Shown: piece after piece, positions 1 to 64,000 of the stretch
Layout: every line of letters begins with the position of its first letter
Position numbering within the stretch: position 1 is the stretch's first letter
Position numbers and translations under genes: made by a program
Notes under the pieces: model-generated
The model's input: the letters and a program-made list of their open reading frames with translations, nothing else
Told to the model about the DNA's origin: nothing
Database searches by the model: none
Source: an uncultured virus (IMG/VR IMGVR_UViG_3300027867_000004)
Taxonomy: Duplodnaviria > Heunggongvirae > Uroviricota > Caudoviricetes
Direction: 5' to 3' (one strand)
DNA length: 64,000 nt
IMG/VR virus record: IMGVR_UViG_3300027867_000004

Positions 1-201
1 CCTTTATATCTGAAAAAATACAGAACTTTAGCTCAGTTAGAGGTTGGCGATGTTTTCAGATATAAAGGCTCTGAGGAAGATGACTGGCACACGGTGAGCA
101 AGGTGGACGAGCAGAAAATATATTATGCTGGTCTGCAGGCAGATAAACCACAAAGTAACTGGCGCACTGATAACGTTTTAGTGATATGCAAAAGTATTTA
201 A
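1..201 (+). CDS. 3' end of a hypothetical protein, truncated by the window edge
   Basis: Frame 1 is open from base 1 (PLYLKKYRTLAQLEVGDVFRYKG...ICKSI) to TAA at 199-201 and overlaps the next start. Confidence 0.6.
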   Translation, partial: PLYLKKYRTLAQLEVGDVFRYKGSEEDDWHTVSKVDEQKIYYAGLQADKPQSNWRTDNVLVICKSI

Positions 202-818
202 TCTGTGATACAGAGACGACCGGGCTACCTGTAACTTATGATGCGCCTTTCGATGACGAGAGTAACTGGCCAAGAATTTTACAATTGGCGTGGGAACTTT
301 GTTACGAGAACGGTGAAACTATTGAGAAGCATTGTGATTTGGTAGAACCTGATGGCTGGCGTTTCCCTACAGGAGAGTTCTGGAAGGAGCACGGGTTTAA
401 CGAGGCAGATAATATGATGTTGGGCAGACCTATAAAAGAATTAATGATGGAACTGGCTATTGCTATGAACTGTGCTGATGTACTCATAGCACATAACCTC
501 GGATACGATAAGCCTATCATAGAATGTGAAATGTGGAGATGTAAAGTTTTTCCAAAAGCAGTTCGCAGAGAACTTATAGCTAATAACATTCAGCTAAAAG
601 CAGGTTTACGGCCTGAAGGCGTTCCGCTTAAAAAAGAATGCACCAAGCTGCTCAGCACACCTATTGTAAAACTCCCCGGAATACGTAGTGATTACGCATG
701 GCCAAAACTGGAAGTAGCTTATGAATTTCTGATGGGTAAGCCCTTTACAGGTGGTCACCAGGCGGACGCAGACGTCCAGGCTTGTAAAGAGATATATTTG
801 TGTATAAAAAGTTTATAA
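186..818 (+). CDS. DEDDh (DnaQ-like) 3'-5' exonuclease
   Basis: ExoI CDTETTG, ExoII AHNLGYD and ExoIII HQADADV motifs. Confidence 0.9.
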   Translation: MQKYLICDTETTGLPVTYDAPFDDESNWPRILQLAWELCYENGETIEKHCDLVEPDGWRFPTGEFWKEHGFNEADNMMLGRPIKELMMELAIAMNCADVLIAHNLGYDKPIIECEMWRCKVFPKAVRRELIANNIQLKAGLRPEGVPLKKECTKLLSTPIVKLPGIRSDYAWPKLEVAYEFLMGKPFTGGHQADADVQACKEIYLCIKSL

Positions 819-1333
819 TGGCTAAATTGACTCAAGAATTTTTGAAAGAATTATTTGATTATAAAGATGGTTTTCTTTATTGGAAAGTAAGAATTTCAAT
901 ACGTTGTATCATAGGTAAAGCAGCAGGTTACATTTCAAAAAGAGAAAAAGGCGACCGAAGATGTATCGGAATTAATGGAAAGAAATATTTAATTTCCAGA
1001 ATAATATTTCTTTACCATAAAGGATACTTACCTGTGAATGTTGACCATGAAGATCAAAATCCTTTAAACGATAAGATTGAAAATTTAAGAGATGCGTCCT
1101 GCGCTCAGAATAGTTTTAATAAAAGTTCTCGAAAAAATTCATCTTCAAAATATAAAGGTGTAAGTTTCTTTAAAAGAGATCAAAAATGGAGAGTACAAAT
1201 TTATATAAATAAGAAAAATACACATGTAGGATACTACGATAAAGAAACAGTGGCGGCATTAGCTTACAATAAAAAAGCAGTTTTCTACCACAAAGAATTT
1301 GCAAATTTGAATATAATAAACATAAATAATTAA
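818..1333 (+). CDS. HNH homing endonuclease with C-terminal AP2-like DNA-binding domain
   Basis: VDHEDQNPLNDKIENLR (HNH_3 type) and SSKYKGVS...KWRVQI...GYY...AALAYN (AP2). The likely start is the ATG overlapping the exonuclease stop (TAATG). Confidence 0.85.
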   Translation: MAKLTQEFLKELFDYKDGFLYWKVRISIRCIIGKAAGYISKREKGDRRCIGINGKKYLISRIIFLYHKGYLPVNVDHEDQNPLNDKIENLRDASCAQNSFNKSSRKNSSSKYKGVSFFKRDQKWRVQIYINKKNTHVGYYDKETVAALAYNKKAVFYHKEFANLNIININN

Positions 1334-1350
1334 ATTGTTAAACACTTAAA

Positions 1351-1902
1351 TTGAGTAAAATGGAATCACCTACAAAAGTAAGTACACCTGAAATCTGTCG
1401 TTTCAGTTATGTTAATTTAGCGGAGCCTAAATGCGCTCCCGGGTCCACAGAGGCGAAATATGGCCTCTCACTGATCATCCCAAAGTCTAATAAAAAGACT
1501 TTGAAAGCGATCAAAGCTGCCATAGAAGCTGCCATTGAGCTGGGTACGCAAAAGCACGGCAAAAATTTTAAAGCCAAGAAATTACCGCTCAGGGACGGTG
1601 ATGAAGAGCGCGAGGATGCAGCGTACAAGGACAGCTTTTTCCTGAATGCTAATTCCAAAAACCGTCCTGGTATGGTGGATAAGAAAGTTCAGCCGATCCT
1701 GGACCCTAAGGAGATCAAATCAGGGGACTGGGGTAATGTGAGCTTAAACTTCTATCCGTTTAACGTGAACGGGAACAGTGGGGTGGCTGTAGGGCTGAAC
1801 CACGTGCAAAAAGTCAAAGACGGAGAGCCGCTTGGTAGTCAGACCAATGCTGCTGATGAGTTTGATGAAGTGGAGTTTGATGATGATGATGGTATGTTGT
1901 AA
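1351..1902 (+). CDS. DUF2815 / gp2.5-like single-stranded DNA-binding protein
   Basis: RFSYVNL..P, KYGLSLIIPK, PLRDGD, FLNANS, GVAVGLNHVQKVKDGEPLG and an acidic C-terminal tail. Confidence 0.88.
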   Translation: MSKMESPTKVSTPEICRFSYVNLAEPKCAPGSTEAKYGLSLIIPKSNKKTLKAIKAAIEAAIELGTQKHGKNFKAKKLPLRDGDEEREDAAYKDSFFLNANSKNRPGMVDKKVQPILDPKEIKSGDWGNVSLNFYPFNVNGNSGVAVGLNHVQKVKDGEPLGSQTNAADEFDEVEFDDDDGML

Positions 1903-1950
1903 GACTTGTGCACTTCGCTACGGCGGAGTGCATTTTTAACCTTAAACCAA

Positions 1951-4890
1951 ATGAACTATAAAATTATTTTAAGCCGTGATAAATACGATGGGTATCTTAA
2001 AGTGGAGCTATTCAAACGTAAAAGCTTTTTAGGCATTCCTTACTGGTCAACTGCTTGTGTACATAAAGGCACGGAAAGCAGTGTTCAGCGCCGGAAAAGC
2101 ATTTGGATAACTGAGTTTAAAATACCTGTAGAAAATCAGTTTTACGATTATTCATCCCTTAATTGGTAATAATGTACTTGGAGCAAATATATAAGCGGTT
2201 AGATTTATTTAAGGATTATCTTAAATATAGACTTGAATTTGCTTTTAATGAACCTTACCTGACTCTCGATTTAGGTGCGTTATCCTTAATCTCTCCTGAA
2301 CTGATTTTACAACGATTTCAAGAAACAGGTTATTTATTTTTTAACGCTACAGAAGCTCACGGTCCGGAAATTAAGTTATACGAGTTTGATGAATGGTTAT
2401 TTGAAAATAAAATGTATGACTGTATCGATTTTACTATTCTTAAAGAGGACTATGAGCCTAAAGGACTAATTGATTATATACAGAAAGCTGGTACTATCAT
2501 AGAATACAGTTTTCCTCCTTCTGATAAAATGATAGCCAAAAGAAAATATAATTATTTTAATTATGAGCAAAGAAAAACAACCAATTATGGGAGCTAGTCC
2601 CGGACCAATCCAAGAGGAATGTGAACCTTATGGATCCGCATGGGAATTAGTCCGAGCTTGTGAGGATGATAAAGAAAATTGGCTACAACGCTATAGCGAC
2701 GTTAAAGCAACTATTCAAGTTAATTTCACTGAACATGCAACAGGTAAATATAAAAACATCATAAAAAGCGAGAATAACCTCTTAAAAATGGTTATGAACG
2801 TTTTTGAATATTTTGATAAGTCAAAAACTAATCTGGATACCTGTCTTGATGAAATTGCTCGTCTAGCTACCAAAAATGGGGCTATTACAATTAAGGAAAT
2901 ACGGGACATTTGTACACCGGTTTTAAACCCCAACGAAACACAAAAAGGAAACTAATGGAAAATAAAGCAGAGGAAAGGCAACTGAGTGAACGAGCTAAAA
3001 AACTTCACGCTATGTCAGTAACACGTGAACAATTGAAAGAGGAAAGGCAGACAGTGGAGGAAAACCTACTACCTGATAACTTCAAGTCATTCGGGCAAAT
3101 AGCTAATGAAAAATTTGGATATAAAGTTTGGAATGATGTGGAATTCTATACTTATGAAGAAGCAGCAAAGGAGTATGCTTTACTGGCTATTAAAACACTA
3201 CTGCAACCTGCCAGAGATGCCGAAATAAAGCGATTAAGGGAGGCGTTGGAGCAGATAGTAGAATGTACAGGAACATCCACATTACAGAATAAAATAGCGC
3301 GTGAAGCACTTAAAGAAAGGAACGAGAAATGAAAACAAGAGTATTTAAAACGATTGATAGTAAGCCGACAAAAAAAGGGACTTACTTTATTATGAAAGAT
3401 GGTGTAGAATCACTTTCGGAGACCGCCAATTGGGATGGTGAAAAATGGGATAAAGAAGGAATTACCCATTGGTATGACCATTTTGAACGGGATGGGATGC
3501 ATAAAACAAGCTATTTAAAATAATCTATTTAAAACAGAGAAATGAAAATATTACAGAATGCATTAATCTTCATATTCTTACTCGCCATGTTTAGTGTCTT
3601 AATATGTTTTAGCATTTTAATATTTGGCTTATTCATGCCAGAAGTACAATCTAATAAAATAACAATTGACATAGGTAAATATATTTTTAGCTGCGTATTT
3701 ATTATGATTTTTTGTTTATTCGTATTGGTCATTTTTAAACAATAAACCAACCCCCAACCCAATGAACAAACTTGAAGAAGCGGCACATCAATGGGCGGAT
3801 AAAAACCCTTACCAAATCCCCCACAGAAATGAAAACAGCAAAAGAATACTATTCGAAATATTATGGTTTTAATTCAATTTTGACCCACAAAATCATACAT
3901 GAGGCTATGGAATCCTACGCCACAGCCAAAACCACTCATCTTGAAGCCAGGATAAAAGAATTGGAGGGAACATTGCAAGAAATAGTCAATTTAGGAATGA
4001 TAGAAGGGTGGCTTTTGGCCAAACGCGCTTTAAGCGGGAAAGGGGGAGGGGAATAATGATTAAACAATTTGAAATGGATTTTGAAGAAAAGCAATGCGTT
4101 ACTTGTGGATGCATATACTTTGTTCCGTCTAATGTTTTACGTATTCACAGGGAAAACGGAACGTCATTTTATTGCTATAATGGTCACGCGCAGGTATATT
4201 GTAAAACAGTATCTCAGATAAAGCAGGAAAGGATAGATGAATTAGAACAAATTAAAATTAACAGGGAGTCCGAAATACAAAGACTATCATCTACCGTTCT
4301 TGATTTAAGAAAGCAACTCATTCCATCAAAACCAGTTAAACGCAGAGCAAAAAGAATATCGAAATGAAAAAATCACTCACAATTTTATTCCTGCTATCAG
4401 CGATGGTGGGGATGGGGCAAACGAAACCTGATACAGCCTTATCAAACGCTTTTATTCACGGCACAACTTATACTGATAGGCTTTCACCTTCGTTATTTCA
4501 TGTACTCGCTATAGATACATCCGAAGAAATATTTTCGTTCAGAATGACCGGAGATACAGCCAAATTAAAGCCCGTAGATACTGCATTTTATACAATGGGC
4601 AATACTATGTACCGTGAGATTAAATACCGATACATAGTTAATAAGTCGCCAATGTATTTGATGATTAGGAGTTACAACGATTCACATCATTGGATATTTT
4701 TTTCATTTCAACTATACGACAAATTATAACCATGAAACCTATTTGCAAGCTTGCCGATATAAAAAGCATTTGGTCCTCATTCAAGGGCAAAATTTACGTT
4801 GAACTAAATAATAGAACGATAACCACTTATCAAGAATTAGTCTTTAAAGATGGCGTTCTTTATGAGAAAATAAATGAACCTGTAAAATGA
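1951..4890 (+). CDS. Run of about 10 small, tightly packed hypothetical genes (1951-2169, 2163-2597, 2563-2955, 2955-3332, 3329-3523, 3542-3745 membrane, 3829-4056, 4056-4367 CxxC/Zn-binding, 4364-4729 signal peptide, 4732-4890)
   Basis: Overlapping stop/start codons on one strand, typical of phage early or middle accessory genes. No family recognised. Confidence 0.6.
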
Positions 4891-4960
4891 AAAAAATATT
4901 CCTTTGGAGGATAGCTTGAAATTTAGTAAGAAAAATTAACTTTACATAAAAACAAACAAC

Positions 4961-5476
4961 ATGGGATTTTTATCAAACATCTTCAGTGCTATCGGTAACT
5001 TTGTCAAGTCCGAGATAGCAAAATTAGCGGGCGACGCTACAGTAGTAGAATCAGCAATTGAAAGTGCAGCCAACATCGCCGACAGTTTAGTAAACAGTTT
5101 AAAGAATTGGGTAGCAACTCCAGCCGGACAAGCAATTGAATCCGTTATCGAAGCGGTTCCAGGAATTGGCCCGTACGTTGCAGATATTCTTAACTTTTTA
5201 CCACAATTGGTAACGGATTTGGGATGGGCTGTCCAGGAATTTACCAAATCACCAGCGCAGGTAGTTCAGGACGGCATCACAGCGGCTATAAACGCTCCAA
5301 ATGCAAATATCAAAGCTACTAACCTTGCCGTATTAAATGCGCATATAGTTACTAAAATAGGGCAATTAAGCCAAGCGCCTGTTACAATCCAAACGGCACT
5401 TTCTATGGCTCCGACAGTTCATGTGGTTAATCAGGGCAACGGTAACTTAATCCCAAACGCTTCAGCCGTATCTTAG
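4961..5476 (+). CDS. Hypothetical Ala/Ile-rich protein with N-terminal amphipathic helix
   Basis: 171-aa ORF starting MGFLSNIFSAIGNFVK, with TAACTTTA upstream and a hairpin downstream. Confidence 0.7.
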   Translation: MGFLSNIFSAIGNFVKSEIAKLAGDATVVESAIESAANIADSLVNSLKNWVATPAGQAIESVIEAVPGIGPYVADILNFLPQLVTDLGWAVQEFTKSPAQVVQDGITAAINAPNANIKATNLAVLNAHIVTKIGQLSQAPVTIQTALSMAPTVHVVNQGNGNLIPNASAVS

Positions 5477-5509
5477 AGGTGGTACGGGATTTTATTTGGA
5501 ACCATTAAT

Positions 5510-5530
5510 GCCCGTGAAAGCGGGCTTTAA
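5510..5530 (+). terminator. Hairpin, probable intrinsic terminator
   Basis: GCCCG-TGAAAG-CGGGC followed by TTT; the U-tract is short. Confidence 0.45.
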
Positions 5531-5697
5531 AGTAAAATGAAAAACCCATATTGTCCAACTCTCGACACTAACGGAGATCATTTAGTACCACCTGTGACAC
5601 GTGCTCGCAGTAGGAGAGGGCCGTATAACAAGCCCACTACTATTGATAGTAAGGTTAAGTGGTACACATGGGATGAGTATCAACGAAAAAAGAAATC

Positions 5698-5919
5698 ATG
5701 ATAACAGAAAAGTATTTATTCAGGTTAGCAAAAGACGCTCAGCGCCTTGGCTATGCACACAGGCAGTTTATAGCAGAGGTGCCAGAGTCCATTTTTTACG
5801 AAACTATAGAGGTTTTGGACAAACTTGGTGTGGAGTATTTCTACCGGGAGTTTGACTACTTTCGGGAGTTTTACGTGATGATATTGAACGTGAGGTTTGT
5901 GTTTTGGACGAGTATTTAA
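5698..5919 (+). CDS. Hypothetical protein, last gene of the + strand block
   Basis: 73-aa ORF converging on the - strand lysis genes. An unlisted 54-aa ORF at 5537-5701 precedes it. Confidence 0.55.
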   Translation: MITEKYLFRLAKDAQRLGYAHRQFIAEVPESIFYETIEVLDKLGVEYFYREFDYFREFYVMILNVRFVFWTSI

Positions 5920-6224
5920 GGCGCCACCGTATTGACAGGTTCGTCAGCTTTAGGTAATACATTTACCGTTGAACTGTCATTTGCACTCACCGTTGGATTG
6001 CTGCCACTGCCTTTAAGATCGGCAATTGTTTGATCTTTAACGGCACTGGACTTACTCGACCCAAAGTAGAAAGTTGCGCAAAGCAGCATTATATCGAACA
6101 TCCTGTTCTTATCGTTGTCAGGCAATTTGGCAAAGGTAATAGCGCAGCCAAGTCCGACCATAATGAGTATAGCTACTATTGCAGTGATGTTTTGCTGTAA
6201 CCAGCTTTGTGATTGGGGGTTCAT
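5916..6224 (-). CDS. Putative holin or two-TM membrane protein
   Basis: Two hydrophobic segments and an FYFGSS motif seen in phage holin-like proteins; lies next to the lysin. Confidence 0.55.
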   Translation of the reverse strand: MNPQSQSWLQQNITAIVAILIMVGLGCAITFAKLPDNDKNRMFDIMLLCATFYFGSSKSSAVKDQTIADLKGSGSNPTVSANDSSTVNVLPKADEPVNTVAP

Positions 6225-6424
6225 TGTTTTGTAAAAGTTGTAAGTTCATCACCATGTATGAAAACCATATTTCCAGTTGCCTGTGATGTAGATTTTGGCC
6301 TTGCAGGTGGCATACCCGTAAAACAGCATATCAATCCTGTTCCGTTACAAATCCTACAAACCATGCCCGTATATCCAGATGTGTCGTTGCCCTCACATTT
6401 AGGGCATAATTGCCAATTTTCCAT
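6221..6424 (-). CDS. Small CxxCxGxG zinc-finger protein
   Basis: CPKCEG and CRICNGTG. Confidence 0.55.
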   Translation of the reverse strand: MENWQLCPKCEGNDTSGYTGMVCRICNGTGLICCFTGMPPARPKSTSQATGNMVFIHGDELTTFTKQ

Positions 6425-6427
6425 AGT

Positions 6428-7000
6428 CTATAACGCTTTAAGTTCTTCTATCGTTCCAAAATAAGTATCAATGTCAAGGCCTCCGCCTGTTAACGAACCG
6501 TCTTGTAACCCGCTCTCTGAATTTTGCCAAAGAGTTAGCTCTGTAAAGCCACCTAAATGTGTTGGCGGGTTTGGTTGCCAGGCAGCTACCCAAAGATAAG
6601 CGTCAAAAGACTGCCCCTGCAAATTATCAGCTAAAAACCCTGGGTCACAATATAGTATCGGTTTACGACCACTTCTTTGCCGGGCACCTGCAAGCCAGGC
6701 CTGTACCATAGCGGGTGTTATGCCTTGGACCTCCGCATCGAGAATAGGTGGGAGATCGTTTTTAATGCGTCCGTTAAAGTAGTTGTCGAGCTGGGCCTCT
6801 ATTGGGTCATTTGGCAAAAGAAAATGATAGTCCCCCCACACTAAGCCGCTTGTAGGCAGGTATCCTGATCGGAAAGCATAGGACTTTTCAGTGAGAGTAA
6901 CCCCTTCACTTTTTTTTATAATAACGAATTTAAAGTCCTCGGAAAGTGTTTTCCAGTTAATGTCATCAAGATCAGAACAATCAAATCCGAGTATGCTCAT
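6428..7000 (-). CDS. GH25 family muramidase (endolysin)
   Basis: N-terminal GFDCS, FVIIKKSEG, GDYHFL, PPILDAE (DxE), LWVAAW, LWQ and C-terminal DID. Confidence 0.88.
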   Translation of the reverse strand: MSILGFDCSDLDDINWKTLSEDFKFVIIKKSEGVTLTEKSYAFRSGYLPTSGLVWGDYHFLLPNDPIEAQLDNYFNGRIKNDLPPILDAEVQGITPAMVQAWLAGARQRSGRKPILYCDPGFLADNLQGQSFDAYLWVAAWQPNPPTHLGGFTELTLWQNSESGLQDGSLTGGGLDIDTYFGTIEELKAL

Positions 7001-7128
7001 TTTCTTATCGTTTTTATAAATGCTTCAATCTTATCAGCATTCAGCATTATCCATCCGGCGATCAACAGTGCTGCTGTTATCGCAAGAGTGGTATAAAAAT
7101 CATAAGCTACTTGTTTGCTGATTTTCAT
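6997..7128 (-). CDS. Small single-TM protein (43 aa), possible holin or antiholin; not in the ORF track
   Basis: MKISKQVAYDFYTTLAITAALLIAGWIMLNADKIEAFIKTIRK; its stop overlaps the lysin ATG. Confidence 0.55.
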   Translation of the reverse strand: MKISKQVAYDFYTTLAITAALLIAGWIMLNADKIEAFIKTIRK

Positions 7129-7158
7129 TGGATTAAATATAAAAAGTTTAATTGAAAT

Positions 7159-7192
7159 AAAAAAGTCCGTTTACCCTTGTGGCTTACGGACT
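7159..7192 (-). terminator. Intrinsic terminator after the 953-aa gene
   Basis: AGTCCGT...ACGGACT inverted repeat next to an A-run (a U-tract on the - strand). Confidence 0.6.
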
Positions 7193-7230
7193 ATTTACTA
7201 ACCAAAAACATTATGAAAAAAGAAGACTAT

Positions 7231-10092
7231 TTAATACACGCCTCCAAAAACTGTCCAAATTATCATCGTTGACGGAGCGATGACCTGTAACACCCCTGGA
7301 ACATAAGTTAACGTATAATTTGTCGAGGTAGCGCCGCTGGCCGTTATGGGATAAGTTCCTACCGGTGATGCGGTTGTCGCTGTGGTACTCAGTGTTGGTG
7401 GAGTTTGTAAAGCTGTTGCTGGCGTATCTCCGTTAAGCAGCTGCGCCTGGTCCACACCAAATGTTAAAGCTGGATTGGCGAAACCTACATATTTACTTTG
7501 GTTGATAGCAATAATTTGAAGTGTAGCCTGAGCAACACTGATTGTTACCGTCGCAGCAGAGCTGCCGGAGGCGTTCACGGCGGTTATCGTATAAACCGTC
7601 GAAGGACTAATAACTCCAGATTTGCCACTAATTTGCCCGGTGGTAGAAAGAAAAGACATTCCTGCTGGCAGAGATGGACTGATGGAAAATGTTGCTGCTG
7701 AGCCTGTATTTACAGGCACCACCGGAACAATATTTGTACCATATACTGCTGAGATGTTATTCGGTGAATACGAGATGTTAGGCGCAATGATCGGGTTCGG
7801 GAGAACAGTTATCTGCACTGTAGCATGACCGCTGCCAGAAGCATTTGTACCTGTTATGGTGTATGAGGTTAAGGGCGATACAGCGCTTACAGTACCCGTA
7901 ATAACGCCGGTGACAGTAGACATCGATAGGCCCGCTGGCAGTGCCGGAGTAATGGAAAACGAAACTATTGGGCCACCTGTTGAAACAGGGCTCAGTGGGC
8001 TTATCGATGTCGGGATCGTATATATGCCGCTGGCCGGCGAATAGCTGAACGCCGGCAAGGCGACCGGCGCAGGGTTTATGGTGATAGTCAAGCTGAAATG
8101 GCTGACGCCGCTGCTGTTGCTTGCTGTGATAACGTACACCACTGCGGCAGTTACCGTAGTGGGCGTACCGCTGATCACACCGGTTGTAGCATTTATAGTG
8201 ATGCCTAACGGTAAAGCAGGTGCCACGGTGTAAGAGCTTGTTACCACGCCCCCTGAATTGCTTGGCGTCAGAGCGCCTATCGTTGTTCCAGCAACATATG
8301 TATTGCTTGACGGTGTATAGCTAATGATCGGAACAGCATAGCTAACCGATATGGCCATGGTAAAATGGCTTGTTCCGCCCGCGTTAGATGCGGTAATAAC
8401 AAAGTTGGCTGATGCTGATGGTGCAGTAGGTGTTCCGCTTATAATCCCTGTAGTGGGATCTATCGATAAACCTGGCACCAATGCAGGGGCTACCGTGTAC
8501 GTGCTTGTCACCGCACCACCAGTATTGCTGGGAACCAGGTTTACCGCGGTACCTACAGTCAAGTTTTGTGGCGATACATAGCTGATCGCTGGCGGGGTAA
8601 CCGGGACAGGATTTACTGTAATATTGATGACATATGTAGCCGAACCGCTGGAATTTGTTGCAGTAACGGTATAGTTCGTAGCTGCTTGCACTGTTGTAAC
8701 CGTTCCTGATAAAACACCGGTAGTAGCACTGAACGTTGTACCTGCAGGTTTACCCGTTATGGTATACGCCGTGGCTGCACCGCCCGTGTTGGTAGGCGAA
8801 AGGTTGACTGTATTACCCACTACGTAAACGTCTGGTGATGGGTAAGAAATAATTGGCACGCGGGGGCCTATGGTGATGCTGATGGTAAACGAACCTGTGC
8901 CCGCAGTATTGTGCGCAGTGATGACATAGTTTGTCGCTGCAGCAATCGTCGTAGGGGTTCCGGTAATTACCCCGGTAGAGGTGTTCAGTGTCATTCCCGG
9001 GGGGACTGTTCCAGACCAGCTTGCTGCTGCGCCGCCGCTGTTAAAAGGTGGCAGCGTATAAGCGGTGCCTACCTGAAAAGTATTCGGGCTGGTATAAGTG
9101 ATAACAGGTGGTAATAGTACTGGTGAGGCACTGCAAGCAGTGACCATTGGCGTAGGTATCATTGTACTGGTAGCCAGTGGATCAGCAGTATTAGTAGCGG
9201 TGTTTGTTGCCCAGCCCTGTGGTTGAGTCAGTGACGGATTAAACCATTTATTAAAAATACCACCCGTGTTCTGCGTCCAGTTGATGTTGTTATAGCCGAT
9301 GTAAATTGAGGATGATCCCGGCGGGCTGCCCGTGGTATAGTAACTGATGCCGACATTGGTAATATTTGTTTTACTGGAATAAACTTTATTATGATCCATC
9401 TTGGCACTGGAGCCGCGTCCGTCAACCTGCATACCAATATACCCGCCATTGATGACCAGGTTTCCTCTTGCCACCTGGTAAGCGCCGCCGGAATCGGTCA
9501 GGTTAATGCCGCATGCACCATTATTTCCACCCGTGAAGCCTCCAGGGCCAGTACCGTTCATCGTCTGCTGACCACCGCGTATCCAGTTGCCTATAACCTG
9601 TATGGAGTCTCCGACCACGCCATTGGAATTGTAAATACTGATCTGATCGTGCGTATATTGAGTGGTGGCTGGATCTTCAAGGATCTTGTTATAATTGATG
9701 TGGCCACGTGTGCAGGTTATAAATTGGATCGGGTGATAGGTCTGGTTGGGTGCACCGAAAACGTTATGGATGTAATTACTCAGTATTTGAGTATTGGTAC
9801 AGTTCTGCGCAATAATACCCTGCTGCACGTTTTCGACAAATGTGGAATCGATGGTGATATTTGTGCATCCACTCAATGAAATTGCTACGCCAGTGCTCCC
9901 CTCAACCTTACATTTAAAAATAGTGATGTTGGTGCAATTAGTGAGCTTGATGCTAGAGATGCTATCCAGGGTTATCGTTTGATTGCTTACTCCTGTCAGA
10001 CTTATTGGAGCTACGTAATGGAAAGGTCCACAAAATTGAGCCAGCGCCCATACCGGCATGAGCATCAATAGTATTAACAGGGCTTTTCTCAT
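7231..10092 (-). CDS. Exported adhesin-like protein: signal peptide, right-handed beta-helix, six putative Ig (He_PIG-like) repeats and an MBG-like domain
   Basis: MRKALLILLMLMPVWALA/Q signal; Asn/Ile ladder repeats; six ~85-aa ISY...TGxIxGTP...YxITAxN units; C-terminal YPITASGATSTNYTLTYVPG. Confidence 0.8.
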   Translation of the reverse strand: MRKALLILLMLMPVWALAQFCGPFHYVAPISLTGVSNQTITLDSISSIKLTNCTNITIFKCKVEGSTGVAISLSGCTNITIDSTFVENVQQGIIAQNCTNTQILSNYIHNVFGAPNQTYHPIQFITCTRGHINYNKILEDPATTQYTHDQISIYNSNGVVGDSIQVIGNWIRGGQQTMNGTGPGGFTGGNNGACGINLTDSGGAYQVARGNLVINGGYIGMQVDGRGSSAKMDHNKVYSSKTNITNVGISYYTTGSPPGSSSIYIGYNNINWTQNTGGIFNKWFNPSLTQPQGWATNTATNTADPLATSTMIPTPMVTACSASPVLLPPVITYTSPNTFQVGTAYTLPPFNSGGAAASWSGTVPPGMTLNTSTGVITGTPTTIAAATNYVITAHNTAGTGSFTISITIGPRVPIISYPSPDVYVVGNTVNLSPTNTGGAATAYTITGKPAGTTFSATTGVLSGTVTTVQAATNYTVTATNSSGSATYVINITVNPVPVTPPAISYVSPQNLTVGTAVNLVPSNTGGAVTSTYTVAPALVPGLSIDPTTGIISGTPTAPSASANFVITASNAGGTSHFTMAISVSYAVPIISYTPSSNTYVAGTTIGALTPSNSGGVVTSSYTVAPALPLGITINATTGVISGTPTTVTAAVVYVITASNSSGVSHFSLTITINPAPVALPAFSYSPASGIYTIPTSISPLSPVSTGGPIVSFSITPALPAGLSMSTVTGVITGTVSAVSPLTSYTITGTNASGSGHATVQITVLPNPIIAPNISYSPNNISAVYGTNIVPVVPVNTGSAATFSISPSLPAGMSFLSTTGQISGKSGVISPSTVYTITAVNASGSSAATVTISVAQATLQIIAINQSKYVGFANPALTFGVDQAQLLNGDTPATALQTPPTLSTTATTASPVGTYPITASGATSTNYTLTYVPGVLQVIAPSTMIIWTVFGGVY

Positions 10093-10121
10093 ACTTAAAG
10101 GTAAAAATTTATTTTCTTAAT

Positions 10122-10415
10122 CTACCTACGCTTTTTACTTAAATTGTAATGTGTTACAAAGATAAGCACCGATCCGCAATGAAACAACATGCGCACAAAT
10201 AATGCCCACATATCGCCGTCCATTGTCTTGGTTTTATGAATGAAAAATATGGATATGTACTGATACACGGCGATACCGTATGCGATCGACCCGAGTGCGC
10301 AGGCAAATCCGAACCATCCGCGTAAGTCTATGAAGTTTCTTATCATTAAGTATCCCCACATGACGCTGCAAAACGCCACAGCAACCAAAATCGGTGGTGC
10401 GAATACGTTCATCAT
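10122..10415 (-). CDS. Three-TM membrane protein
   Basis: Three hydrophobic segments and a basic C-terminus. Confidence 0.6.
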   Translation of the reverse strand: MMNVFAPPILVAVAFCSVMWGYLMIRNFIDLRGWFGFACALGSIAYGIAVYQYISIFFIHKTKTMDGDMWALFVRMLFHCGSVLIFVTHYNLSKKRR

Positions 10416-10654
10416 TTACGGAGTGTGCCTATCGTTTCACGCAGATCATTGATGGCATGGGTAAGACTTTCTATTTGTGGGCTGACTTCAATCTTTATGA
10501 GTTCGCGGAGCCGTGCGTCCTGTTTCTTGGAGTATGACTTGGCGATTTCGGATATTACTTTCCATATAGCAATGATTCCACCGATCATAGGTAGGCTGTC
10601 TTTTACGAACTGCAACACAAGGGCAAAGTTATTACCACTATCCTGCCCGCTCAT
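10412..10654 (-). CDS. Single-TM protein with coiled-coil tail (holin-like); start uncertain
   Basis: LPMIGGIIAIWKVI followed by a heptad-like segment. Confidence 0.5.
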   Translation of the reverse strand: MSGQDSGNNFALVLQFVKDSLPMIGGIIAIWKVISEIAKSYSKKQDARLRELIKIEVSPQIESLTHAINDLRETIGTLRK

Positions 10655-11042
10655 TTTCATCGTTATTTTGTAAGTATCCATCTCGAAGCCCAAACCACAT
10701 TACCATTACTGTCGTTACAAATATTGCGCCGTTAAACGTCATGGTTATTTTCACAGCATCCGAAAGCAGCCCATGACGGTTCAGAATGATGATAATATAG
10801 TTGATGCACACCGATAGGATGCACATCAGGTTTAGCTGCCCGTGTATAGCGTTCACTACACCTTTATATTTATCGATCAAATAAAAGACCAGCATAGACA
10901 AGGTTAAATAATTATAAAACAGTTTTGTGTAATGCTCATCCCAAAAAGGATGGGTCAACACGTAAATATAAAAATTAAAACTGAAAGTATAAACAGTCAG
11001 CGCGGCCAGGGTGATGATTAATCGCCACTGCTCAGGACGCAT
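10638..11042 (-). CDS. Four-TM membrane protein
   Basis: Four hydrophobic segments in 134 aa. Confidence 0.6.
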   Translation of the reverse strand: MRPEQWRLIITLAALTVYTFSFNFYIYVLTHPFWDEHYTKLFYNYLTLSMLVFYLIDKYKGVVNAIHGQLNLMCILSVCINYIIIILNRHGLLSDAVKITMTFNGAIFVTTVMVMWFGLRDGYLQNNDENERAG

Positions 11043-11146
11043 TTTGCTAATACATTATCCCATTCGTATCCGGGTGGGCATTTCGGTGGGTCGCCGTCAG
11101 GTTTGATCGGCGCGGGTTTCTTTACTGGTTTTTGTTTCTTCGCCAT
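11018..11146 (-). CDS. 42-aa Lys/Pro-rich peptide with CPPGYEWD...KC motif; not in the ORF track
   Basis: MAKKQKPVKKPAPIKPDGDPPKCPPGYEWDNVLAKCVLSSGD; A-rich upstream region; overlaps the start of the 4-TM gene. Confidence 0.6.
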   Translation of the reverse strand: MAKKQKPVKKPAPIKPDGDPPKCPPGYEWDNVLAKCVLSSGD

Positions 11147-11275
11147 GATCTGATTTTTTAAGTATTGTTTTCAAAACATTAATTGTATCCCTGTAATCGA
11201 GCGGCGCTTTTCGCTCCAATACCTCAATCATCTGCCATCAGAATAATCTTATTTCGTTGAGGCGTCTGGCGTCGG

Positions 11276-11701
11276 TCATTTGATGTTGATTAAAATACTT
11301 GCACCTAAAGATAAGAATTTTGTTGTGTTTAGAACTCCTAATGGTACGTGACCGATTCCTTCGTTATAATAGTTCTGTCCGCCACGATAATTCAAGTTTC
11401 GGTGCGCTCCGTAATTATACAGACCGTCGAAAATCGCATATCTTATCAGAATATAATTTACAGGCATTTTCCAGTTCGGCTTGCATACAAACGGAACGGC
11501 AAGTAATGTTCCGATAGACAGGGCATTTAGGGCATGTCCCTGAGCGTAATACTCCCGGCTATTGAGACCATCTCCGACTGCATTGGCAACAACTGAGGTG
11601 GTTAATAGGGCGTATTGAAGCCATTTGCCTTTGCGGGTGTGTTTGGTCGTATCCTGCGCCCTCACACACATCGGAAACAGAAGTATAAAGAGCCACTTCA
11701 T
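11276..11701 (-). CDS. Exported or membrane hypothetical protein
   Basis: Signal peptide MKWLFILLFPMCVRA/Q and further hydrophobic segments. Confidence 0.6.
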   Translation of the reverse strand: MKWLFILLFPMCVRAQDTTKHTRKGKWLQYALLTTSVVANAVGDGLNSREYYAQGHALNALSIGTLLAVPFVCKPNWKMPVNYILIRYAIFDGLYNYGAHRNLNYRGGQNYYNEGIGHVPLGVLNTTKFLSLGASILINIK

Positions 11702-11940
11702 TTGACCAAATCGGCTTTAGGTATGAACCACTCCGTATTAGTCTGATCTGTAGCCTCCACAAATATCTGCCCACTTAATGGGTCAGTGTAAATTCGCTCT
11801 ACCCTGATAGGTTGAACGGGTTGATACGTCCCCTTATTGAACACCTCAGATTTGATATGGTACATCATGCCTACCTGAATGTTTAGCGGTTCTTTTTGGC
11901 AGGCGGTGCAAAGCAGTAAGAGTAGGATAAGTTTTTTCAT
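11698..11940 (-). CDS. Putative lipoprotein
   Basis: [14 protein letters not shown] lipobox-like signal. Confidence 0.6.
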   Translation of the reverse strand: MKKLILLLLLCTACQKEPLNIQVGMMYHIKSEVFNKGTYQPVQPIRVERIYTDPLSGQIFVEATDQTNTEWFIPKADLVK

Positions 11941-14426
11941 TAATTGACAATAAAATAGTTAAGCAGACTGCCGTCCGCCGTGTTTATAGTTCCTGCTGCT
12001 ACATTGGCCTGTATAGTCAACGTATTTGATGTGCAGACGGCTTGGTATTGTGTGGTCAGCGTAACCCCACTTGGGCTTACTAATTGGACAAACGCACGTG
12101 ATGAAGTGGTGACACCCGTTATAGTTATCGCTTTTGTACCGCTTACTAAGGCAACTTGCCCAACGAATCCATTCGTTCCCTCGGCAACTTTTAATTCATT
12201 ACCTAACGATATAGCAACATTACCATTAACCTGTAATTTATCATGGGCGGCATCATCCGTAGTTGTATTGATAAGTACATCGTCATCCGCCTTTGTTACA
12301 CTTAAATCATAATTATTTGTTCCATTATTGTAAACAGAATAGTTGGCGCCCGAGTTCATCCCTATAAACCAGTCCGTTGTTCCAGTAGAAAGCTGTAATT
12401 GGAATCGCCCTGACACAAATATAGATTGTGTACCTCCGGACGTAATATTGAGTGAGTTCGCTTGAACGTTTCCAGAAAAGACTCCCGCGCCTAATGTTAT
12501 TCTGCCGCTATTATTTACGTCAAAATAAATAGGACTTGTTCCGGTGCCATCGGGATCCATAATAAAACCGCTTGACCTTGTCGTTAAGTTTGGAAGTGTC
12601 GAAAGACCGCTATTGGCAAGATTTATCCTGCCTGATGTGGTACTGGCTGCACCTATGGTTAAAGCTGCCGAATTTGACAAATTCATCACATCAGTGAAAG
12701 AACCAGACCCTGCTGTACTGCGCCTGAATGCCCAATATAGGTTAGATGTTGGCGTAGCGGCTGAAACTGGCCGTAATTCCTCTATAGTTTCAAGGTAGTT
12801 ATCTGCTGCTGTTGCGGTTGTATTCCAGGCATGAGAAATCCAGTGTTGTCGGGGTGACCATTGTACAGTAGCGCCAGAAGTTGAAGCTGTAGTATTTTCA
12901 TACGTAAATCCGTCTGTTGATGTGTTTGCTATACCTGCAATATTCACTAAAGGAGCTCCTGTCCAAGTATTTGAATGCGCTAAGGCTAATGACCCAACGA
13001 CTGATCCTGTAGTTGGAGATATGGTTAATGTACCGTCCGAGTTTGAAACAGAAGATACACCACCTCCGCCAGACCCGTTAGATGCCGCTGTAAGGCGACC
13101 TTTGGCGTCAACCGTAATATTGGCATTTGTGTAACTCCCTGCTGTAACTGCTGTATTAGCCAATGTCGCCGCCACACTTCCCGGCCCTGTTGCTGTGACG
13201 TCTCCGGTGAGGGCGGTGATATAGTTTCCAGCGACCTGAGCGCCAATGGTATTGTAAGAAATAGTTTTAGCCGCTGACCCGTTGAATACTTGCGGTGATG
13301 AACCGCCTGAACCGCCTGAATTGAATGTTATTGAATTTGTGGTTGTGCCGCCTCCAGCCAATAGGCTATCCGCCTTAGCGATTGCAATACTGTCAACCTT
13401 TCCGTATTGTGCGTATTGAGACCCATACTTAACAGGATAAATCCATTTACCGTTCAATCCCACGCTATCCACTTGGTCTTGCACCATAACGCCAAACTCA
13501 CCTGTTGACCACTCCAGATTTTTGCTGTGACTATTCGACCCTAAACTAAATCCAACGAATGCGCGGGCTTGTGTAGATGGCCCACTTTTATCCAGCCGCA
13601 TGACCGCTTGATTGTTATTGACGGTCTGTGTAAAACTATTAACCAATACACCATTCTGTAATGTTACTTGTGCTGTACCGACCCCACTACCGACAGATGT
13701 TAAAGTAAGTCCGTTTGCGCCTGTACCTGATATACCTGTAGCTTGCACCAACGTACCCCCCAACTGCCCGTTCGTTCCTGTCAGGGTGAGGCCGTTGTTA
13801 AGGGTCGATACGCCACCTGAAGCCGTTACCGTTAACGTATGCCCTACAGGATCAAATGTACATCCTGTACAGGTAGTTATTGAAGCTAGAGGTATATTTG
13901 TTGCTCCACCGTCAAACGATATTTCAGGATATTGATTGGAGTTTAAAAATCGTAATACATGGGCATGTGCCGTATCGCCGTTCATAATGGCGGACATGAA
14001 CGAGCCGCCGAACGTGGATGCTCCAAAACGTGCTTCCACACTATCTACACTCAATACATTACGCAATACGGAAAGATGCCTATCAACCGCGTCAGTCCCG
14101 TGTCCTATGACGACTTTGTTGTTCAAATAGATCGTGTGGGCGAGATCAATATGCGCATTCGTGATCGTCCCCAGGTTCTGAAAGTTGGTCGTAAACGAGA
14201 TCGTGTCGCCGCCACCACCAGCCCAGCGCCGCACGGTCACGCTGTCTGGCAATAACCAATAAAAAGGCGTTACACTAGGCGAGCTCAGGTTCAGCCAGGG
14301 CCTATGTGTGCTTGGCTCCAGAAAAGACTGCATCTGCGTAAGGCGCTCAGGATTAATAGGGCCCGTCTGCGCATGTCCTGTAAACCAAGAACTTAATATC
14401 AGCAGTATGATGAGTAACTTTTTCAT
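11940..14426 (-). CDS. Tail fibre-like protein with N-terminal Sec signal peptide
   Basis: Gly/Thr/Ser-rich. [38 protein letters not shown] and DKLQVNGN are typical fibre repeats. Signal [20 protein letters not shown]. Confidence 0.72.
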
Positions 14427-15001
14427 GATGGTTTCTTGCCTGAGATGATGTAATAACCAGATGTAGGTATCGTAAAATTCCAGCTAATCGATTGCAGTGG
14501 CTGCGTGATGTCATTTGCAGGATATACAGGAACTGGAGCGGTTTGTTCGTCCTGCTGGTACCCGTTTATATTATCACCAACAAATATCTGGATCTCTGGG
14601 TTATCGCCGTAGGTTGGATAATAGTTCGTCGACCAATTATCAATAACAAGTAAAGGCGTAGGGCCGAACGGTATACGTCCGCTTTGCGTAAAGTTTCCTG
14701 ATGTTTGCACGATCACCGTTTGCCCTGGAATAATAACGTTCGGATTATAAACTACACCCGTGCCATTATAAGCAGCTGTCTCGTCAAGAAGCAGTTCATA
14801 GATCGCTGTCGTAGTGGCATCATTGATCTGCTCGTTGATATCCCACTGCAAAGCCCGCATAAGCCGTTTAAGACATACCAGGCGTTCGTTAAATTTTGTA
14901 GGAAAGCCAAACTTTAAGGCATTGGTATTAAAGTCCTGTATCTGGATAAAATACCCCTGACCAATTGCGATTGCCGCTGCTATTTGATCAACGCTGGCCA
15001 T
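14423..15001 (-). CDS. Putative virion or tail-associated protein
   Basis: Position between fibre and structural genes; composition. Confidence 0.5.
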
Positions 15002-15495
15002 TATGGGTTAGGGGAAAGGTAAGCTGTTGCTGCGTTAATGTCGTTATTGAAGCCAGCGCCGTTGCCGCTCAATGCTTCGATAGCTGCACCAGTAAAATAA
15101 TTATCGGCCTGGAAAAGTTGTTGCTGCTCAAACTTTCCACCGCAGCATCCAGCTTGCAGGATAGCCCGGTACAGGTTCTTGGTGATCCGGTCCAGTGGTA
15201 ACCCGTAGATCGGGGAGTTATAGTTTGGAACACCGCCTATTCCTGTTAACTGCAATTGCATATTTATCCACAAGGACTGGGTTAAAGCATACTGGATCGC
15301 CAGTGCAGGATTATTTATTGGCAAAGTGGCAAGTACGTTGTTATAGGCATCTACCAGCACGAAGTTGCGGATAAAGTTAGCCATCGTGTATCCTTCGACG
15401 GATTGACCGCCGTAGTTACTCAAGTCATTCAGGGTTAAAACGTAGCCTGTTGAGTCTTGGGTAGCTGATGCTGTTGCTGCAAAGGGTAATGCCAT
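15001..15495 (-). CDS. Putative virion or tail-associated protein
   Basis: Position; low-charge composition with a GCCGG motif. Confidence 0.5.
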   Translation of the reverse strand: MALPFAATASATQDSTGYVLTLNDLSNYGGQSVEGYTMANFIRNFVLVDAYNNVLATLPINNPALAIQYALTQSLWINMQLQLTGIGGVPNYNSPIYGLPLDRITKNLYRAILQAGCCGGKFEQQQLFQADNYFTGAAIEALSGNGAGFNNDINAATAYLSPNP

Positions 15496-15497
15496 GA

Positions 15498-15779
15498 TTA
15501 TTCAACGATTAGTGCAGCAAGTTTATTTACTGCATCGGTTAATGAAACTGGTGCGGCCCCGCCGATAGTTGCGATTTGAGCCAGCGGGAAAATAATCTTT
15601 TCTTTATCAGCTAAGATGAGTACTACTGTAGCTTCTGTGCCTCCATTGCCCGTACCCTTGATTCTGGCATTTTGAATGTTGACTACATAATAAGGAACAT
15701 CACCTGCCTGAGCAGTATATTGAATAGAGCCAGCGTGACCGCCAGATGCTATAATAAAAGAAGGAGTGATCTCTGCCAT
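15498..15779 (-). CDS. Small putative virion protein
   Basis: 93 aa, Ala/Gly-rich, TATATTTA promoter-like box upstream. Confidence 0.5.
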   Translation of the reverse strand: MAEITPSFIIASGGHAGSIQYTAQAGDVPYYVVNIQNARIKGTGNGGTEATVVLILADKEKIIFPLAQIATIGGAAPVSLTDAVNKLAALIVE

Positions 15780-15818
15780 GGTCTTTCAAATTTTTAATAA
15801 ATATATAAATTATTTATA

Positions 15819-17087
15819 TCAAAACATGATACCAATATCAGAGGCTCTCTTAATAACTTCATTAATTTCGTTTATAGATCCAAGATTAATTTCATTTTTA
15901 GAGCCTTTTATCTGATCGGTGTATTCCTCTATTTTTTTAAAACATTCCTTTATAGATTTGCCCGTAGCTAAGACTGATCCAATATTATCAAAATTTGTAT
16001 ACTTGGGAATAACATAATAAGTATCGTCCATTATACAGTAATTTCTAAGTTTTACCCATCTTGAAATTTCTTTTGGAAACTGTATAGGGTACCATTCATT
16101 CTCGCTCCAAGGGCTATCTATGAATATCTGTACCCCATATTCATCTTCAAAAATTGGGTTTACCATTATACCTAATGCCCCGTACCAAAATATCTCAGGT
16201 AAATTAAGGCACATTTCACAAAAGAGCTCTCCCGGAGGTGAAGCCATTCTTGTAGTAATATCGATGCAGGTTGAAACTTTATCACTACCAATTCTTTGTT
16301 CCGTGGAAAAAAAGTTACAGTACTCATGTTTTTCCAATTCTTCGCTTATCTTATCGTTGAAATCAGTAATTAATGGCGATATATCACTATAATCTTTTAC
16401 ATGTCCGCAGTACGCGACATCTTTAATCTCCATACCGAAGATAGTTTTGTCAGGAAATTTGCCGTTAATACAATATCCATCATACCCTGCTTCAACTATA
16501 TCATCTCCTTTAATCGGTTTTTCGACTATAAACTCATAATCATCTTTCAACTTACCCAACTTGTGCTCTAGTTTATCGAGTTCCATTTCTGATAATTCGT
16601 AATTCACATGCTTCCAAGTCTCGAAATCTTTACGGTAGTTGGACACCTTAATGTAACGTTCGTCAACTTCTTTAAGATAATTACGCAGCTTATCAATGCC
16701 TTTTACAGATACTATCTCTGGATGAGGTAAACCAACTTTTTGCATCCATTGATTTGTTTTAAGCCGTTCACGCTCAAATTCGTCACCGAACTTAGAGCCC
16801 CATACAGGTTTTTTAAAATCATTGACAAGCACTTGCTGCATATCACCATGATAGAGACCAGGGAATACTATAAGGTCAGCTTTTTTTGCATAAAGCCAAA
16901 AATCATATACCCGGATAACATTAGGGATGTTTGTACCTATGGCTGCATCAGAACTTTTGGGATAATCCGATTTCCAATCGATATATAAATATACCGTCAT
17001 AAAATCACGTGACAAGCGATCAGCAAGCCACATGAATAGGCCGTCATCATAAATCAATACTGTTTTATCGTTTACTATCTCGTTCAT
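15819..17087 (-). CDS. PurD/GARS-like ATP-grasp ligase
   Basis: PVWGS...EFERERLKTNQWMQKVGLP, YIKVS, FIVEKPIKG..VEAGYDG and IDITTRMASPP match the ATP-grasp motif layout. Confidence 0.75.
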   Translation of the reverse strand: MNEIVNDKTVLIYDDGLFMWLADRLSRDFMTVYLYIDWKSDYPKSSDAAIGTNIPNVIRVYDFWLYAKKADLIVFPGLYHGDMQQVLVNDFKKPVWGSKFGDEFERERLKTNQWMQKVGLPHPEIVSVKGIDKLRNYLKEVDERYIKVSNYRKDFETWKHVNYELSEMELDKLEHKLGKLKDDYEFIVEKPIKGDDIVEAGYDGYCINGKFPDKTIFGMEIKDVAYCGHVKDYSDISPLITDFNDKISEELEKHEYCNFFSTEQRIGSDKVSTCIDITTRMASPPGELFCEMCLNLPEIFWYGALGIMVNPIFEDEYGVQIFIDSPWSENEWYPIQFPKEISRWVKLRNYCIMDDTYYVIPKYTNFDNIGSVLATGKSIKECFKKIEEYTDQIKGSKNEINLGSINEINEVIKRASDIGIMF

Positions 17088-17704
17088 TTGTCGTACTCGT
17101 TGTAAAGCTCGTTAAGTTCAGCAACTACTTTAGATACGTCAGCAACCTTCGGAAACATCTCGTCAAATTCCTCCTGATCATAGGCAGTCAGGTATGCCAC
17201 GCGTTCGTTCTGTAGGTTGCTTTTCACATAACCCTCTTTTAAAAGGCCCTTATTCATTGCAGCAATGTTATTGAGCCCTATCTTATCTGATATTTCGTTT
17301 GCTCTTTTCAGATATTCAGGATGCTCACGATAGTAAAAGTGGGTTTTTTCGTGCTTGATCGTTATCGCGTCACCCTGTTCTACAAAAATAACATAGCCGT
17401 CATAATCAATCTCCTGGATGGCTTCAAAAACAGCATTTTCTCTTTCCGACACATTGCCAGCAAAGGTATGCATGAACATGTGGATCTTACTTGCCGGTAT
17501 ATTGTGCCCTTCCCAGTAAGACCAATACTTGATATTACCTTTCTTAGTACTCCAGATATCAATGAAAACATCCGGGGTATAATACATCTGCAACTGTGGA
17601 TTACCTTCTGAAAACTCACTCATTCGAAAACAAGTCAAATTCATTTCTTTTCGCGTAGGAAACTCGATCAGGATTGCCCGGTTAGATAGTTTAGTTATTT
17701 TCAT
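17084..17704 (-). CDS. Hypothetical protein with zincin-like HExxH motif
   Basis: KHEKTHFYY with downstream NERVAY (possible third ligand). Translationally coupled to its neighbours. Confidence 0.55.
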   Translation of the reverse strand: MKITKLSNRAILIEFPTRKEMNLTCFRMSEFSEGNPQLQMYYTPDVFIDIWSTKKGNIKYWSYWEGHNIPASKIHMFMHTFAGNVSERENAVFEAIQEIDYDGYVIFVEQGDAITIKHEKTHFYYREHPEYLKRANEISDKIGLNNIAAMNKGLLKEGYVKSNLQNERVAYLTAYDQEEFDEMFPKVADVSKVVAELNELYNEYDK

Positions 17705-20700
17705 TTGTCAAAACTTGAATAGGGTTTATCTTTTTTCTGATGTTTTTCTTCGTATAACTGCTGCTCCAGTACCCGCATCTGAACGGTACCTTTAGGATCA
17801 TAAATCTCCCGTTCTTTCGGAGTCATTTCTTTCCACAACGCAATTTTATCATCCATTGGCAGTTTTCCATAAAAAAACATAGACGGATCCTCGCTACCAC
17901 CACTGCCCAGATGTTTGTTCAGATACCCGAACTGCTTCTGGGTAATAAGGCCCTTTTCCATTGCATCCGAGGCTACTTTTTCAGCTTCTTCGTATTTCTT
18001 TTGTACGTAAAGTGACTTGATCTGTGCTTTCAGATCGTGCACATCCTTATCGCCTTTACTCTTTACGCCTTCATGCAAATTGAACAGATCAAATATCTTA
18101 TTTTCTATCGGAGGACTGGTTAAATATTTTGGGGCTTTATTCAGTCCGAAAAAACTCATGGCCATCTGCCCGTAACTATCCCCTTCTTTAATGCTTTTTT
18201 GCAGGTTGCTAAACGAGATCGGCTTAGGCAGAACATACTCGCCGATATCTTTTGCTTTATCCAAAGCCCCGTCATTCGGATTGTATATCTGGTATTTTTG
18301 AAAATCGCTGTTCGACCAGATATCGTTTAGTTTGCCCAGGTCACCGGCCAGTGATGACCGGATATAATCAGCAGGTCCTTTATAAGCCAGGTGGGTCACA
18401 TCCTTAATATAAGTTGGCAGAACAATCCTTTGCTTGTCATCATCTTTATCAAGGCGAGGTGCGATCAAATCTTTTATATTCTGAGGATAAGTGCCCGTAG
18501 CTATATACTGCGTTACGGTAGCCAGCGCAGTCTGCATAGTAGCCAGGCCCAGTACCCAGGCGACTTTCGGTGACAGATTTGGCGCGCGGCCCTGTTTAGC
18601 TGCATTATAAAATTCCATAGCCTGTTCTATCGGCGCACCGCCCATAGCCCGCAGGTTACCCAGCTTCCAGGTCACTGAACGTAGCATAAGCTGCATGGAC
18701 GTTTTAAATGTCCGGTTCCAGAACAGGTTATCAAAGTTCATTTCTCCCAGCCTGTCATCGATAAAATCCACAGTTTTACGGGCAATCTCGGCCCGGGTAG
18801 TTTTACCTGATGCAAGGTCCGCCTGCTGTTCCTGGAGCGCCAGCGGGAACTCTTTCATAAACATGCCTACCTTCATGGCTGGAATATAATGATCAAACAG
18901 CGGGGACATTACCAGTTCATTCAGTGCAGGGATCGACCGGAGTGCAGCACCTATATAGTTATCCTTGCCCGCCGCTTCTTTCATCGCCTTGTAGGTGTTG
19001 GCTTTCAAATCAGCGCTTTGTTTCATCAGGCCACCCCCCATAAACAGATCATGGATATACTGCTTGGCCAGCGGGTTAGCTTTCAGGAATTTTTTACCGA
19101 AATCTGATTTTTCAAATTCTCCTTCAGTAGCCAGTTTAATCGTGTTCCTGCCTAAAGAGAAAGTTGTTTTTGGGGAGAATGGTGATTTTAAAATATCCAG
19201 GATCCCCTCTCCTGCTGATTTAAAGTCCCCCCTCAGTCCCAGGTTTACCAGTTTACGCATACCCCGGCCAATATCCGAGGATATCCCTTCCAGCGCGATA
19301 GCCGAAGCGTGGTATCCTGAAAGCCCCAGTTCTGCCGCGGTGTATATATTTTTAAGGTTCATCAGGCCTCTGCCAACCGGACTTTCACGGATCAGATCAC
19401 GGGATAAATGATTGTTCACCAGACGGCCTGCATTCTTCTCAATATAAAATTCGCCTGTTTTTACCACGCCTTCCTTGACCGGGAAATAAACTGAGGCAAT
19501 TTTATCATCAATTTTAGTATACCCTTCCGGCACCTCTCCGCCATTCCGTACAAATTTTATAAACCCGTCTTCTTTCAGCGCGTCAAACATCCGGTGAGCA
19601 GTGACAAACTTCATCGCATCTGCATAAGCTGCTTTGAACATGGTCATAGGATTGGTGGATAATGGCACCCCGCCACGGGCGATTCCCTCACTGATATCTG
19701 CAAGAGTTGCTTTTTTAAGGAAACCTTTACTACCCTCCAGCGGACGTTTGGAAGAACCGAACCAGCTGCGGGACTTTTCACCGCCCGGCAATTCCTTCCA
19801 AAGCACCCGGAAGTGGTTTTCTTTGAACGGGAGGCTTTCCTTAAATTTATTTACCTCGTCATAAAGCTCCTTATCCATTTTACCATACATATCAGCAATG
19901 GCCTGGAGCTCAGGTGTAGCCTGTGGCTGACCGCGTTTTAACCGGTCAATAAAAGCGATCCGGTCCTCATCCGGCATCTTGTCAAACATTTTCTCAATAG
20001 CCCCTACCGCTTTATCTACGTTAGCCATGGACTCATTACGTACGTTCAGGTTTTTGGTAATAATATCTTTTGCCTGCAGAGATACGCCAGTCTTCGGGCT
20101 GATCGTACGAACAATAGCCCCTAATGCTTCTTTAAAATTAGTAGCTACCTTCTGGACAAACGGTTTTACATCATGCTCAACAAGTTCATTCATAAACGGC
20201 AATGACATTACCATACCTGCGGCTTTTGGCTGACGTTCAATTTTGGCTATAGCATCATCAATCATTTTAGGCGTGAGTTTTTCCCGGCTTTTAGCATAAG
20301 CGTTTCTTGCTGAGCCCTCGTCATCATAAGCATCCGATATAGTATATCCGCTGTTTGTATCTACAATCCCGAATTTACCATCAGGCAGTTCTGCTAAAGC
20401 AAGATTATACTTTGAACCCTTCAATTTGCTAGGTTGGATGAGCGTATTGTCCTTAACTTTTATTTTTTTATCACCAGAAGCTTTCTCCACTGGTTTTTCC
20501 TTATCCGGAGACTCAGCTTCCTGTTTTACAGGTTTTTTCTTAACTTCTTTTTCAGGAGCTTTCTGTACGGGTTTTTCTTTATCCGGAGACTCAGCTTCTT
20601 CCTTTATAGGCTTTGCTTCTTCCTTAATTGGCTCAATTTTTTCTGTAACAGGCTCTTCGGGTTTAGCTCCTGCTTCTTCGGGTGTTTTTGGTGGCTCAGG

Positions 20701-22305
20701 AATTTGTTCTTTTGATTCATCTATTTTAGCGGGTTTAGTCTCAGGTTCTTCAGCTTTAGCCTCTGGAGTTAATATATCTAATTTTTTTAATAATTCTGCT
20801 TTATGGTCGTCGGTCAATTCATCAGAACCAACAATATCATCTGTTATTTCCGCTTTTTTATCCGGATCAGATAAGTGATTAGCAATGTTTTTAACATCCC
20901 CCTGAGTCTTCAATAAAAGCTGATTGGCATAATAATTCCGTTTTTCGTTCGGATCGGTGGCCTCAAAAGCCTTCATGCCGTTATCCAGACTCTGAGCGTA
21001 TAAATTATCATGCGATAACTGAACATTATCGTTAATAGCTTGCAGGCGCTCTATAGGAGTCATCATCAGCGTCCGCATCATACTCTCCGCGTTCATGTTA
21101 GATGCTGCTGCAGTTACCGCACCGGCTTGGGCCGCTGCATTATTTATTTTCTTACCCTCAATATTAGTTGATATTTCATCATGTAGGGCTTTAGCAACCG
21201 GAATAGCCTCAAAAGCAAAACCCATACCCATCTGCTTCATCGCTTCAGGAACATTAATATCTTTTCCTTCCAGAAGATCATTCCCGGCTGAGGTGCCTGC
21301 AAAAGTAGTTCCTACTGCCAGTGCATGTAAAAGCGATTCTGCTGCTTTCCCCCCTTTAAGCAGACCAGCTTCTGCCAGTTTATTTGCTACTCCTTTACCC
21401 AGTGCTCCGCCAATAAGCATCGAAGCGTCCAGTTCCAGTCCCTGTTTTACCCCTTCAGCCCCGCCTTTAATAGCTTCCTTAGCCGATTCCTCATAAGTTT
21501 TTCCCTCTTTGGTAGCATCAGCATAAGCATCCAGTGCTCCAGTGGTGCCAAATACTTTTGCTGTTTTGCTGAACAGGTTAGGTAATTTAGTAGCAATTGA
21601 AGTTTCCCCTTCACCGGTAAATAAAGCCGCCATTAACGGAATAGACCCTATAGTGCCTTCCAGGACATCACTGGCTACATTAGAGGGTTTATCTCTTTGC
21701 TGATAAGCATCATCATAACCTTTTACGATCTGGTGCAGGATATCAGTTTTATTGCCTTTATGATCGCCTACCAGCCAGTCTGGCGCATTCTCCCCGGTGA
21801 TACTGTGATAGGCTTTATCCATGGTCCGGTTGAAAAAATCAGCAGTACCCACATAAGGTTTGGTGACCAGGTTATTAAACCCCTCGTTCAACGCTGGGAG
21901 ATAAAAGGCCTGGTTAATTTGTTCAGTAAGACTTTTTTGGTCCGGATTCCAGTTCGGGTCATCTACTTTGGCAGTTTCAGGGGCTAACAGCGTATGCGGG
22001 GAAAGAACAGGTTCGCGCATACCTTTAGCGTCCTGCATGGTTTTAGCCATTTTAATTGCTGCATAATGGGCATCATTTTCTTTTAATCTATGACGAAGAG
22101 CGGGGTCAGTGACTTCAGAATAATTATTTTGTATAGGGGTAAAATCAGAGCCTGTTGGTATTTTACCTAAATGATCCGGTGAGATAATACCACCAGTAGA
22201 CGAAGGTTCTGTAGAAACTTTTTTTTTTATAGGTATACCAAACTCATCCACCTTAGCAGGTGCTGCTTTTTTAGGTATTCCAAATTCATCTACGTCCTGG
22301 TCCAT
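17701..22305 (-). CDS. Large internal virion (ejection) protein, 1534 aa
   Basis: Largest ORF; helical and Ala/Lys-rich with an E/K/P linker; last of three size-increasing genes after the tail genes, as in podoviruses. No RNAP DxDxD motif seen. Confidence 0.65.
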   Translation of the reverse strand: MDQDVDEFGIPKKAAPAKVDEFGIPIKKKVSTEPSSTGGIISPDHLGKIPTGSDFTPIQNNYSEVTDPALRHRLKENDAHYAAIKMAKTMQDAKGMREPVLSPHTLLAPETAKVDDPNWNPDQKSLTEQINQAFYLPALNEGFNNLVTKPYVGTADFFNRTMDKAYHSITGENAPDWLVGDHKGNKTDILHQIVKGYDDAYQQRDKPSNVASDVLEGTIGSIPLMAALFTGEGETSIATKLPNLFSKTAKVFGTTGALDAYADATKEGKTYEESAKEAIKGGAEGVKQGLELDASMLIGGALGKGVANKLAEAGLLKGGKAAESLLHALAVGTTFAGTSAGNDLLEGKDINVPEAMKQMGMGFAFEAIPVAKALHDEISTNIEGKKINNAAAQAGAVTAAASNMNAESMMRTLMMTPIERLQAINDNVQLSHDNLYAQSLDNGMKAFEATDPNEKRNYYANQLLLKTQGDVKNIANHLSDPDKKAEITDDIVGSDELTDDHKAELLKKLDILTPEAKAEEPETKPAKIDESKEQIPEPPKTPEEAGAKPEEPVTEKIEPIKEEAKPIKEEAESPDKEKPVQKAPEKEVKKKPVKQEAESPDKEKPVEKASGDKKIKVKDNTLIQPSKLKGSKYNLALAELPDGKFGIVDTNSGYTISDAYDDEGSARNAYAKSREKLTPKMIDDAIAKIERQPKAAGMVMSLPFMNELVEHDVKPFVQKVATNFKEALGAIVRTISPKTGVSLQAKDIITKNLNVRNESMANVDKAVGAIEKMFDKMPDEDRIAFIDRLKRGQPQATPELQAIADMYGKMDKELYDEVNKFKESLPFKENHFRVLWKELPGGEKSRSWFGSSKRPLEGSKGFLKKATLADISEGIARGGVPLSTNPMTMFKAAYADAMKFVTAHRMFDALKEDGFIKFVRNGGEVPEGYTKIDDKIASVYFPVKEGVVKTGEFYIEKNAGRLVNNHLSRDLIRESPVGRGLMNLKNIYTAAELGLSGYHASAIALEGISSDIGRGMRKLVNLGLRGDFKSAGEGILDILKSPFSPKTTFSLGRNTIKLATEGEFEKSDFGKKFLKANPLAKQYIHDLFMGGGLMKQSADLKANTYKAMKEAAGKDNYIGAALRSIPALNELVMSPLFDHYIPAMKVGMFMKEFPLALQEQQADLASGKTTRAEIARKTVDFIDDRLGEMNFDNLFWNRTFKTSMQLMLRSVTWKLGNLRAMGGAPIEQAMEFYNAAKQGRAPNLSPKVAWVLGLATMQTALATVTQYIATGTYPQNIKDLIAPRLDKDDDKQRIVLPTYIKDVTHLAYKGPADYIRSSLAGDLGKLNDIWSNSDFQKYQIYNPNDGALDKAKDIGEYVLPKPISFSNLQKSIKEGDSYGQMAMSFFGLNKAPKYLTSPPIENKIFDLFNLHEGVKSKGDKDVHDLKAQIKSLYVQKKYEEAEKVASDAMEKGLITQKQFGYLNKHLGSGGSEDPSMFFYGKLPMDDKIALWKEMTPKEREIYDPKGTVQMRVLEQQLYEEKHQKKDKPYSSFDK

Positions 22306-23891
22306 TATTCTATTTTAATGCCTTTTTGTTTAAGCAAATTCATATACTCTTCAGTAGAATATCCTGCTGCTGCTGCTTTAGCTGCAATATCGGATTTTTT
22401 AATGGATGTTTTATATTGCGGCTCCGGAGTAGTTGGTTTATTCTCATGCGGATTAGGAGCCATAATTTTATCGGCACTGGCTGGTATGCCTACATTTTTA
22501 AGTATCTGCACCATACCCGCTTTAAACTCAAACGGCTTATTTTTATCCAAATGTACGGTATATCCTTTTTGAGCTACTATTTGTGGTGAATTAAGAGCAC
22601 TCACTGGAAGCGCCGCATTATAATTCGGATTAGCTTTCATTTTTTCAGGCACCTGAATAGCTATTTTATCACCACCCTCGGTTGTTGAGAAATGCAGATG
22701 CGCGTTATAGTTAGGATTAGCTTTGTAAAACTCTGACAGTTCTTCACCAGCCCCTTGTTCTCCTTCACCCATTCGCTCAATCAGATTTTTACCATAATAA
22801 ACCTTAGCATCCTGTTTTTCTTTTTGAAAAGCAAGACGCTGCTCAGATAAACTTAAATTCTTTTCTGCTATTTCCAGTCTTTCCTCACCAAATTTACGCT
22901 GTTTTTCCACAGGTACTTCGGCATCTTTACGGGTGGAGATATCTGTTACAGCACGGCCCATGGCCTCGTTCTGATCAGAAATAGCATGTTGTAGTTTCTC
23001 GCGGGCAAATTTATCCGTTTTAATATCTATCCCTAATGTTTGCAGTATACGCTGACTTTTCGGATCTTCCGGACTTTCCAGTATCTGATCAGCCATATGT
23101 CCTGTAAAAGTTGGGTTGGTGTACCACACTCTTTTACCAGTTGGCGATTTAGGATCACTATACACACCAAAATCAGGAAGGTCCGGATTATAGCCGTAAC
23201 TTTTAAGCAGTGGGTGCCATTTATCATCTCCTACTAAGGCCGCAAAAGCCTGTGCTTTATGAGAAGAACTGTCCGGGCCTTTAGTCTCCCAGGTACCGTC
23301 ATCTGTTTTTACTGATGTGGCTTTCAGTGTTTTTACCAGGTCATCCGCACTTGCCGGTGTTTCCTCCAGTTGAGGCAGTGGCTGCGTTAAAGCTTTAAAC
23401 GGATCATCCTTAATCGTTTTTTCGTAATCAATAACTGCCTGCTTACTGGCTTTAGTATATTTGTTACCTGGATCAGTCTCTGCCGTAGCACGGAGTTTAG
23501 TATAATTTTGCCCTAATTCCTGCGACTGACGCGCCGGAGTTAAAACATCAGAATTATATTCCTTCATAAAATCAGGATCATTATAAGGATTTTTTCCAGT
23601 TTGCGCGAACTGCGCCGCACCTTTTTGAAGCCATTTATTAAACCGGTCATTCAGCTCTTTATCAAAAGGAGCAAAAGCTGCAGGCAACTGCTGGTCTTTA
23701 AAATCTTTCTGATACTGCTCGTTTAACTTCGCCTGGGCCGCTTGTTTCTGACGGACCATATCCTGCAACTGCTGTGCATGAGTCTGTGCCAGTTGCATAG
23801 CATAGGCTCCGGCTTTACCATCGGGAAGAACAAAAGCAAGTCCCTGCCCTATGCCTGTCTGATCACCTATATTTCCCGCAGTGTATGCCAT
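22305..23891 (-). CDS. Putative internal virion (ejection) protein
   Basis: Position and Gln/Ala/Lys-rich helical composition. Confidence 0.55.
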   Translation of the reverse strand: MAYTAGNIGDQTGIGQGLAFVLPDGKAGAYAMQLAQTHAQQLQDMVRQKQAAQAKLNEQYQKDFKDQQLPAAFAPFDKELNDRFNKWLQKGAAQFAQTGKNPYNDPDFMKEYNSDVLTPARQSQELGQNYTKLRATAETDPGNKYTKASKQAVIDYEKTIKDDPFKALTQPLPQLEETPASADDLVKTLKATSVKTDDGTWETKGPDSSSHKAQAFAALVGDDKWHPLLKSYGYNPDLPDFGVYSDPKSPTGKRVWYTNPTFTGHMADQILESPEDPKSQRILQTLGIDIKTDKFAREKLQHAISDQNEAMGRAVTDISTRKDAEVPVEKQRKFGEERLEIAEKNLSLSEQRLAFQKEKQDAKVYYGKNLIERMGEGEQGAGEELSEFYKANPNYNAHLHFSTTEGGDKIAIQVPEKMKANPNYNAALPVSALNSPQIVAQKGYTVHLDKNKPFEFKAGMVQILKNVGIPASADKIMAPNPHENKPTTPEPQYKTSIKKSDIAAKAAAAGYSTEEYMNLLKQKGIKIE

Positions 23892-23893
23892 CG

Positions 23894-24541
23894 TTAAAAG
23901 CCTTTACCTCCTGCAAGCGCAGATAGTGATAACAGTGAGTTAGTATCCAGCAATTTCTTTTTATATTGGGAGTTGGTATAATCCTGTGCGCCAGCTTCCA
24001 GACCAGTTGCTGCCTCATCCAGACCACTTGCTTCATTAATATTACCCGCGCCAGTTAAAGCTGCCGATGTATTGGCTGCACGCAAATAAGGCTGCAGCTG
24101 GTTATTTTGATACAGCTTATCCTGCCAGCCGGCCTGATTACCCAAAGCCGCTTCATAACCACCCAAAGCATTAGATTTATAACTTGCTGCCTGGATAGCC
24201 AATTGCCGGGTAGCATCGTCTGAGTTAAGCTGTATTTTATTAGCTGAGTCCAATATGTCTGCGCCACTGGTCGCTCCTTTAGCCGCTATCGTTCCTGCGT
24301 TAACCGCGTTTTGCCCGATTTGCTGTTTAGCTGCTGTCTGCCCCGGCATACCATTGGTATAGTTTTCCTGCGCCAGTTTGGTAGACAGCGCTACCTCGGC
24401 AGGTAAAGTTTCCGGCACGAAAGGATTATTCTTGGCAATCTGCGCAGCTTGTTTCTTTTGAGACTGTCCCTCGAAAAACTTAAACGCTCCGCCAATGAGC
24501 GTACCCCCCACACCTATCGCCGCTGATGCTATACCGCTCAT
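23894..24541 (-). CDS. Putative small ejection or pilot protein
   Basis: Gly/Ala-rich hydrophobic N-terminus (MSGIASAAIGVGGTLIGGA) followed by a Gln/Ala coiled region. Confidence 0.6.
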   Translation of the reverse strand: MSGIASAAIGVGGTLIGGAFKFFEGQSQKKQAAQIAKNNPFVPETLPAEVALSTKLAQENYTNGMPGQTAAKQQIGQNAVNAGTIAAKGATSGADILDSANKIQLNSDDATRQLAIQAASYKSNALGGYEAALGNQAGWQDKLYQNNQLQPYLRAANTSAALTGAGNINEASGLDEAATGLEAGAQDYTNSQYKKKLLDTNSLLSLSALAGGKGF

Positions 24542-25008
24542 GCTGCCAGTTCCTCCATTCTTTTGATCAGGAATACATTTTCGTGATTTGCAAACAATTC
24601 TGCTTCTACTTCCTTGATAGCCTCATTTAAAGCTTTTTTAGTTTTATTTTTTGGATATATGCTTGTCGCATGAATACTGGTCCAGGTAACATAACTTGTT
24701 GTTAAAGCAAGTCTTCGGGTACCGCTTCTGGTTTTACCAATATACGGTGCTCCATAAAGTTTCATCTGCCCGTCTTTACTAAAGATAACAAGATTACCTT
24801 TTGACAGGATAAACTGATGTTCTGTTTTATGAACGTGACTTAACAGCCATACATTAGGCGGGATATTAACAATGGACCGGGTATACAGCCCCGGAGTGAA
24901 AGCATGATGCGGCTCGATATGCAGTGTACCATGGATATGCATCTGAAGCTCTACGGCGTCTAAAAAATCGTCATACGTAATTTTAGGTTGTAGAATTTCT
25001 GCTTCCAT
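24538..25008 (-). CDS. Cupin-like protein of podovirus tail regions
   Basis: HHAFTPGLYTR, HVHKTEH, GTRR and WTSIH motifs. Confidence 0.65.
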   Translation of the reverse strand: MEAEILQPKITYDDFLDAVELQMHIHGTLHIEPHHAFTPGLYTRSIVNIPPNVWLLSHVHKTEHQFILSKGNLVIFSKDGQMKLYGAPYIGKTRSGTRRLALTTSYVTWTSIHATSIYPKNKTKKALNEAIKEVEAELFANHENVFLIKRMEELAA

Positions 25009-25028
25009 GGATACGAATATAAATATTT

Positions 25029-25418
25029 TTAATGATTTGGTGTATAGTAATAATTACTGTACCCTTTCGCCTTATCAGACAAATTCTTACTGCTTCCTCC
25101 CTTTGGCTCCGGTACAGGCGGTAACATCTGCTTAGGCAATACATAAGGGTTTTTCTTTGCCAGAGTATCTTCACCCCACGTACGTACGGTTCCATCAGCA
25201 TGTTCTGTTTGCAAAGGATGTTTTTTAAACCACTCCGCATCAGGGTCTATTTTCCCCTGCTCTAAAGTTACTTTAGGCTTTTTTGGAGGAAGAATGATTG
25301 GTCTGTCTTTTAAAAGCGGTGGTAAAGCCGCTAGCGCGTCTGGCTGTACCTGTTTTTTAAGGGGCAGACTTTTAGTTACTAATGCTGCACTGTCTACCGG
25401 GTTGAATGGATCTGCCAT
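25029..25418 (-). CDS. Hypothetical Pro/Lys-rich protein
   Basis: 129-aa ORF starting 2 nt after the upstream stop. Confidence 0.55.
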   Translation of the reverse strand: MADPFNPVDSAALVTKSLPLKKQVQPDALAALPPLLKDRPIILPPKKPKVTLEQGKIDPDAEWFKKHPLQTEHADGTVRTWGEDTLAKKNPYVLPKQMLPPVPEPKGGSSKNLSDKAKGYSNYYYTPNH

Positions 25419-25419
25419 T

Positions 25420-26349
25420 TTATAAAGCTTTTTTCACGTCAATATAATAAGTTTCTACAGAGGCCATGGTAGCTGACGTATTATCGTCGCATTGTAAAGT
25501 TACAATTAAATAACCGCCTTGCATCATGCGTCCCTGGAACATTGCTACCGCGGCTCTTAATGTCGGATCCGGAATCTGATAAAAATTCGGATCAGTCATA
25601 TCCCGGAGTATATCAGCCCACAACACCCCATCAATACTTTTACAGTTTGCCTTGGTCATTTTTGTCTGCATTCCGTTAGGGAACTGATCATTTGGCCTGA
25701 TGGTGATATTTTGTACATACCAACCCCCCGTACTGTCAAAACGCATATTATACCAAAGTTTGTTCACCTCGTACTCATCATTAGCAATAAAAGCTATCTG
25801 AGCTGAGTATTGAACTCCAAAAAAATTATTTAATACCGGATTAGTATTATGCTGCCATAGAATACCATCAAGAAAAGTAAATAACTTATCCACAAATTTA
25901 ACCATCAGTTCAGGGGACCAGCTCCACTGCTGTACCCATTTATTTTCTTTCTCATTAAAAGTGATCGTCCTGCCTGATTGCGGGCCAAGCAATAAATCAT
26001 AAAAACTTAATGAACTTATTCCAAGTGACCCGTCTGAATAAAACGATAAAATATTACTCCCTGTCATAGTCAGCGTTTCGGTATAAGTACCATTAGCCGT
26101 CCTGGAAGTACCATGCTGCGTTCCTGCAATAATATACACCTGCCCGCTTATCCAGTTAAAAACGGGATAAGTAAAAACATACTGCCTCCCCACTACTAAC
26201 CCAAAACTGATCAAAGCATTCATAATCCCGGCATTACAAGGCGTATGATAGGCGTTCTGCCCATCTACAGACCACCCTGTATCAATTGATGCAGCGTTCG
26301 GATCAACGAAACCCGTCTGGCCTTGGATGATGGAGTAATTAGTTGCCAT
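25420..26349 (-). CDS. Tail stabilisation/muzzle-like protein, C-terminal part
   Basis: TITFNEKENKWVQQWSWSPE...LFTF..G.LWQHN...NNFFGVQY resembles the C-terminal region of crAss-like stabilisation proteins. Confidence 0.6.
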   Translation of the reverse strand: MATNYSIIQGQTGFVDPNAASIDTGWSVDGQNAYHTPCNAGIMNALISFGLVVGRQYVFTYPVFNWISGQVYIIAGTQHGTSRTANGTYTETLTMTGSNILSFYSDGSLGISSLSFYDLLLGPQSGRTITFNEKENKWVQQWSWSPELMVKFVDKLFTFLDGILWQHNTNPVLNNFFGVQYSAQIAFIANDEYEVNKLWYNMRFDSTGGWYVQNITIRPNDQFPNGMQTKMTKANCKSIDGVLWADILRDMTDPNFYQIPDPTLRAAVAMFQGRMMQGGYLIVTLQCDDNTSATMASVETYYIDVKKAL

Positions 26350-26350
26350 A

Positions 26351-29300
26351 TTAGAACGTTTGGAAGCTTATTTGTATTGGTGTCGGACTATTAGGACTAG
26401 TTGGGAACGTAAGGTTGTAAATCGTTGTTCCACTGACAATAGTCGCCTGATCTACTGTTACTCCATTTACAGACAAATAAATCTGCACGTGTCCTGGTAT
26501 TACCGGAGTACCACTGACCGTAACAACAACCGTTCCTGCCCCTATTGTCGTGTATAGTGCATTTACCTGGTTACCATTATTCACTGGTAATAATCCACTA
26601 AACGAAGGAGTACCCGTACAGGTACCATTCGCTACCGCCGTAATATTCATCCCGTACCTTGCATACAAATTATAGAAGTTTGCTGGCGGTGGTACAGGAC
26701 AGGCGGTTAAATTCTGAACAGACGGTGCATAATACTGGTTAGTTACCCGGTCAGTAAGCAGTGTCCAGGTACCTGAAACGTTAATATACAAATTATCGAC
26801 AGGCGCGTTATACCAGATATCCCCACTGGATCCACCTGTTGGCGTAGGACTGCTGTTGGCATTATACGTAATCGCAGCACTACTTGGAACAATCGCTTCA
26901 GGAGCGATCATTTGCAAATTAGGCATCTTCATACCAGTAAGAGCATTATTATCCAGATAAATCTGGTCAAGGACCTTGGCTAACTGCTGGCCTGTATTCA
27001 CCCCGCCTGATTGAACGCAGAACAGTGTTGAGTTGTCCGTCTGCCATCCTAATGGGCGATATGGTGAATTGGCTACTGTAAAGCAGAATTTAATAATTGG
27101 TGTCAAGGCACCGCCTGGTTCAGTACCCTGAAATAATAAATAATCATCCCCTAACGTATTTGTCCCCGTGATCTGAATAATGCCACCGACTACTGCTGCT
27201 ACAGAATTGGCTGGCTGCTGCGTAATAGCCCAAACAGTACCTGCTGGATAGGGTGCGATCAGTGTTTGCCACTGCACAGGATTGAAACCCCCCTTAAACA
27301 GATATTGAATAAATGGTAAATAAGACCACATGGCCTCATCATTAAGTTTATCATACTGTCCTGTGATCTGCAATCCATTATTTGAAGCTGTAGCTAAAAA
27401 GTCTTTTGTTACTTTATCATACAAAAATTTTCTGCTGATCGGCTCCCAACCGTTCTGCGCTCCACGAAGCATTACACCAGAGTTATCCGATGAGATATAC
27501 ATATAGTCCCCAAATTCAAACCAGGCACCCCGGGAGCCTATACCGCCCTCCCAGACAGAATACTGAATCGTATTCAATAGCTGATCAGAGGTAGAAAGCT
27601 GCTGCTGCCCCTGGTTATCTACAATAATATTCTGATAAATCGGCGTCCAGGTAATTTTTAGTTGTTTAAACATATACAACTCCCCGTGACGGAAACGAGT
27701 TAAATTGATTGACCCATAGCTATCATTATAATCTTTATAGTCAGGCTCGTCAAAATCATTCAGTCCGTTTACAGCTGTACCCTGTATATAGTTGTTAGAA
27801 AACCGTTCCCGCTGATCAAAATTTTGTGAACCTCTGCCATCGTCCTGCGGGTAAACGCGGCCTAAACTATATAATGAAGAAAAATAAAAATCAGAGAAAT
27901 TAGGATCTTCTACTGTATCCACGATGATTTGCGCATCCTGTGCATTCTGCGGGTTATTCGTCGGCAAAGCCCTTTGTCTTACATAACAATCACCAGAAGT
28001 CACTGTAATAATCGCTGGTACAGTAACCGGATTATTCGGATCCTGGTTAGGTGTCCCAGATGAGTTATTGGTATTACCTACGTGAGCTGCCTGGGCCGTT
28101 CCATAATTTAAAATCGGGAACTTCATAGAAAAGTCCTGGAAATTCTGAGCCTGCTGCAGATTACCGTCATTATTCACAGTAACAGCTGGATGATAAACTT
28201 CTACAGTTGAATAAGCAACAAATGTTATCCCTGCCGGCGGTTTGTTTATCCGGATGATCCCCCTGGTATCGATCAGTGTATAGTTCGGGAATGTAGCTGA
28301 AGTTACCGCATCTGTTGTATAAGTATTTACTGGATTGAAGGGCTCGTTCAGCACATAATCAGAACCTGACACATCCACGATCTGCCGCTGCACTCCATTA
28401 ATAACGATATACATTCCGATATTATTCGTGCTCACTCCATCCGAAGGTGATACATTATTTGACCCGTTAGTACAGCCGATTTGCGCATCTCTGATTTGAG
28501 TAAACACATCTTTATAAGAAAGTACCTCTGTTTCAAAATACGGAGTATAAAGAGCGCCCGTAATCTCATTCCGAATAAATCTTACTCTGTGCCCTCTTTG
28601 AAACTGGTATTGTATAACCGTATTCGGGTGAATCAGCTGATAAGTATTCAAACTTCCAACGACCAGATCCAAATAATCCCCCTCGTCAGCTACATCCACT
28701 TCCGTTACCTGCTGGATAAGCATTTGAGTAAAGTCAGTAATATCCTCTGTTCTTACCAGCCGCCAGTATTTAGCCCATACAGGCGGTAAACTCGTTAAAG
28801 TAACCGTGTGTATTGGCTGCTGCCAGTTCACAGCATTCCACTGCGTTAAAAAAGGAGTCTTGGCAAGTAAACCATCATCCGTATAAGCAAGTGATGTTCT
28901 GCCATCATCATCATCATAAACCACCGCATATTTCCGGGAACCTCCACTTTTTATCACATTCACTGAAGGCCCGTTATCAAGCAGCGTTACATAGTTTACC
29001 GGATTAACACTACCTGCGAATAAAGTAGGCTGCGTATTATCATGCCCGAGATACCAATAATCCCAGGATACATTACCGCTACCGTCTGTAATTTCATTAA
29101 ATATACCCCCGTTCGCATCTGAAGTAAGTGTAGGTGTCTGCCCGCGGCCTGTACTTCTTAAAAACTGTTTCAGCTTGCTGGCTATCGTATCAGCACTGTC
29201 ATTTATACCAGCTGTTACCGACCAGTTATAATTATCGTAAGTCGGGTTTAACCGTTGCTGCGCTGCGCTTGCACCGTTCTTTCCAGTCATGACAAAGGTA

Positions 29301-30544
29301 TTACCCTTTTTGACATCGTGTCCAACAATAAAGTGCGTCTGAGTTACCCAGTAGCTATCATGAGCCAGGAAACCCCCATGTTTAATTGTTTTTGAGGTTA
29401 GACTGACTGTAAAAGCCGGACTATTAAGTTGTGATACGGTATCGTTTGGCAGGAACAAATCCTGTGAGGTAACAGCAACGCTAGCACTAATATTTACTGT
29501 ATCAAAGCCTTCATAAGCATTGCCATAGGTCATGGCCAGTTTAACAAAAGACTGCACATAAGGTATTCTCTGCATGAAAGAATACGGACGCACTACCTTC
29601 TGGTTATCTACCGGTGTTAAGGGGCTATCGTTATAAAAATTATAAACAAAGTTTGTGTTATCTGATATACTGAGTTGCGATTTATTCAGAATAATAGCTG
29701 ACTGCCAGGGAAGGATTACTGTCCCGTCTGTCATCTGGACCAATACTTCTATTTTTACCACCAGTCGGTTTCCGGTAGCTAACTGTACCTGTATACAGTT
29801 ATTATTGTAGGTAATATTATCTGCACCTAAAAAACTTTCATTAGGAGGAAGTGCTACCGGAGAAAAATCAGAAGTATTACTTACCTCACCATCATCATAA
29901 TAAAATCGCTGGGCAAACTTGCACTGAAGGCCGTAAAAATAATTACTTGAACGGGTTACGTCTGTAAAGTAAGTTGGTACAGGTGCGTATATAGAAGTTT
30001 GCTTATAAGCAGTAATAAAATCCTGCTGAATAACAGCACCATAACCATTATCACTTTTATCTATTGCCTTGGTGATATTAAATTTACGAGCTTTATTCAG
30101 ACCATCAATCCAGTAAATTAGATTATCGGCAATGATATCTACATGATTAATAAGAGAATTTGGGGAAAACTGAAAAATATCTACATTATCAGTATCCAAT
30201 AAATTTTGAATGACCGGAGTAATACTTTGATTAGTATCATCGTAGCAATAAATACCATGATATCCGTTTGAATTCCAGTTAAACCAATAAAATTTGCTTC
30301 GTTCTTCATTTGAGCCCCAACCGAGTGCCTGATTTTGGCCGACAGGGATTAAAGAATTAACTATTTGAGTATTTCCGTTAGGAAGTTTTACAACGCCTTT
30401 AAATCCATCCTCGAAAATACGGGCATTGATTACAAAACGAGCGAAAGAAGGCTTAATACCTTTTTTGCCGAACTCTGCGCTATCAGAGTCAACACCGCTT
30501 TCAAAGCTATTTGCCTGTATTTTTTTCTCTTTAGCCACATTCAA
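26351..30544 (-). CDS. Tail stabilisation/muzzle protein (beta-propeller-rich); may start at GTG 30538
   Basis: LIYWIDGLNKARKFNI, FAQRFYYDDGEVS...FS, MTYGNAYEG, YAVVYDDDDGR, NGLNDF and YGSI motifs recalled from crAss-like tail stabilisation proteins. Confidence 0.7.
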   Translation of the reverse strand: MNVAKEKKIQANSFESGVDSDSAEFGKKGIKPSFARFVINARIFEDGFKGVVKLPNGNTQIVNSLIPVGQNQALGWGSNEERSKFYWFNWNSNGYHGIYCYDDTNQSITPVIQNLLDTDNVDIFQFSPNSLINHVDIIADNLIYWIDGLNKARKFNITKAIDKSDNGYGAVIQQDFITAYKQTSIYAPVPTYFTDVTRSSNYFYGLQCKFAQRFYYDDGEVSNTSDFSPVALPPNESFLGADNITYNNNCIQVQLATGNRLVVKIEVLVQMTDGTVILPWQSAIILNKSQLSISDNTNFVYNFYNDSPLTPVDNQKVVRPYSFMQRIPYVQSFVKLAMTYGNAYEGFDTVNISASVAVTSQDLFLPNDTVSQLNSPAFTVSLTSKTIKHGGFLAHDSYWVTQTHFIVGHDVKKGNTFVMTGKNGASAAQQRLNPTYDNYNWSVTAGINDSADTIASKLKQFLRSTGRGQTPTLTSDANGGIFNEITDGSGNVSWDYWYLGHDNTQPTLFAGSVNPVNYVTLLDNGPSVNVIKSGGSRKYAVVYDDDDGRTSLAYTDDGLLAKTPFLTQWNAVNWQQPIHTVTLTSLPPVWAKYWRLVRTEDITDFTQMLIQQVTEVDVADEGDYLDLVVGSLNTYQLIHPNTVIQYQFQRGHRVRFIRNEITGALYTPYFETEVLSYKDVFTQIRDAQIGCTNGSNNVSPSDGVSTNNIGMYIVINGVQRQIVDVSGSDYVLNEPFNPVNTYTTDAVTSATFPNYTLIDTRGIIRINKPPAGITFVAYSTVEVYHPAVTVNNDGNLQQAQNFQDFSMKFPILNYGTAQAAHVGNTNNSSGTPNQDPNNPVTVPAIITVTSGDCYVRQRALPTNNPQNAQDAQIIVDTVEDPNFSDFYFSSLYSLGRVYPQDDGRGSQNFDQRERFSNNYIQGTAVNGLNDFDEPDYKDYNDSYGSINLTRFRHGELYMFKQLKITWTPIYQNIIVDNQGQQQLSTSDQLLNTIQYSVWEGGIGSRGAWFEFGDYMYISSDNSGVMLRGAQNGWEPISRKFLYDKVTKDFLATASNNGLQITGQYDKLNDEAMWSYLPFIQYLFKGGFNPVQWQTLIAPYPAGTVWAITQQPANSVAAVVGGIIQITGTNTLGDDYLLFQGTEPGGALTPIIKFCFTVANSPYRPLGWQTDNSTLFCVQSGGVNTGQQLAKVLDQIYLDNNALTGMKMPNLQMIAPEAIVPSSAAITYNANSSPTPTGGSSGDIWYNAPVDNLYINVSGTWTLLTDRVTNQYYAPSVQNLTACPVPPPANFYNLYARYGMNITAVANGTCTGTPSFSGLLPVNNGNQVNALYTTIGAGTVVVTVSGTPVIPGHVQIYLSVNGVTVDQATIVSGTTIYNLTFPTSPNSPTPIQISFQTF

Positions 30545-30550
30545 ATATAC

Positions 30551-31321
30551 TTATAATTTTGGGCTGGACTTCACGTTTGCATACATCGCCCGAGTCCATT
30601 GTTCTTCATCACCGTCCATCGTAAACCTGTCAAAGCGGAAAAGACGCTCTTTATATTTGCGCTCCATACTTTCCCCCAGATTTGGGTTACGGGTCTCATA
30701 CCATTTCATCAGGACAAAATACTCTATTACCTGCTCCGCCTCGGCTGGTATAAACTCAGGGCACTCATCCAGGCCTGATGAACGAAAAAACATGACGATC
30801 TCATCACCCGTTTTTATCTGGCATTTTTTAATGTAAGACTGGCGCTGCTTTTTATCCTGTACCACTACACCATAAGGAGGCCGCAAAGTTTGAACTCCGT
30901 AAAGTTCCCCCAGGCCCCAGCTCCATACGCCCCAGCCAAAGGCCTCAATAAACCCGTCTATCTGAAAAAAATCCTCAGCGGTACATAACGTCTGATCGAT
31001 AGAGGTCGAGGGCACATAATTAGGTATCAAAGTATCCATCAAATCTTCACTGATCTCCAGCAAATAATGATGAAACTTACTGCCTACCGGGCGTTTTAAT
31101 ACGGTGAGTAAAGGCTTAATGCAGTCACACGGCCAGTTTACAGTATTATATAAAGTAATGGGTAGTGTTTTTAACGACCAGCAGGGCATTGAATAGATAT
31201 TCATATCCATGATAGCGCTCAGCATATGCCCTTGCAAAATGGTATAATTATGAAAACCAGGTTCACCGGTTGTTTTACACAACTGTTTAAGTTTTAAGTC
31301 GGTAGCAAGCAGCGCACTCAT
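30551..31321 (-). CDS. Putative tail ring/tubular protein
   Basis: One of three 200-260 aa genes between the capsid and muzzle genes. Confidence 0.55.
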   Translation of the reverse strand: MSALLATDLKLKQLCKTTGEPGFHNYTILQGHMLSAIMDMNIYSMPCWSLKTLPITLYNTVNWPCDCIKPLLTVLKRPVGSKFHHYLLEISEDLMDTLIPNYVPSTSIDQTLCTAEDFFQIDGFIEAFGWGVWSWGLGELYGVQTLRPPYGVVVQDKKQRQSYIKKCQIKTGDEIVMFFRSSGLDECPEFIPAEAEQVIEYFVLMKWYETRNPNLGESMERKYKERLFRFDRFTMDGDEEQWTRAMYANVKSSPKL

Positions 31322-31944
31322 TGATTAATATCCTTTCCTGTTTCTGCATACTGTTTTGGCATTTTTCGTTCGCCTGTTAAAAACCCGATCATCAGATCAG
31401 TCACTGTTTTGTAACCATCAGCTGCGAGTAATATAGGTGCATTATCCGGAAGATCCGCTACCTGTACAGGATACTTCGCCCTGAAAAATTGCAATAGAGG
31501 ACTGTTTTTCAGTCCCCAGAACCATACCATGATGGTACCCTCAATCTGATATTTTAACTGCTTATCATAATTTTCATAGTATTCCTGTAAGGCTTCATCT
31601 CCCTGGGTAAGCGGGATAAAAGTTTTACCTGCCTCAGTAGTAATCAGTAGCCCCCTGCCTTTGGGAAGTGGTACAACGGGAGTAGGTAATACCCCGTAAT
31701 AACGCTGACGCGTGGTATCGTACTGAATAGGCAGATTATCAAAAGGCACCAGTATATGCGGATTAATAGCATGTTCCATTTCCGCTTTTCCTTCTACCCA
31801 ATAAGTGCCCAGCTGTACATAATTAACTGCATAGGCAAAATACTCTTCAGCCTCTCCGTAACGTGTACTCATATTAGGGGTAACCACCCCACCATTAACA
31901 GCAAGGAGCGCCTCATAAATCATACTTGCCTTGGTCGCTGCCAT
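31318..31944 (-). CDS. Putative tail ring/tubular protein
   Basis: Synteny, plus a YGVLPTPVVPLPKGRG segment. Confidence 0.55.
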   Translation of the reverse strand: MAATKASMIYEALLAVNGGVVTPNMSTRYGEAEEYFAYAVNYVQLGTYWVEGKAEMEHAINPHILVPFDNLPIQYDTTRQRYYGVLPTPVVPLPKGRGLLITTEAGKTFIPLTQGDEALQEYYENYDKQLKYQIEGTIMVWFWGLKNSPLLQFFRAKYPVQVADLPDNAPILLAADGYKTVTDLMIGFLTGERKMPKQYAETGKDINQ

Positions 31945-32660
31945 TATTGTGATACGGATTGATTAGGATTAAGAGATAACTTCAGCCCCATTCCTGCGTA
32001 TTCCTGCAAGATATCATCACGGGAACTAATACCATATTTTTCAAGCATAAGATATAATAAAAGGTTACTTGCGCTCGGATCCCAGGAAAGGTCTGATGAA
32101 TTACCCGGATCATACTGCTGCACATATTCGCCGTTTACCAAAACATAATTAAAAGCAATATAAGCGTCCGGAGGATAGATTACATACCAAAGTTCATAAG
32201 GAATTTGCTGCTGAGGGTAAAGCTGGATAACTTCATCATAACCAATATAATAGGCTCTTGATTTAGTCAGGTCGGGTTTACGCTGTGGTATGCGCTGCAT
32301 TTCTACGATCTCAGCCTCCATAGCCGGGCTGATCCCATAAAGCATATTTCCGTTATTATCCGTTACAGCCATAGCAACAACCCTGTAAAACAGTTCAGTA
32401 GTTTCTTCCTCCACGCCTACTCTTTGTGGCTGCAATAACTGACCGTTGCTATCCGATACATCAATAATCCTGCGCACCAGTGGCGACAGCATTGTTCTTA
32501 TCTTTTCCGAGGTTTGATACAGGGGACAAAGAATATTTACTGCTTCAAGCTGGACTTCTTTTAGTGCTGAATTAAATTCATCAACAGCGGGCGCTGCCAA
32601 TTGATACTTGGCCGCATAGTTGATCAACCTTTCATACAAAAAGAAATATGTTGAAATCAT
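31944..32660 (-). CDS. Putative tail ring/adaptor protein; start probably ATG 32660
   Basis: Synteny; DEFN...Q N-terminal helix and IQLYP...YVIYP...YDP.NS pattern. Confidence 0.6.
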   Translation of the reverse strand: MISTYFFLYERLINYAAKYQLAAPAVDEFNSALKEVQLEAVNILCPLYQTSEKIRTMLSPLVRRIIDVSDSNGQLLQPQRVGVEEETTELFYRVVAMAVTDNNGNMLYGISPAMEAEIVEMQRIPQRKPDLTKSRAYYIGYDEVIQLYPQQQIPYELWYVIYPPDAYIAFNYVLVNGEYVQQYDPGNSSDLSWDPSASNLLLYLMLEKYGISSRDDILQEYAGMGLKLSLNPNQSVSQ

Positions 32661-32688
32661 AATGTAAATATACATTTTTTGCATTAAC

Positions 32689-32718
32689 AAAAAAGGGCTA
32701 TCATTTCTGATAACCCTT
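32689..32718 (-). terminator. Intrinsic terminator
   Basis: AAGGGCTATCA-TTTC-TGATAACCCTT stem next to an A-run. Confidence 0.65.
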
Positions 32719-32753
32719 CATCAACTATACCCAAAAACTATGAAAAAAGCTTC

Positions 32754-33896
32754 TTAAATATCTATCTGTTCACCTGCGGCCAGCAACTCCTGGGCTTTTT
32801 TCCAAACAGCATATATTTCCTTGTTGTCCTCGTAAGATTTTCTTTGTGAGGCCATCAGTTTAGGACTGTTCAGATCATAGCCATCTATTTTATGCATTTT
32901 AGCCTCCAGCCATTCCTTAGCCTTGATTTGCTTCAGAACTTCTATCTCTTCAGGGGTCAGCTCAGCACGTATCTTGCCTTTTACCGGGATGGCAGTTTCT
33001 TCAAAGGCCTCATCATTGATCGGATTATTCAGCTTAGCCAGCAGATCGATGCCCTTTAACGCTTCATTTATTTTATCCGCGTACAGGAACCATTTTTCAG
33101 CCATATGATTTTTCAGTTCAATGAGTGCATTTTGCCCGAAACCTATAGGTAAAATTTCCTCATTTTTCAAATACCAACGCTGCATGCCATTCAGGCTTTT
33201 AAGCACGAGAACCTTACCATCGATTGCTTCCTGAATCTTTCCGCTGAATATGATCTCACGGCTGTTGGCGCTCTCATAAAACTTAACAGGATCACGATAT
33301 GCCAGTTTTTTCAGTTCATTTTTAACCACCATCGGTGTCATATCATCCACGCCCTGGATACTCATACCTTTAGCCAGATGTTTTAACTGGAGATCACTCC
33401 ATGCATCGGGTCCTACCAGAATACTGATAGCACGAATGTATTTTTCTTCGCGCTCCATATCGGCAGTTGCTTTGGCATTGTCATCCTTAAACCCGTAATA
33501 TATTTGCTGCGCAGAATTACGGAAAGGACTTTGTTCACACATCGGGCGCAGGAACCAGAACAAAAATTCCAGTTCATCAGGAATCAGTACGGTACCATCC
33601 TCCGCCGGGAACAGTGCCAGTGTCTTAGGGTGCGGATAAATGAAATTATGATCTTTATCTTTCTTCTGGGAAGTAGCATATCTTATCGATATTTCTTTCT
33701 CCAGGTGCGGAACATAAACCAGATATACCGGTTTTCCGCCAATACTTTTAGGTGGACGAACTTTATCTTTGTCTACCTGTTTGGTAACGCACTGAATAAT
33801 TTTGCGTCTTACCTGTGGAATAAAGGAGGGGGATATTCCTAAGAACTCCAGTGCCGCCTTTTTAGTCATCGCTTGGTCATCAATGTACAGAGCCAT
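32754..33896 (-). CDS. Conserved-looking hypothetical protein downstream of the capsid gene
   Basis: 380 aa, capsid-adjacent position; function not recognised. Confidence 0.55.
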   Translation of the reverse strand: MALYIDDQAMTKKAALEFLGISPSFIPQVRRKIIQCVTKQVDKDKVRPPKSIGGKPVYLVYVPHLEKEISIRYATSQKKDKDHNFIYPHPKTLALFPAEDGTVLIPDELEFLFWFLRPMCEQSPFRNSAQQIYYGFKDDNAKATADMEREEKYIRAISILVGPDAWSDLQLKHLAKGMSIQGVDDMTPMVVKNELKKLAYRDPVKFYESANSREIIFSGKIQEAIDGKVLVLKSLNGMQRWYLKNEEILPIGFGQNALIELKNHMAEKWFLYADKINEALKGIDLLAKLNNPINDEAFEETAIPVKGKIRAELTPEEIEVLKQIKAKEWLEAKMHKIDGYDLNSPKLMASQRKSYEDNKEIYAVWKKAQELLAAGEQIDI

Positions 33897-33919
33897 TATT
33901 GTTTTTGTTTTAAGTTACA

Positions 33920-34480
33920 CTACACTTGGGTCACATGTGCAGCTTGATTTTGTTGATTATTTTTTGGACTGTTTCTCCTGTTACGTGCTTGCTCTAATCT
34001 GGTAGCCCATCTACAATTTCCTGGTTCATAATTTCCGTTATTGTCGATTCGCTCAATTGTCAGTGAAGGGCTAGGTCTTTCCCCCATATCAGCTAAAAAA
34101 TTAGAAAAATCTTTTCTCCACCTTTCGCAAACAGTTATTCCTCTTTCAGCGTAATTATGGTACTCTTTATTTTTAGGATTAGTACATCTTTGAATCATAC
34201 AATCCCAAATAATATACTCTCGCGTTTTACTCCGTCCATCTTTAAACATGGGGTTTAATTCTCCGGGTTTATTTTTAACACTTAAACAACCACATGATAT
34301 CTTATCCTGTTTTAAAAATTTATCCGGGCGAACTTTGCACTCATTACCACAACTACATAAACATTTAAGATAAGTAGTTTCATGGTTATTTCTCCCTTCT
34401 ACCCTTCTAAACACTGAAAGCACGGTTACTTTTGACTTTGTTTGTCCTATGAAATGACTATAATCTCTACATTTAATCAT
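33920..34480 (-). CDS. HNH-like homing endonuclease (CxCxCG...SCGC...RC.NP...[18 protein letters not shown] type)
   Basis: Motifs as named. The likely start is ATG 34480, because the longer ORF would run through the capsid terminator. Confidence 0.85.
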
Positions 34481-34489
34481 AGCCAAAAA

Positions 34490-34534
34490 TAAAAAGAAAG
34501 ATTGCCAAATCCAAATTGGAAATGACAATCTTTC
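34490..34534 (-). terminator. Terminator hairpin after the major capsid gene
   Basis: GAAAGATTG...CAATCTTTC inverted repeat with an adjacent A-run. Confidence 0.6.
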
Positions 34535-34544
34535 AAGTATTTAA

Positions 34545-36017
34545 TTATTGAGGAGTTATTTTAATCCATTGGTTACCTAAACCCCCGTCAAAAGCTATTT
34601 CAGACAGAACATCCATCTGGTAAGCATCCAATGAGTTGGTTGGGGTATGGCGGATAGGTGCACCACCGGTCCATGCAATAGACATTTCACGGTTATATCC
34701 GTTCAGTGCCTTGTACTTGTAACCGATTGATGGAGACCAGCCGTCATCTCCTTCAGGATTTTTATAAGAGGTTATAGGACCTGCATAACCCGTATTTGGC
34801 CATGGATACCCGGTAGTACCTGCTTCCTGCACATCATCCAGTTCAAACTGGTGTTTTTTAATGATGTTATAAGAATTTTTACGGATACCCGCAAAATCCA
34901 GCCACAGGAAGAAGTCCATCGGACTATCCATCTGTTCTACCATCGGACCAATACTTGGTTTAAACGGCCAGGTAGAAGCAGCATAATTAAAGCAGGTGTT
35001 GTCCATGTAATCTTTCAACATGGTACTGATCTGTGAATCCAGATTAAAAGCCACCTGCATGATGATATTTTTCGTACCTACGCGCTCACGGTTAAATATT
35101 TCCGTGGTAGCATCAAAATCATCAATATCGAATGATCCTGCGCTATACGGCAGAATATTACCGTAAGTAGACACGTAATCATCAAAACCCTGAGTGGTCT
35201 TATTAGGTACATTAAAACCGGTAGAATCAGATAACGATGTTAAGTTATCAGATTGTTTACCGAAGAATAACGCACCGCCCACACGCTGGAATTGTAACCT
35301 GTCCGTTGCATCAGCACCCAGGATCATCAGTGAACCTTCCTGTCCTTCGATATTCACGAAAGGCAGTTTGTTGGTAGCTGAAGTACCTGTTTCTGAGAAA
35401 GCAGATTTAACGATCTGGGTATTGTTAGACCAGCGGAATACACGTGGAGTTTTTGGTTTAGCACCAAAGGTACCTTCACCAAAAGCATTGGTTGGTAACC
35501 AGTAACGACCACCAGTCACCAGTTTAGTAGCGATATCATTCGCCTGTAAAGCTGGTTTTACAGTGATCTGGAACGGATTAGTGGCCATGTTCACGCCACC
35601 TTTTACTACCTGAACCTGCGAACCATCAATCAGCTGGATAATATCCATCTCAGCCAGGTAAGAAAAAGTACCTGTCACGTTGCCTGGCATTGTATTGGTA
35701 TACATGGATGTCGGGTCGAGTGAAAAGGTTACCGGGGTACCAGGACCTGTCGATGGAGTAACAATTGCTCCAACAACAAAGTTGTTGATAATCCAGTCTT
35801 CTTCCCAGTGTGCGATAGTTGGTCCGATCAGTGCCGAGCCGAGGCCGAGTTCACGAAGGGTATGATAAAAATTCTTGGTGTAGTTATGTCTAACCATCAG
35901 TTGCTTGCGCACCTGTGGAATATCCGCGGCCAGTTGCCATGCGGTAAAGAGTCCCTCACTGTTTACCGCCTGAATAGCGGTAGGGGACGTTGCGTAATTA
36001 TATGCGGGAGCTGCCAT
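34545..36017 (-). CDS. Major capsid protein (crAss-like size and position)
   Basis: 490 aa after portal and scaffold; NNTQIVK and TTQGFDDYV motifs; followed by a terminator. Confidence 0.8.
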   Translation of the reverse strand: MAAPAYNYATSPTAIQAVNSEGLFTAWQLAADIPQVRKQLMVRHNYTKNFYHTLRELGLGSALIGPTIAHWEEDWIINNFVVGAIVTPSTGPGTPVTFSLDPTSMYTNTMPGNVTGTFSYLAEMDIIQLIDGSQVQVVKGGVNMATNPFQITVKPALQANDIATKLVTGGRYWLPTNAFGEGTFGAKPKTPRVFRWSNNTQIVKSAFSETGTSATNKLPFVNIEGQEGSLMILGADATDRLQFQRVGGALFFGKQSDNLTSLSDSTGFNVPNKTTQGFDDYVSTYGNILPYSAGSFDIDDFDATTEIFNRERVGTKNIIMQVAFNLDSQISTMLKDYMDNTCFNYAASTWPFKPSIGPMVEQMDSPMDFFLWLDFAGIRKNSYNIIKKHQFELDDVQEAGTTGYPWPNTGYAGPITSYKNPEGDDGWSPSIGYKYKALNGYNREMSIAWTGGAPIRHTPTNSLDAYQMDVLSEIAFDGGLGNQWIKITPQ

Positions 36018-36028
36018 TTTTTAAAGGT

Positions 36029-37201
36029 TTAAATTTCGCCTGCTGCTTGCAAGGCTTTAGTGATACCATCCACCCTTTCCTGCTGTTTAGTTTTACCAAG
36101 CGGCTCTGCAGCAGTACCACGATTAATCGGTGAAGCATTAGTATACTCCGCCCGTACACGCAGTTCTGTTTTCGAGGCCACATCGATCAGCCAATTTTTG
36201 TAGTTCTGTAAGATTAGTACGTTATCCGAGAAAGTTTTTATAGCTGCCTGCCCTTTTTCATCAGCTGTCAGTGCATCCCAATTAGATGCTACCATATCGG
36301 CAGTTGCTTTGGCAATGGTCGCTTTACTTTCTTCACTGATCGGAAGATCAACCCGGATAGCTGTTTCGTCTTCTTTCCCATTAATGGATACTCCTTTAAA
36401 AGAGTTAGCCAATACATCCGCAACTACATTTTTAGCAACAGGTTCAAGCTTAGTAATTTGCTCGTTGTATTGCTGTTGTAACAGTTGTTGCTGCTTCTCG
36501 GCGTCTTGCGCTGCCTGGTTTACAGGTGCCTGAGATACTTCAGCTTTATGGGTTTTTAAGAAATCTCTATCGGCAGTGCTATCTATCTTTAATGCAATTT
36601 CTGCATTTTTATCCAGAACAGCGTTAGGGTCGTCAAGATCAATCTTATACTTATCCGAAAGATAAGTCTTTGCCTCGTCTGAAGTAAGCCCGAATTTTAC
36701 CTGTAAAGCAAGAGCACTTGCCTCCATGGGTTTTAAAGCGTCAATGTCTGTTACTTTGTTGATGGTCATGAAAGCATTTATCTGGCTTTCATTAGCACCT
36801 GCGCGATACAGTTCATTTAGCTTTTTAGTAAAATCATTGGCGAACGGGTCTGCGGTTTTCAGGGAGGTGTTCTCCTGCTCAAATGTCTTCAGGCGACTTT
36901 CTAAGTCCGGTAATTTCTTTGAGGCTTCTAAAAGTGCGGCGATGTCGTCTTTACTTTTGACAGCTCCCCCGGTAATCTTTACCAGTTCTTCATCAAAGTT
37001 AAACGGTGCCGCTGCAGGCGGTTCTACTTTATTTTCAGGAGCAGCTGGTTTAGCTGCCGGTGGTTCTTGTGTTGGTGGATCTATAGTCGCCGGAGCTGCA
37101 TTATCAGTTGGTGGATCTTGTACGGGTGCGGGTATATCTAACCCGTTTGCATCTGGTGTACCTTCTACGGTTTTGAAAAATTGCTCTGCGGTGATTGTCA
37201 T
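36029..37201 (-). CDS. Putative capsid scaffolding protein
   Basis: Pro/Ala/acidic disordered N-terminus and coiled coils, directly upstream of the capsid gene. Confidence 0.65.
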   Translation of the reverse strand: MTITAEQFFKTVEGTPDANGLDIPAPVQDPPTDNAAPATIDPPTQEPPAAKPAAPENKVEPPAAAPFNFDEELVKITGGAVKSKDDIAALLEASKKLPDLESRLKTFEQENTSLKTADPFANDFTKKLNELYRAGANESQINAFMTINKVTDIDALKPMEASALALQVKFGLTSDEAKTYLSDKYKIDLDDPNAVLDKNAEIALKIDSTADRDFLKTHKAEVSQAPVNQAAQDAEKQQQLLQQQYNEQITKLEPVAKNVVADVLANSFKGVSINGKEDETAIRVDLPISEESKATIAKATADMVASNWDALTADEKGQAAIKTFSDNVLILQNYKNWLIDVASKTELRVRAEYTNASPINRGTAAEPLGKTKQQERVDGITKALQAAGEI

Positions 37202-37217
37202 AAAATAATTATTTTAT

Positions 37218-37239
37218 CAAATATAAATGTTTATTTTTG
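37218..37239. promoter_or_regulatory. Divergent Bacteroidota -7 promoter boxes
   Basis: TATATTTG on - (37218-37225) before the scaffold gene and TATTTTTG on + (37232-37239) before ORF 37258; consensus TAnnTTTG. Confidence 0.6.
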
Positions 37240-37257
37240 AAGAATGCAAACTAAAAT

Positions 37258-37728
37258 ATGAATACTAAATCCACTCTTAGAAACCAGGACCTGTTTTCTT
37301 TTATATTTAAAGACCAAAAACAGGAAAACCCCTTTCAATTTATTGTTAACCTGCCGTCAGATTTTAAAGAAACTGTAACTAAGCCAATGCTGGCCTCTGA
37401 TAAAGATCATACGCTAAAGTTAGACGAATTTGCAGCCTTTCAATTAAATATTGATGTAGGTATCAATATGTTTTATTTTTGCTTTATCCGGGTGATGTCC
37501 TATCAAAAGCGCAGATCATTCCTAGAATATCAATTTTTCAAAACAGCTCATAAACTAACTTTTCTATACAGGATTGAAAGTTTAGCATCCATGAATTACT
37601 GGTACGCTTTTGGTGAAAATTCTTATTATAACCCTGACACGGAGAAAGAAGTGATGAGCTGGATACTGGAAAAATATTCAGGAGCTGTAAATAGTAAACC
37701 TACCAAAATGAAAATTATAAAACCATGA
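37258..37728 (+). CDS. Hypothetical protein
   Basis: 156-aa ORF with a promoter box, coupled to groES. Confidence 0.6.
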   Translation: MNTKSTLRNQDLFSFIFKDQKQENPFQFIVNLPSDFKETVTKPMLASDKDHTLKLDEFAAFQLNIDVGINMFYFCFIRVMSYQKRRSFLEYQFFKTAHKLTFLYRIESLASMNYWYAFGENSYYNPDTEKEVMSWILEKYSGAVNSKPTKMKIIKP

Positions 37729-37982
37729 GCATAACTTTGATGGGTAACCGCTGCGTTGTAATTCCAGATACTGCGCATGATAGTATTCACGGAATTTATT
37801 TGCCTGATCAGTCAAAAGAAGAACGCCATACTGGTTTAGTTGTTCTGATCGGAGATAATGTAGATAAGAAATTTGATAAACGAAGGGTACTTTTTAACAA
37901 GAATGTCAAAGAAAATATGACTCTTGAAGGCCTGGACGCCTACCTGATGTATGTTCACGATATTATTGCTATCTTAGACTAA
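37725..37982 (+). CDS. groES: GroES/Cpn10-like co-chaperonin
   Basis: LMGNRCVVIP, GIYLPDQSKE, GLVVLIG, RVLFNK and LMYVHDIIAIL. Confidence 0.8.
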   Translation: MSITLMGNRCVVIPDTAHDSIHGIYLPDQSKEERHTGLVVLIGDNVDKKFDKRRVLFNKNVKENMTLEGLDAYLMYVHDIIAILD

Positions 37983-38161
37983 TGGAAGAAGATGAAGAAA
38001 GGGTATGGTTCATTCCCATCCCACGACAAAAACCACCTCACCCGGAACTATTTGAATCCCCTAAATATCTCGGCTCAGACCAGACTAAGGAAGAGAATGA
38101 ACTGATATTTCACGCGCCAAGCGAGCAGTATTATGCCAACGCGAATAAAGAAAACAGGTAA
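37982..38161 (+). CDS. 59-aa hypothetical protein; not in the ORF track
   Basis: TAATG coupling to groES; MEEDEERVWFIPIPRQKPP... Confidence 0.45.
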   Translation: MEEDEERVWFIPIPRQKPPHPELFESPKYLGSDQTKEENELIFHAPSEQYYANANKENR

Positions 38162-38163
38162 CC

Positions 38164-40587
38164 CTAAGCACTTCGCCTGGTATGTTGTCCCCAGATATTT
38201 TTAACTGCTTCCAGCCTCAGATTATCTCCTGACTCCTGGCGTTTAAGTAATGCCTCCAGTTTATATTTAGTCTGTAGTTCCTGAATTTTATTCCTTAACT
38301 CATTATCTGCAGCTTGTTGTTCACTCTGCTGATCGTTCTGAGCGGCCTGCTGGTTAGAAGCCATCTGTGATTGCTGGTTCTGCTGTACCAAAGCCTGCTG
38401 TTTCTGTTCATCCTCTTTCTCACGGGCACTGATGATTTGGGAAAGCGCGAGCTGTGCCTGAATAAGTTTGCCGGATTTAATCATGTTATAAAGTAGGATA
38501 TAGTCAGCCTCGTTAATACCTCCGGCACCAGACTGACGGCGCAAATTGCGCATATCTTTGATATCCTGTACCATGTCCGCTTTCTCCTGGTCAGTAATAG
38601 CTGCGTGTGTTTTCAGATCGAAATCATAATCTTGCAAGTCAGAACCAATTTTAACTGTTTTAAGTGCCCTATTGATAGAAAGTTTCTTACGTTCATCATC
38701 CGAAATATAAGTGGCCACTACCTGCCATTTCTTTACTTTGATGCGCTCTCCCCCCTCAAACAAGTACTGGTGCGCTTTAACGATTGGCGTTAAACTGTTT
38801 TGAGTAGCCTGCATCAGTGTATTGGTTACTCCAACTGCCTCTTTCCGGTCCGGAGTTTGAGCCGAAAATATTTGGTTGATACCTGTTATTTTCTCAATCA
38901 TGAGGATGGAATCCTCCCGGTCTTGCCTCCAAGCCATCAGTTGCCCAATCACATCTGTACCAATAGGGTTGACTGGCTTTGCACCACCATTATTCTGCCC
39001 CCACTGGTTCTTACTATCCCCGATCAGGAAACCTTCCTCCTGCAACAGACGCATAAGTTTCATCGGTGACCAGGTTACTTTATCGATCACCACATTCTCC
39101 AGCATTGATTTATCAATGAACAAGTTTGGCGGTGCCGGCATTTTCATACGAGCTACCCGAAGTTTGTAATTAGAAAGATTGGCATCATCTACAAAACCTA
39201 TGCAGCGTTCTACCAGGCTGATATTACCTGTACGGGTAAACTTAAATGGAAATATAGGCTCCATCTGTCCTTTATTGTTCCGTTCAAAAGCAATATCCTC
39301 GGCTTCCCCGTAATCAAATATGTGCTGGGTGCCCATCACCATCTTAGCTTTATACACCGTCCGGGAACGATAAGTATTTAAAGTTTTTCCTTTACGAATA
39401 TCATAAGAGGTCAACTCATAATCACTTTTTACCTCGTTAAGCGCCACATTACCTTCTTTTTCACGGATGATAGAAGTTACTGCTTTATCTTTATATCCGA
39501 ACCAGGCACAGTCAGCCACATCCACCTCGATCTGATCCATCATCTGCATACCAAAATCCATATTATTCCGGTCACGCTGCACATTGAAATAAAAATTAGC
39601 ATATCCTCGGGTACCGGAATTACCACTGGCATAAAGTTTAGCGATCTTAATCAGTTCATCTTCCGGGAGATTCAATTCTTTCCTTAACCTTCCAACAGTC
39701 CACTTTGGTATGTGCCCGCCCCAGGTAATATCCCGGTAATCATGATAAGTAGAATTAGGTACCATTGCCAGGTCCGGATCAATATAATCCTCCAGTACAA
39801 TGTTGGTATTTTGATTGGTGTAAATTCGTTTTCCAGCTACAGATAAGGTAAGAAGGTCATTTTTATAAAGATCATTTAAACTATCAGCTACACTATCCTC
39901 AGAAGATTTTGATAGTAGTGTTTGCATAGCGGCTTCCTGTTCCAGAAAGAAAACACCTACCGCCGCTGCTACGTCTACCTCTTTAGGAGAATTAAACTGC
40001 GTACCACCGGGCATCTCTGAAGGGTCTTTATCCTGCAACAGCGATCTTCCTGCTGCCTGATTGACCTGGTTTTTCATAAATTCATACTGCTCATCGGCAT
40101 ACATTTTAGCCATGGCCACAGCAGTTTTTTTACCTATCAAAGACTGATAATCGATTGCAGAAATGTCTACATCATAATTGATTTTCTGCATGTAACCCAT
40201 TACCACATCCATCTTCTCCGGAAGAATTTGCAGAACATCCCATGAAATATTTGCAGTAGTTTTTCTTTCTCCTGATGCTCTGCGTGCATCATCTATACCC
40301 AGGCCTTTATTTACTTCTTTTAGCCCGGTGCTAAGCATATAACCTTTATACTTATTCGGATTATTTTGCCCTTGACGATAAGCCCTGAGCTCCGAGAAAG
40401 AACGTTTAGTACCCCAGTTATCATAAGGATAGGCGCAATTATTATTTATAAACCTGGAAATTATAGCGTTACAGCAGTGAACAAAGTATTGAGGATCCTT
40501 ACGCTGGGTCTGTGTGAGATTTTCTTCATCCGGAAAAGGAGTCTGCTTTTCAGACTTATACATTTTAGCGGTAGCGAGCTCTCTCAT
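38164..40587 (-). CDS. Portal protein
   Basis: 807 aa directly after terL; LRAYRQG, ISWDVLQILPEKMDVVMG, SLVERCIGFVD, ITGINQI and a Gln-rich C-terminal coil. Confidence 0.82.
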   Translation of the reverse strand: MRELATAKMYKSEKQTPFPDEENLTQTQRKDPQYFVHCCNAIISRFINNNCAYPYDNWGTKRSFSELRAYRQGQNNPNKYKGYMLSTGLKEVNKGLGIDDARRASGERKTTANISWDVLQILPEKMDVVMGYMQKINYDVDISAIDYQSLIGKKTAVAMAKMYADEQYEFMKNQVNQAAGRSLLQDKDPSEMPGGTQFNSPKEVDVAAAVGVFFLEQEAAMQTLLSKSSEDSVADSLNDLYKNDLLTLSVAGKRIYTNQNTNIVLEDYIDPDLAMVPNSTYHDYRDITWGGHIPKWTVGRLRKELNLPEDELIKIAKLYASGNSGTRGYANFYFNVQRDRNNMDFGMQMMDQIEVDVADCAWFGYKDKAVTSIIREKEGNVALNEVKSDYELTSYDIRKGKTLNTYRSRTVYKAKMVMGTQHIFDYGEAEDIAFERNNKGQMEPIFPFKFTRTGNISLVERCIGFVDDANLSNYKLRVARMKMPAPPNLFIDKSMLENVVIDKVTWSPMKLMRLLQEEGFLIGDSKNQWGQNNGGAKPVNPIGTDVIGQLMAWRQDREDSILMIEKITGINQIFSAQTPDRKEAVGVTNTLMQATQNSLTPIVKAHQYLFEGGERIKVKKWQVVATYISDDERKKLSINRALKTVKIGSDLQDYDFDLKTHAAITDQEKADMVQDIKDMRNLRRQSGAGGINEADYILLYNMIKSGKLIQAQLALSQIISAREKEDEQKQQALVQQNQQSQMASNQQAAQNDQQSEQQAADNELRNKIQELQTKYKLEALLKRQESGDNLRLEAVKNIWGQHTRRSA

Positions 40588-40629
40588 ATCGGGATATAAA
40601 GTTAATTGCTTTTTTCGTTATTACAATAG

Positions 40630-42747
40630 CTATTCAAAATCAACAATTTCGTACTCAAACCATTGTTGTGTATCTTCTTCATAATTTTCAAAACCTGGTG
40701 TTCTGAAATATTTTTTCTCGCACGCTATTAACCAAATACCAAAAGCAGTTCCAAGGTCAAAACGGGTTCGATTAGCTTTGTTCATTTCCAATAATTGTAA
40801 TAGAAGCTCACGATGTTTAATAGAATTGCAATAAACCATAACAAAGTGAGTAATTGCATGAAGATATTGATCAATGGTATCCGTGGTTGCTGGCATACCT
40901 AACTGAGAAGTATTCTGATCACGAGTAGTTTCATTCATCGTACTCTCCGGACGAGGCATGATAAACTGTTCGTACCCACGCTTTTTAAAGTAAGTCTTGA
41001 TCGCTTTTTTATTATTTTCCACATTCATCTGGGTACCCAGATAAACGCAAAGCATGATCATATCCTCAAAAAATACCTCACTATCTTCTTCACGATAATT
41101 ATAAGTTATAGTCGGCTGCTTGGTAACCCACTCCCAGGCCCGGTCGATAGGAGCCCCGTCCATGATCTTTGCCCCGTCCTCGTTATCATCATACAACCTG
41201 CCCCCGACGGCACCACCTTTAGAGGCCCGGTTCTTATCCACCACATCCTTCAGATCAAAGTCAAAAGGGTCAATCCCTACCCGGTATTTATGCAAATTAA
41301 GCGGGTAGCGAATACCACCCATAATCATTACCTGGTTATCTTCTCCGTCTTTTAAAAGCTGCGAGGCAGTAAACTTTCCTTTTTCATCCGGAATAAAAAT
41401 AACTTTACCGTCTGGTATACCGTTCGACCATATCAGGTTTCCTTTTATGGTCCACTCTTTAGGAACCAAACCATACTTTTCAGGAAAATCTATACGTTGA
41501 AGAGTCTCCTGCAAATACTCTTTTTTAAAGGCCGACTGAGATCCGGAAGGAGTGAGTGCATCCTCTATGTTACGTGGACACTGCCGAAGTAAATTGGTAA
41601 TCTCATTATATTTTCTTTGCTTTTTTAAGTTTTCAATTTCATTGTTCAAAAATGTTTCTGCCTCTTCTTTCAAAGGGAAACCATATTCATCCTCATCGTA
41701 GCATTCAAAGTAAGAAAGAAACAATACAACCAGACCGGAGGTAGTTCTTCCGTTAGCATTTCTGATTTTATCGTTGCTGTCTTTTACCAGAATAAGTATT
41801 TCTTCCAGCTGCTCATCGTTTATCTCTTCGATGGAAGTTTCAAAATAAGCCGTTCCATCAATTAACTTTCCCCCGTTTTTATGCAGGCAGGCCTTCACAC
41901 GATTCCAGCAGGCCAGTAAGCTCATGTTCTCCAACTTACCTGCTTCGTTTAATATCCACCAGTTTAGTTCCGTACGGTCATACGCCCCAGGCTTTGAAGG
42001 CTGGAAATCAAGCCATGATCCCAGTTCTTCCTCAGTATAAGGACTTTCTTCCTCCGTACCATTTTCAGCAAGGTCCCGAACTTTTTTAGCCGTATTTACA
42101 CTTGAAGGGAAAATAAACTCCAGCAACTTATCCGGATCATCAGACCCGGAACTAATGGGCTTCATGTACCAGATTTGATTTTTATTAGAGAAGGTAACCC
42201 GCTTAAAGTTTTCCTGGGCCGCATTATCATTTGCAGATTGCATACCCCCGTGAACAGACTTGGTAATGGTCAGGTACTCTTCAATCATGCCCAGCGTTAT
42301 CTCTGTCTTACCACCACGGCGTGGACCTATTAAAAATACTCCATAAGTATTGGGATCCCGGACAACCATATCCTTATGGTTATATACAAGACCCTGGATA
42401 TATTTGTACTTGGGCTTTTTACCATTTTCGCACGTATGGTAATTTAGGAACCACCAGTAAGAACCAGTCAGGTATATCTCCTGTCCCTTTATTAACCACC
42501 ATTCTCCGTTAGCCCGTTTGTGAAATTGAGAATAGATAAAATCAGTTTCCTCTTTAGTGAGTTTTGCTTTCCTGCTGAGTAGTGATTTAGGAATTTTTTC
42601 ATGGTAAAACTTCTGCTCCTTTAAAGGAACACCATAATTTTTAAAATATTTTAAGGGAGGTTTTTTAGGTAAGGGAATGTCATACTTATCAAGCCTTACG
42701 GTGCCTGACGGATTATCGTAATCAAGGGTATACAAGTTCTCATTCAC
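40630..42747 (-). CDS. terL: Terminase large subunit
   Basis: Walker A GPRRGGKT, Walker B LNEAGK, nuclease GIDPFD, VENNK and FDLG. Confidence 0.92.
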   Translation of the reverse strand: MNENLYTLDYDNPSGTVRLDKYDIPLPKKPPLKYFKNYGVPLKEQKFYHEKIPKSLLSRKAKLTKEETDFIYSQFHKRANGEWWLIKGQEIYLTGSYWWFLNYHTCENGKKPKYKYIQGLVYNHKDMVVRDPNTYGVFLIGPRRGGKTEITLGMIEEYLTITKSVHGGMQSANDNAAQENFKRVTFSNKNQIWYMKPISSGSDDPDKLLEFIFPSSVNTAKKVRDLAENGTEEESPYTEEELGSWLDFQPSKPGAYDRTELNWWILNEAGKLENMSLLACWNRVKACLHKNGGKLIDGTAYFETSIEEINDEQLEEILILVKDSNDKIRNANGRTTSGLVVLFLSYFECYDEDEYGFPLKEEAETFLNNEIENLKKQRKYNEITNLLRQCPRNIEDALTPSGSQSAFKKEYLQETLQRIDFPEKYGLVPKEWTIKGNLIWSNGIPDGKVIFIPDEKGKFTASQLLKDGEDNQVMIMGGIRYPLNLHKYRVGIDPFDFDLKDVVDKNRASKGGAVGGRLYDDNEDGAKIMDGAPIDRAWEWVTKQPTITYNYREEDSEVFFEDMIMLCVYLGTQMNVENNKKAIKTYFKKRGYEQFIMPRPESTMNETTRDQNTSQLGMPATTDTIDQYLHAITHFVMVYCNSIKHRELLLQLLEMNKANRTRFDLGTAFGIWLIACEKKYFRTPGFENYEEDTQQWFEYEIVDFE

Positions 42748-42751
42748 AAAT

Positions 42752-42759
42752 CAAATATA
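42752..42759 (-). promoter_or_regulatory. Bacteroidota -7 box directly before terL; an identical box lies at 30542-30549
   Basis: CAAATATA on + reads TATATTTG on -. Confidence 0.5.
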
Positions 42760-42764
42760 CTAAA

Positions 42765-43346
42765 TCAAAATCTACCTTTCTCTTTTGCAAATTTTTCAGG
42801 GAACTGCAATATCTTAGCTGCTTCCTGCCGGATTATTTTTCGCGTACTGGTGTCTGGAAAAATCTGAGCTTCGTAAGCCACCAGGTCTTCGTGAATTTCT
42901 TTTTGCTGCTTCTGAAGCTTGGCCCGTTTGTCCATCTCAGAAATCATGTTCTCCATATTAGGAGGCTGACGAAGGGCGACTCCCACCATGTGAAAGTTAA
43001 ATAACATATTACTCCACATCGTATATGCCAGGTTATCGCAAAGAACGAAAAAACGATTTACGATAGCCGAATAATCCTCGTTTCTGTTTAAAATAATATC
43101 TTCCAAAAGCTCATCATCTTTCAGTCCCAGATATTCAAAAATAGAATTAAGTCGTTTTTCATAGTCATCCCTATCCTTTTTTAAGAAAGGACTTCCTTCA
43201 TCTGTAGCTAAAAAAGCAATCCTGAGAAGATTATCTTTCGTCCAGTCGGAAAACTCTTTATATCCGGAAAGTTCAGGAAACTGTTCAATAACACACTGTC
43301 CTTTAGGAATAGTAGACAGATCATATTTCATTGCGGAGAGATCCAT
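42765..43346 (-). CDS. Hypothetical helical protein, possible terminase small subunit
   Basis: Position upstream of terL only. Confidence 0.45.
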   Translation of the reverse strand: MDLSAMKYDLSTIPKGQCVIEQFPELSGYKEFSDWTKDNLLRIAFLATDEGSPFLKKDRDDYEKRLNSIFEYLGLKDDELLEDIILNRNEDYSAIVNRFFVLCDNLAYTMWSNMLFNFHMVGVALRQPPNMENMISEMDKRAKLQKQQKEIHEDLVAYEAQIFPDTSTRKIIRQEAAKILQFPEKFAKEKGRF

Positions 43347-44107
43347 TACTCAAAGGTAGCTAAAATATTACGCCTTCTAATCACCTCAATACCCAGTAGT
43401 TTCCCGGCGTACCGGTCTGAGGCGATCCGGTAACCAAAGCCCCGCTGTAACAAAATACGCTGACCTGTAGTCAGACTAATAGGCATTTCTTCCAAATTCT
43501 TATCCAGATATTCTTTGATTGGCTTATCAGCGCTGACTACGGTCGCATATTTGCTGCCATACTTATCCACTTTTTCAACCACGATAAGCCCGCTCGGAGT
43601 AGTGTACTCATGGGGCTGCTGATCACGCAGCGCAAAAACCCAGCCGTTTAACGGAATTAATTCTCCCTCTACCTCTTTTGCAAACAACGATTCATAGCTC
43701 ATCAGCACACAATAACCATGGCCCTCAACATTTAAAAGCCGTCCCTCAGCCTCGCTATCCAGCGCCATCTTATAATCAAAGATCACTCTGTCCCCTTCAA
43801 AAACATTCAGCTCAGTATTATGCGGAATACTATTACGCATCAGCGAGGCAAACTCTCCGTCCGAAATAGTTTTACCCCTCTCATGTTTTTTAAGCTCGGA
43901 GCAAAATAAAAGATGATCAGGAGTTTTTAAAATAGTCCCGGTGATACACTTTTTCTCGGGTTCATTTTTTACGATCTCACAAAGTTCCAGTTGTACTTTA
44001 GTCCCGTGAGGCCCGGGAATTTCTATAAAGTTATAATCTAGGCCTCCTTTGATGAGTACCATGTTACAAGTTAACTCAAAGGTATTTATATTAACAGGTT
44101 CAATCAT
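43346..44107 (-). CDS. Tandem GroES-like domain protein
   Basis: Two GroES-like units: ITGTILKTP...EGDRVIF and IPLNGWVF...TPSGLIV...ATVV...GQRILL...RNILA. Confidence 0.65.
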   Translation of the reverse strand: MIEPVNINTFELTCNMVLIKGGLDYNFIEIPGPHGTKVQLELCEIVKNEPEKKCITGTILKTPDHLLFCSELKKHERGKTISDGEFASLMRNSIPHNTELNVFEGDRVIFDYKMALDSEAEGRLLNVEGHGYCVLMSYESLFAKEVEGELIPLNGWVFALRDQQPHEYTTPSGLIVVEKVDKYGSKYATVVSADKPIKEYLDKNLEEMPISLTTGQRILLQRGFGYRIASDRYAGKLLGIEVIRRRNILATFE

Positions 44108-44880
44108 ACCTGCTGCAGTTTTTTATCCGCTTCATAGAGTGAAAGCAGGGTCCACCGGTCCATGGCCTGACCGATATCTAGTGTAACCTTTGGTATATTA
44201 CCACTGAAAGCTATAGAAGGCCCTATATACTTGCTGGCCGGTCCGGCACTGAAGATCGTAAGGGGGGCATCCACCTGACGGGCCTGTTTAATAACGTTAT
44301 CAGCCTGATCCCAGTTGGTGAGCTGTATCCAGGTTACCTCTACATCGAGGAACTTCTTCGCCCGTGATTTAAGGGCATTAGCTGTATTGGGATTACCGTG
44401 GATCATGCATACGTGCTTTGCCTGTTGGTATAGCTGCTGCTTCAGCTCATCGAACCAGATGTACGCAAAATAATTATCCACATATTTTTTTTGCTTGTTG
44501 AAACCATCCACATTATAGTTTCCCATGGTAACGCCCGATAGTGAGGGTGAATAGTAATTGGCACCGGTAGCCGCCATCATTAGCCGCTCTTTAAGCACCT
44601 TACGTGGTATGCCTACAATACCGAACTGCTTATGCCACTTTTCATCAAACTGAGGCGATACTTCAATATATTCACTGTCCGACTCATTGCAGATATCCAT
44701 CAGCATCTTTTCACCATCAGCCATCCTTACACAGCTCAGGTTCTTTCCGCTTACCAGCGCATCTCCAACAATGAAATAAAAGGCATAGGCACTCACAGTG
44801 TTCATACACCTGTGAATTTGTTCAGGGCTTAACTCTTGGGGACTCCACATAATTAATTGCGTTTCAAATATCTGAACCAT
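44104..44880 (-). CDS. GT-D fold (DUF1792-like) glycosyltransferase
   Basis: SCVRMADGE (R..DGE), FSAGPASK and LDIGQAMD. Confidence 0.7.
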   Translation of the reverse strand: MVQIFETQLIMWSPQELSPEQIHRCMNTVSAYAFYFIVGDALVSGKNLSCVRMADGEKMLMDICNESDSEYIEVSPQFDEKWHKQFGIVGIPRKVLKERLMMAATGANYYSPSLSGVTMGNYNVDGFNKQKKYVDNYFAYIWFDELKQQLYQQAKHVCMIHGNPNTANALKSRAKKFLDVEVTWIQLTNWDQADNVIKQARQVDAPLTIFSAGPASKYIGPSIAFSGNIPKVTLDIGQAMDRWTLLSLYEADKKLQQV

Positions 44881-45848
44881 ACAGATATGGCATGTTTGTT
44901 ATAAATGTCCAGGTCATGAATGTTATCTTCGGTGGTCTCATCCTTGTGATCTATAGCATAAGCCAGGCACCTGGCTATGTCGTCCGCATCATTGGCCTTT
45001 GCCTTGGTAGCTGATAGCCACTCTATCTGATCCGATCCAACTATCGGCACGTTCTGGGCGACCGCATCTGCTGCCACAATATTAAAGCTCTCAGTAAAGC
45101 TAACCTGCATACAGGCATCCATCTGAGATACAAGTTGTAAAAACTGATCATGCTTCAACCAGTCGCACTCTATCAATCGGTGGGGCCCACCGGCAAATAA
45201 AGCCCGAAGGTTCCTTAATACCGTCTCTCCACGCTGCTCAATTCTGGTACCGTTAATATAAAAGTGAACTACACTTTTGCGCTTTTCGGCAAAGATGATT
45301 GCAGCAACAGCCTGGTTCAACTGGTTTTTTAGTGGCCTTATTGATCCGAAACAACCAATTTTATACAAATATTTGTTTGGTGTACACTGCACTTTCTCAC
45401 AGGCGATATCCGGGTAAATATTGGGCAGGTAGGTGTTTTTTATTCCAACGCGGTTAAAATCCTTACTGGTCTGCTTATGATTGAAGGAAACAATGGAAAT
45501 CTTCTGATACTCCTTGATCCATTCAATCACCGTTCCTTCAGTCGCCACAAAAGGAATTTTAGAATGTACGCGGGTAATAAACTTCACCGTAGGATTATTA
45601 AATACAATCTCCTGAAACTTTGCCGGAACGATCCATACAGCCTCCAAAATACATATGTCTGGAGTATGCAGTTTTATTTTTTCTTCTACCTGATTTTGAT
45701 CTTTACAGAAATCAATCTCCGCAAATACATCCTCAAACTTATTAATTGCCTCAACTACAAACCTAGCAGAATTTGTTAAACCTGACTTTGAGGGAAGTAT
45801 CCCTATGCTATATTCACGCGACAGGATGAGCAGGAACAGGATTTTCAT
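44853..45848 (-). CDS. GT-B fold (GT4-like) glycosyltransferase
   Basis: GCFGSIRPLKNQ and QVSFTESFNIVAADAVAQNVPIVGS. Confidence 0.82.
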   Translation of the reverse strand: MKILFLLILSREYSIGILPSKSGLTNSARFVVEAINKFEDVFAEIDFCKDQNQVEEKIKLHTPDICILEAVWIVPAKFQEIVFNNPTVKFITRVHSKIPFVATEGTVIEWIKEYQKISIVSFNHKQTSKDFNRVGIKNTYLPNIYPDIACEKVQCTPNKYLYKIGCFGSIRPLKNQLNQAVAAIIFAEKRKSVVHFYINGTRIEQRGETVLRNLRALFAGGPHRLIECDWLKHDQFLQLVSQMDACMQVSFTESFNIVAADAVAQNVPIVGSDQIEWLSATKAKANDADDIARCLAYAIDHKDETTEDNIHDLDIYNKHAISVWFRYLKRN

Positions 45849-45870
45849 GGTTTTTTCTTGTAAAATTAAA

Positions 45871-47538
45871 TCATTTAGCTAACAAACGGTCGAGACGTAA
45901 CAAATTTATTTTAGAAAGCAACAAATTCTCTTTGATATACGCCCAGCTCTCTTCATTTGACTTTTTGAGCGTAGCAATATGTTTATCCTTAATCGCCTTT
46001 CCTGCCAGGCTAAAAGGCAAAATAAACGGAAAATTAAACTCCGGCAATAGCTTGTTTCCAAAGAATGCGCTGCCGGCATAGGTGCCCTCCAGCCAGCTGA
46101 TATTACTTTTGGCCCTATTCAATTTATGGTTATCGAGCGGTGCAATCATCGCCGGCGCATTAATCGTCATAAGGTGTGTCATATACTGCATGAAAGGCAT
46201 CTTGCTGGTCAGATAGACATTGGTATTCGTTCTCATATCATCAAAGAACTCCTGGTTGTCAATGATGCCAATAAAGATGAACTGCCACTCTTTATTCTCT
46301 GTGGCCATCGCCTGCAAATCTTTTTTTACGTGATATAGGTCAAGCCTATGCGTATTCCCTCCACGGTAAACCAATTTTGATACCTCCCAATTGAAAGGTT
46401 TTTTAAGTTCCACGGGGAACAAATAATCATTATGCGCATTCGGAATGACGTGAATATTATGGTTAAAATTGTAAAATGTTTCCAGAATGCTTCGCGTGCT
46501 GGCCCATACTTCGTCAGCAGACTTGACGCAGTTAATGGCGTTAGCCTTATTTTCATTGTACAGTTCATAGACTGGATGATGATCCGGAACATTCAGCACA
46601 TCGTCATCATAATCTGCGATCACCCAGATACCCATCGCCCGGGCTTGTTCGATAACAGCAAAGTGATCTGCTGTAAACGGACGATGAAAGACGAGCATAT
46701 CCAGTCCATTGAGCACCTGCCATGTCGTCCAGTTCTTATCGCTTAGATCGGTAAGCTCCAGCAGATCATGTTTGATCAGCGGCAGTACACCTTGTATCCG
46801 GTAATAGCTGCTCCCGCCCATAGATTCCTGCAGGGCAATATATCCGATCTTTAGTTTCTTTTCAGTAACCAACTGCTCATAATCGTAATAGTTTTTAATG
46901 CTGCGGCGTTCCTTGCGGTAATGGTATTCGTTCTCAGTGATATATTTATTCTTTTCCTCATCGGTGAACTGCTGCACCTTGACAAACTTATGCTTGTCTG
47001 CATATTGCTTTTGCAAGTCCCAGGAATAAATATATTCCTCCCATCCGTCCACTGAAGTATACCAGGATGGCGTGAGTCCTGCCCGGTGGATCCGGTAAGA
47101 ATACGCTGCATGCTCATAACCGTACTTGCCGTATTTGTTGTTCATGTAGCCAACCTCGTCAACTACCTTCCGCGTCAGGAACAGCATGCAGCCTGTACCT
47201 TTTTGAAAATAGGTGAGTCCATTATCTTCACCAATCATATTCAGATGCTCATCGTTACCCACGATAAAATGCTGACAGCCGGTATGAATTGAAGCATCAA
47301 TAAAGAACTGCTCCCAGCCTTCTTTTATGGGAAAACAATCATCATCAAAAATGAAGATATAGTCACACCCGTCATCATATAGTTCTTTGATGAGTTTATT
47401 TTTATCTTTAGCTATGGTAGTTTGATCCGAATTATAAGAAAAAACGATTTTATTGTCTTTAGTTGACTTAGTTTTCAGACCCCTCAAATTACCAGCATAT
47501 TCTTTTTTTGGTAGTGTAGTTCCTATACCTATTTTCAT
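45871..47538 (-). CDS. Bifunctional glycosyltransferase (N-terminal GT2-like GT-A plus C-terminal GT-B)
   Basis: FIFDDDCFP and YGYEHAAYSYR in the N-terminal half; YYRI, ADYDDD and APLDNHKLNRAKSNISWLE in the C-terminal half. Confidence 0.82.
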   Translation of the reverse strand: MKIGIGTTLPKKEYAGNLRGLKTKSTKDNKIVFSYNSDQTTIAKDKNKLIKELYDDGCDYIFIFDDDCFPIKEGWEQFFIDASIHTGCQHFIVGNDEHLNMIGEDNGLTYFQKGTGCMLFLTRKVVDEVGYMNNKYGKYGYEHAAYSYRIHRAGLTPSWYTSVDGWEEYIYSWDLQKQYADKHKFVKVQQFTDEEKNKYITENEYHYRKERRSIKNYYDYEQLVTEKKLKIGYIALQESMGGSSYYRIQGVLPLIKHDLLELTDLSDKNWTTWQVLNGLDMLVFHRPFTADHFAVIEQARAMGIWVIADYDDDVLNVPDHHPVYELYNENKANAINCVKSADEVWASTRSILETFYNFNHNIHVIPNAHNDYLFPVELKKPFNWEVSKLVYRGGNTHRLDLYHVKKDLQAMATENKEWQFIFIGIIDNQEFFDDMRTNTNVYLTSKMPFMQYMTHLMTINAPAMIAPLDNHKLNRAKSNISWLEGTYAGSAFFGNKLLPEFNFPFILPFSLAGKAIKDKHIATLKKSNEESWAYIKENLLLSKINLLRLDRLLAK

Positions 47539-48149
47539 TTTACAAATATTAAATTTTCGCCATTCATTACCGCCAATTGGTACTCGTGGCAGTAGTCTTT
47601 ATATTTTTCCAGCAAGTCCCCATCCCCGTTCCACTCTATACAAAGCACCTGGCATCCTGCCTCCTTAAGATCGATCTGCTTTAATATAAGCTCATCATAC
47701 CCTTCTGCATCAATTGAGATGAAATCAAAAGGCCCGTATTTCTTTAACGAGCTGAATGGCTTTATCCTAGCAAACCGTTCTACGAACTCTACATCAGGCC
47801 ACCGCTTGGTTTCCTCAAAGTCCAGCGTACTGACCAGACCCTTATCAATACCTCCCGGTACGTGTGAACCTGACTCCCAGAACCGGACCACCTCATCCTT
47901 AGATCCTATACCAAAATTATGAATGATGACCTGATCATTATCATGATAAAGCTTATACAGATCATGCGCCAGTGTACCAGGCTCAACCAGTACTGCCTGC
48001 CATCCGTTCTCGATCAGTAACCTGGAATTGGAAAAAGTCATGCCGTCATTAGCCCCAATGTCTAAAACCCTTCCAGTATACCCACCGAAATAATTTAATA
48101 CAAACAAGTCCTCCTTATTTTGAGCATATGTGTTTTGCATATATCTCAT
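47535..48149 (-). CDS. FkbM-family methyltransferase
   Basis: YAQNKED, LDIGANDGMTFSNS, LVEP and FISIDAEGYD. Confidence 0.88.
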   Translation of the reverse strand: MRYMQNTYAQNKEDLFVLNYFGGYTGRVLDIGANDGMTFSNSRLLIENGWQAVLVEPGTLAHDLYKLYHDNDQVIIHNFGIGSKDEVVRFWESGSHVPGGIDKGLVSTLDFEETKRWPDVEFVERFARIKPFSSLKKYGPFDFISIDAEGYDELILKQIDLKEAGCQVLCIEWNGDGDLLEKYKDYCHEYQLAVMNGENLIFVK

Positions 48150-48687
48150 TAAAAATTTCTTCGCTTATAAAATCATTATCATTGGTCTTTTTTAATACCG
48201 TAGAAATATTTTTCCCGTCTACTGTATTACCCATGGCAAACTCTTCAGTGAGCTCTAATATTTCATAACCACAGGCTTCAGCGAGTTCTGTATAGAATAA
48301 TAAATGAAAATAATGATAACCATGACCCGGCCAATTATCTCTGGCAGGGTTTTCATGTATCATAACGCCCACAGCCTTACAAGCATTATGAATATTCTTG
48401 AACGGCTGGTACAACGAACCGTCAACATGCTCTACTGTTCCATGCTGTAAAATGGTATTATAAACCGGGCTAAACTTCAAATCGTTCCGTAAGTCTAATG
48501 CCTCGCTGCACTGACACCCAAGTATGTCAAGTGAACGAACAGTATACCCGTTAGCCTCAAAATAAAGATGCGCTATCTCTCCGTAATTCTCAGAGTCGTA
48601 TAAATTCTGACATCCCAGAATAAGTATATGGTCCTGAGGTTTTAGATATCTGTTAATCCTTTCAAGTGATGTATGTGTGATCCCCAT
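48115..48687 (-). CDS. SAM-dependent methyltransferase-like protein
   Basis: ILILGCQ, SLDI, LDLR and GTVEHV. Confidence 0.72.
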   Translation of the reverse strand: MGITHTSLERINRYLKPQDHILILGCQNLYDSENYGEIAHLYFEANGYTVRSLDILGCQCSEALDLRNDLKFSPVYNTILQHGTVEHVDGSLYQPFKNIHNACKAVGVMIHENPARDNWPGHGYHYFHLLFYTELAEACGYEILELTEEFAMGNTVDGKNISTVLKKTNDNDFISEEIFNEIYAKHICSK

Positions 48688-48689
48688 AA

Positions 48690-49379
48690 TTATAACCCCT
48701 GTGCTTTTAAAATGATCGTTTCATTCTTTGTCTGATCATATGGCCCGGCGTATTGCAGCCACTGCTCCCCGTGCTTCATCAGCGGAAGCAAGCCCATGTT
48801 ATAAATGATCGCTGAGCTGTTGGACATATCGTGCCTATGGCCCCTGCAGCGCGGGTCCTGGCTCTCGGTACTACCCTCGTTGGTCCATGAGCCGGTAAAC
48901 ATCCCGTCCTGCATAGATTTTTTCCACCTGGAAAAGAACTGCCTTGCCTGCTCATTGTCATAGTCCAAGCCAAGAAAGCCGGCATTACCGATCATGCGGA
49001 TCTCCATGGCACTGTCCCGGGTGATGCCATGGTAATCCAGCACCCGGTCACTGGTCCAGTGTCCCAGCCAGTGCCCGCTATCCTGAAAAATAAACCCGTC
49101 CTTCCCGATCTCATCAAATATCGGCTGCACCGGTTTTATTGCAAACACCGAACTGTCCAGCCATAATATTTTAGTATACCCAGCCTCCAGCGCTTTCTGT
49201 ATGGCATAGATTTTAAACGCATAAGGATTCTGCCAGTGCGGCGGAGCCCCGATCGTATTCTCCCCGATAAACCCCAGGAAGTCCCCGTCAAAATTCAGCC
49301 GCAGACTTTCATTGAGCCTCGCCAGGCCATTAATATAGTAATTCGTTGAATTGGCAAATGATACAATCGCGTTTTTCAT
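48690..49379 (-). CDS. GT-A fold nucleotide-sugar transferase-like protein
   Basis: YAFKIYAI, ILWLDSS and HRHDMS. Confidence 0.72.
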   Translation of the reverse strand: MKNAIVSFANSTNYYINGLARLNESLRLNFDGDFLGFIGENTIGAPPHWQNPYAFKIYAIQKALEAGYTKILWLDSSVFAIKPVQPIFDEIGKDGFIFQDSGHWLGHWTSDRVLDYHGITRDSAMEIRMIGNAGFLGLDYDNEQARQFFSRWKKSMQDGMFTGSWTNEGSTESQDPRCRGHRHDMSNSSAIIYNMGLLPLMKHGEQWLQYAGPYDQTKNETIILKAQGL

Positions 49380-49927
49380 TCTTTATAATGCGAATAGATG
49401 TAATGATAGATGTTCCCCTGGACCTTATTCTCCGTATGCAAAAGCCTGAGCAGCCTTGCAGAATAGTCCGCGTCCTCGCCGTGTGCGATCTCTTTGAACC
49501 GGGTCTGCAGCGCCAGCTCCCTTCTGACCGGGCTGATGTGGTTCGGCGTGCGGTAATAAACATTATCCAGCTCATACCAGCACCCGTAGTCCTTTGAAAT
49601 ATGCCACTGCCTGGGGTTCTCCCCGTTAGTCGTGATGTGCCCGGAGATACCGATGCAGTCCGGTAAGCCATCCATTGCTGCCAGGATTTTCTGTACATAA
49701 TCCGGGGCCACCTCGTCATCGTCATCCACGAACACAATGTACTCCCCGGTCGCCCTTTCCAGCAGCAGGTTTCTTTTGGTGCCAATATTATACCCCATGT
49801 TACTGTCAGTCAGGATCTCCACATCCCCGCCTTGCTCTTTTAAGTGAGCAACAAGGTATTGCAACTTCAGCTCCCTGCTGGGGATATTGGCGATGAGTAT
49901 AGAAAGTTTTATCATATCTCTTCCCAA
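49376..49927 (-). CDS. GT2 glycosyltransferase
   Basis: LSILI, IGTKRN.LL..ATGEYIVFVDDDD and GEDADY. Confidence 0.88.
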   Translation of the reverse strand: MGRDMIKLSILIANIPSRELKLQYLVAHLKEQGGDVEILTDSNMGYNIGTKRNLLLERATGEYIVFVDDDDEVAPDYVQKILAAMDGLPDCIGISGHITTNGENPRQWHISKDYGCWYELDNVYYRTPNHISPVRRELALQTRFKEIAHGEDADYSARLLRLLHTENKVQGNIYHYIYSHYKE

Positions 49928-50103
49928 AGTAACTGAAACACACTGAGCATAATAATTATCATCCCCAATAAAAAAACAGGAAAATAAATCGTTATCGTAA
50001 ATACCACCGATAAAAACCTAATTAATTTTGATTTATTTTTCTCCGTATAAATAGTAGGGAAAAATGATATCTTCTCACCAATTTCAAATAAATCTATTTT
50101 CAT
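49912..50103 (-). CDS. Small membrane protein inside the glycosyltransferase cluster
   Basis: AT-rich 63-aa ORF with a long hydrophobic stretch, overlapping both neighbours. Confidence 0.5.
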   Translation of the reverse strand: MKIDLFEIGEKISFFPTIYTEKNKSKLIRFLSVVFTITIYFPVFLLGMIIIMLSVFQLLWEEI

Positions 50104-50750
50104 TGTGGGTGCCAGATTATTGATTCATAAGTACAAACTGGATGCTTGATACCAAAATTATTCTCCCTATGACGGGCCAGCACCTCGTCACCCTGGGCAT
50201 AAGTTTTATCGTTCTTTTCGTTAATCTCATCCTTGGGCGTAAGCCCGGTTGAATAATGAAGATGAGGAAACAACAGATCAGAATAAATAAGTTTCCCGGT
50301 CATTATAGCAACCGCTGTCAGCTCGACATCGCAGCCCATGTGGTAATAGTCCGGGTGATAGACGTACCCGAACCGGTTATAATAAGCCCGGTCCATGATC
50401 GGAAGTGTGACCAGTACAGGCTGTATCCCGTCGCGGGTCTTTACCAAAAAGTCTTCCCTGCCCTCTATCTCCATTTTGAGCAAAGTGTCCCAGTGCATAT
50501 CGCACCCGAAATCATCCGAGACCACCACCAGTAAATCCCCCGTTGCTTCTTTAGCCGCACGGTTGATGGCCTCAATAGCCGTTTTGTTCGGCCCGCGGAT
50601 TCCTTTTACAAAAGGCGGCATGGTCTGGTCATCGCTGTCAATGCTCAGCAAATACTCCACATCGCCATCCGCTTTCATTAGCCAGTTCATTCGCGTAGCG
50701 ATTGCCATTTTACGCCTGTGGCGTGTCGGGTGAATAATACTGATCTTCAT
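50100..50750 (-). CDS. GT2-like glycosyltransferase
   Basis: ISIIHPTR, AINRAA..ATGDLLVVVSDDF and CDVELT. Confidence 0.8.
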   Translation of the reverse strand: MKISIIHPTRHRRKMAIATRMNWLMKADGDVEYLLSIDSDDQTMPPFVKGIRGPNKTAIEAINRAAKEATGDLLVVVSDDFGCDMHWDTLLKMEIEGREDFLVKTRDGIQPVLVTLPIMDRAYYNRFGYVYHPDYYHMGCDVELTAVAIMTGKLIYSDLLFPHLHYSTGLTPKDEINEKNDKTYAQGDEVLARHRENNFGIKHPVCTYESIIWHPQ

Positions 50751-51076
50751 GGGATGAAGGTGATTAAGCCAAACTTATGCGGTCCAGTAACCGGCCTGGA
50801 GCCGATATACCATTTGAAATTTTTCTGCTTAATATCACCGGCAGTATCTGCAAAAAATATAAGCAGGTCTTCCAGCCATTCCGGTTTTTGTTCGGCACCG
50901 AACGCTTCCATGATCTGTTGCCTTGTAGCCGGAACCTCAACAGTATAAGCCAAACGCTCATTTAAATTACTGCTGAGGGTTATCCTGTTGTTATCAATTC
51001 TGATCATATTCCGGATCATCGCAGCAAGATTATAAGTCTTGCCTGTTTTTTCTACCTGGTGAAATGTCTCCATCAT
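50747..51076 (-). CDS. Hypothetical protein, first gene of the long - strand operon
   Basis: 109-aa ORF coupled to the first glycosyltransferase. Confidence 0.55.
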   Translation of the reverse strand: MMETFHQVEKTGKTYNLAAMIRNMIRIDNNRITLSSNLNERLAYTVEVPATRQQIMEAFGAEQKPEWLEDLLIFFADTAGDIKQKNFKWYIGSRPVTGPHKFGLITFIP

Positions 51077-51085
51077 AAAAAGTTA

Positions 51086-51200
51086 TCCCGCAACCAGTAG
51101 GTGATTGGATGTGTAGCGATACGCATAGAGATCATGAACGGCTGCGGGAATGTCTTTAATATTTTGGATTTCATAATCTCGTATCGCTTGAACAAATGTA
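51086..51200 (-). promoter_or_regulatory. Promoter (TACATTTG, 51193-51200) followed by a structured 5' leader with interleaved inverted repeats
   Basis: 51170-51188 pairs with 51115-51138, and 51140-51149 pairs with 51086-51095. Confidence 0.6.
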
Positions 51201-51281
51201 CTATGGAGGAATGATATTTCCAAAATTTATTTATCTTTATTCTGTCAGCGCAATTCCGCGCTTATTCAAAAATATAAAACG

Positions 51282-51593
51282 ATGTCAGCACAATTTGTAA
51301 CACTAACCGTTATGGGTGGCTCAGCAGCTCCCTATAATGCCTCTGGCCCGAAGGGCAACCCTTATAGCACCAACCTGGGCGGAGTGGTAAACGGGATCTC
51401 TGAAAATGATGGTTATCTGGTTCAGAACATTATTTCACTTAGCCCGTATTACCAGCCATCAAGCGGGCAGCAGTATCCGGCAGTGAACACCGTAGTTCAC
51501 TACAAGAGCGTTAATCCGACTAACGGGTATCTGACCAACATCAAATTATATGTGAACCAGACTGTAGCAGCAATTGTTGCTTCTGCCGGTTAA
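51282..51593 (+). CDS. Small putative virion or decoration protein
   Basis: Ser/Gly/Asn/Val-rich, low charge, TATCTTTA box upstream. Confidence 0.55.
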   Translation: MSAQFVTLTVMGGSAAPYNASGPKGNPYSTNLGGVVNGISENDGYLVQNIISLSPYYQPSSGQQYPAVNTVVHYKSVNPTNGYLTNIKLYVNQTVAAIVASAG

Positions 51594-51605
51594 TCCTGAA
51601 ACGTC

Positions 51606-51890
51606 ATGGCTCAAAGAGTTAAAATAACCGTACTGGGAGCAACCCTTGCCCCGTATTCTTCGGCAAATCTAACCGCACCTATCTTTTTAAATGGCGGGCT
51701 GTCGGAAGACTGGCATGTGGATGTTTCCCAATTGCAGCGAGGGGTTGATACTTCCTTTACGCAGCAAACGACTTACCCTTTAGCCTTATCATCAGTGGTC
51801 ATCAAATACGTTGAAGCTAATCACTTTAAAACCAGCACGGTGTTCATATCCGTCAACTCCGCCACTTTAGATGTACTGTCTAATCAGTAA
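51606..51890 (+). CDS. Small putative virion or decoration protein, probable paralogue of the previous gene
   Basis: Shared V.(L/I)TV.G...APY N-terminus and QQ.YP...(T/S)VV..Y segment. Confidence 0.55.
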   Translation: MAQRVKITVLGATLAPYSSANLTAPIFLNGGLSEDWHVDVSQLQRGVDTSFTQQTTYPLALSSVVIKYVEANHFKTSTVFISVNSATLDVLSNQ

Positions 51891-51908
51891 GGATTATTAA
51901 AAAGCTTT

Positions 51909-51935
51909 AAGCCCGGAGGTGACTCCGGGCTTTTT
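51909..51935 (+). terminator. Intrinsic terminator
   Basis: GCCCGGAG-GTGA-CTCCGGGC-TTTTT. Confidence 0.85.
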
Positions 51936-52397
51936 CTTGTAAAAAATTTTTTTATGTTCATGTGGAGCCGGTAAAATTTTTTTTAAAATTTTTTTTTCTG
52001 TTATACTGGTATAGAGCCGGTGTAACCACTTCAAACACCCGGCCCTGAAAACCCAAAGGAAAAACACTTTCCGCAGGACCGGGTACCCTGGCCATAAAAA
52101 GCAATCCCGCATACCTCAACACCTCATCCCATAAGCTACCAAAAAGCTATATGGCAAAGCTACACAGCTATTTAAGGCTCCATAGTTACCAGGCTGTTAG
52201 CTACCCCCGGCTGTTAATAGCCAGGCTAATTATAAGGCTTTGATGGTCCAGGCTGCCGGACTTTGATGGTCCGGGATCCGGTTAACAGTATAACTTATAG
52301 TTATAACCGTGATCTATCACTATAACGTGCGGTTATGAGTGTGTTAAAATGTGTACATTATTACTTTTATTGATAATGAATGCATAAATTTGGTGCT

Positions 52398-52814
52398 ATG
52401 GAGCCGGTAAAAAGGACTAACACTACAGCAACTGCTGTCATAAGTGATTATGACGCACTAAAAAAGCATTTAGAAGCTCATTTGAAAATATACAGTCCAG
52501 CTACCTCCATTATAACCTCAAATATTAAGCAAATACCAGGAAACAGACCTACCTACTTATACAGAATATTAGTCACAATAGCTAGTTTAGATAAGCCGTG
52601 TGAGTTTAATATAAGGAAGGCTATCAAAGGTAATAGTGTTTCAATATTAAGTGCAGTTAACAGCTTACAGCAGGAAGGTTATATAAAAATGATCAAAAAA
52701 CCTAGATTAATACACCAATTAAACCGCATAAAACTGGAAAAAGCTTATATACTAACACCCAAAGGCAAGCAAGTACTTTGTAAAATAATTTCCCCACTTT
52801 TCCCCAAAGTGTAG
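52398..52814 (+). CDS. Putative winged-helix DNA-binding protein
   Basis: SILSAVNSLQQEGYI...YILTPKG (MarR-like wing); TAAATTTG box at 52385-52392 just before ATG 52398. Confidence 0.6.
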   Translation: MEPVKRTNTTATAVISDYDALKKHLEAHLKIYSPATSIITSNIKQIPGNRPTYLYRILVTIASLDKPCEFNIRKAIKGNSVSILSAVNSLQQEGYIKMIKKPRLIHQLNRIKLEKAYILTPKGKQVLCKIISPLFPKV

Positions 52815-52890
52815 AATAATTTCCCTCCACATTTTTATGCACATGATACATAAAACGCGCATAATGTGCTAAATACGCATAATACGCATA

Positions 52891-52906
52891 TTGGCATGAT
52901 GTTTGC
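52891..52906 (+). promoter_or_regulatory. Sigma54-like -24/-12 element
   Basis: TTGGCATGATGTTTGC has exact GG-N10-GC spacing and lies 50 nt upstream of ardC. Confidence 0.45.
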
Positions 52907-52956
52907 CTATGTATCAGCATGGTTGCAATGGTTGCAACCTTTAAAACGACCAGAAA

Positions 52957-53394
52957 ATGAAAAAATCAGCAATCCCTTTTGACTTGTATGAAGTAGTTAC
53001 AAGCAAAATTTTAGCTCAGATCGAAGCTACAGGTAAACTCACTTGGGTTAAACCTTGGAACAACAAAAACGGTAATATTCCTATGAACGGGAAAACTAAA
53101 AGGCCTTATGACGGCGTGAATTTCTTTTTACTCCAAATGTCTGGCTTTAGTTCAAACTATTGGCTAACCTATAATCAAATCACTGAAATGGGAGGCACTG
53201 TTAAAAAAGGTGAGCACGCTACACAAGTTGTGTTCTGGAAAATGAACCTTTACAAAGACGTTGATAAAAAGACAGGAGAAGAGACTGTTAAAAAAGTTCC
53301 TTTTCTAAAATATTACAACGTTTTCAATGTTGATCAGTGCGAAGGCATTATTAAAGTTAAAAACAACGTCATTACAATAAAAAAATTAAAATGA
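52957..53394 (+). CDS. ardC: ArdC-like anti-restriction protein, N-terminal ssDNA-binding (DUF1738) domain only
   Basis: W.KPW, RPYDGVN..LL, WLTYNQ...GG.VKKGE....VVFW and YNVFNVDQCEG. Confidence 0.85.
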   Translation: MKKSAIPFDLYEVVTSKILAQIEATGKLTWVKPWNNKNGNIPMNGKTKRPYDGVNFFLLQMSGFSSNYWLTYNQITEMGGTVKKGEHATQVVFWKMNLYKDVDKKTGEETVKKVPFLKYYNVFNVDQCEGIIKVKNNVITIKKLK

Positions 53395-54355
53395 GCCTCA
53401 TTGATGGACTAATCCTTTATACATTGGACCAGGTTAACCATGTTAGCCAGCACTCCATGCTCATGCGGTTTTACAAGTTAGAAAAAGAAATTGATCACTT
53501 GTATGAAACCAGAAGTTACAAGGAAAATTTTCATGATGTAAATCTATATTTTATGGAAATTGAAGCCCGTGCAATATTAAAAGCTTTGGATATCATCTAA
53601 AATACTGCCGGTTACCTGGTCGTTCCCGGTAGCTTTGCCCCGCGGCCCGACTCCTTAAAACGGATCGGGCTTAAGGCAGTAAAAAACTTAATCAAAATGG
53701 AAACTTACCAATTATTAACAGCTATTGTCCTGATCGTAGGACTAATTGCAATCAGTTCTAATGTGAACTGGAAAAACGAATTAACCGATTTAACAAATCT
53801 TTTTAAATCACAGGATCATGAAGACCATTGAAAATCCGCAAATCACTGATGACGGATGTTACACCATTTACAATGGCAACATGCATGAAGTGTACCAGGA
53901 CCAGGAAGGCGCGTTTTACATCATCGATTTTGAAAACGCAAACGAAGTAATTTATTTAAACATATGACAAATTTAAAAATAAACCAGACCCGCAAGGCGG
54001 TAGACCTGGATCAAAAAATCATTGACCTGTTAGCAGTTCAGGCAATTGAATTAGGTCACCGTAATTTTAAAAATTATGCTGAATTGTTATTAACTGCTCA
54101 GGCCTATAAAACTACTATTGATCAACTTAAAAACTTAAGCAAATGAAAACGCTACTCATCGCTTTAATGATCATGTCATCCTTTAGCATTGGTTTTTGTT
54201 TAAAAGGTCTCCAGGTTCAAACAGAAAAGGTGCACATCCTAAAACAAGTGATAGACGAAAGAGGCCTTATTTCCGTCATTTACATCCAGGGAGGTAGTGA
54301 ATATGCACAGGATTATTTAACCGAAACAGAATATTTGAAATTAATTAACTCCTGA
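53391..54355 (+). CDS. Small early genes: 53391-53600, two unlisted short ORFs starting at 53697 and 53818, 53964-54146 (ribbon-helix-helix-like) and 54143-54355 (N-terminal TM)
   Basis: Coupled short ORFs; RKAVDLDQKIIDLL...FKNYAELLL has an RHH-like pattern. Confidence 0.55.
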
Positions 54356-54427
54356 ATTTGCATTTCTCGTTTTTTATTCTAACCTTTGAATTCCCGCTCT
54401 TTCAATGGCTGTACCAAAAAATATACA

Positions 54428-54750
54428 ATGTTTACAGATGTTTACAGATGTTTACACATCAAAAATAAACATCTGTAAACATTAAAAACAGCCCTCACAT
54501 CACAAATTTCACGGTTTTTTAGCAAATGTTTACAGTTTACACTTATCACGCGCGCGTGCGCACACGCACACGCGAGACACAATTTTTATTTTTAACCCTT
54601 TTAAAATAAATAAAAAAAAAATTTCTCCTATAGCGCGAAGAAAACATCTGTAAACATCTGTAAACTGTAAACATATTGCCTTATTATATATTTAAACGCA
54701 CTATTTATGTTTACAGATGTGTTTACAGATATAGCGATGTTTACAGATGA
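54428..54750. repeat. Iteron-like TGTTTACA(GA) repeats in both orientations; putative replication origin
   Basis: About 10 copies, for example ATGTTTACAG tandem at 54428-54457 and the inverted AAACATCTGTAAACATCTGTAAACTGTAAACAT at 54642-54674. AT-rich spacers; non-coding; upstream of the primase. Confidence 0.75.
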
Positions 54751-54793
54751 AAATTTATTTTGTATTTTAAATAATACTTTTTAGATTAGCCGA

Positions 54794-54955
54794 ATGGATC
54801 AGGAACTTATATTAAAGGTCAACCAGTCAGGCCTGAAAAAGAAATTCATTGCTCAAAAACTGGAAATTACACCTAATCACCTTTATCAATCCTTGCTTGG
54901 AAACCGCCGGTTATCCTCTAAAAAACAAGATGCTTTACGTAAACTGTTAAATTAG
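54794..54955 (+). CDS. 53-aa Cro/XRE-like HTH protein; not in the ORF track
   Basis: SGLKKKFIAQKLEITPNHLYQSLLGNRRLS; ends 1 nt before the primase ATG. Confidence 0.7.
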   Translation: MDQELILKVNQSGLKKKFIAQKLEITPNHLYQSLLGNRRLSSKKQDALRKLLN

Positions 54956-54956
54956 T

Positions 54957-57104
54957 ATGGAAACAGAAATAAGCCTTTACCCAAATGCCTGGGCGACTGT
55001 GACGACCGATAAAATCACCGTTACTGAATTTTTAGACCGGATCAAAACCGGCTATTGGCAGGATCAGGTTCTTCCCGTACGCGCCGCGGTAGAAAAAAAG
55101 CTTTCAAAAGATGAACTTGACGCGCTAAAAAAGAAACTACCGGGATCGACCGCATCCGGCACTTTCAAAGTGCGGAACAAATTACCATCCAACCTGATCA
55201 GGCATTCCGGTTACCTGGCCGTAGACATAGATAAACTAAGCGATTTAAAGGCCACCAGGGAACAGTTGATGCAAGACAGCCTTTTCTACGCTCTGTTTAT
55301 TTCGTGTTCAGGAAGGGGCCTTTGCGGGCTTGTGCGAATAAACCCGAAGGCACATCTTGAATCGTTCAACTTTATGTCTGAACACATGTTTGAAAAATAC
55401 GGGCTGAACATTGACGAAAACTGTAAAGACGAATGCCGTCTCCGTTTTGTTTCGTATGATCCGGACCTGTACATCAACCCGGAGGCGCAGCTTGCCCCAA
55501 TCAAACCCACTTTAAAAAAAGAAAGGCACGAGCCAAAAAAATACCAATACACCGATCAGGATTTCCAGCGCATCCTGAAAGACATTGACCAGGCGCAGCT
55601 GGACCTGACCAAAAACTATAACGACTGGATCTATTGCGGGTTTTCCCTGGTCAGTAAATTCGGCGAAACGCCGGGCCGTGAGTATTTTCACCAGATCAGT
55701 CAATATCATCCGGAGTATGACCCGGATAAGGTAGACTATAAATATACTCACCTGTTGAACACCAAAAACGGGGAGCACACCATAGACTGGTTCTATCACA
55801 TCATTGAAAAAAACGGCCTGGTAGCCTACGGCAAGGAAACGCTGGACTTCATCCAGCAGGAACTGGCTGAAAAACGGGCTTATGACGCCGGGCTTACTGA
55901 TGTCAAACCTTTATCTTACGCCTCGATAAGCCTGATCGACATACCGCCGACCGACCCGATCATCCAGGTTAAAAATTTTGTGCACAAGGCCTACACGGTA
56001 AGGAAGAACGAAATGACCGGATCCCTGGAGATAAACGGGGAAACGCTGGACGACGAGCTGCTGAACACCGTGTACATTCTTTGCCGGTCTGTGATCGATA
56101 AAATTAACGGACGGGATATTGTCTATCACGTGCTGGACTCCCGGTTTACCCCGCGCTATCACCCGGTCAAGGACCTGATAAGCCATTATGAAAACCAGCC
56201 CCCTGAAAACCCTACAGGTCACATTGAGGCTCTTGTAGCCTGTCTGCACACCACAACGACTTACGCGGCCTCTTTTATAAAAAAATGGCTTGTAGCCATG
56301 GTTGCAAGCGCCTACGGGCAGCACAGCGCGTTGATACTGATCCTGCAGGGGCCACAAAACAGCGGTAAAACCGAATTTTTCAGAAGATTGCTTCCCGCGT
56401 GCCTCAAAGAGTACTATGCAGAGAGTAAAATGGACGAGGGCAAGGACGACTTGATCCTGATGAGTAAAAAGCTCATTATCATGGACGACGAGCTAAGCGG
56501 CAAGAGCAAGCAGGAGGAACGGAAAATGAAGTCCATCTCTTCCAAACAAACGCTGGACCTCAGGGTCCCTTTCGGCCGCACGCACTCCACACTGAACCGT
56601 ATAGCAATGCTTGGAGCTACCGCCAATGATGACGAGATCGTGGATGACCCGACCGGCAACCGCCGGCAGATCGTTATAGGTATACAGAAAATAGACTTTG
56701 ATGCTTATAACGCAGTGGACAAGGAATTATTGCTGTATGAATGTTACCTGGAGTATATAGCGGGCTATAATTATGAAATGACAGCTGACGACATACGTCT
56801 GCTGGAGTCCGGAGGTGAGCAGTTTAAAAAATCGGTGGTGGAGGAAGAACTTTTAGTAAAATATTTTTGCCCTCCTACGGAGCAGACTAAGGCCCATACA
56901 GTAGAGCTGTGCAGCTCGGAGATATATGAGTATTTGAAAGTGCACACCAAGCTGAACATTAACAGCATTACCCTGGGCAGGTACCTGAAAAAACTGGGCT
57001 TTGAGCAGAAACACCGCAGGACCGGCAAAACAACCATCCGGAAATACCAGGTGGTGCGAGTAATGGACTTGGAGGATGATCAAAATATGGAGGACCTGAT
57101 ATGA
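54957..57104 (+). CDS. Primase-helicase: BT4734/VirE-N domain, PriCT-2 and VirE/VapE P-loop ATPase
   Basis: KKKLP..T.SGTF, HSGYLAVDIDK, FISCSGRG, D.CRLRFVSYD; YNDWIYCGFSL...FHQISQ; LQGPQNSGKT, IMDDE and DPTGNRR. Confidence 0.9.
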   Translation: METEISLYPNAWATVTTDKITVTEFLDRIKTGYWQDQVLPVRAAVEKKLSKDELDALKKKLPGSTASGTFKVRNKLPSNLIRHSGYLAVDIDKLSDLKATREQLMQDSLFYALFISCSGRGLCGLVRINPKAHLESFNFMSEHMFEKYGLNIDENCKDECRLRFVSYDPDLYINPEAQLAPIKPTLKKERHEPKKYQYTDQDFQRILKDIDQAQLDLTKNYNDWIYCGFSLVSKFGETPGREYFHQISQYHPEYDPDKVDYKYTHLLNTKNGEHTIDWFYHIIEKNGLVAYGKETLDFIQQELAEKRAYDAGLTDVKPLSYASISLIDIPPTDPIIQVKNFVHKAYTVRKNEMTGSLEINGETLDDELLNTVYILCRSVIDKINGRDIVYHVLDSRFTPRYHPVKDLISHYENQPPENPTGHIEALVACLHTTTTYAASFIKKWLVAMVASAYGQHSALILILQGPQNSGKTEFFRRLLPACLKEYYAESKMDEGKDDLILMSKKLIIMDDELSGKSKQEERKMKSISSKQTLDLRVPFGRTHSTLNRIAMLGATANDDEIVDDPTGNRRQIVIGIQKIDFDAYNAVDKELLLYECYLEYIAGYNYEMTADDIRLLESGGEQFKKSVVEEELLVKYFCPPTEQTKAHTVELCSSEIYEYLKVHTKLNINSITLGRYLKKLGFEQKHRRTGKTTIRKYQVVRVMDLEDDQNMEDLI

Positions 57105-57514
57105 AAAAATACGTACTTGGTTTTGCTTTTTCCGAAGATAAAAAAGCAGTTGTATTAATACTTAAAGATAAACCAGACTGGCAGAAAGGGAAGTGGAACG
57201 GTGTAGGTGGGAAAGTTGAGCTCAGCGACCAAAGCAATGCTCAGGCCATGGTTAGGGAATTTTATGAGGAAACCGGAGTGCAGACCGAGCTCACTGACTG
57301 GAAAAGATTTGCTGAGCTGGACTTTCCTGAAGCTGAGGTATTTTGTTTTAAAATGTTTAGTAATGCTATTAAGGACTGTTCAACTTGTGAAAGTGAGGTG
57401 GTGGATCTCTGCTCCGTTAAAAATGTCTTTAAACGGAATTTGGTTGATAATCTTCATGTATTAATACGTCTGGCCCTTCAGTCCGAGTTTAGTTATACAA
57501 TTTTAATGCAATAA
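57101..57514 (+). CDS. NUDIX hydrolase
   Basis: Nudix box GGKVE......AMVREFYEETGV. Confidence 0.9.
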   Translation: MKKYVLGFAFSEDKKAVVLILKDKPDWQKGKWNGVGGKVELSDQSNAQAMVREFYEETGVQTELTDWKRFAELDFPEAEVFCFKMFSNAIKDCSTCESEVVDLCSVKNVFKRNLVDNLHVLIRLALQSEFSYTILMQ

Positions 57515-57744
57515 AAATATTTTTAATAAAAAACTTGTAAATATTAAAAATAAGTTTTAGCTTTACTTTCGTATTAACCAACACAGATTATGAAAGCATT
57601 ACTTCAACAAATGTATGACCAGGCAAACTGGTACGGATATGCAACCAGAAACGGGAAACGATATTATAGCTATAAAATTAGCTCTATTGCTGCACGTTTA
57701 AGAATTACACTTGAATATAACTGCCCTGCCTAAACACAATATTT

Positions 57745-58056
57745 ATGATAGCAAGTTATGCAAAACCACTGAGTGACCTGGCAAAAAGAGGTGCTCAGAT
57801 CGCGAAAGAAAAAGGCATTGATTGCGGGAAAATGTGCAGCGAATGCGCGTGTAAATGGGAACAAGAACGTAATCTGTTTTATTTTATAGCTGCTGATAAT
57901 GCAGCAGATAAATTAATGAACGGCGGTGAGTTTATGTGTCATACCAGCGACTTTAAATGTGCAGATAAACCTTGTGCTGGTTTTCTGATGGCGAAATTAG
58001 CCATGGATGAGCAGGATAAAATAGAAGCGGAACGAGTCAAAACTGTTGTAGTATAA
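57745..58056 (+). CDS. Cys-rich hypothetical protein; an unlisted 47-aa ORF at 57590-57733 precedes it
   Basis: CSECAC, FMCH and CAGF. Confidence 0.6.
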   Translation: MIASYAKPLSDLAKRGAQIAKEKGIDCGKMCSECACKWEQERNLFYFIAADNAADKLMNGGEFMCHTSDFKCADKPCAGFLMAKLAMDEQDKIEAERVKTVVV

Positions 58057-58230
58057 ATTTCAGCCTGCCTAACACGCGGGCTTTTCAGGTGAAATAGAAT
58101 TGGTAAGCTATCAGATTTAAAAATGGAGGTGCCATGAAGTAAACAAGTCATAAAATTTGAAACTAAAGGTAAAATTACGCAAACCAGGGTCAGCCATCGA
58201 GCTGGCCTTTGGTAGTGAGGAGCAATTAAT

Positions 58231-58416
58231 ATGATACTTTATACTAAGGATGAGTTATTTAATCTGCTTGAAGCAGTAGACTGTCACTCGGACGTAATCG
58301 AAATAAATCATTATGTCCTGATCCATTGCGATGATTATCCTACGGATCTGATCTCATTGCTTTTAAGGGACATTAATTTGCTGCACGTGTTATATTCTAA
58401 TGAAGCAGATACGTAA
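58231..58416 (+). CDS. Hypothetical protein
   Basis: 61-aa ORF overlapping the next gene. Confidence 0.5.
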   Translation: MILYTKDELFNLLEAVDCHSDVIEINHYVLIHCDDYPTDLISLLLRDINLLHVLYSNEADT

Positions 58417-58717
58417 CAATACAATGCATTGCGCTTACTGTAAACGTAAGCTATACGGGAAAGGAACTATTGAGCATTTTTACCCATTAGTAATGGGTGG
58501 TCCTAACAGGGTCTGGAACCGCATCATTGTTTGTAAAAGGTGCAATCATACTAAGGGCGGACATATGCCAGAGGTTTTTGTTCAGATATTGGAAAAGAAA
58601 CTTTTACGTGCTCAGGCAGCTAGTGATTATGCTGAGGACCTCCGGGATATGATAAAAAGTATCCAGAGTCTGATCCAGGAGAAACAAGATTATTTTAAAA
58701 TAAAAGAGTTATTATGA
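58400..58717 (+). CDS. HNH endonuclease (McrA-like)
   Basis: CAYC, TIEHFYPLVMGG and N...CKRCNHTKG. Confidence 0.85.
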   Translation: MKQIRNNTMHCAYCKRKLYGKGTIEHFYPLVMGGPNRVWNRIIVCKRCNHTKGGHMPEVFVQILEKKLLRAQAASDYAEDLRDMIKSIQSLIQEKQDYFKIKELL

Positions 58718-59049
58718 AAAATTTCAAAGATGTACTTAAAAAATTAAAAATCTCTCAGGAAGATTTTGATAAGGCTAATAGTGGCCTTTCCGACGATGAG
58801 GTTGCTTACAGGCAGTTAAAACTAATTGCCAAAGCACTTAATGGTGACTGGGTAGCAGATTTTTCTGATGGTAATCAGAGAAAGTATGAACCATATTTTT
58901 ACTATAGCGGTTCTGCTTTTGTGTTCAACTGCTACGACAGCTGGCTCCAGTTTACGGACGTTGGCTCGCGGCTTTGCTATAAAGATGCTGCTACAGCTGA
59001 ATTAGCTGGTAAAAACTTCATTGACATTTATAATAAATTTTTAAAATAA
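58714..59049 (+). CDS. Putative DGR target protein 1 (VR 58906-58983)
   Basis: Paralogue with LN..W.AD...Q.KY.PYF...SAFVF[variable]GSRLC.K...A..AGK.FI..YNK.L. Confidence 0.8.
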   Translation: MKNFKDVLKKLKISQEDFDKANSGLSDDEVAYRQLKLIAKALNGDWVADFSDGNQRKYEPYFYYSGSAFVFNCYDSWLQFTDVGSRLCYKDAATAELAGKNFIDIYNKFLK

Positions 59050-59833
59050 TGAAAATCCCTGTAGAAATTAATGGTAAGACGGTTACTATCGAGCTTACTG
59101 AAGATCAGGTTGCTTTAGTTAAAAAGCACACTGGAAAGATTACGGACCGTATCAAAACTTTCCAGGATGTGCTGGAATATATTGGTCCTAAAAGAGCAAA
59201 GCAGTTTGATGACTCCTGTGAAAATTGCTCTGATCATAATATAGCGGACAAGCAGATAGAACTGATTTGCGAGGTTTTAAATGAAGGTTGGGTTGCTGAT
59301 CCGTTCAATACCAGTCAAATTAAGTACTATCCGTATTTCCAGGTTAGCAGTTCTGCTTTTGTGTTCTACTACTACTACAGCTGGTGCCAGTTTACGGACG
59401 TTAGCTCGCGGCTTTGCTTTAAAAATTCTGATCTGGCTATTTATGCTGGTAAACAATTCATAGACATTTACAACAAACTATTATCATGAAACTTCCAATC
59501 CAGGTAAACGGTAAAACCGTAGAAATTGAACTCACCAGTGATCAGATCGATCTGGTGAAGAAAGCTAGTCAGAAAATTACTGACCAGATTAAAACTGAAC
59601 AGGATGTTTACCAGGCAGCAGGCCTTACTAAATCTGCTTGGGAAAAGATGCACGTTTTTGATCAGATTGCTTTAATCTGTAACATTTTAAATGAGGGTTG
59701 GAAAGCTGACTGGAGTGATACCAGTCAATATAAATACGAACCTTACTTTAAATGGAACGGTTCTGCTTTTGTGTTCGACGACTTCCTCTGCTGGAGCCAG
59801 TCTGCGAGCGTTGGCTCGCGGCTTTGCTTTAAA
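58906..59833 (+). repeat. Three 78-nt DGR variable-repeat-like copies
   Basis: Manual alignment: 17 variable columns, all at codon positions 1 or 2 and none at position 3; invariant TCTGCTTTTGTGTTC and TCGCGGCTTTGC blocks. Confidence 0.85.
59049..59489 (+). CDS. Putative DGR target protein 2 (VR 59346-59423)
   Basis: Same domain, with an extra N-terminal MKIPVEINGKTVTIELT segment. Confidence 0.8.
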   Translation: MKIPVEINGKTVTIELTEDQVALVKKHTGKITDRIKTFQDVLEYIGPKRAKQFDDSCENCSDHNIADKQIELICEVLNEGWVADPFNTSQIKYYPYFQVSSSAFVFYYYYSWCQFTDVSSRLCFKNSDLAIYAGKQFIDIYNKLLS

Positions 59834-59902
59834 AATAGTGAACTGGCCACTTATGCAGGAAAGACTTTCATCCATCTATATAATAAATTATTGAGTTTGT
59901 AA
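59486..59902 (+). CDS. Putative DGR target protein 3 (VR 59756-59833)
   Basis: Same domain, with N-terminal MKLPIQVNGKTVEIELT. Confidence 0.8.
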   Translation: MKLPIQVNGKTVEIELTSDQIDLVKKASQKITDQIKTEQDVYQAAGLTKSAWEKMHVFDQIALICNILNEGWKADWSDTSQYKYEPYFKWNGSAFVFDDFLCWSQSASVGSRLCFKNSELATYAGKTFIHLYNKLLSL

Positions 59903-59915
59903 TTTCACCGGCGCA

Positions 59916-60383
59916 ATGGGTAAGAAAAAAGGTAAGCAGCATCTTGAATCAAAAACCAAGCTGTTTGAACGCTGGGCATCAATGCATTCCAGGTGTAAGC
60001 CAAACTGGCACAGGCATGAATCTTATTTTGATAAGGGTGTTACTGTTTGCCCTGAATGGAGCTCTTTTGTAGAGTTTAAAAAATGGGCTTTATCAAATGG
60101 CTTTGATCCGTCATTACAGCTTGACCGAAGGGATAATAACAAAGGTTATTCGCCTGATAATTGTAGGTGGATAACCCGTGGTGAGAATAACCTAAACCGA
60201 TCCAATACACTGTTTGTAGATTACGAAGGTGAAAGAATAGCATTAGCTTTATTGAGTCAGAAACTAGGATGGAACAAAAATACCTATAATTTAGTCAGGT
60301 ATAGAATTTCGCGCGGATGGCCCTTAGAGAATGCTTTGAACACTAAAGTTAGTTTTAAGGGTCAAAAGCCTGTTATTGTGTAA
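59916..60383 (+). CDS. HNH-like homing endonuclease
   Basis: WASMHSRC, GVTVCPEW and LDRRDNNKGYSPDNCRWIT...N.NR. Confidence 0.85.
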   Translation: MGKKKGKQHLESKTKLFERWASMHSRCKPNWHRHESYFDKGVTVCPEWSSFVEFKKWALSNGFDPSLQLDRRDNNKGYSPDNCRWITRGENNLNRSNTLFVDYEGERIALALLSQKLGWNKNTYNLVRYRISRGWPLENALNTKVSFKGQKPVIV

Positions 60384-60540
60384 ATTTAAAAAATATGAAA
60401 AGAACAGCAACCCACCCGCCGGTCGTACCCAAGGGGTACACGGGTCGTGATTTTAATAACTGGCAGCGTTATCTCCAGGGAGAGATAAGCCTGGTCTACA
60501 TGGACCGGAAACAAATGAAGGTATTAGAACAACTTGTGAA

Positions 60541-60756
60541 ATGAAACTTGTCATAGAAGAACCACTTCAGGAAAGCATTTTCTGTTATAACCTTAGATTT
60601 GATCATCAGTACGGTTCTGCCCGGGATTGGATCCAGTTTCGCAGGGCTAATCTAAAAATCACTACTGTTTTATGGTTCACACTGAGTCCCGTTTATTGGG
60701 TGGAATGTGAAACGTTATATAATCCGAGATGTCACGCAATGATAATTTTGAATTAA
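60541..60756 (+). CDS. Hypothetical protein; an unlisted 49-aa ORF at 60395-60544 precedes it
   Basis: Coupled short ORFs. Confidence 0.5.
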   Translation: MKLVIEEPLQESIFCYNLRFDHQYGSARDWIQFRRANLKITTVLWFTLSPVYWVECETLYNPRCHAMIILN

Positions 60757-60757
60757 A

Positions 60758-61042
60758 ATGGCTGAAGCGTATATTGAGAGCAGGCTTAGAGACGCTGTAA
60801 AGCGATTAGGAGGATTAGCCATAAAACTATACGCCTATTCCTTTACAGGGCTTCCTGACAGGCTTATTTTAATGCCTGGTGGCAAAATAGCTTTCGTAGA
60901 GACTAAATTTTCTGAAAAGAAACCCAGGCCAAGGCAATTAGCGGTTCACAGGCAGCTGGAAAAGTTGGGGTTCAGGGTGTTTGTTGTACGGACGAATGAA
61001 GATTTAAAATTATTTATAGATGAATGTATTAAGCCTTTTTGA
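60758..61042 (+). CDS. VRR-NUC domain nuclease
   Basis: EAYIE..L, GLPDRLILMPGG...FVETK and RPRQ...HRQL..LGF.V.VV. Confidence 0.9.
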   Translation: MAEAYIESRLRDAVKRLGGLAIKLYAYSFTGLPDRLILMPGGKIAFVETKFSEKKPRPRQLAVHRQLEKLGFRVFVVRTNEDLKLFIDECIKPF

Positions 61043-62009
61043 TGGATGTAGTTGCGCAATGATTGCACTGGATCGTGCAGGAATACCTGTTGAGCAATAT
61101 TTTGCCAGTGAAATCGATAAATATGCCATCCAGGTAAGTAAAGCCAATTGGCCGGATATTATTCATATCGGGGATGTCACCAAGGTAAGCTACTTTGAAG
61201 GTGTTCTGTATACCGAGTTCGGGCAGTATAAGGTTAGTTTTGCGGGAGGAATGATCTGCGGGGGCAGCCCGTGCCAGGGTTTTTCTTTTGCCGGCAAACA
61301 ACTTAACTTCGAAGATCCGCGCAGCAAGCTGTTCTTTGAGTTTGTCCGTATCTACGAAGAGATCAAACTGGAGCATCCGGACGTAAAAGTATTTCTGGAA
61401 AACGTGATGATGAAGAAAGAATATCAGGCAGTGATCAGTAAAGCTTTGGGCATGGAATGCATAATGATAAATTCAGCATTAGTTTCTGCACAGAACAGAA
61501 AACGACTGTATTGGACCAATATTCCGTTTCAAGGCCAACCTACTGATCGGGGTATTTTGTTGAAAGATATTTTGATAGATGCAAGAGCGGTTTTAAGATG
61601 GCAAAATAAAAAACAAGGGGCGGTAATTGATTTTGAAAAGTCAGCTACTTTATGTGCCTCAGATAAAACTGGTTTATCAAAAATTCAATTCGTTATCAGA
61701 AATAAATTTTTCGATACAGAACAAAAAATCAAAAATTTTAGCCACAACCAATACGCTACCACAAATAACGGTAGAATAAGTTCATTGTCCTCTATAAAAG
61801 ATAATGGGATTATTTGCAATGGATTATTCGATACAGGAGAACATATTAATCAATTAACAATGATCGAATCGGAACGGTTACAAGGCGTTCCAGATGATTA
61901 TTCTAATTGTGTAAGTAAATCACAACGTTACAGAATGCTCGGAAATGGATGGAACGTGGACACTATTGTTCATTTGTTTGAACCTTTATTATATGGTGAT
62001 ATCTTATGA
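61020..62009 (+). CDS. C5-cytosine DNA methyltransferase
   Basis: LSLFDG (I), GGSPCQGFS (IV), ENV (VI), QNRKRLYW (VIII), ERLQG (IX) and LGNGW (X). Confidence 0.92.
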   Translation: MNVLSLFDGCSCAMIALDRAGIPVEQYFASEIDKYAIQVSKANWPDIIHIGDVTKVSYFEGVLYTEFGQYKVSFAGGMICGGSPCQGFSFAGKQLNFEDPRSKLFFEFVRIYEEIKLEHPDVKVFLENVMMKKEYQAVISKALGMECIMINSALVSAQNRKRLYWTNIPFQGQPTDRGILLKDILIDARAVLRWQNKKQGAVIDFEKSATLCASDKTGLSKIQFVIRNKFFDTEQKIKNFSHNQYATTNNGRISSLSSIKDNGIICNGLFDTGEHINQLTMIESERLQGVPDDYSNCVSKSQRYRMLGNGWNVDTIVHLFEPLLYGDIL

Positions 62010-63394
62010 AATATTCGCCTCATCAATATCAGGTCCGGGGTACGGCCCATATTCTCGACAATGATGTCCAGGATACACGCTCCAGAGGATGCTTCTTTAC
62101 TGTAGGAACAGGTAAGTCAGTGATGTCATTGACGGCTATTGTAGAGTTGCTCTCGAACATGGAGATAAACAAACCGCTCATTATCGGGCCGTCTAGGGTT
62201 GTCTCGCACACGTGGCCAAAAGAAATTAAAAAATGGGATCATACTAATTATCTGACCATTTCTGTCATTCAGCACACTTCGAATCGAGCGTCAGAACAGC
62301 AGCGCATAAAAGCTTTAAATACTTCTGCAGATATTTATGCGGTGAGCAGGGACAACATTGCATGGCTTGTGCGTTATTGTGCCAAGACGTTTAAACGTTG
62401 GCCGTTTGATCTGCTGATTATAGATGAATTAAGCAATTATCGTAACCCGTCAACCCAACGTTTTAAAGCTATTAGAAAAATTTTACCTTATTGCCGGCAG
62501 GTGATAGGTCTTACAGGAACTCCAGCTCCAAGCCAATTACTAGGACTATGGAGTCAGGTTTTTTTACTTGATAAAGGGAAACGCCTTGGGACTACATACG
62601 GGGCTTACAAGGATAAGTACTTTATGCCAGGTGCACGTTCAGGGCATATCGTGTACAGTTACATTTTAAAGAAAGGCGCTGAGCAGGAAATATATGATGC
62701 CATAAAGGACATCTGTATGTCCATGTCCGTTGAGGATTACTTATCGTTACCTGAACGAACCGATATTTATGAGGAAATTGAATTAGAAGATTTTGACAGG
62801 TATTTAGAATTTAAGAAAACAGAAGTTTTAAAATTTGCTGACGGACAAGAATTAACCCCTGTCAACGCTGCAGGACTTTATAATTTGCTTTTACAGTACT
62901 CTAATGGAGCTATCTACCGACACAGGGAAGATGGAAGCAGGTATTATGAAGTGATAAATGGTAGCAAGCTCGACGCTATTTGCTCTGATGTAGAAGAATT
63001 GCAGGGTGAGCCCGTACTAATCGTTTTTCAGTTCATCTCAGATTATGAGCGCCTTCAAAAAGCTATTCCGCATTTACGAAAAATTTCTACTGATCAGGAC
63101 ATTGATGACTGGAATAATAAAAAAATCTCTGTAGCATGTGCACAGATCAATTCTATAGCTTACGGCATCAATATGCAAGATGGTGGTCATCATCTTTTTT
63201 GGTACTCCCTGCCATGGGATTTAGAGCTATACATTCAGTTCCTGGGCCGTTTGCACAGGCAGGGGCAGCTTAAACATGTGATCAATAAGCATTATGTAAT
63301 TAAGGGGGGGATTGAGGAATTGATCCGGGAACGATTGGCTGGCAAATATAATACGCAACAGAAATTAATGGAGGCACTTAAACGTTATTTATAA
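62006..63394 (+). CDS. SNF2-family helicase
   Basis: GTGKS, IIDELS, GLTGTP, GINMQDGG and QFLGRLHRQGQ. Confidence 0.9.
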   Translation: MKYSPHQYQVRGTAHILDNDVQDTRSRGCFFTVGTGKSVMSLTAIVELLSNMEINKPLIIGPSRVVSHTWPKEIKKWDHTNYLTISVIQHTSNRASEQQRIKALNTSADIYAVSRDNIAWLVRYCAKTFKRWPFDLLIIDELSNYRNPSTQRFKAIRKILPYCRQVIGLTGTPAPSQLLGLWSQVFLLDKGKRLGTTYGAYKDKYFMPGARSGHIVYSYILKKGAEQEIYDAIKDICMSMSVEDYLSLPERTDIYEEIELEDFDRYLEFKKTEVLKFADGQELTPVNAAGLYNLLLQYSNGAIYRHREDGSRYYEVINGSKLDAICSDVEELQGEPVLIVFQFISDYERLQKAIPHLRKISTDQDIDDWNNKKISVACAQINSIAYGINMQDGGHHLFWYSLPWDLELYIQFLGRLHRQGQLKHVINKHYVIKGGIEELIRERLAGKYNTQQKLMEALKRYL

Positions 63395-64000
63395 TACCTT
63401 CTTATCCTTTTACTGGATATTAAATCTGTGTAATCCATATGGGGGTATTTAGTTATTCTGTAGCGTATAATTTCTCTATGCAGGCCAGATATTTCAGCGA
63501 TTTGGGAAAGTGTTAATTTGCCATTAGGTGTATTAATAAAAACATTTCTTGCGGTATTTCTGCTTTGTTCCTTACGGGTAGACCATTTACAATTTTCAGG
63601 AGTATAGTTACCGTTACTATCTATTCTATCAATAGTTAATTCAGGAGAATAAGTTGAAAACATATCTTCTTTAAAATTTAGATAACTTTCCCATCTTTCA
63701 CATAGAGAAATTCCGCGACCGCCGTACCGATCATAATGAGCAGCGGTTGGATTATTGCATCTAAGTTTCATACCTGACCAAATTTTATAAAATCTGGTTT
63801 TATATTCACCGTGTATTTTTCTACAATTTAGAAATAAACAGCCACAACTTTTTGTTCTTCCCGATGAAATACTTACCCCTTTTATTGTAAATTCTTTTCC
63901 ACAATAGCAGCTACACAGCCAATGAGATTCTTTTCCGTTTCGTGATTCAACTTCATAAAGTACGACAACGCCATTAAAAACTTTTCCTTTTAAATCTAAC
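63385..64000 (-). CDS. HNH-like homing endonuclease on the opposite strand; start lies beyond the window end
   Basis: The frame stays open to the window end: LDLKGKVF...WLCSCYCG...TKSCGC...IWSGMKLRCNNP...YGGRGI...IDRIDSNGNYTPENCKWST. Confidence 0.85.
   Translation of the reverse strand, partial: LDLKGKVFNGVVVLYEVESRNGKESHWLCSCYCGKEFTIKGVSISSGRTKSCGCLFLNCRKIHGEYKTRFYKIWSGMKLRCNNPTAAHYDRYGGRGISLCERWESYLNFKEDMFSTYSPELTIDRIDSNGNYTPENCKWSTRKEQSRNTARNVFINTPNGKLTLSQIAEISGLHREIIRYRITKYPHMDYTDLISSKRIRRYYK

Follow-up and report, generated by a model that had tools for sequence, protein, structure and literature searches.

Three Tandem, Probably Non-structural DGR Target Genes in an Uncultured Bacteroidota-Type Phage, and the Apparent Replacement of Their Template and Reverse Transcriptase by an HNH Endonuclease Gene

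Results

Genome Setting of the Three Target Genes

The window, meaning the whole stretch of DNA that was analyzed, comprises 64 kb of a contig of ~71.7 kb, with ~7.7 kb lying outside. The phage is of Bacteroidota type, its terminase sharing ~27% identity with those from phages of Flavobacterium and Cellulophaga, and its host is likely to be found among the Bacteroidota. Three consecutive ORFs with overlapping stop and start codons each contain a variable repeat (VR) and are referred to as targets 1 to 3 (Table 1). Target 1 matches phrog_11581, a family of unknown function (E 7e-15), and targets 2 and 3 are orthologues of the first and second targets of a viral contig locus, L001, with 74 and 75% identity, respectively. 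The cassette is flanked by a primase/NUDIX block on one side and by a VRR-NUC, methylase and SNF2 block on the other, and the virion genes are on the opposite strand, distant from the targets. The N-termini of the targets have no hydrophobic stretch, which agrees with the statement in the initial annotation that these proteins carry no signal peptide.

Elsewhere in the window, a region of short tandem units with a perfect 24-nt inverted repeat, directly before the primase operon and present also in L001, is probably a replication origin. One of the early genes encodes the N-terminal domain of ArdC, an anti-restriction factor, as a protein by itself (Pfam E 4e-35). Two large fibre-like genes encode proteins of 953 aa (tail family match, E 3e-12) and 828 aa, and a repeat search of these genes gave no sign of DGR-target status.

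Table 1. Coordinates of features in the 64-kb window and at the related loci named in the text.
Feature	Position	Strand	Remarks
Target gene 1	58714-59049	+	111 aa; short form, core domain only
Target gene 2	59049-59489	+	146 aa; core with an added N-terminal hairpin and helix
Target gene 3	59486-59902	+	138 aa
VR1	58906-58983	+	78-nt block; TR-like core 58909-58977
VR2	59346-59423	+	78-nt block
VR3	59756-59833	+	78-nt block
Spacer remnant leading into TR in L001 and L011	59903-59915	+	Homology ends here (three-way alignment)
Free-standing HNH endonuclease gene	59916-60383	+	155 aa; phrog_3377, E 2.4e-40; at place of TR and RT
HNH-like ORFs (five)	800-1333, 33920-34528, 58400-58717, 59916-60383, 63385-64000		Three with family matches, two by likeness to others
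Probable replication origin	54428-54753
ArdC N-terminal domain	52957-53394
Fibre-like genes	7231-14426
TR of L001	L001:10863-10940
RT of L001	L001:11033-11995
Region of in-frame codon deletion/insertion in a VR	L001:10320-10330
~100-aa gene, example	L020:8389-8706		phrog_19665
NUMOD4-HNH gene, example	L022:6118-6681
Dyadobacter prophage	G030:C1:1894184-1946826		L238-L241, L091

Variable Repeats and Their Templates

The 17 variable columns across the three VRs are all first (nine) or second (eight) codon positions, with no third position among them, and a codon table confirmed the initial annotation on this point. An A is kept in at least one copy at 13 of the 17 columns, a count made by eye that agrees with the initial annotation. 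In the flanks, 41 of 49 codons vary at the third position, whereas 0 of 26 do so in the block (Fisher p 1.8e-13), and inside the block the difference between positions 1-2 and position 3 gives p 4e-4. Two of the 17 columns (in the first codon and in the codon after Cys) sit at the edges of the TR-like core. The reading frame is kept in all three VRs and all three differ; codon deletions or insertions that maintain the frame were seen within VRs of L001, L039 and L077.

The cognate template repeat (TR) of the window VRs was not found in searches of viral and metagenome contigs. The exact VR pattern matched 0 viral contigs, and a relaxed pattern matched only the L001 record among viral contigs and L011 among metagenome contigs, the latter containing a partial TR of 39 nt. 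Against the partial L011 TR, all 22 mismatches of the window VRs face an A (7/7 for VR1, 6/6 for VR2 and 9/9 for VR3), and against the full TR of L001, the nearest complete phage, this is true of 40 of 53 (13/17, 12/17 and 15/19). Template differences at bases other than A, which the initial annotation had regarded as counting against DGR mutagenesis, are therefore absent for L011, whereas for L001 there are 13 among the 53 mismatches, confined to five columns, three of which are resolved by the L011 TR. As L011 explains 22 of 22 mismatches and L001 40 of 53, the cognate TR is likely to be a close variant of both.

The same spectrum extends throughout the target family, with 1101 of 1135 TR/VR mismatches (97%) at TR adenines in 95 unique pairs from 48 loci and 33 TRs, where templates were limited to non-coding DNA and 4 of 117 targets were dropped as having no anchor motif. 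By TR base, the changed sites were 1101/1632 for A (67.5%), 6/1200 for C, 14/1164 for G and 14/1324 for T (0.5-1.2% for the last three). At the constant 3' end, VR and TR show fixed differences: of 95 pairs, 83 have CAC or CAG opposite the Arg codon and 69 have CTA opposite the synonymous CTT, and such behavior would fit an IMH/IMH*-like site.

These counts bear out the adenine-specific mutagenesis that had been proposed from the window alone, and the single template that had been guessed for the three VRs differs from the partial L011 TR at 1 of 39 bases (by eye). It is almost certain that the three window genes are DGR targets with VRs written from one template. Ordinary gene conversion among the paralogues, together with selection on a binding loop and with no retroelement, could be proposed from the absence of TR and reverse transcriptase (RT) in the window and from RT-less loci of the L020 cluster described below, in which some exchange between VR1 and VR2 can be seen. 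Such conversion would, however, neither spare third positions nor favor adenines, and it is already contradicted by the mismatch counts of both window and family, making it extremely improbable.

The Target Family and Its Cassette

The target family comprises 5,036 clusters at 50% identity (profile search, E ≤ 0.001), many members of which lie in prophages. The sole PHROG match of the family is phrog_11581; there was no match in NCBIfam or PADLOC, and no GenBank phage carries the target. A weak match to ZapA in 20 of 119 members (best E 5e-4) is given as a lead only.

In each of the five loci that target 2 retrieved first (L001-L005), TR and RT lie behind the family genes. Viral and metagenome contigs gave 84 target loci, 57 of which have an RT; outside the near-identical L020 cluster an RT is present at 42 of 46 loci, and of the four remaining, three end ≤60 nt after the last target. 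In relatives, the usual cassette has two or three small target genes, followed by a TR that is not translated, an RT gene and, mostly, a gene of ~100 aa; the last target is 185-283 nt upstream of the RT in 55 of 57 loci. Outside the L020 cluster, two targets are present at 38 of 46 loci, three at five and one at three. Multi-target loci mostly pair a long with a short form, and two-domain fusions of paralogues are present among the top family matches. L013 has a single target followed by an unrelated 355-aa gene, with no TR, RT or HNH gene, and represents another orphan. Distance is not always small, as in a Dyadobacter prophage one TR fits four targets spread over 52 kb and both strands, with one non-A difference to each of the four VRs and with one target 48 kb off on the other strand.

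By eye, 26 of 29 distinct entries have the ~100-aa gene in overlap with, or directly next to, the RT stop codon; L001 has no such gene behind its RT. The gene is a candidate accessory gene of an avd-less DGR lineage. One look-alike cluster of this gene has the phi29 SSB family in 44% of its members, again a lead only.

The neighborhood was scanned at 25 chosen RT-positive loci, giving 108 same-strand neighbors of at least 130 aa within 4 kb. A DNA-metabolism family (primase, helicase, RecT, exonuclease, NinB, HNH) was the best match for 23 of the 108, no tail family was among the matches listed for them, and head or packaging genes were near the cassette in 2 of 25 loci. The placement that the initial annotation had described for the window, that of non-fibre genes in an early/replication block, therefore holds family-wide.

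Predicted Structure

The model of target 1 (pLDDT 90.5, pTM 0.84) contains five helices and one two-stranded beta-hairpin, with the variable residues on the second hairpin strand and the following loop, where confidence dips. The model of target 2 (pLDDT 86.8) adds an N-terminal hairpin and helix, and in both models the VR domain has only a two-stranded hairpin. Foldseek gave no structure match at E ≤ 0.001, VIA-align against 48,161 chains gave a best Z of 3.6 (rmsd 5.2, 100 aligned) with no lectin among the matches listed, and a sequence search of the PDB gave a best E of 0.012. Viral structure matches were to uncharacterized proteins only, some from crAss-like phages. The absence of a structure match does not by itself prove a new fold.

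The initial annotation had likened the VGSRLC motif to the G-x-R motif of lectin-fold targets and had called for a search of predicted structures for a C-type-lectin-like fold. The likeness was not supported, as this constant block behaves more like the fixed 3' terminus of the repeat. Profile comparison (hhalign; 26 Lcl_C and 27 FGE-sulfatase sequences) gave 0.3% against Lcl_C and 0.6% against FGE-sulfatase (range 0.1-0.7%), vs. 66% for the Lcl_C/FGE positive control, and both families are absent among the 25 Pfam families listed for 119 family members. On these profiles and models, a C-type lectin reading of the targets appears unsupported.

A complex model of targets 2 and 3 scored 0.48, vs. 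0.01 for the best of three controls, with contact agreement of at least 98% and partner pLDDT of at least 85. Of 157 solved pairs, 116 reach the mark that it passes, as do 2 of 215 mismatched ones, but a pass at 0.60 or below was obtained for only 18 of the 157 and for both mismatches. Binding between targets 2 and 3 is thus predicted by a weak pass, of a kind that is more often wrong unless the interaction was likely beforehand.

Apparent Loss of the Template and Reverse Transcriptase

In the 64-kb window, a blastn search for the TR returned the three VRs only, as did a 23-nt template-start pattern with three mismatches allowed, and no further site agrees with more than 28 of the 54 invariant VR columns. 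No RT was found in the window by HMM at E < 1, with a best tblastn E of 0.025. In L001, orthologues of targets 2 and 3 are followed by TR and RT, and the window tracks both L001 and L011 through the stop codon and a 13-nt spacer, after which an HNH start codon sits at the first position of the TR. Blastn homology between window and L001 stops at 59914, equivalent to L001:10864. No VR population variants were present in the contig of one run (depth 12.8, possibly the DNA's own source), contigs being prone to drop rare variants.

It is very probable that TR and RT were lost from the window phage, with the HNH gene in their place. The claim that one template diversifies the three proteins stands as regards the shared template, but "diversifies" should probably read "diversified," because TR and RT appear lost here. 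An alternative is that the DGR is intact, TR and RT having moved to the ~7.7 kb of the contig outside the window, from which non-adjacent targets would still be diversified. Distant targets do occur in the Dyadobacter prophage, and the three VRs are all different and in frame. Against this are the remnant of the TR leader followed by an HNH gene exactly where relatives have their TR, and the constant short distance between last target and RT in relatives. The outside ~7.7 kb was also addressed by way of protein clusters bearing the signature of target 2 (two contigs, 71,790 nt). A DNA polymerase with this signature that is not encoded in the window was found as a control, whereas no RT with it was among the matches listed (120 of 7,316 clusters), nor was one present in 11 members of four close RT clusters (76-91% identity). 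An intact DGR of this kind is accordingly considered very unlikely, and loss is the preferred reading.

The presence of the HNH gene beside the cassette could be chance, because the window carries five HNH-like ORFs. Among 80 relatives of the window HNH, none adjoins this target family, and an RT is 1-2 kb away from two. The link between this gene and the loss is one of position, since its family differs from that of the L020-cluster HNH genes and none of the 80 relatives adjoins targets.

Recurrent HNH Replacement in the L020 Cluster

The L020 cluster consists of 38 near-identical loci, of which 15 have TR and RT, 14 have an HNH gene, eight have a deletion and one has a TR only. At the 14 HNH loci, the TR is cut near its start and a NUMOD4-HNH gene follows; this gene and the gene behind the RT end at the same downstream sequence, and the NUMOD4-HNH allele removes TR, RT and the ~100-aa candidate accessory gene together. 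The 13 full alleles differ by 0-1 nt, with a diversity of 0.0003 vs. 0.0048 for the RT, and in a tree built on upstream DNA (37 of 38 loci) their carriers are interspersed with DGR-positive genomes. Whole-record searches of 24 RT-less records gave no RT in 22, among them 7 of the 9 that were at least 90% complete.

All 15 DGR-positive loci of this cluster have unique VRs. The 14 HNH loci hold 11 distinct VR pairs, some common to several genomes, and 176 of 184 VR changes in them are at A. Repeated homing events, each freezing another set of VRs, would give this pattern, as would rewriting in trans, and simple recombination between mosaic phages is a further possible cause.

Discussion

Taken as a whole, the explanation judged reasonably probable is that the window genes are DGR targets whose engine was lost, and that they encode non-structural binders, with pairing of the proteins and a counter-defence role as its weaker parts. 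The RT would have copied an AAC-rich TR RNA with errors at adenines, and each of the three targets in the tandem would have received the error-bearing copy, so that a small helical binder, produced early in infection, came to carry a variable patch. TR and RT would then have been removed just inside the TR 5' end, with an HNH gene taking their place, and the three VRs would record mutagenesis that has ended, unless they are rewritten by a DGR-positive relative sharing the cell.

The target proteins are probably non-structural, and there is moderate support for them being cytoplasmic binders made with replication and recombination genes, with their variable residues on the hairpin and loop. Most phage DGR targets tune adsorption, and the targets could on that model be small virion proteins (decoration proteins or fibre-tip accessories) that do likewise. 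Most viral targets are tail proteins in the accessible text of Roux 2021 (PMC8144416), the preprint version of which expects unannotated viral clusters to be structural, and head genes do lie near the cassette in the two loci mentioned. The virion genes of the window are, however, far off on the other strand, the neighbor scan favored DNA metabolism with no tail family among the matches listed, and the same cassette occurs in phages with different virion modules, as L001 shares the primase region of the window but not its terminase. A virion role is therefore quite unlikely, and less likely than binding of either a host-defence or a rival-phage protein.

For non-structural targets, the variable residues would be displayed on the beta-hairpin and loop and held by the helical scaffold. 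Paralogues might pair, their variable residues then making up one common surface for binding a rapidly changing host or competing-phage protein, a defence component being the most plausible choice. A heterodimer of paralogues is a possibility slightly on the doubtful side. That the patch binds a fast-changing host defence protein is the preferred guess and a tentative one, and binding of a rival-phage protein comes next, as an unlikely second. The targets may otherwise be sensors that protect the lysogen or infected cell from other phages by distinguishing self from non-self, as opposed to counter-defence proteins. The many family members in prophages would suit this, as would rapid variation in phage-phage conflict, but there is no effector domain in these ~150-aa proteins or in the fusions inspected, nor a PADLOC or NCBIfam match, and a sensor role is likewise held to be unlikely.

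Counter-defence binding, as the preferred guess, is part of a broader and rather speculative proposal, which is doubtful as a whole: that there is a third DGR scaffold beside lectin and Ig, formed by thousands of small cytoplasmic phage proteins that pair as two-chain, antibody-like binders and track host defence or rival-phage proteins. This lineage would have its own SSB-like accessory gene, its engine would be repeatedly evicted by homing endonucleases, and its orphans would be refreshed from DGR-positive relatives.

To our knowledge, the phage DGR targets studied so far almost all have a lectin fold and serve adsorption. If the reading given here is true, a large family of small intracellular targets shows what else phages must vary fast, the targets offer direct bait for host proteins under attack, and a 110-aa scaffold tolerant of hypermutation becomes available. 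Repeated HNH replacement of TR and RT would also explain the patchy distribution of DGRs, and would mean that RT-centered surveys miss many diversified genes.

Adenine-specific rewriting, an AAC-rich template, an RT adjoining the TR and a constant 3' end of the repeat are common to the target family, to the BPP-1 DGR (mtd-avd-TR-brt) and to architecture A1 (TR-RT without avd) of Wu 2018 (PMC5758913). Unlike in those systems, the targets are proteins of 110-160 aa whose genes, two or three in tandem, lie among genes for DNA metabolism, ~22 codons separate the end of the VR from the stop codon, TR and RT follow the last target by ~220 nt with no room for avd, and the copy in the 64-kb window is without TR and RT. 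The same source distinguishes lectin, Ig and unknown VR classes, and the accessory genes avd, HRDC, MSL and CH1 (160-169 aa).

The catalogue of Roux 2021 (PMC8144416) contains sequences of this family, with at least 48 matches to its conserved motif, in tandem pairs, in the target file; sections 8 and 9 of its main text do not single the family out, and viral targets that lack annotation are regarded there as probably structural variants of lectins. Another likeness is the Quimbyvirus target (Benler 2021, PMC8008677), also from a Bacteroidota phage, away from structural genes and near methyltransferases, and proposed in the available text to act in phage-host conflict. That target is reported as a C-type lectin domain encoded by a single remote gene, whereas the genes here are tandem, small and without lectin signal. 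Among 2,930 DGR targets in a 2026 preprint (10.64898/2026.03.05.709809), most are unannotated, and no DGR directed at known anti-defence proteins was found, according to its accessible portion. The family is not described in the accessible text of PMC12386605, PMC8143477, PMC8867640, PMC12694917 or PMC13596623. A literature search, mostly of papers outside subscription, gave no account of the family fold, the accessory gene or HNH replacement of DGRs.

Free-standing HNH homing endonucleases can replace a neighboring gene module, a process termed intronless homing. Similar to this, an HNH gene is found precisely where another module would be, both in the window and at 14 of 38 L020-cluster loci, and in that cluster one near-invariant HNH allele is found on mixed backgrounds. 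Unlike in known intronless homing, the displaced module is a DGR engine, and the homing itself is putative, as judged by position. The DGR mechanism of the targets is a known one, the target class is under-described, and the window holds what is probably a broken copy, the cause of which is a recurring one.
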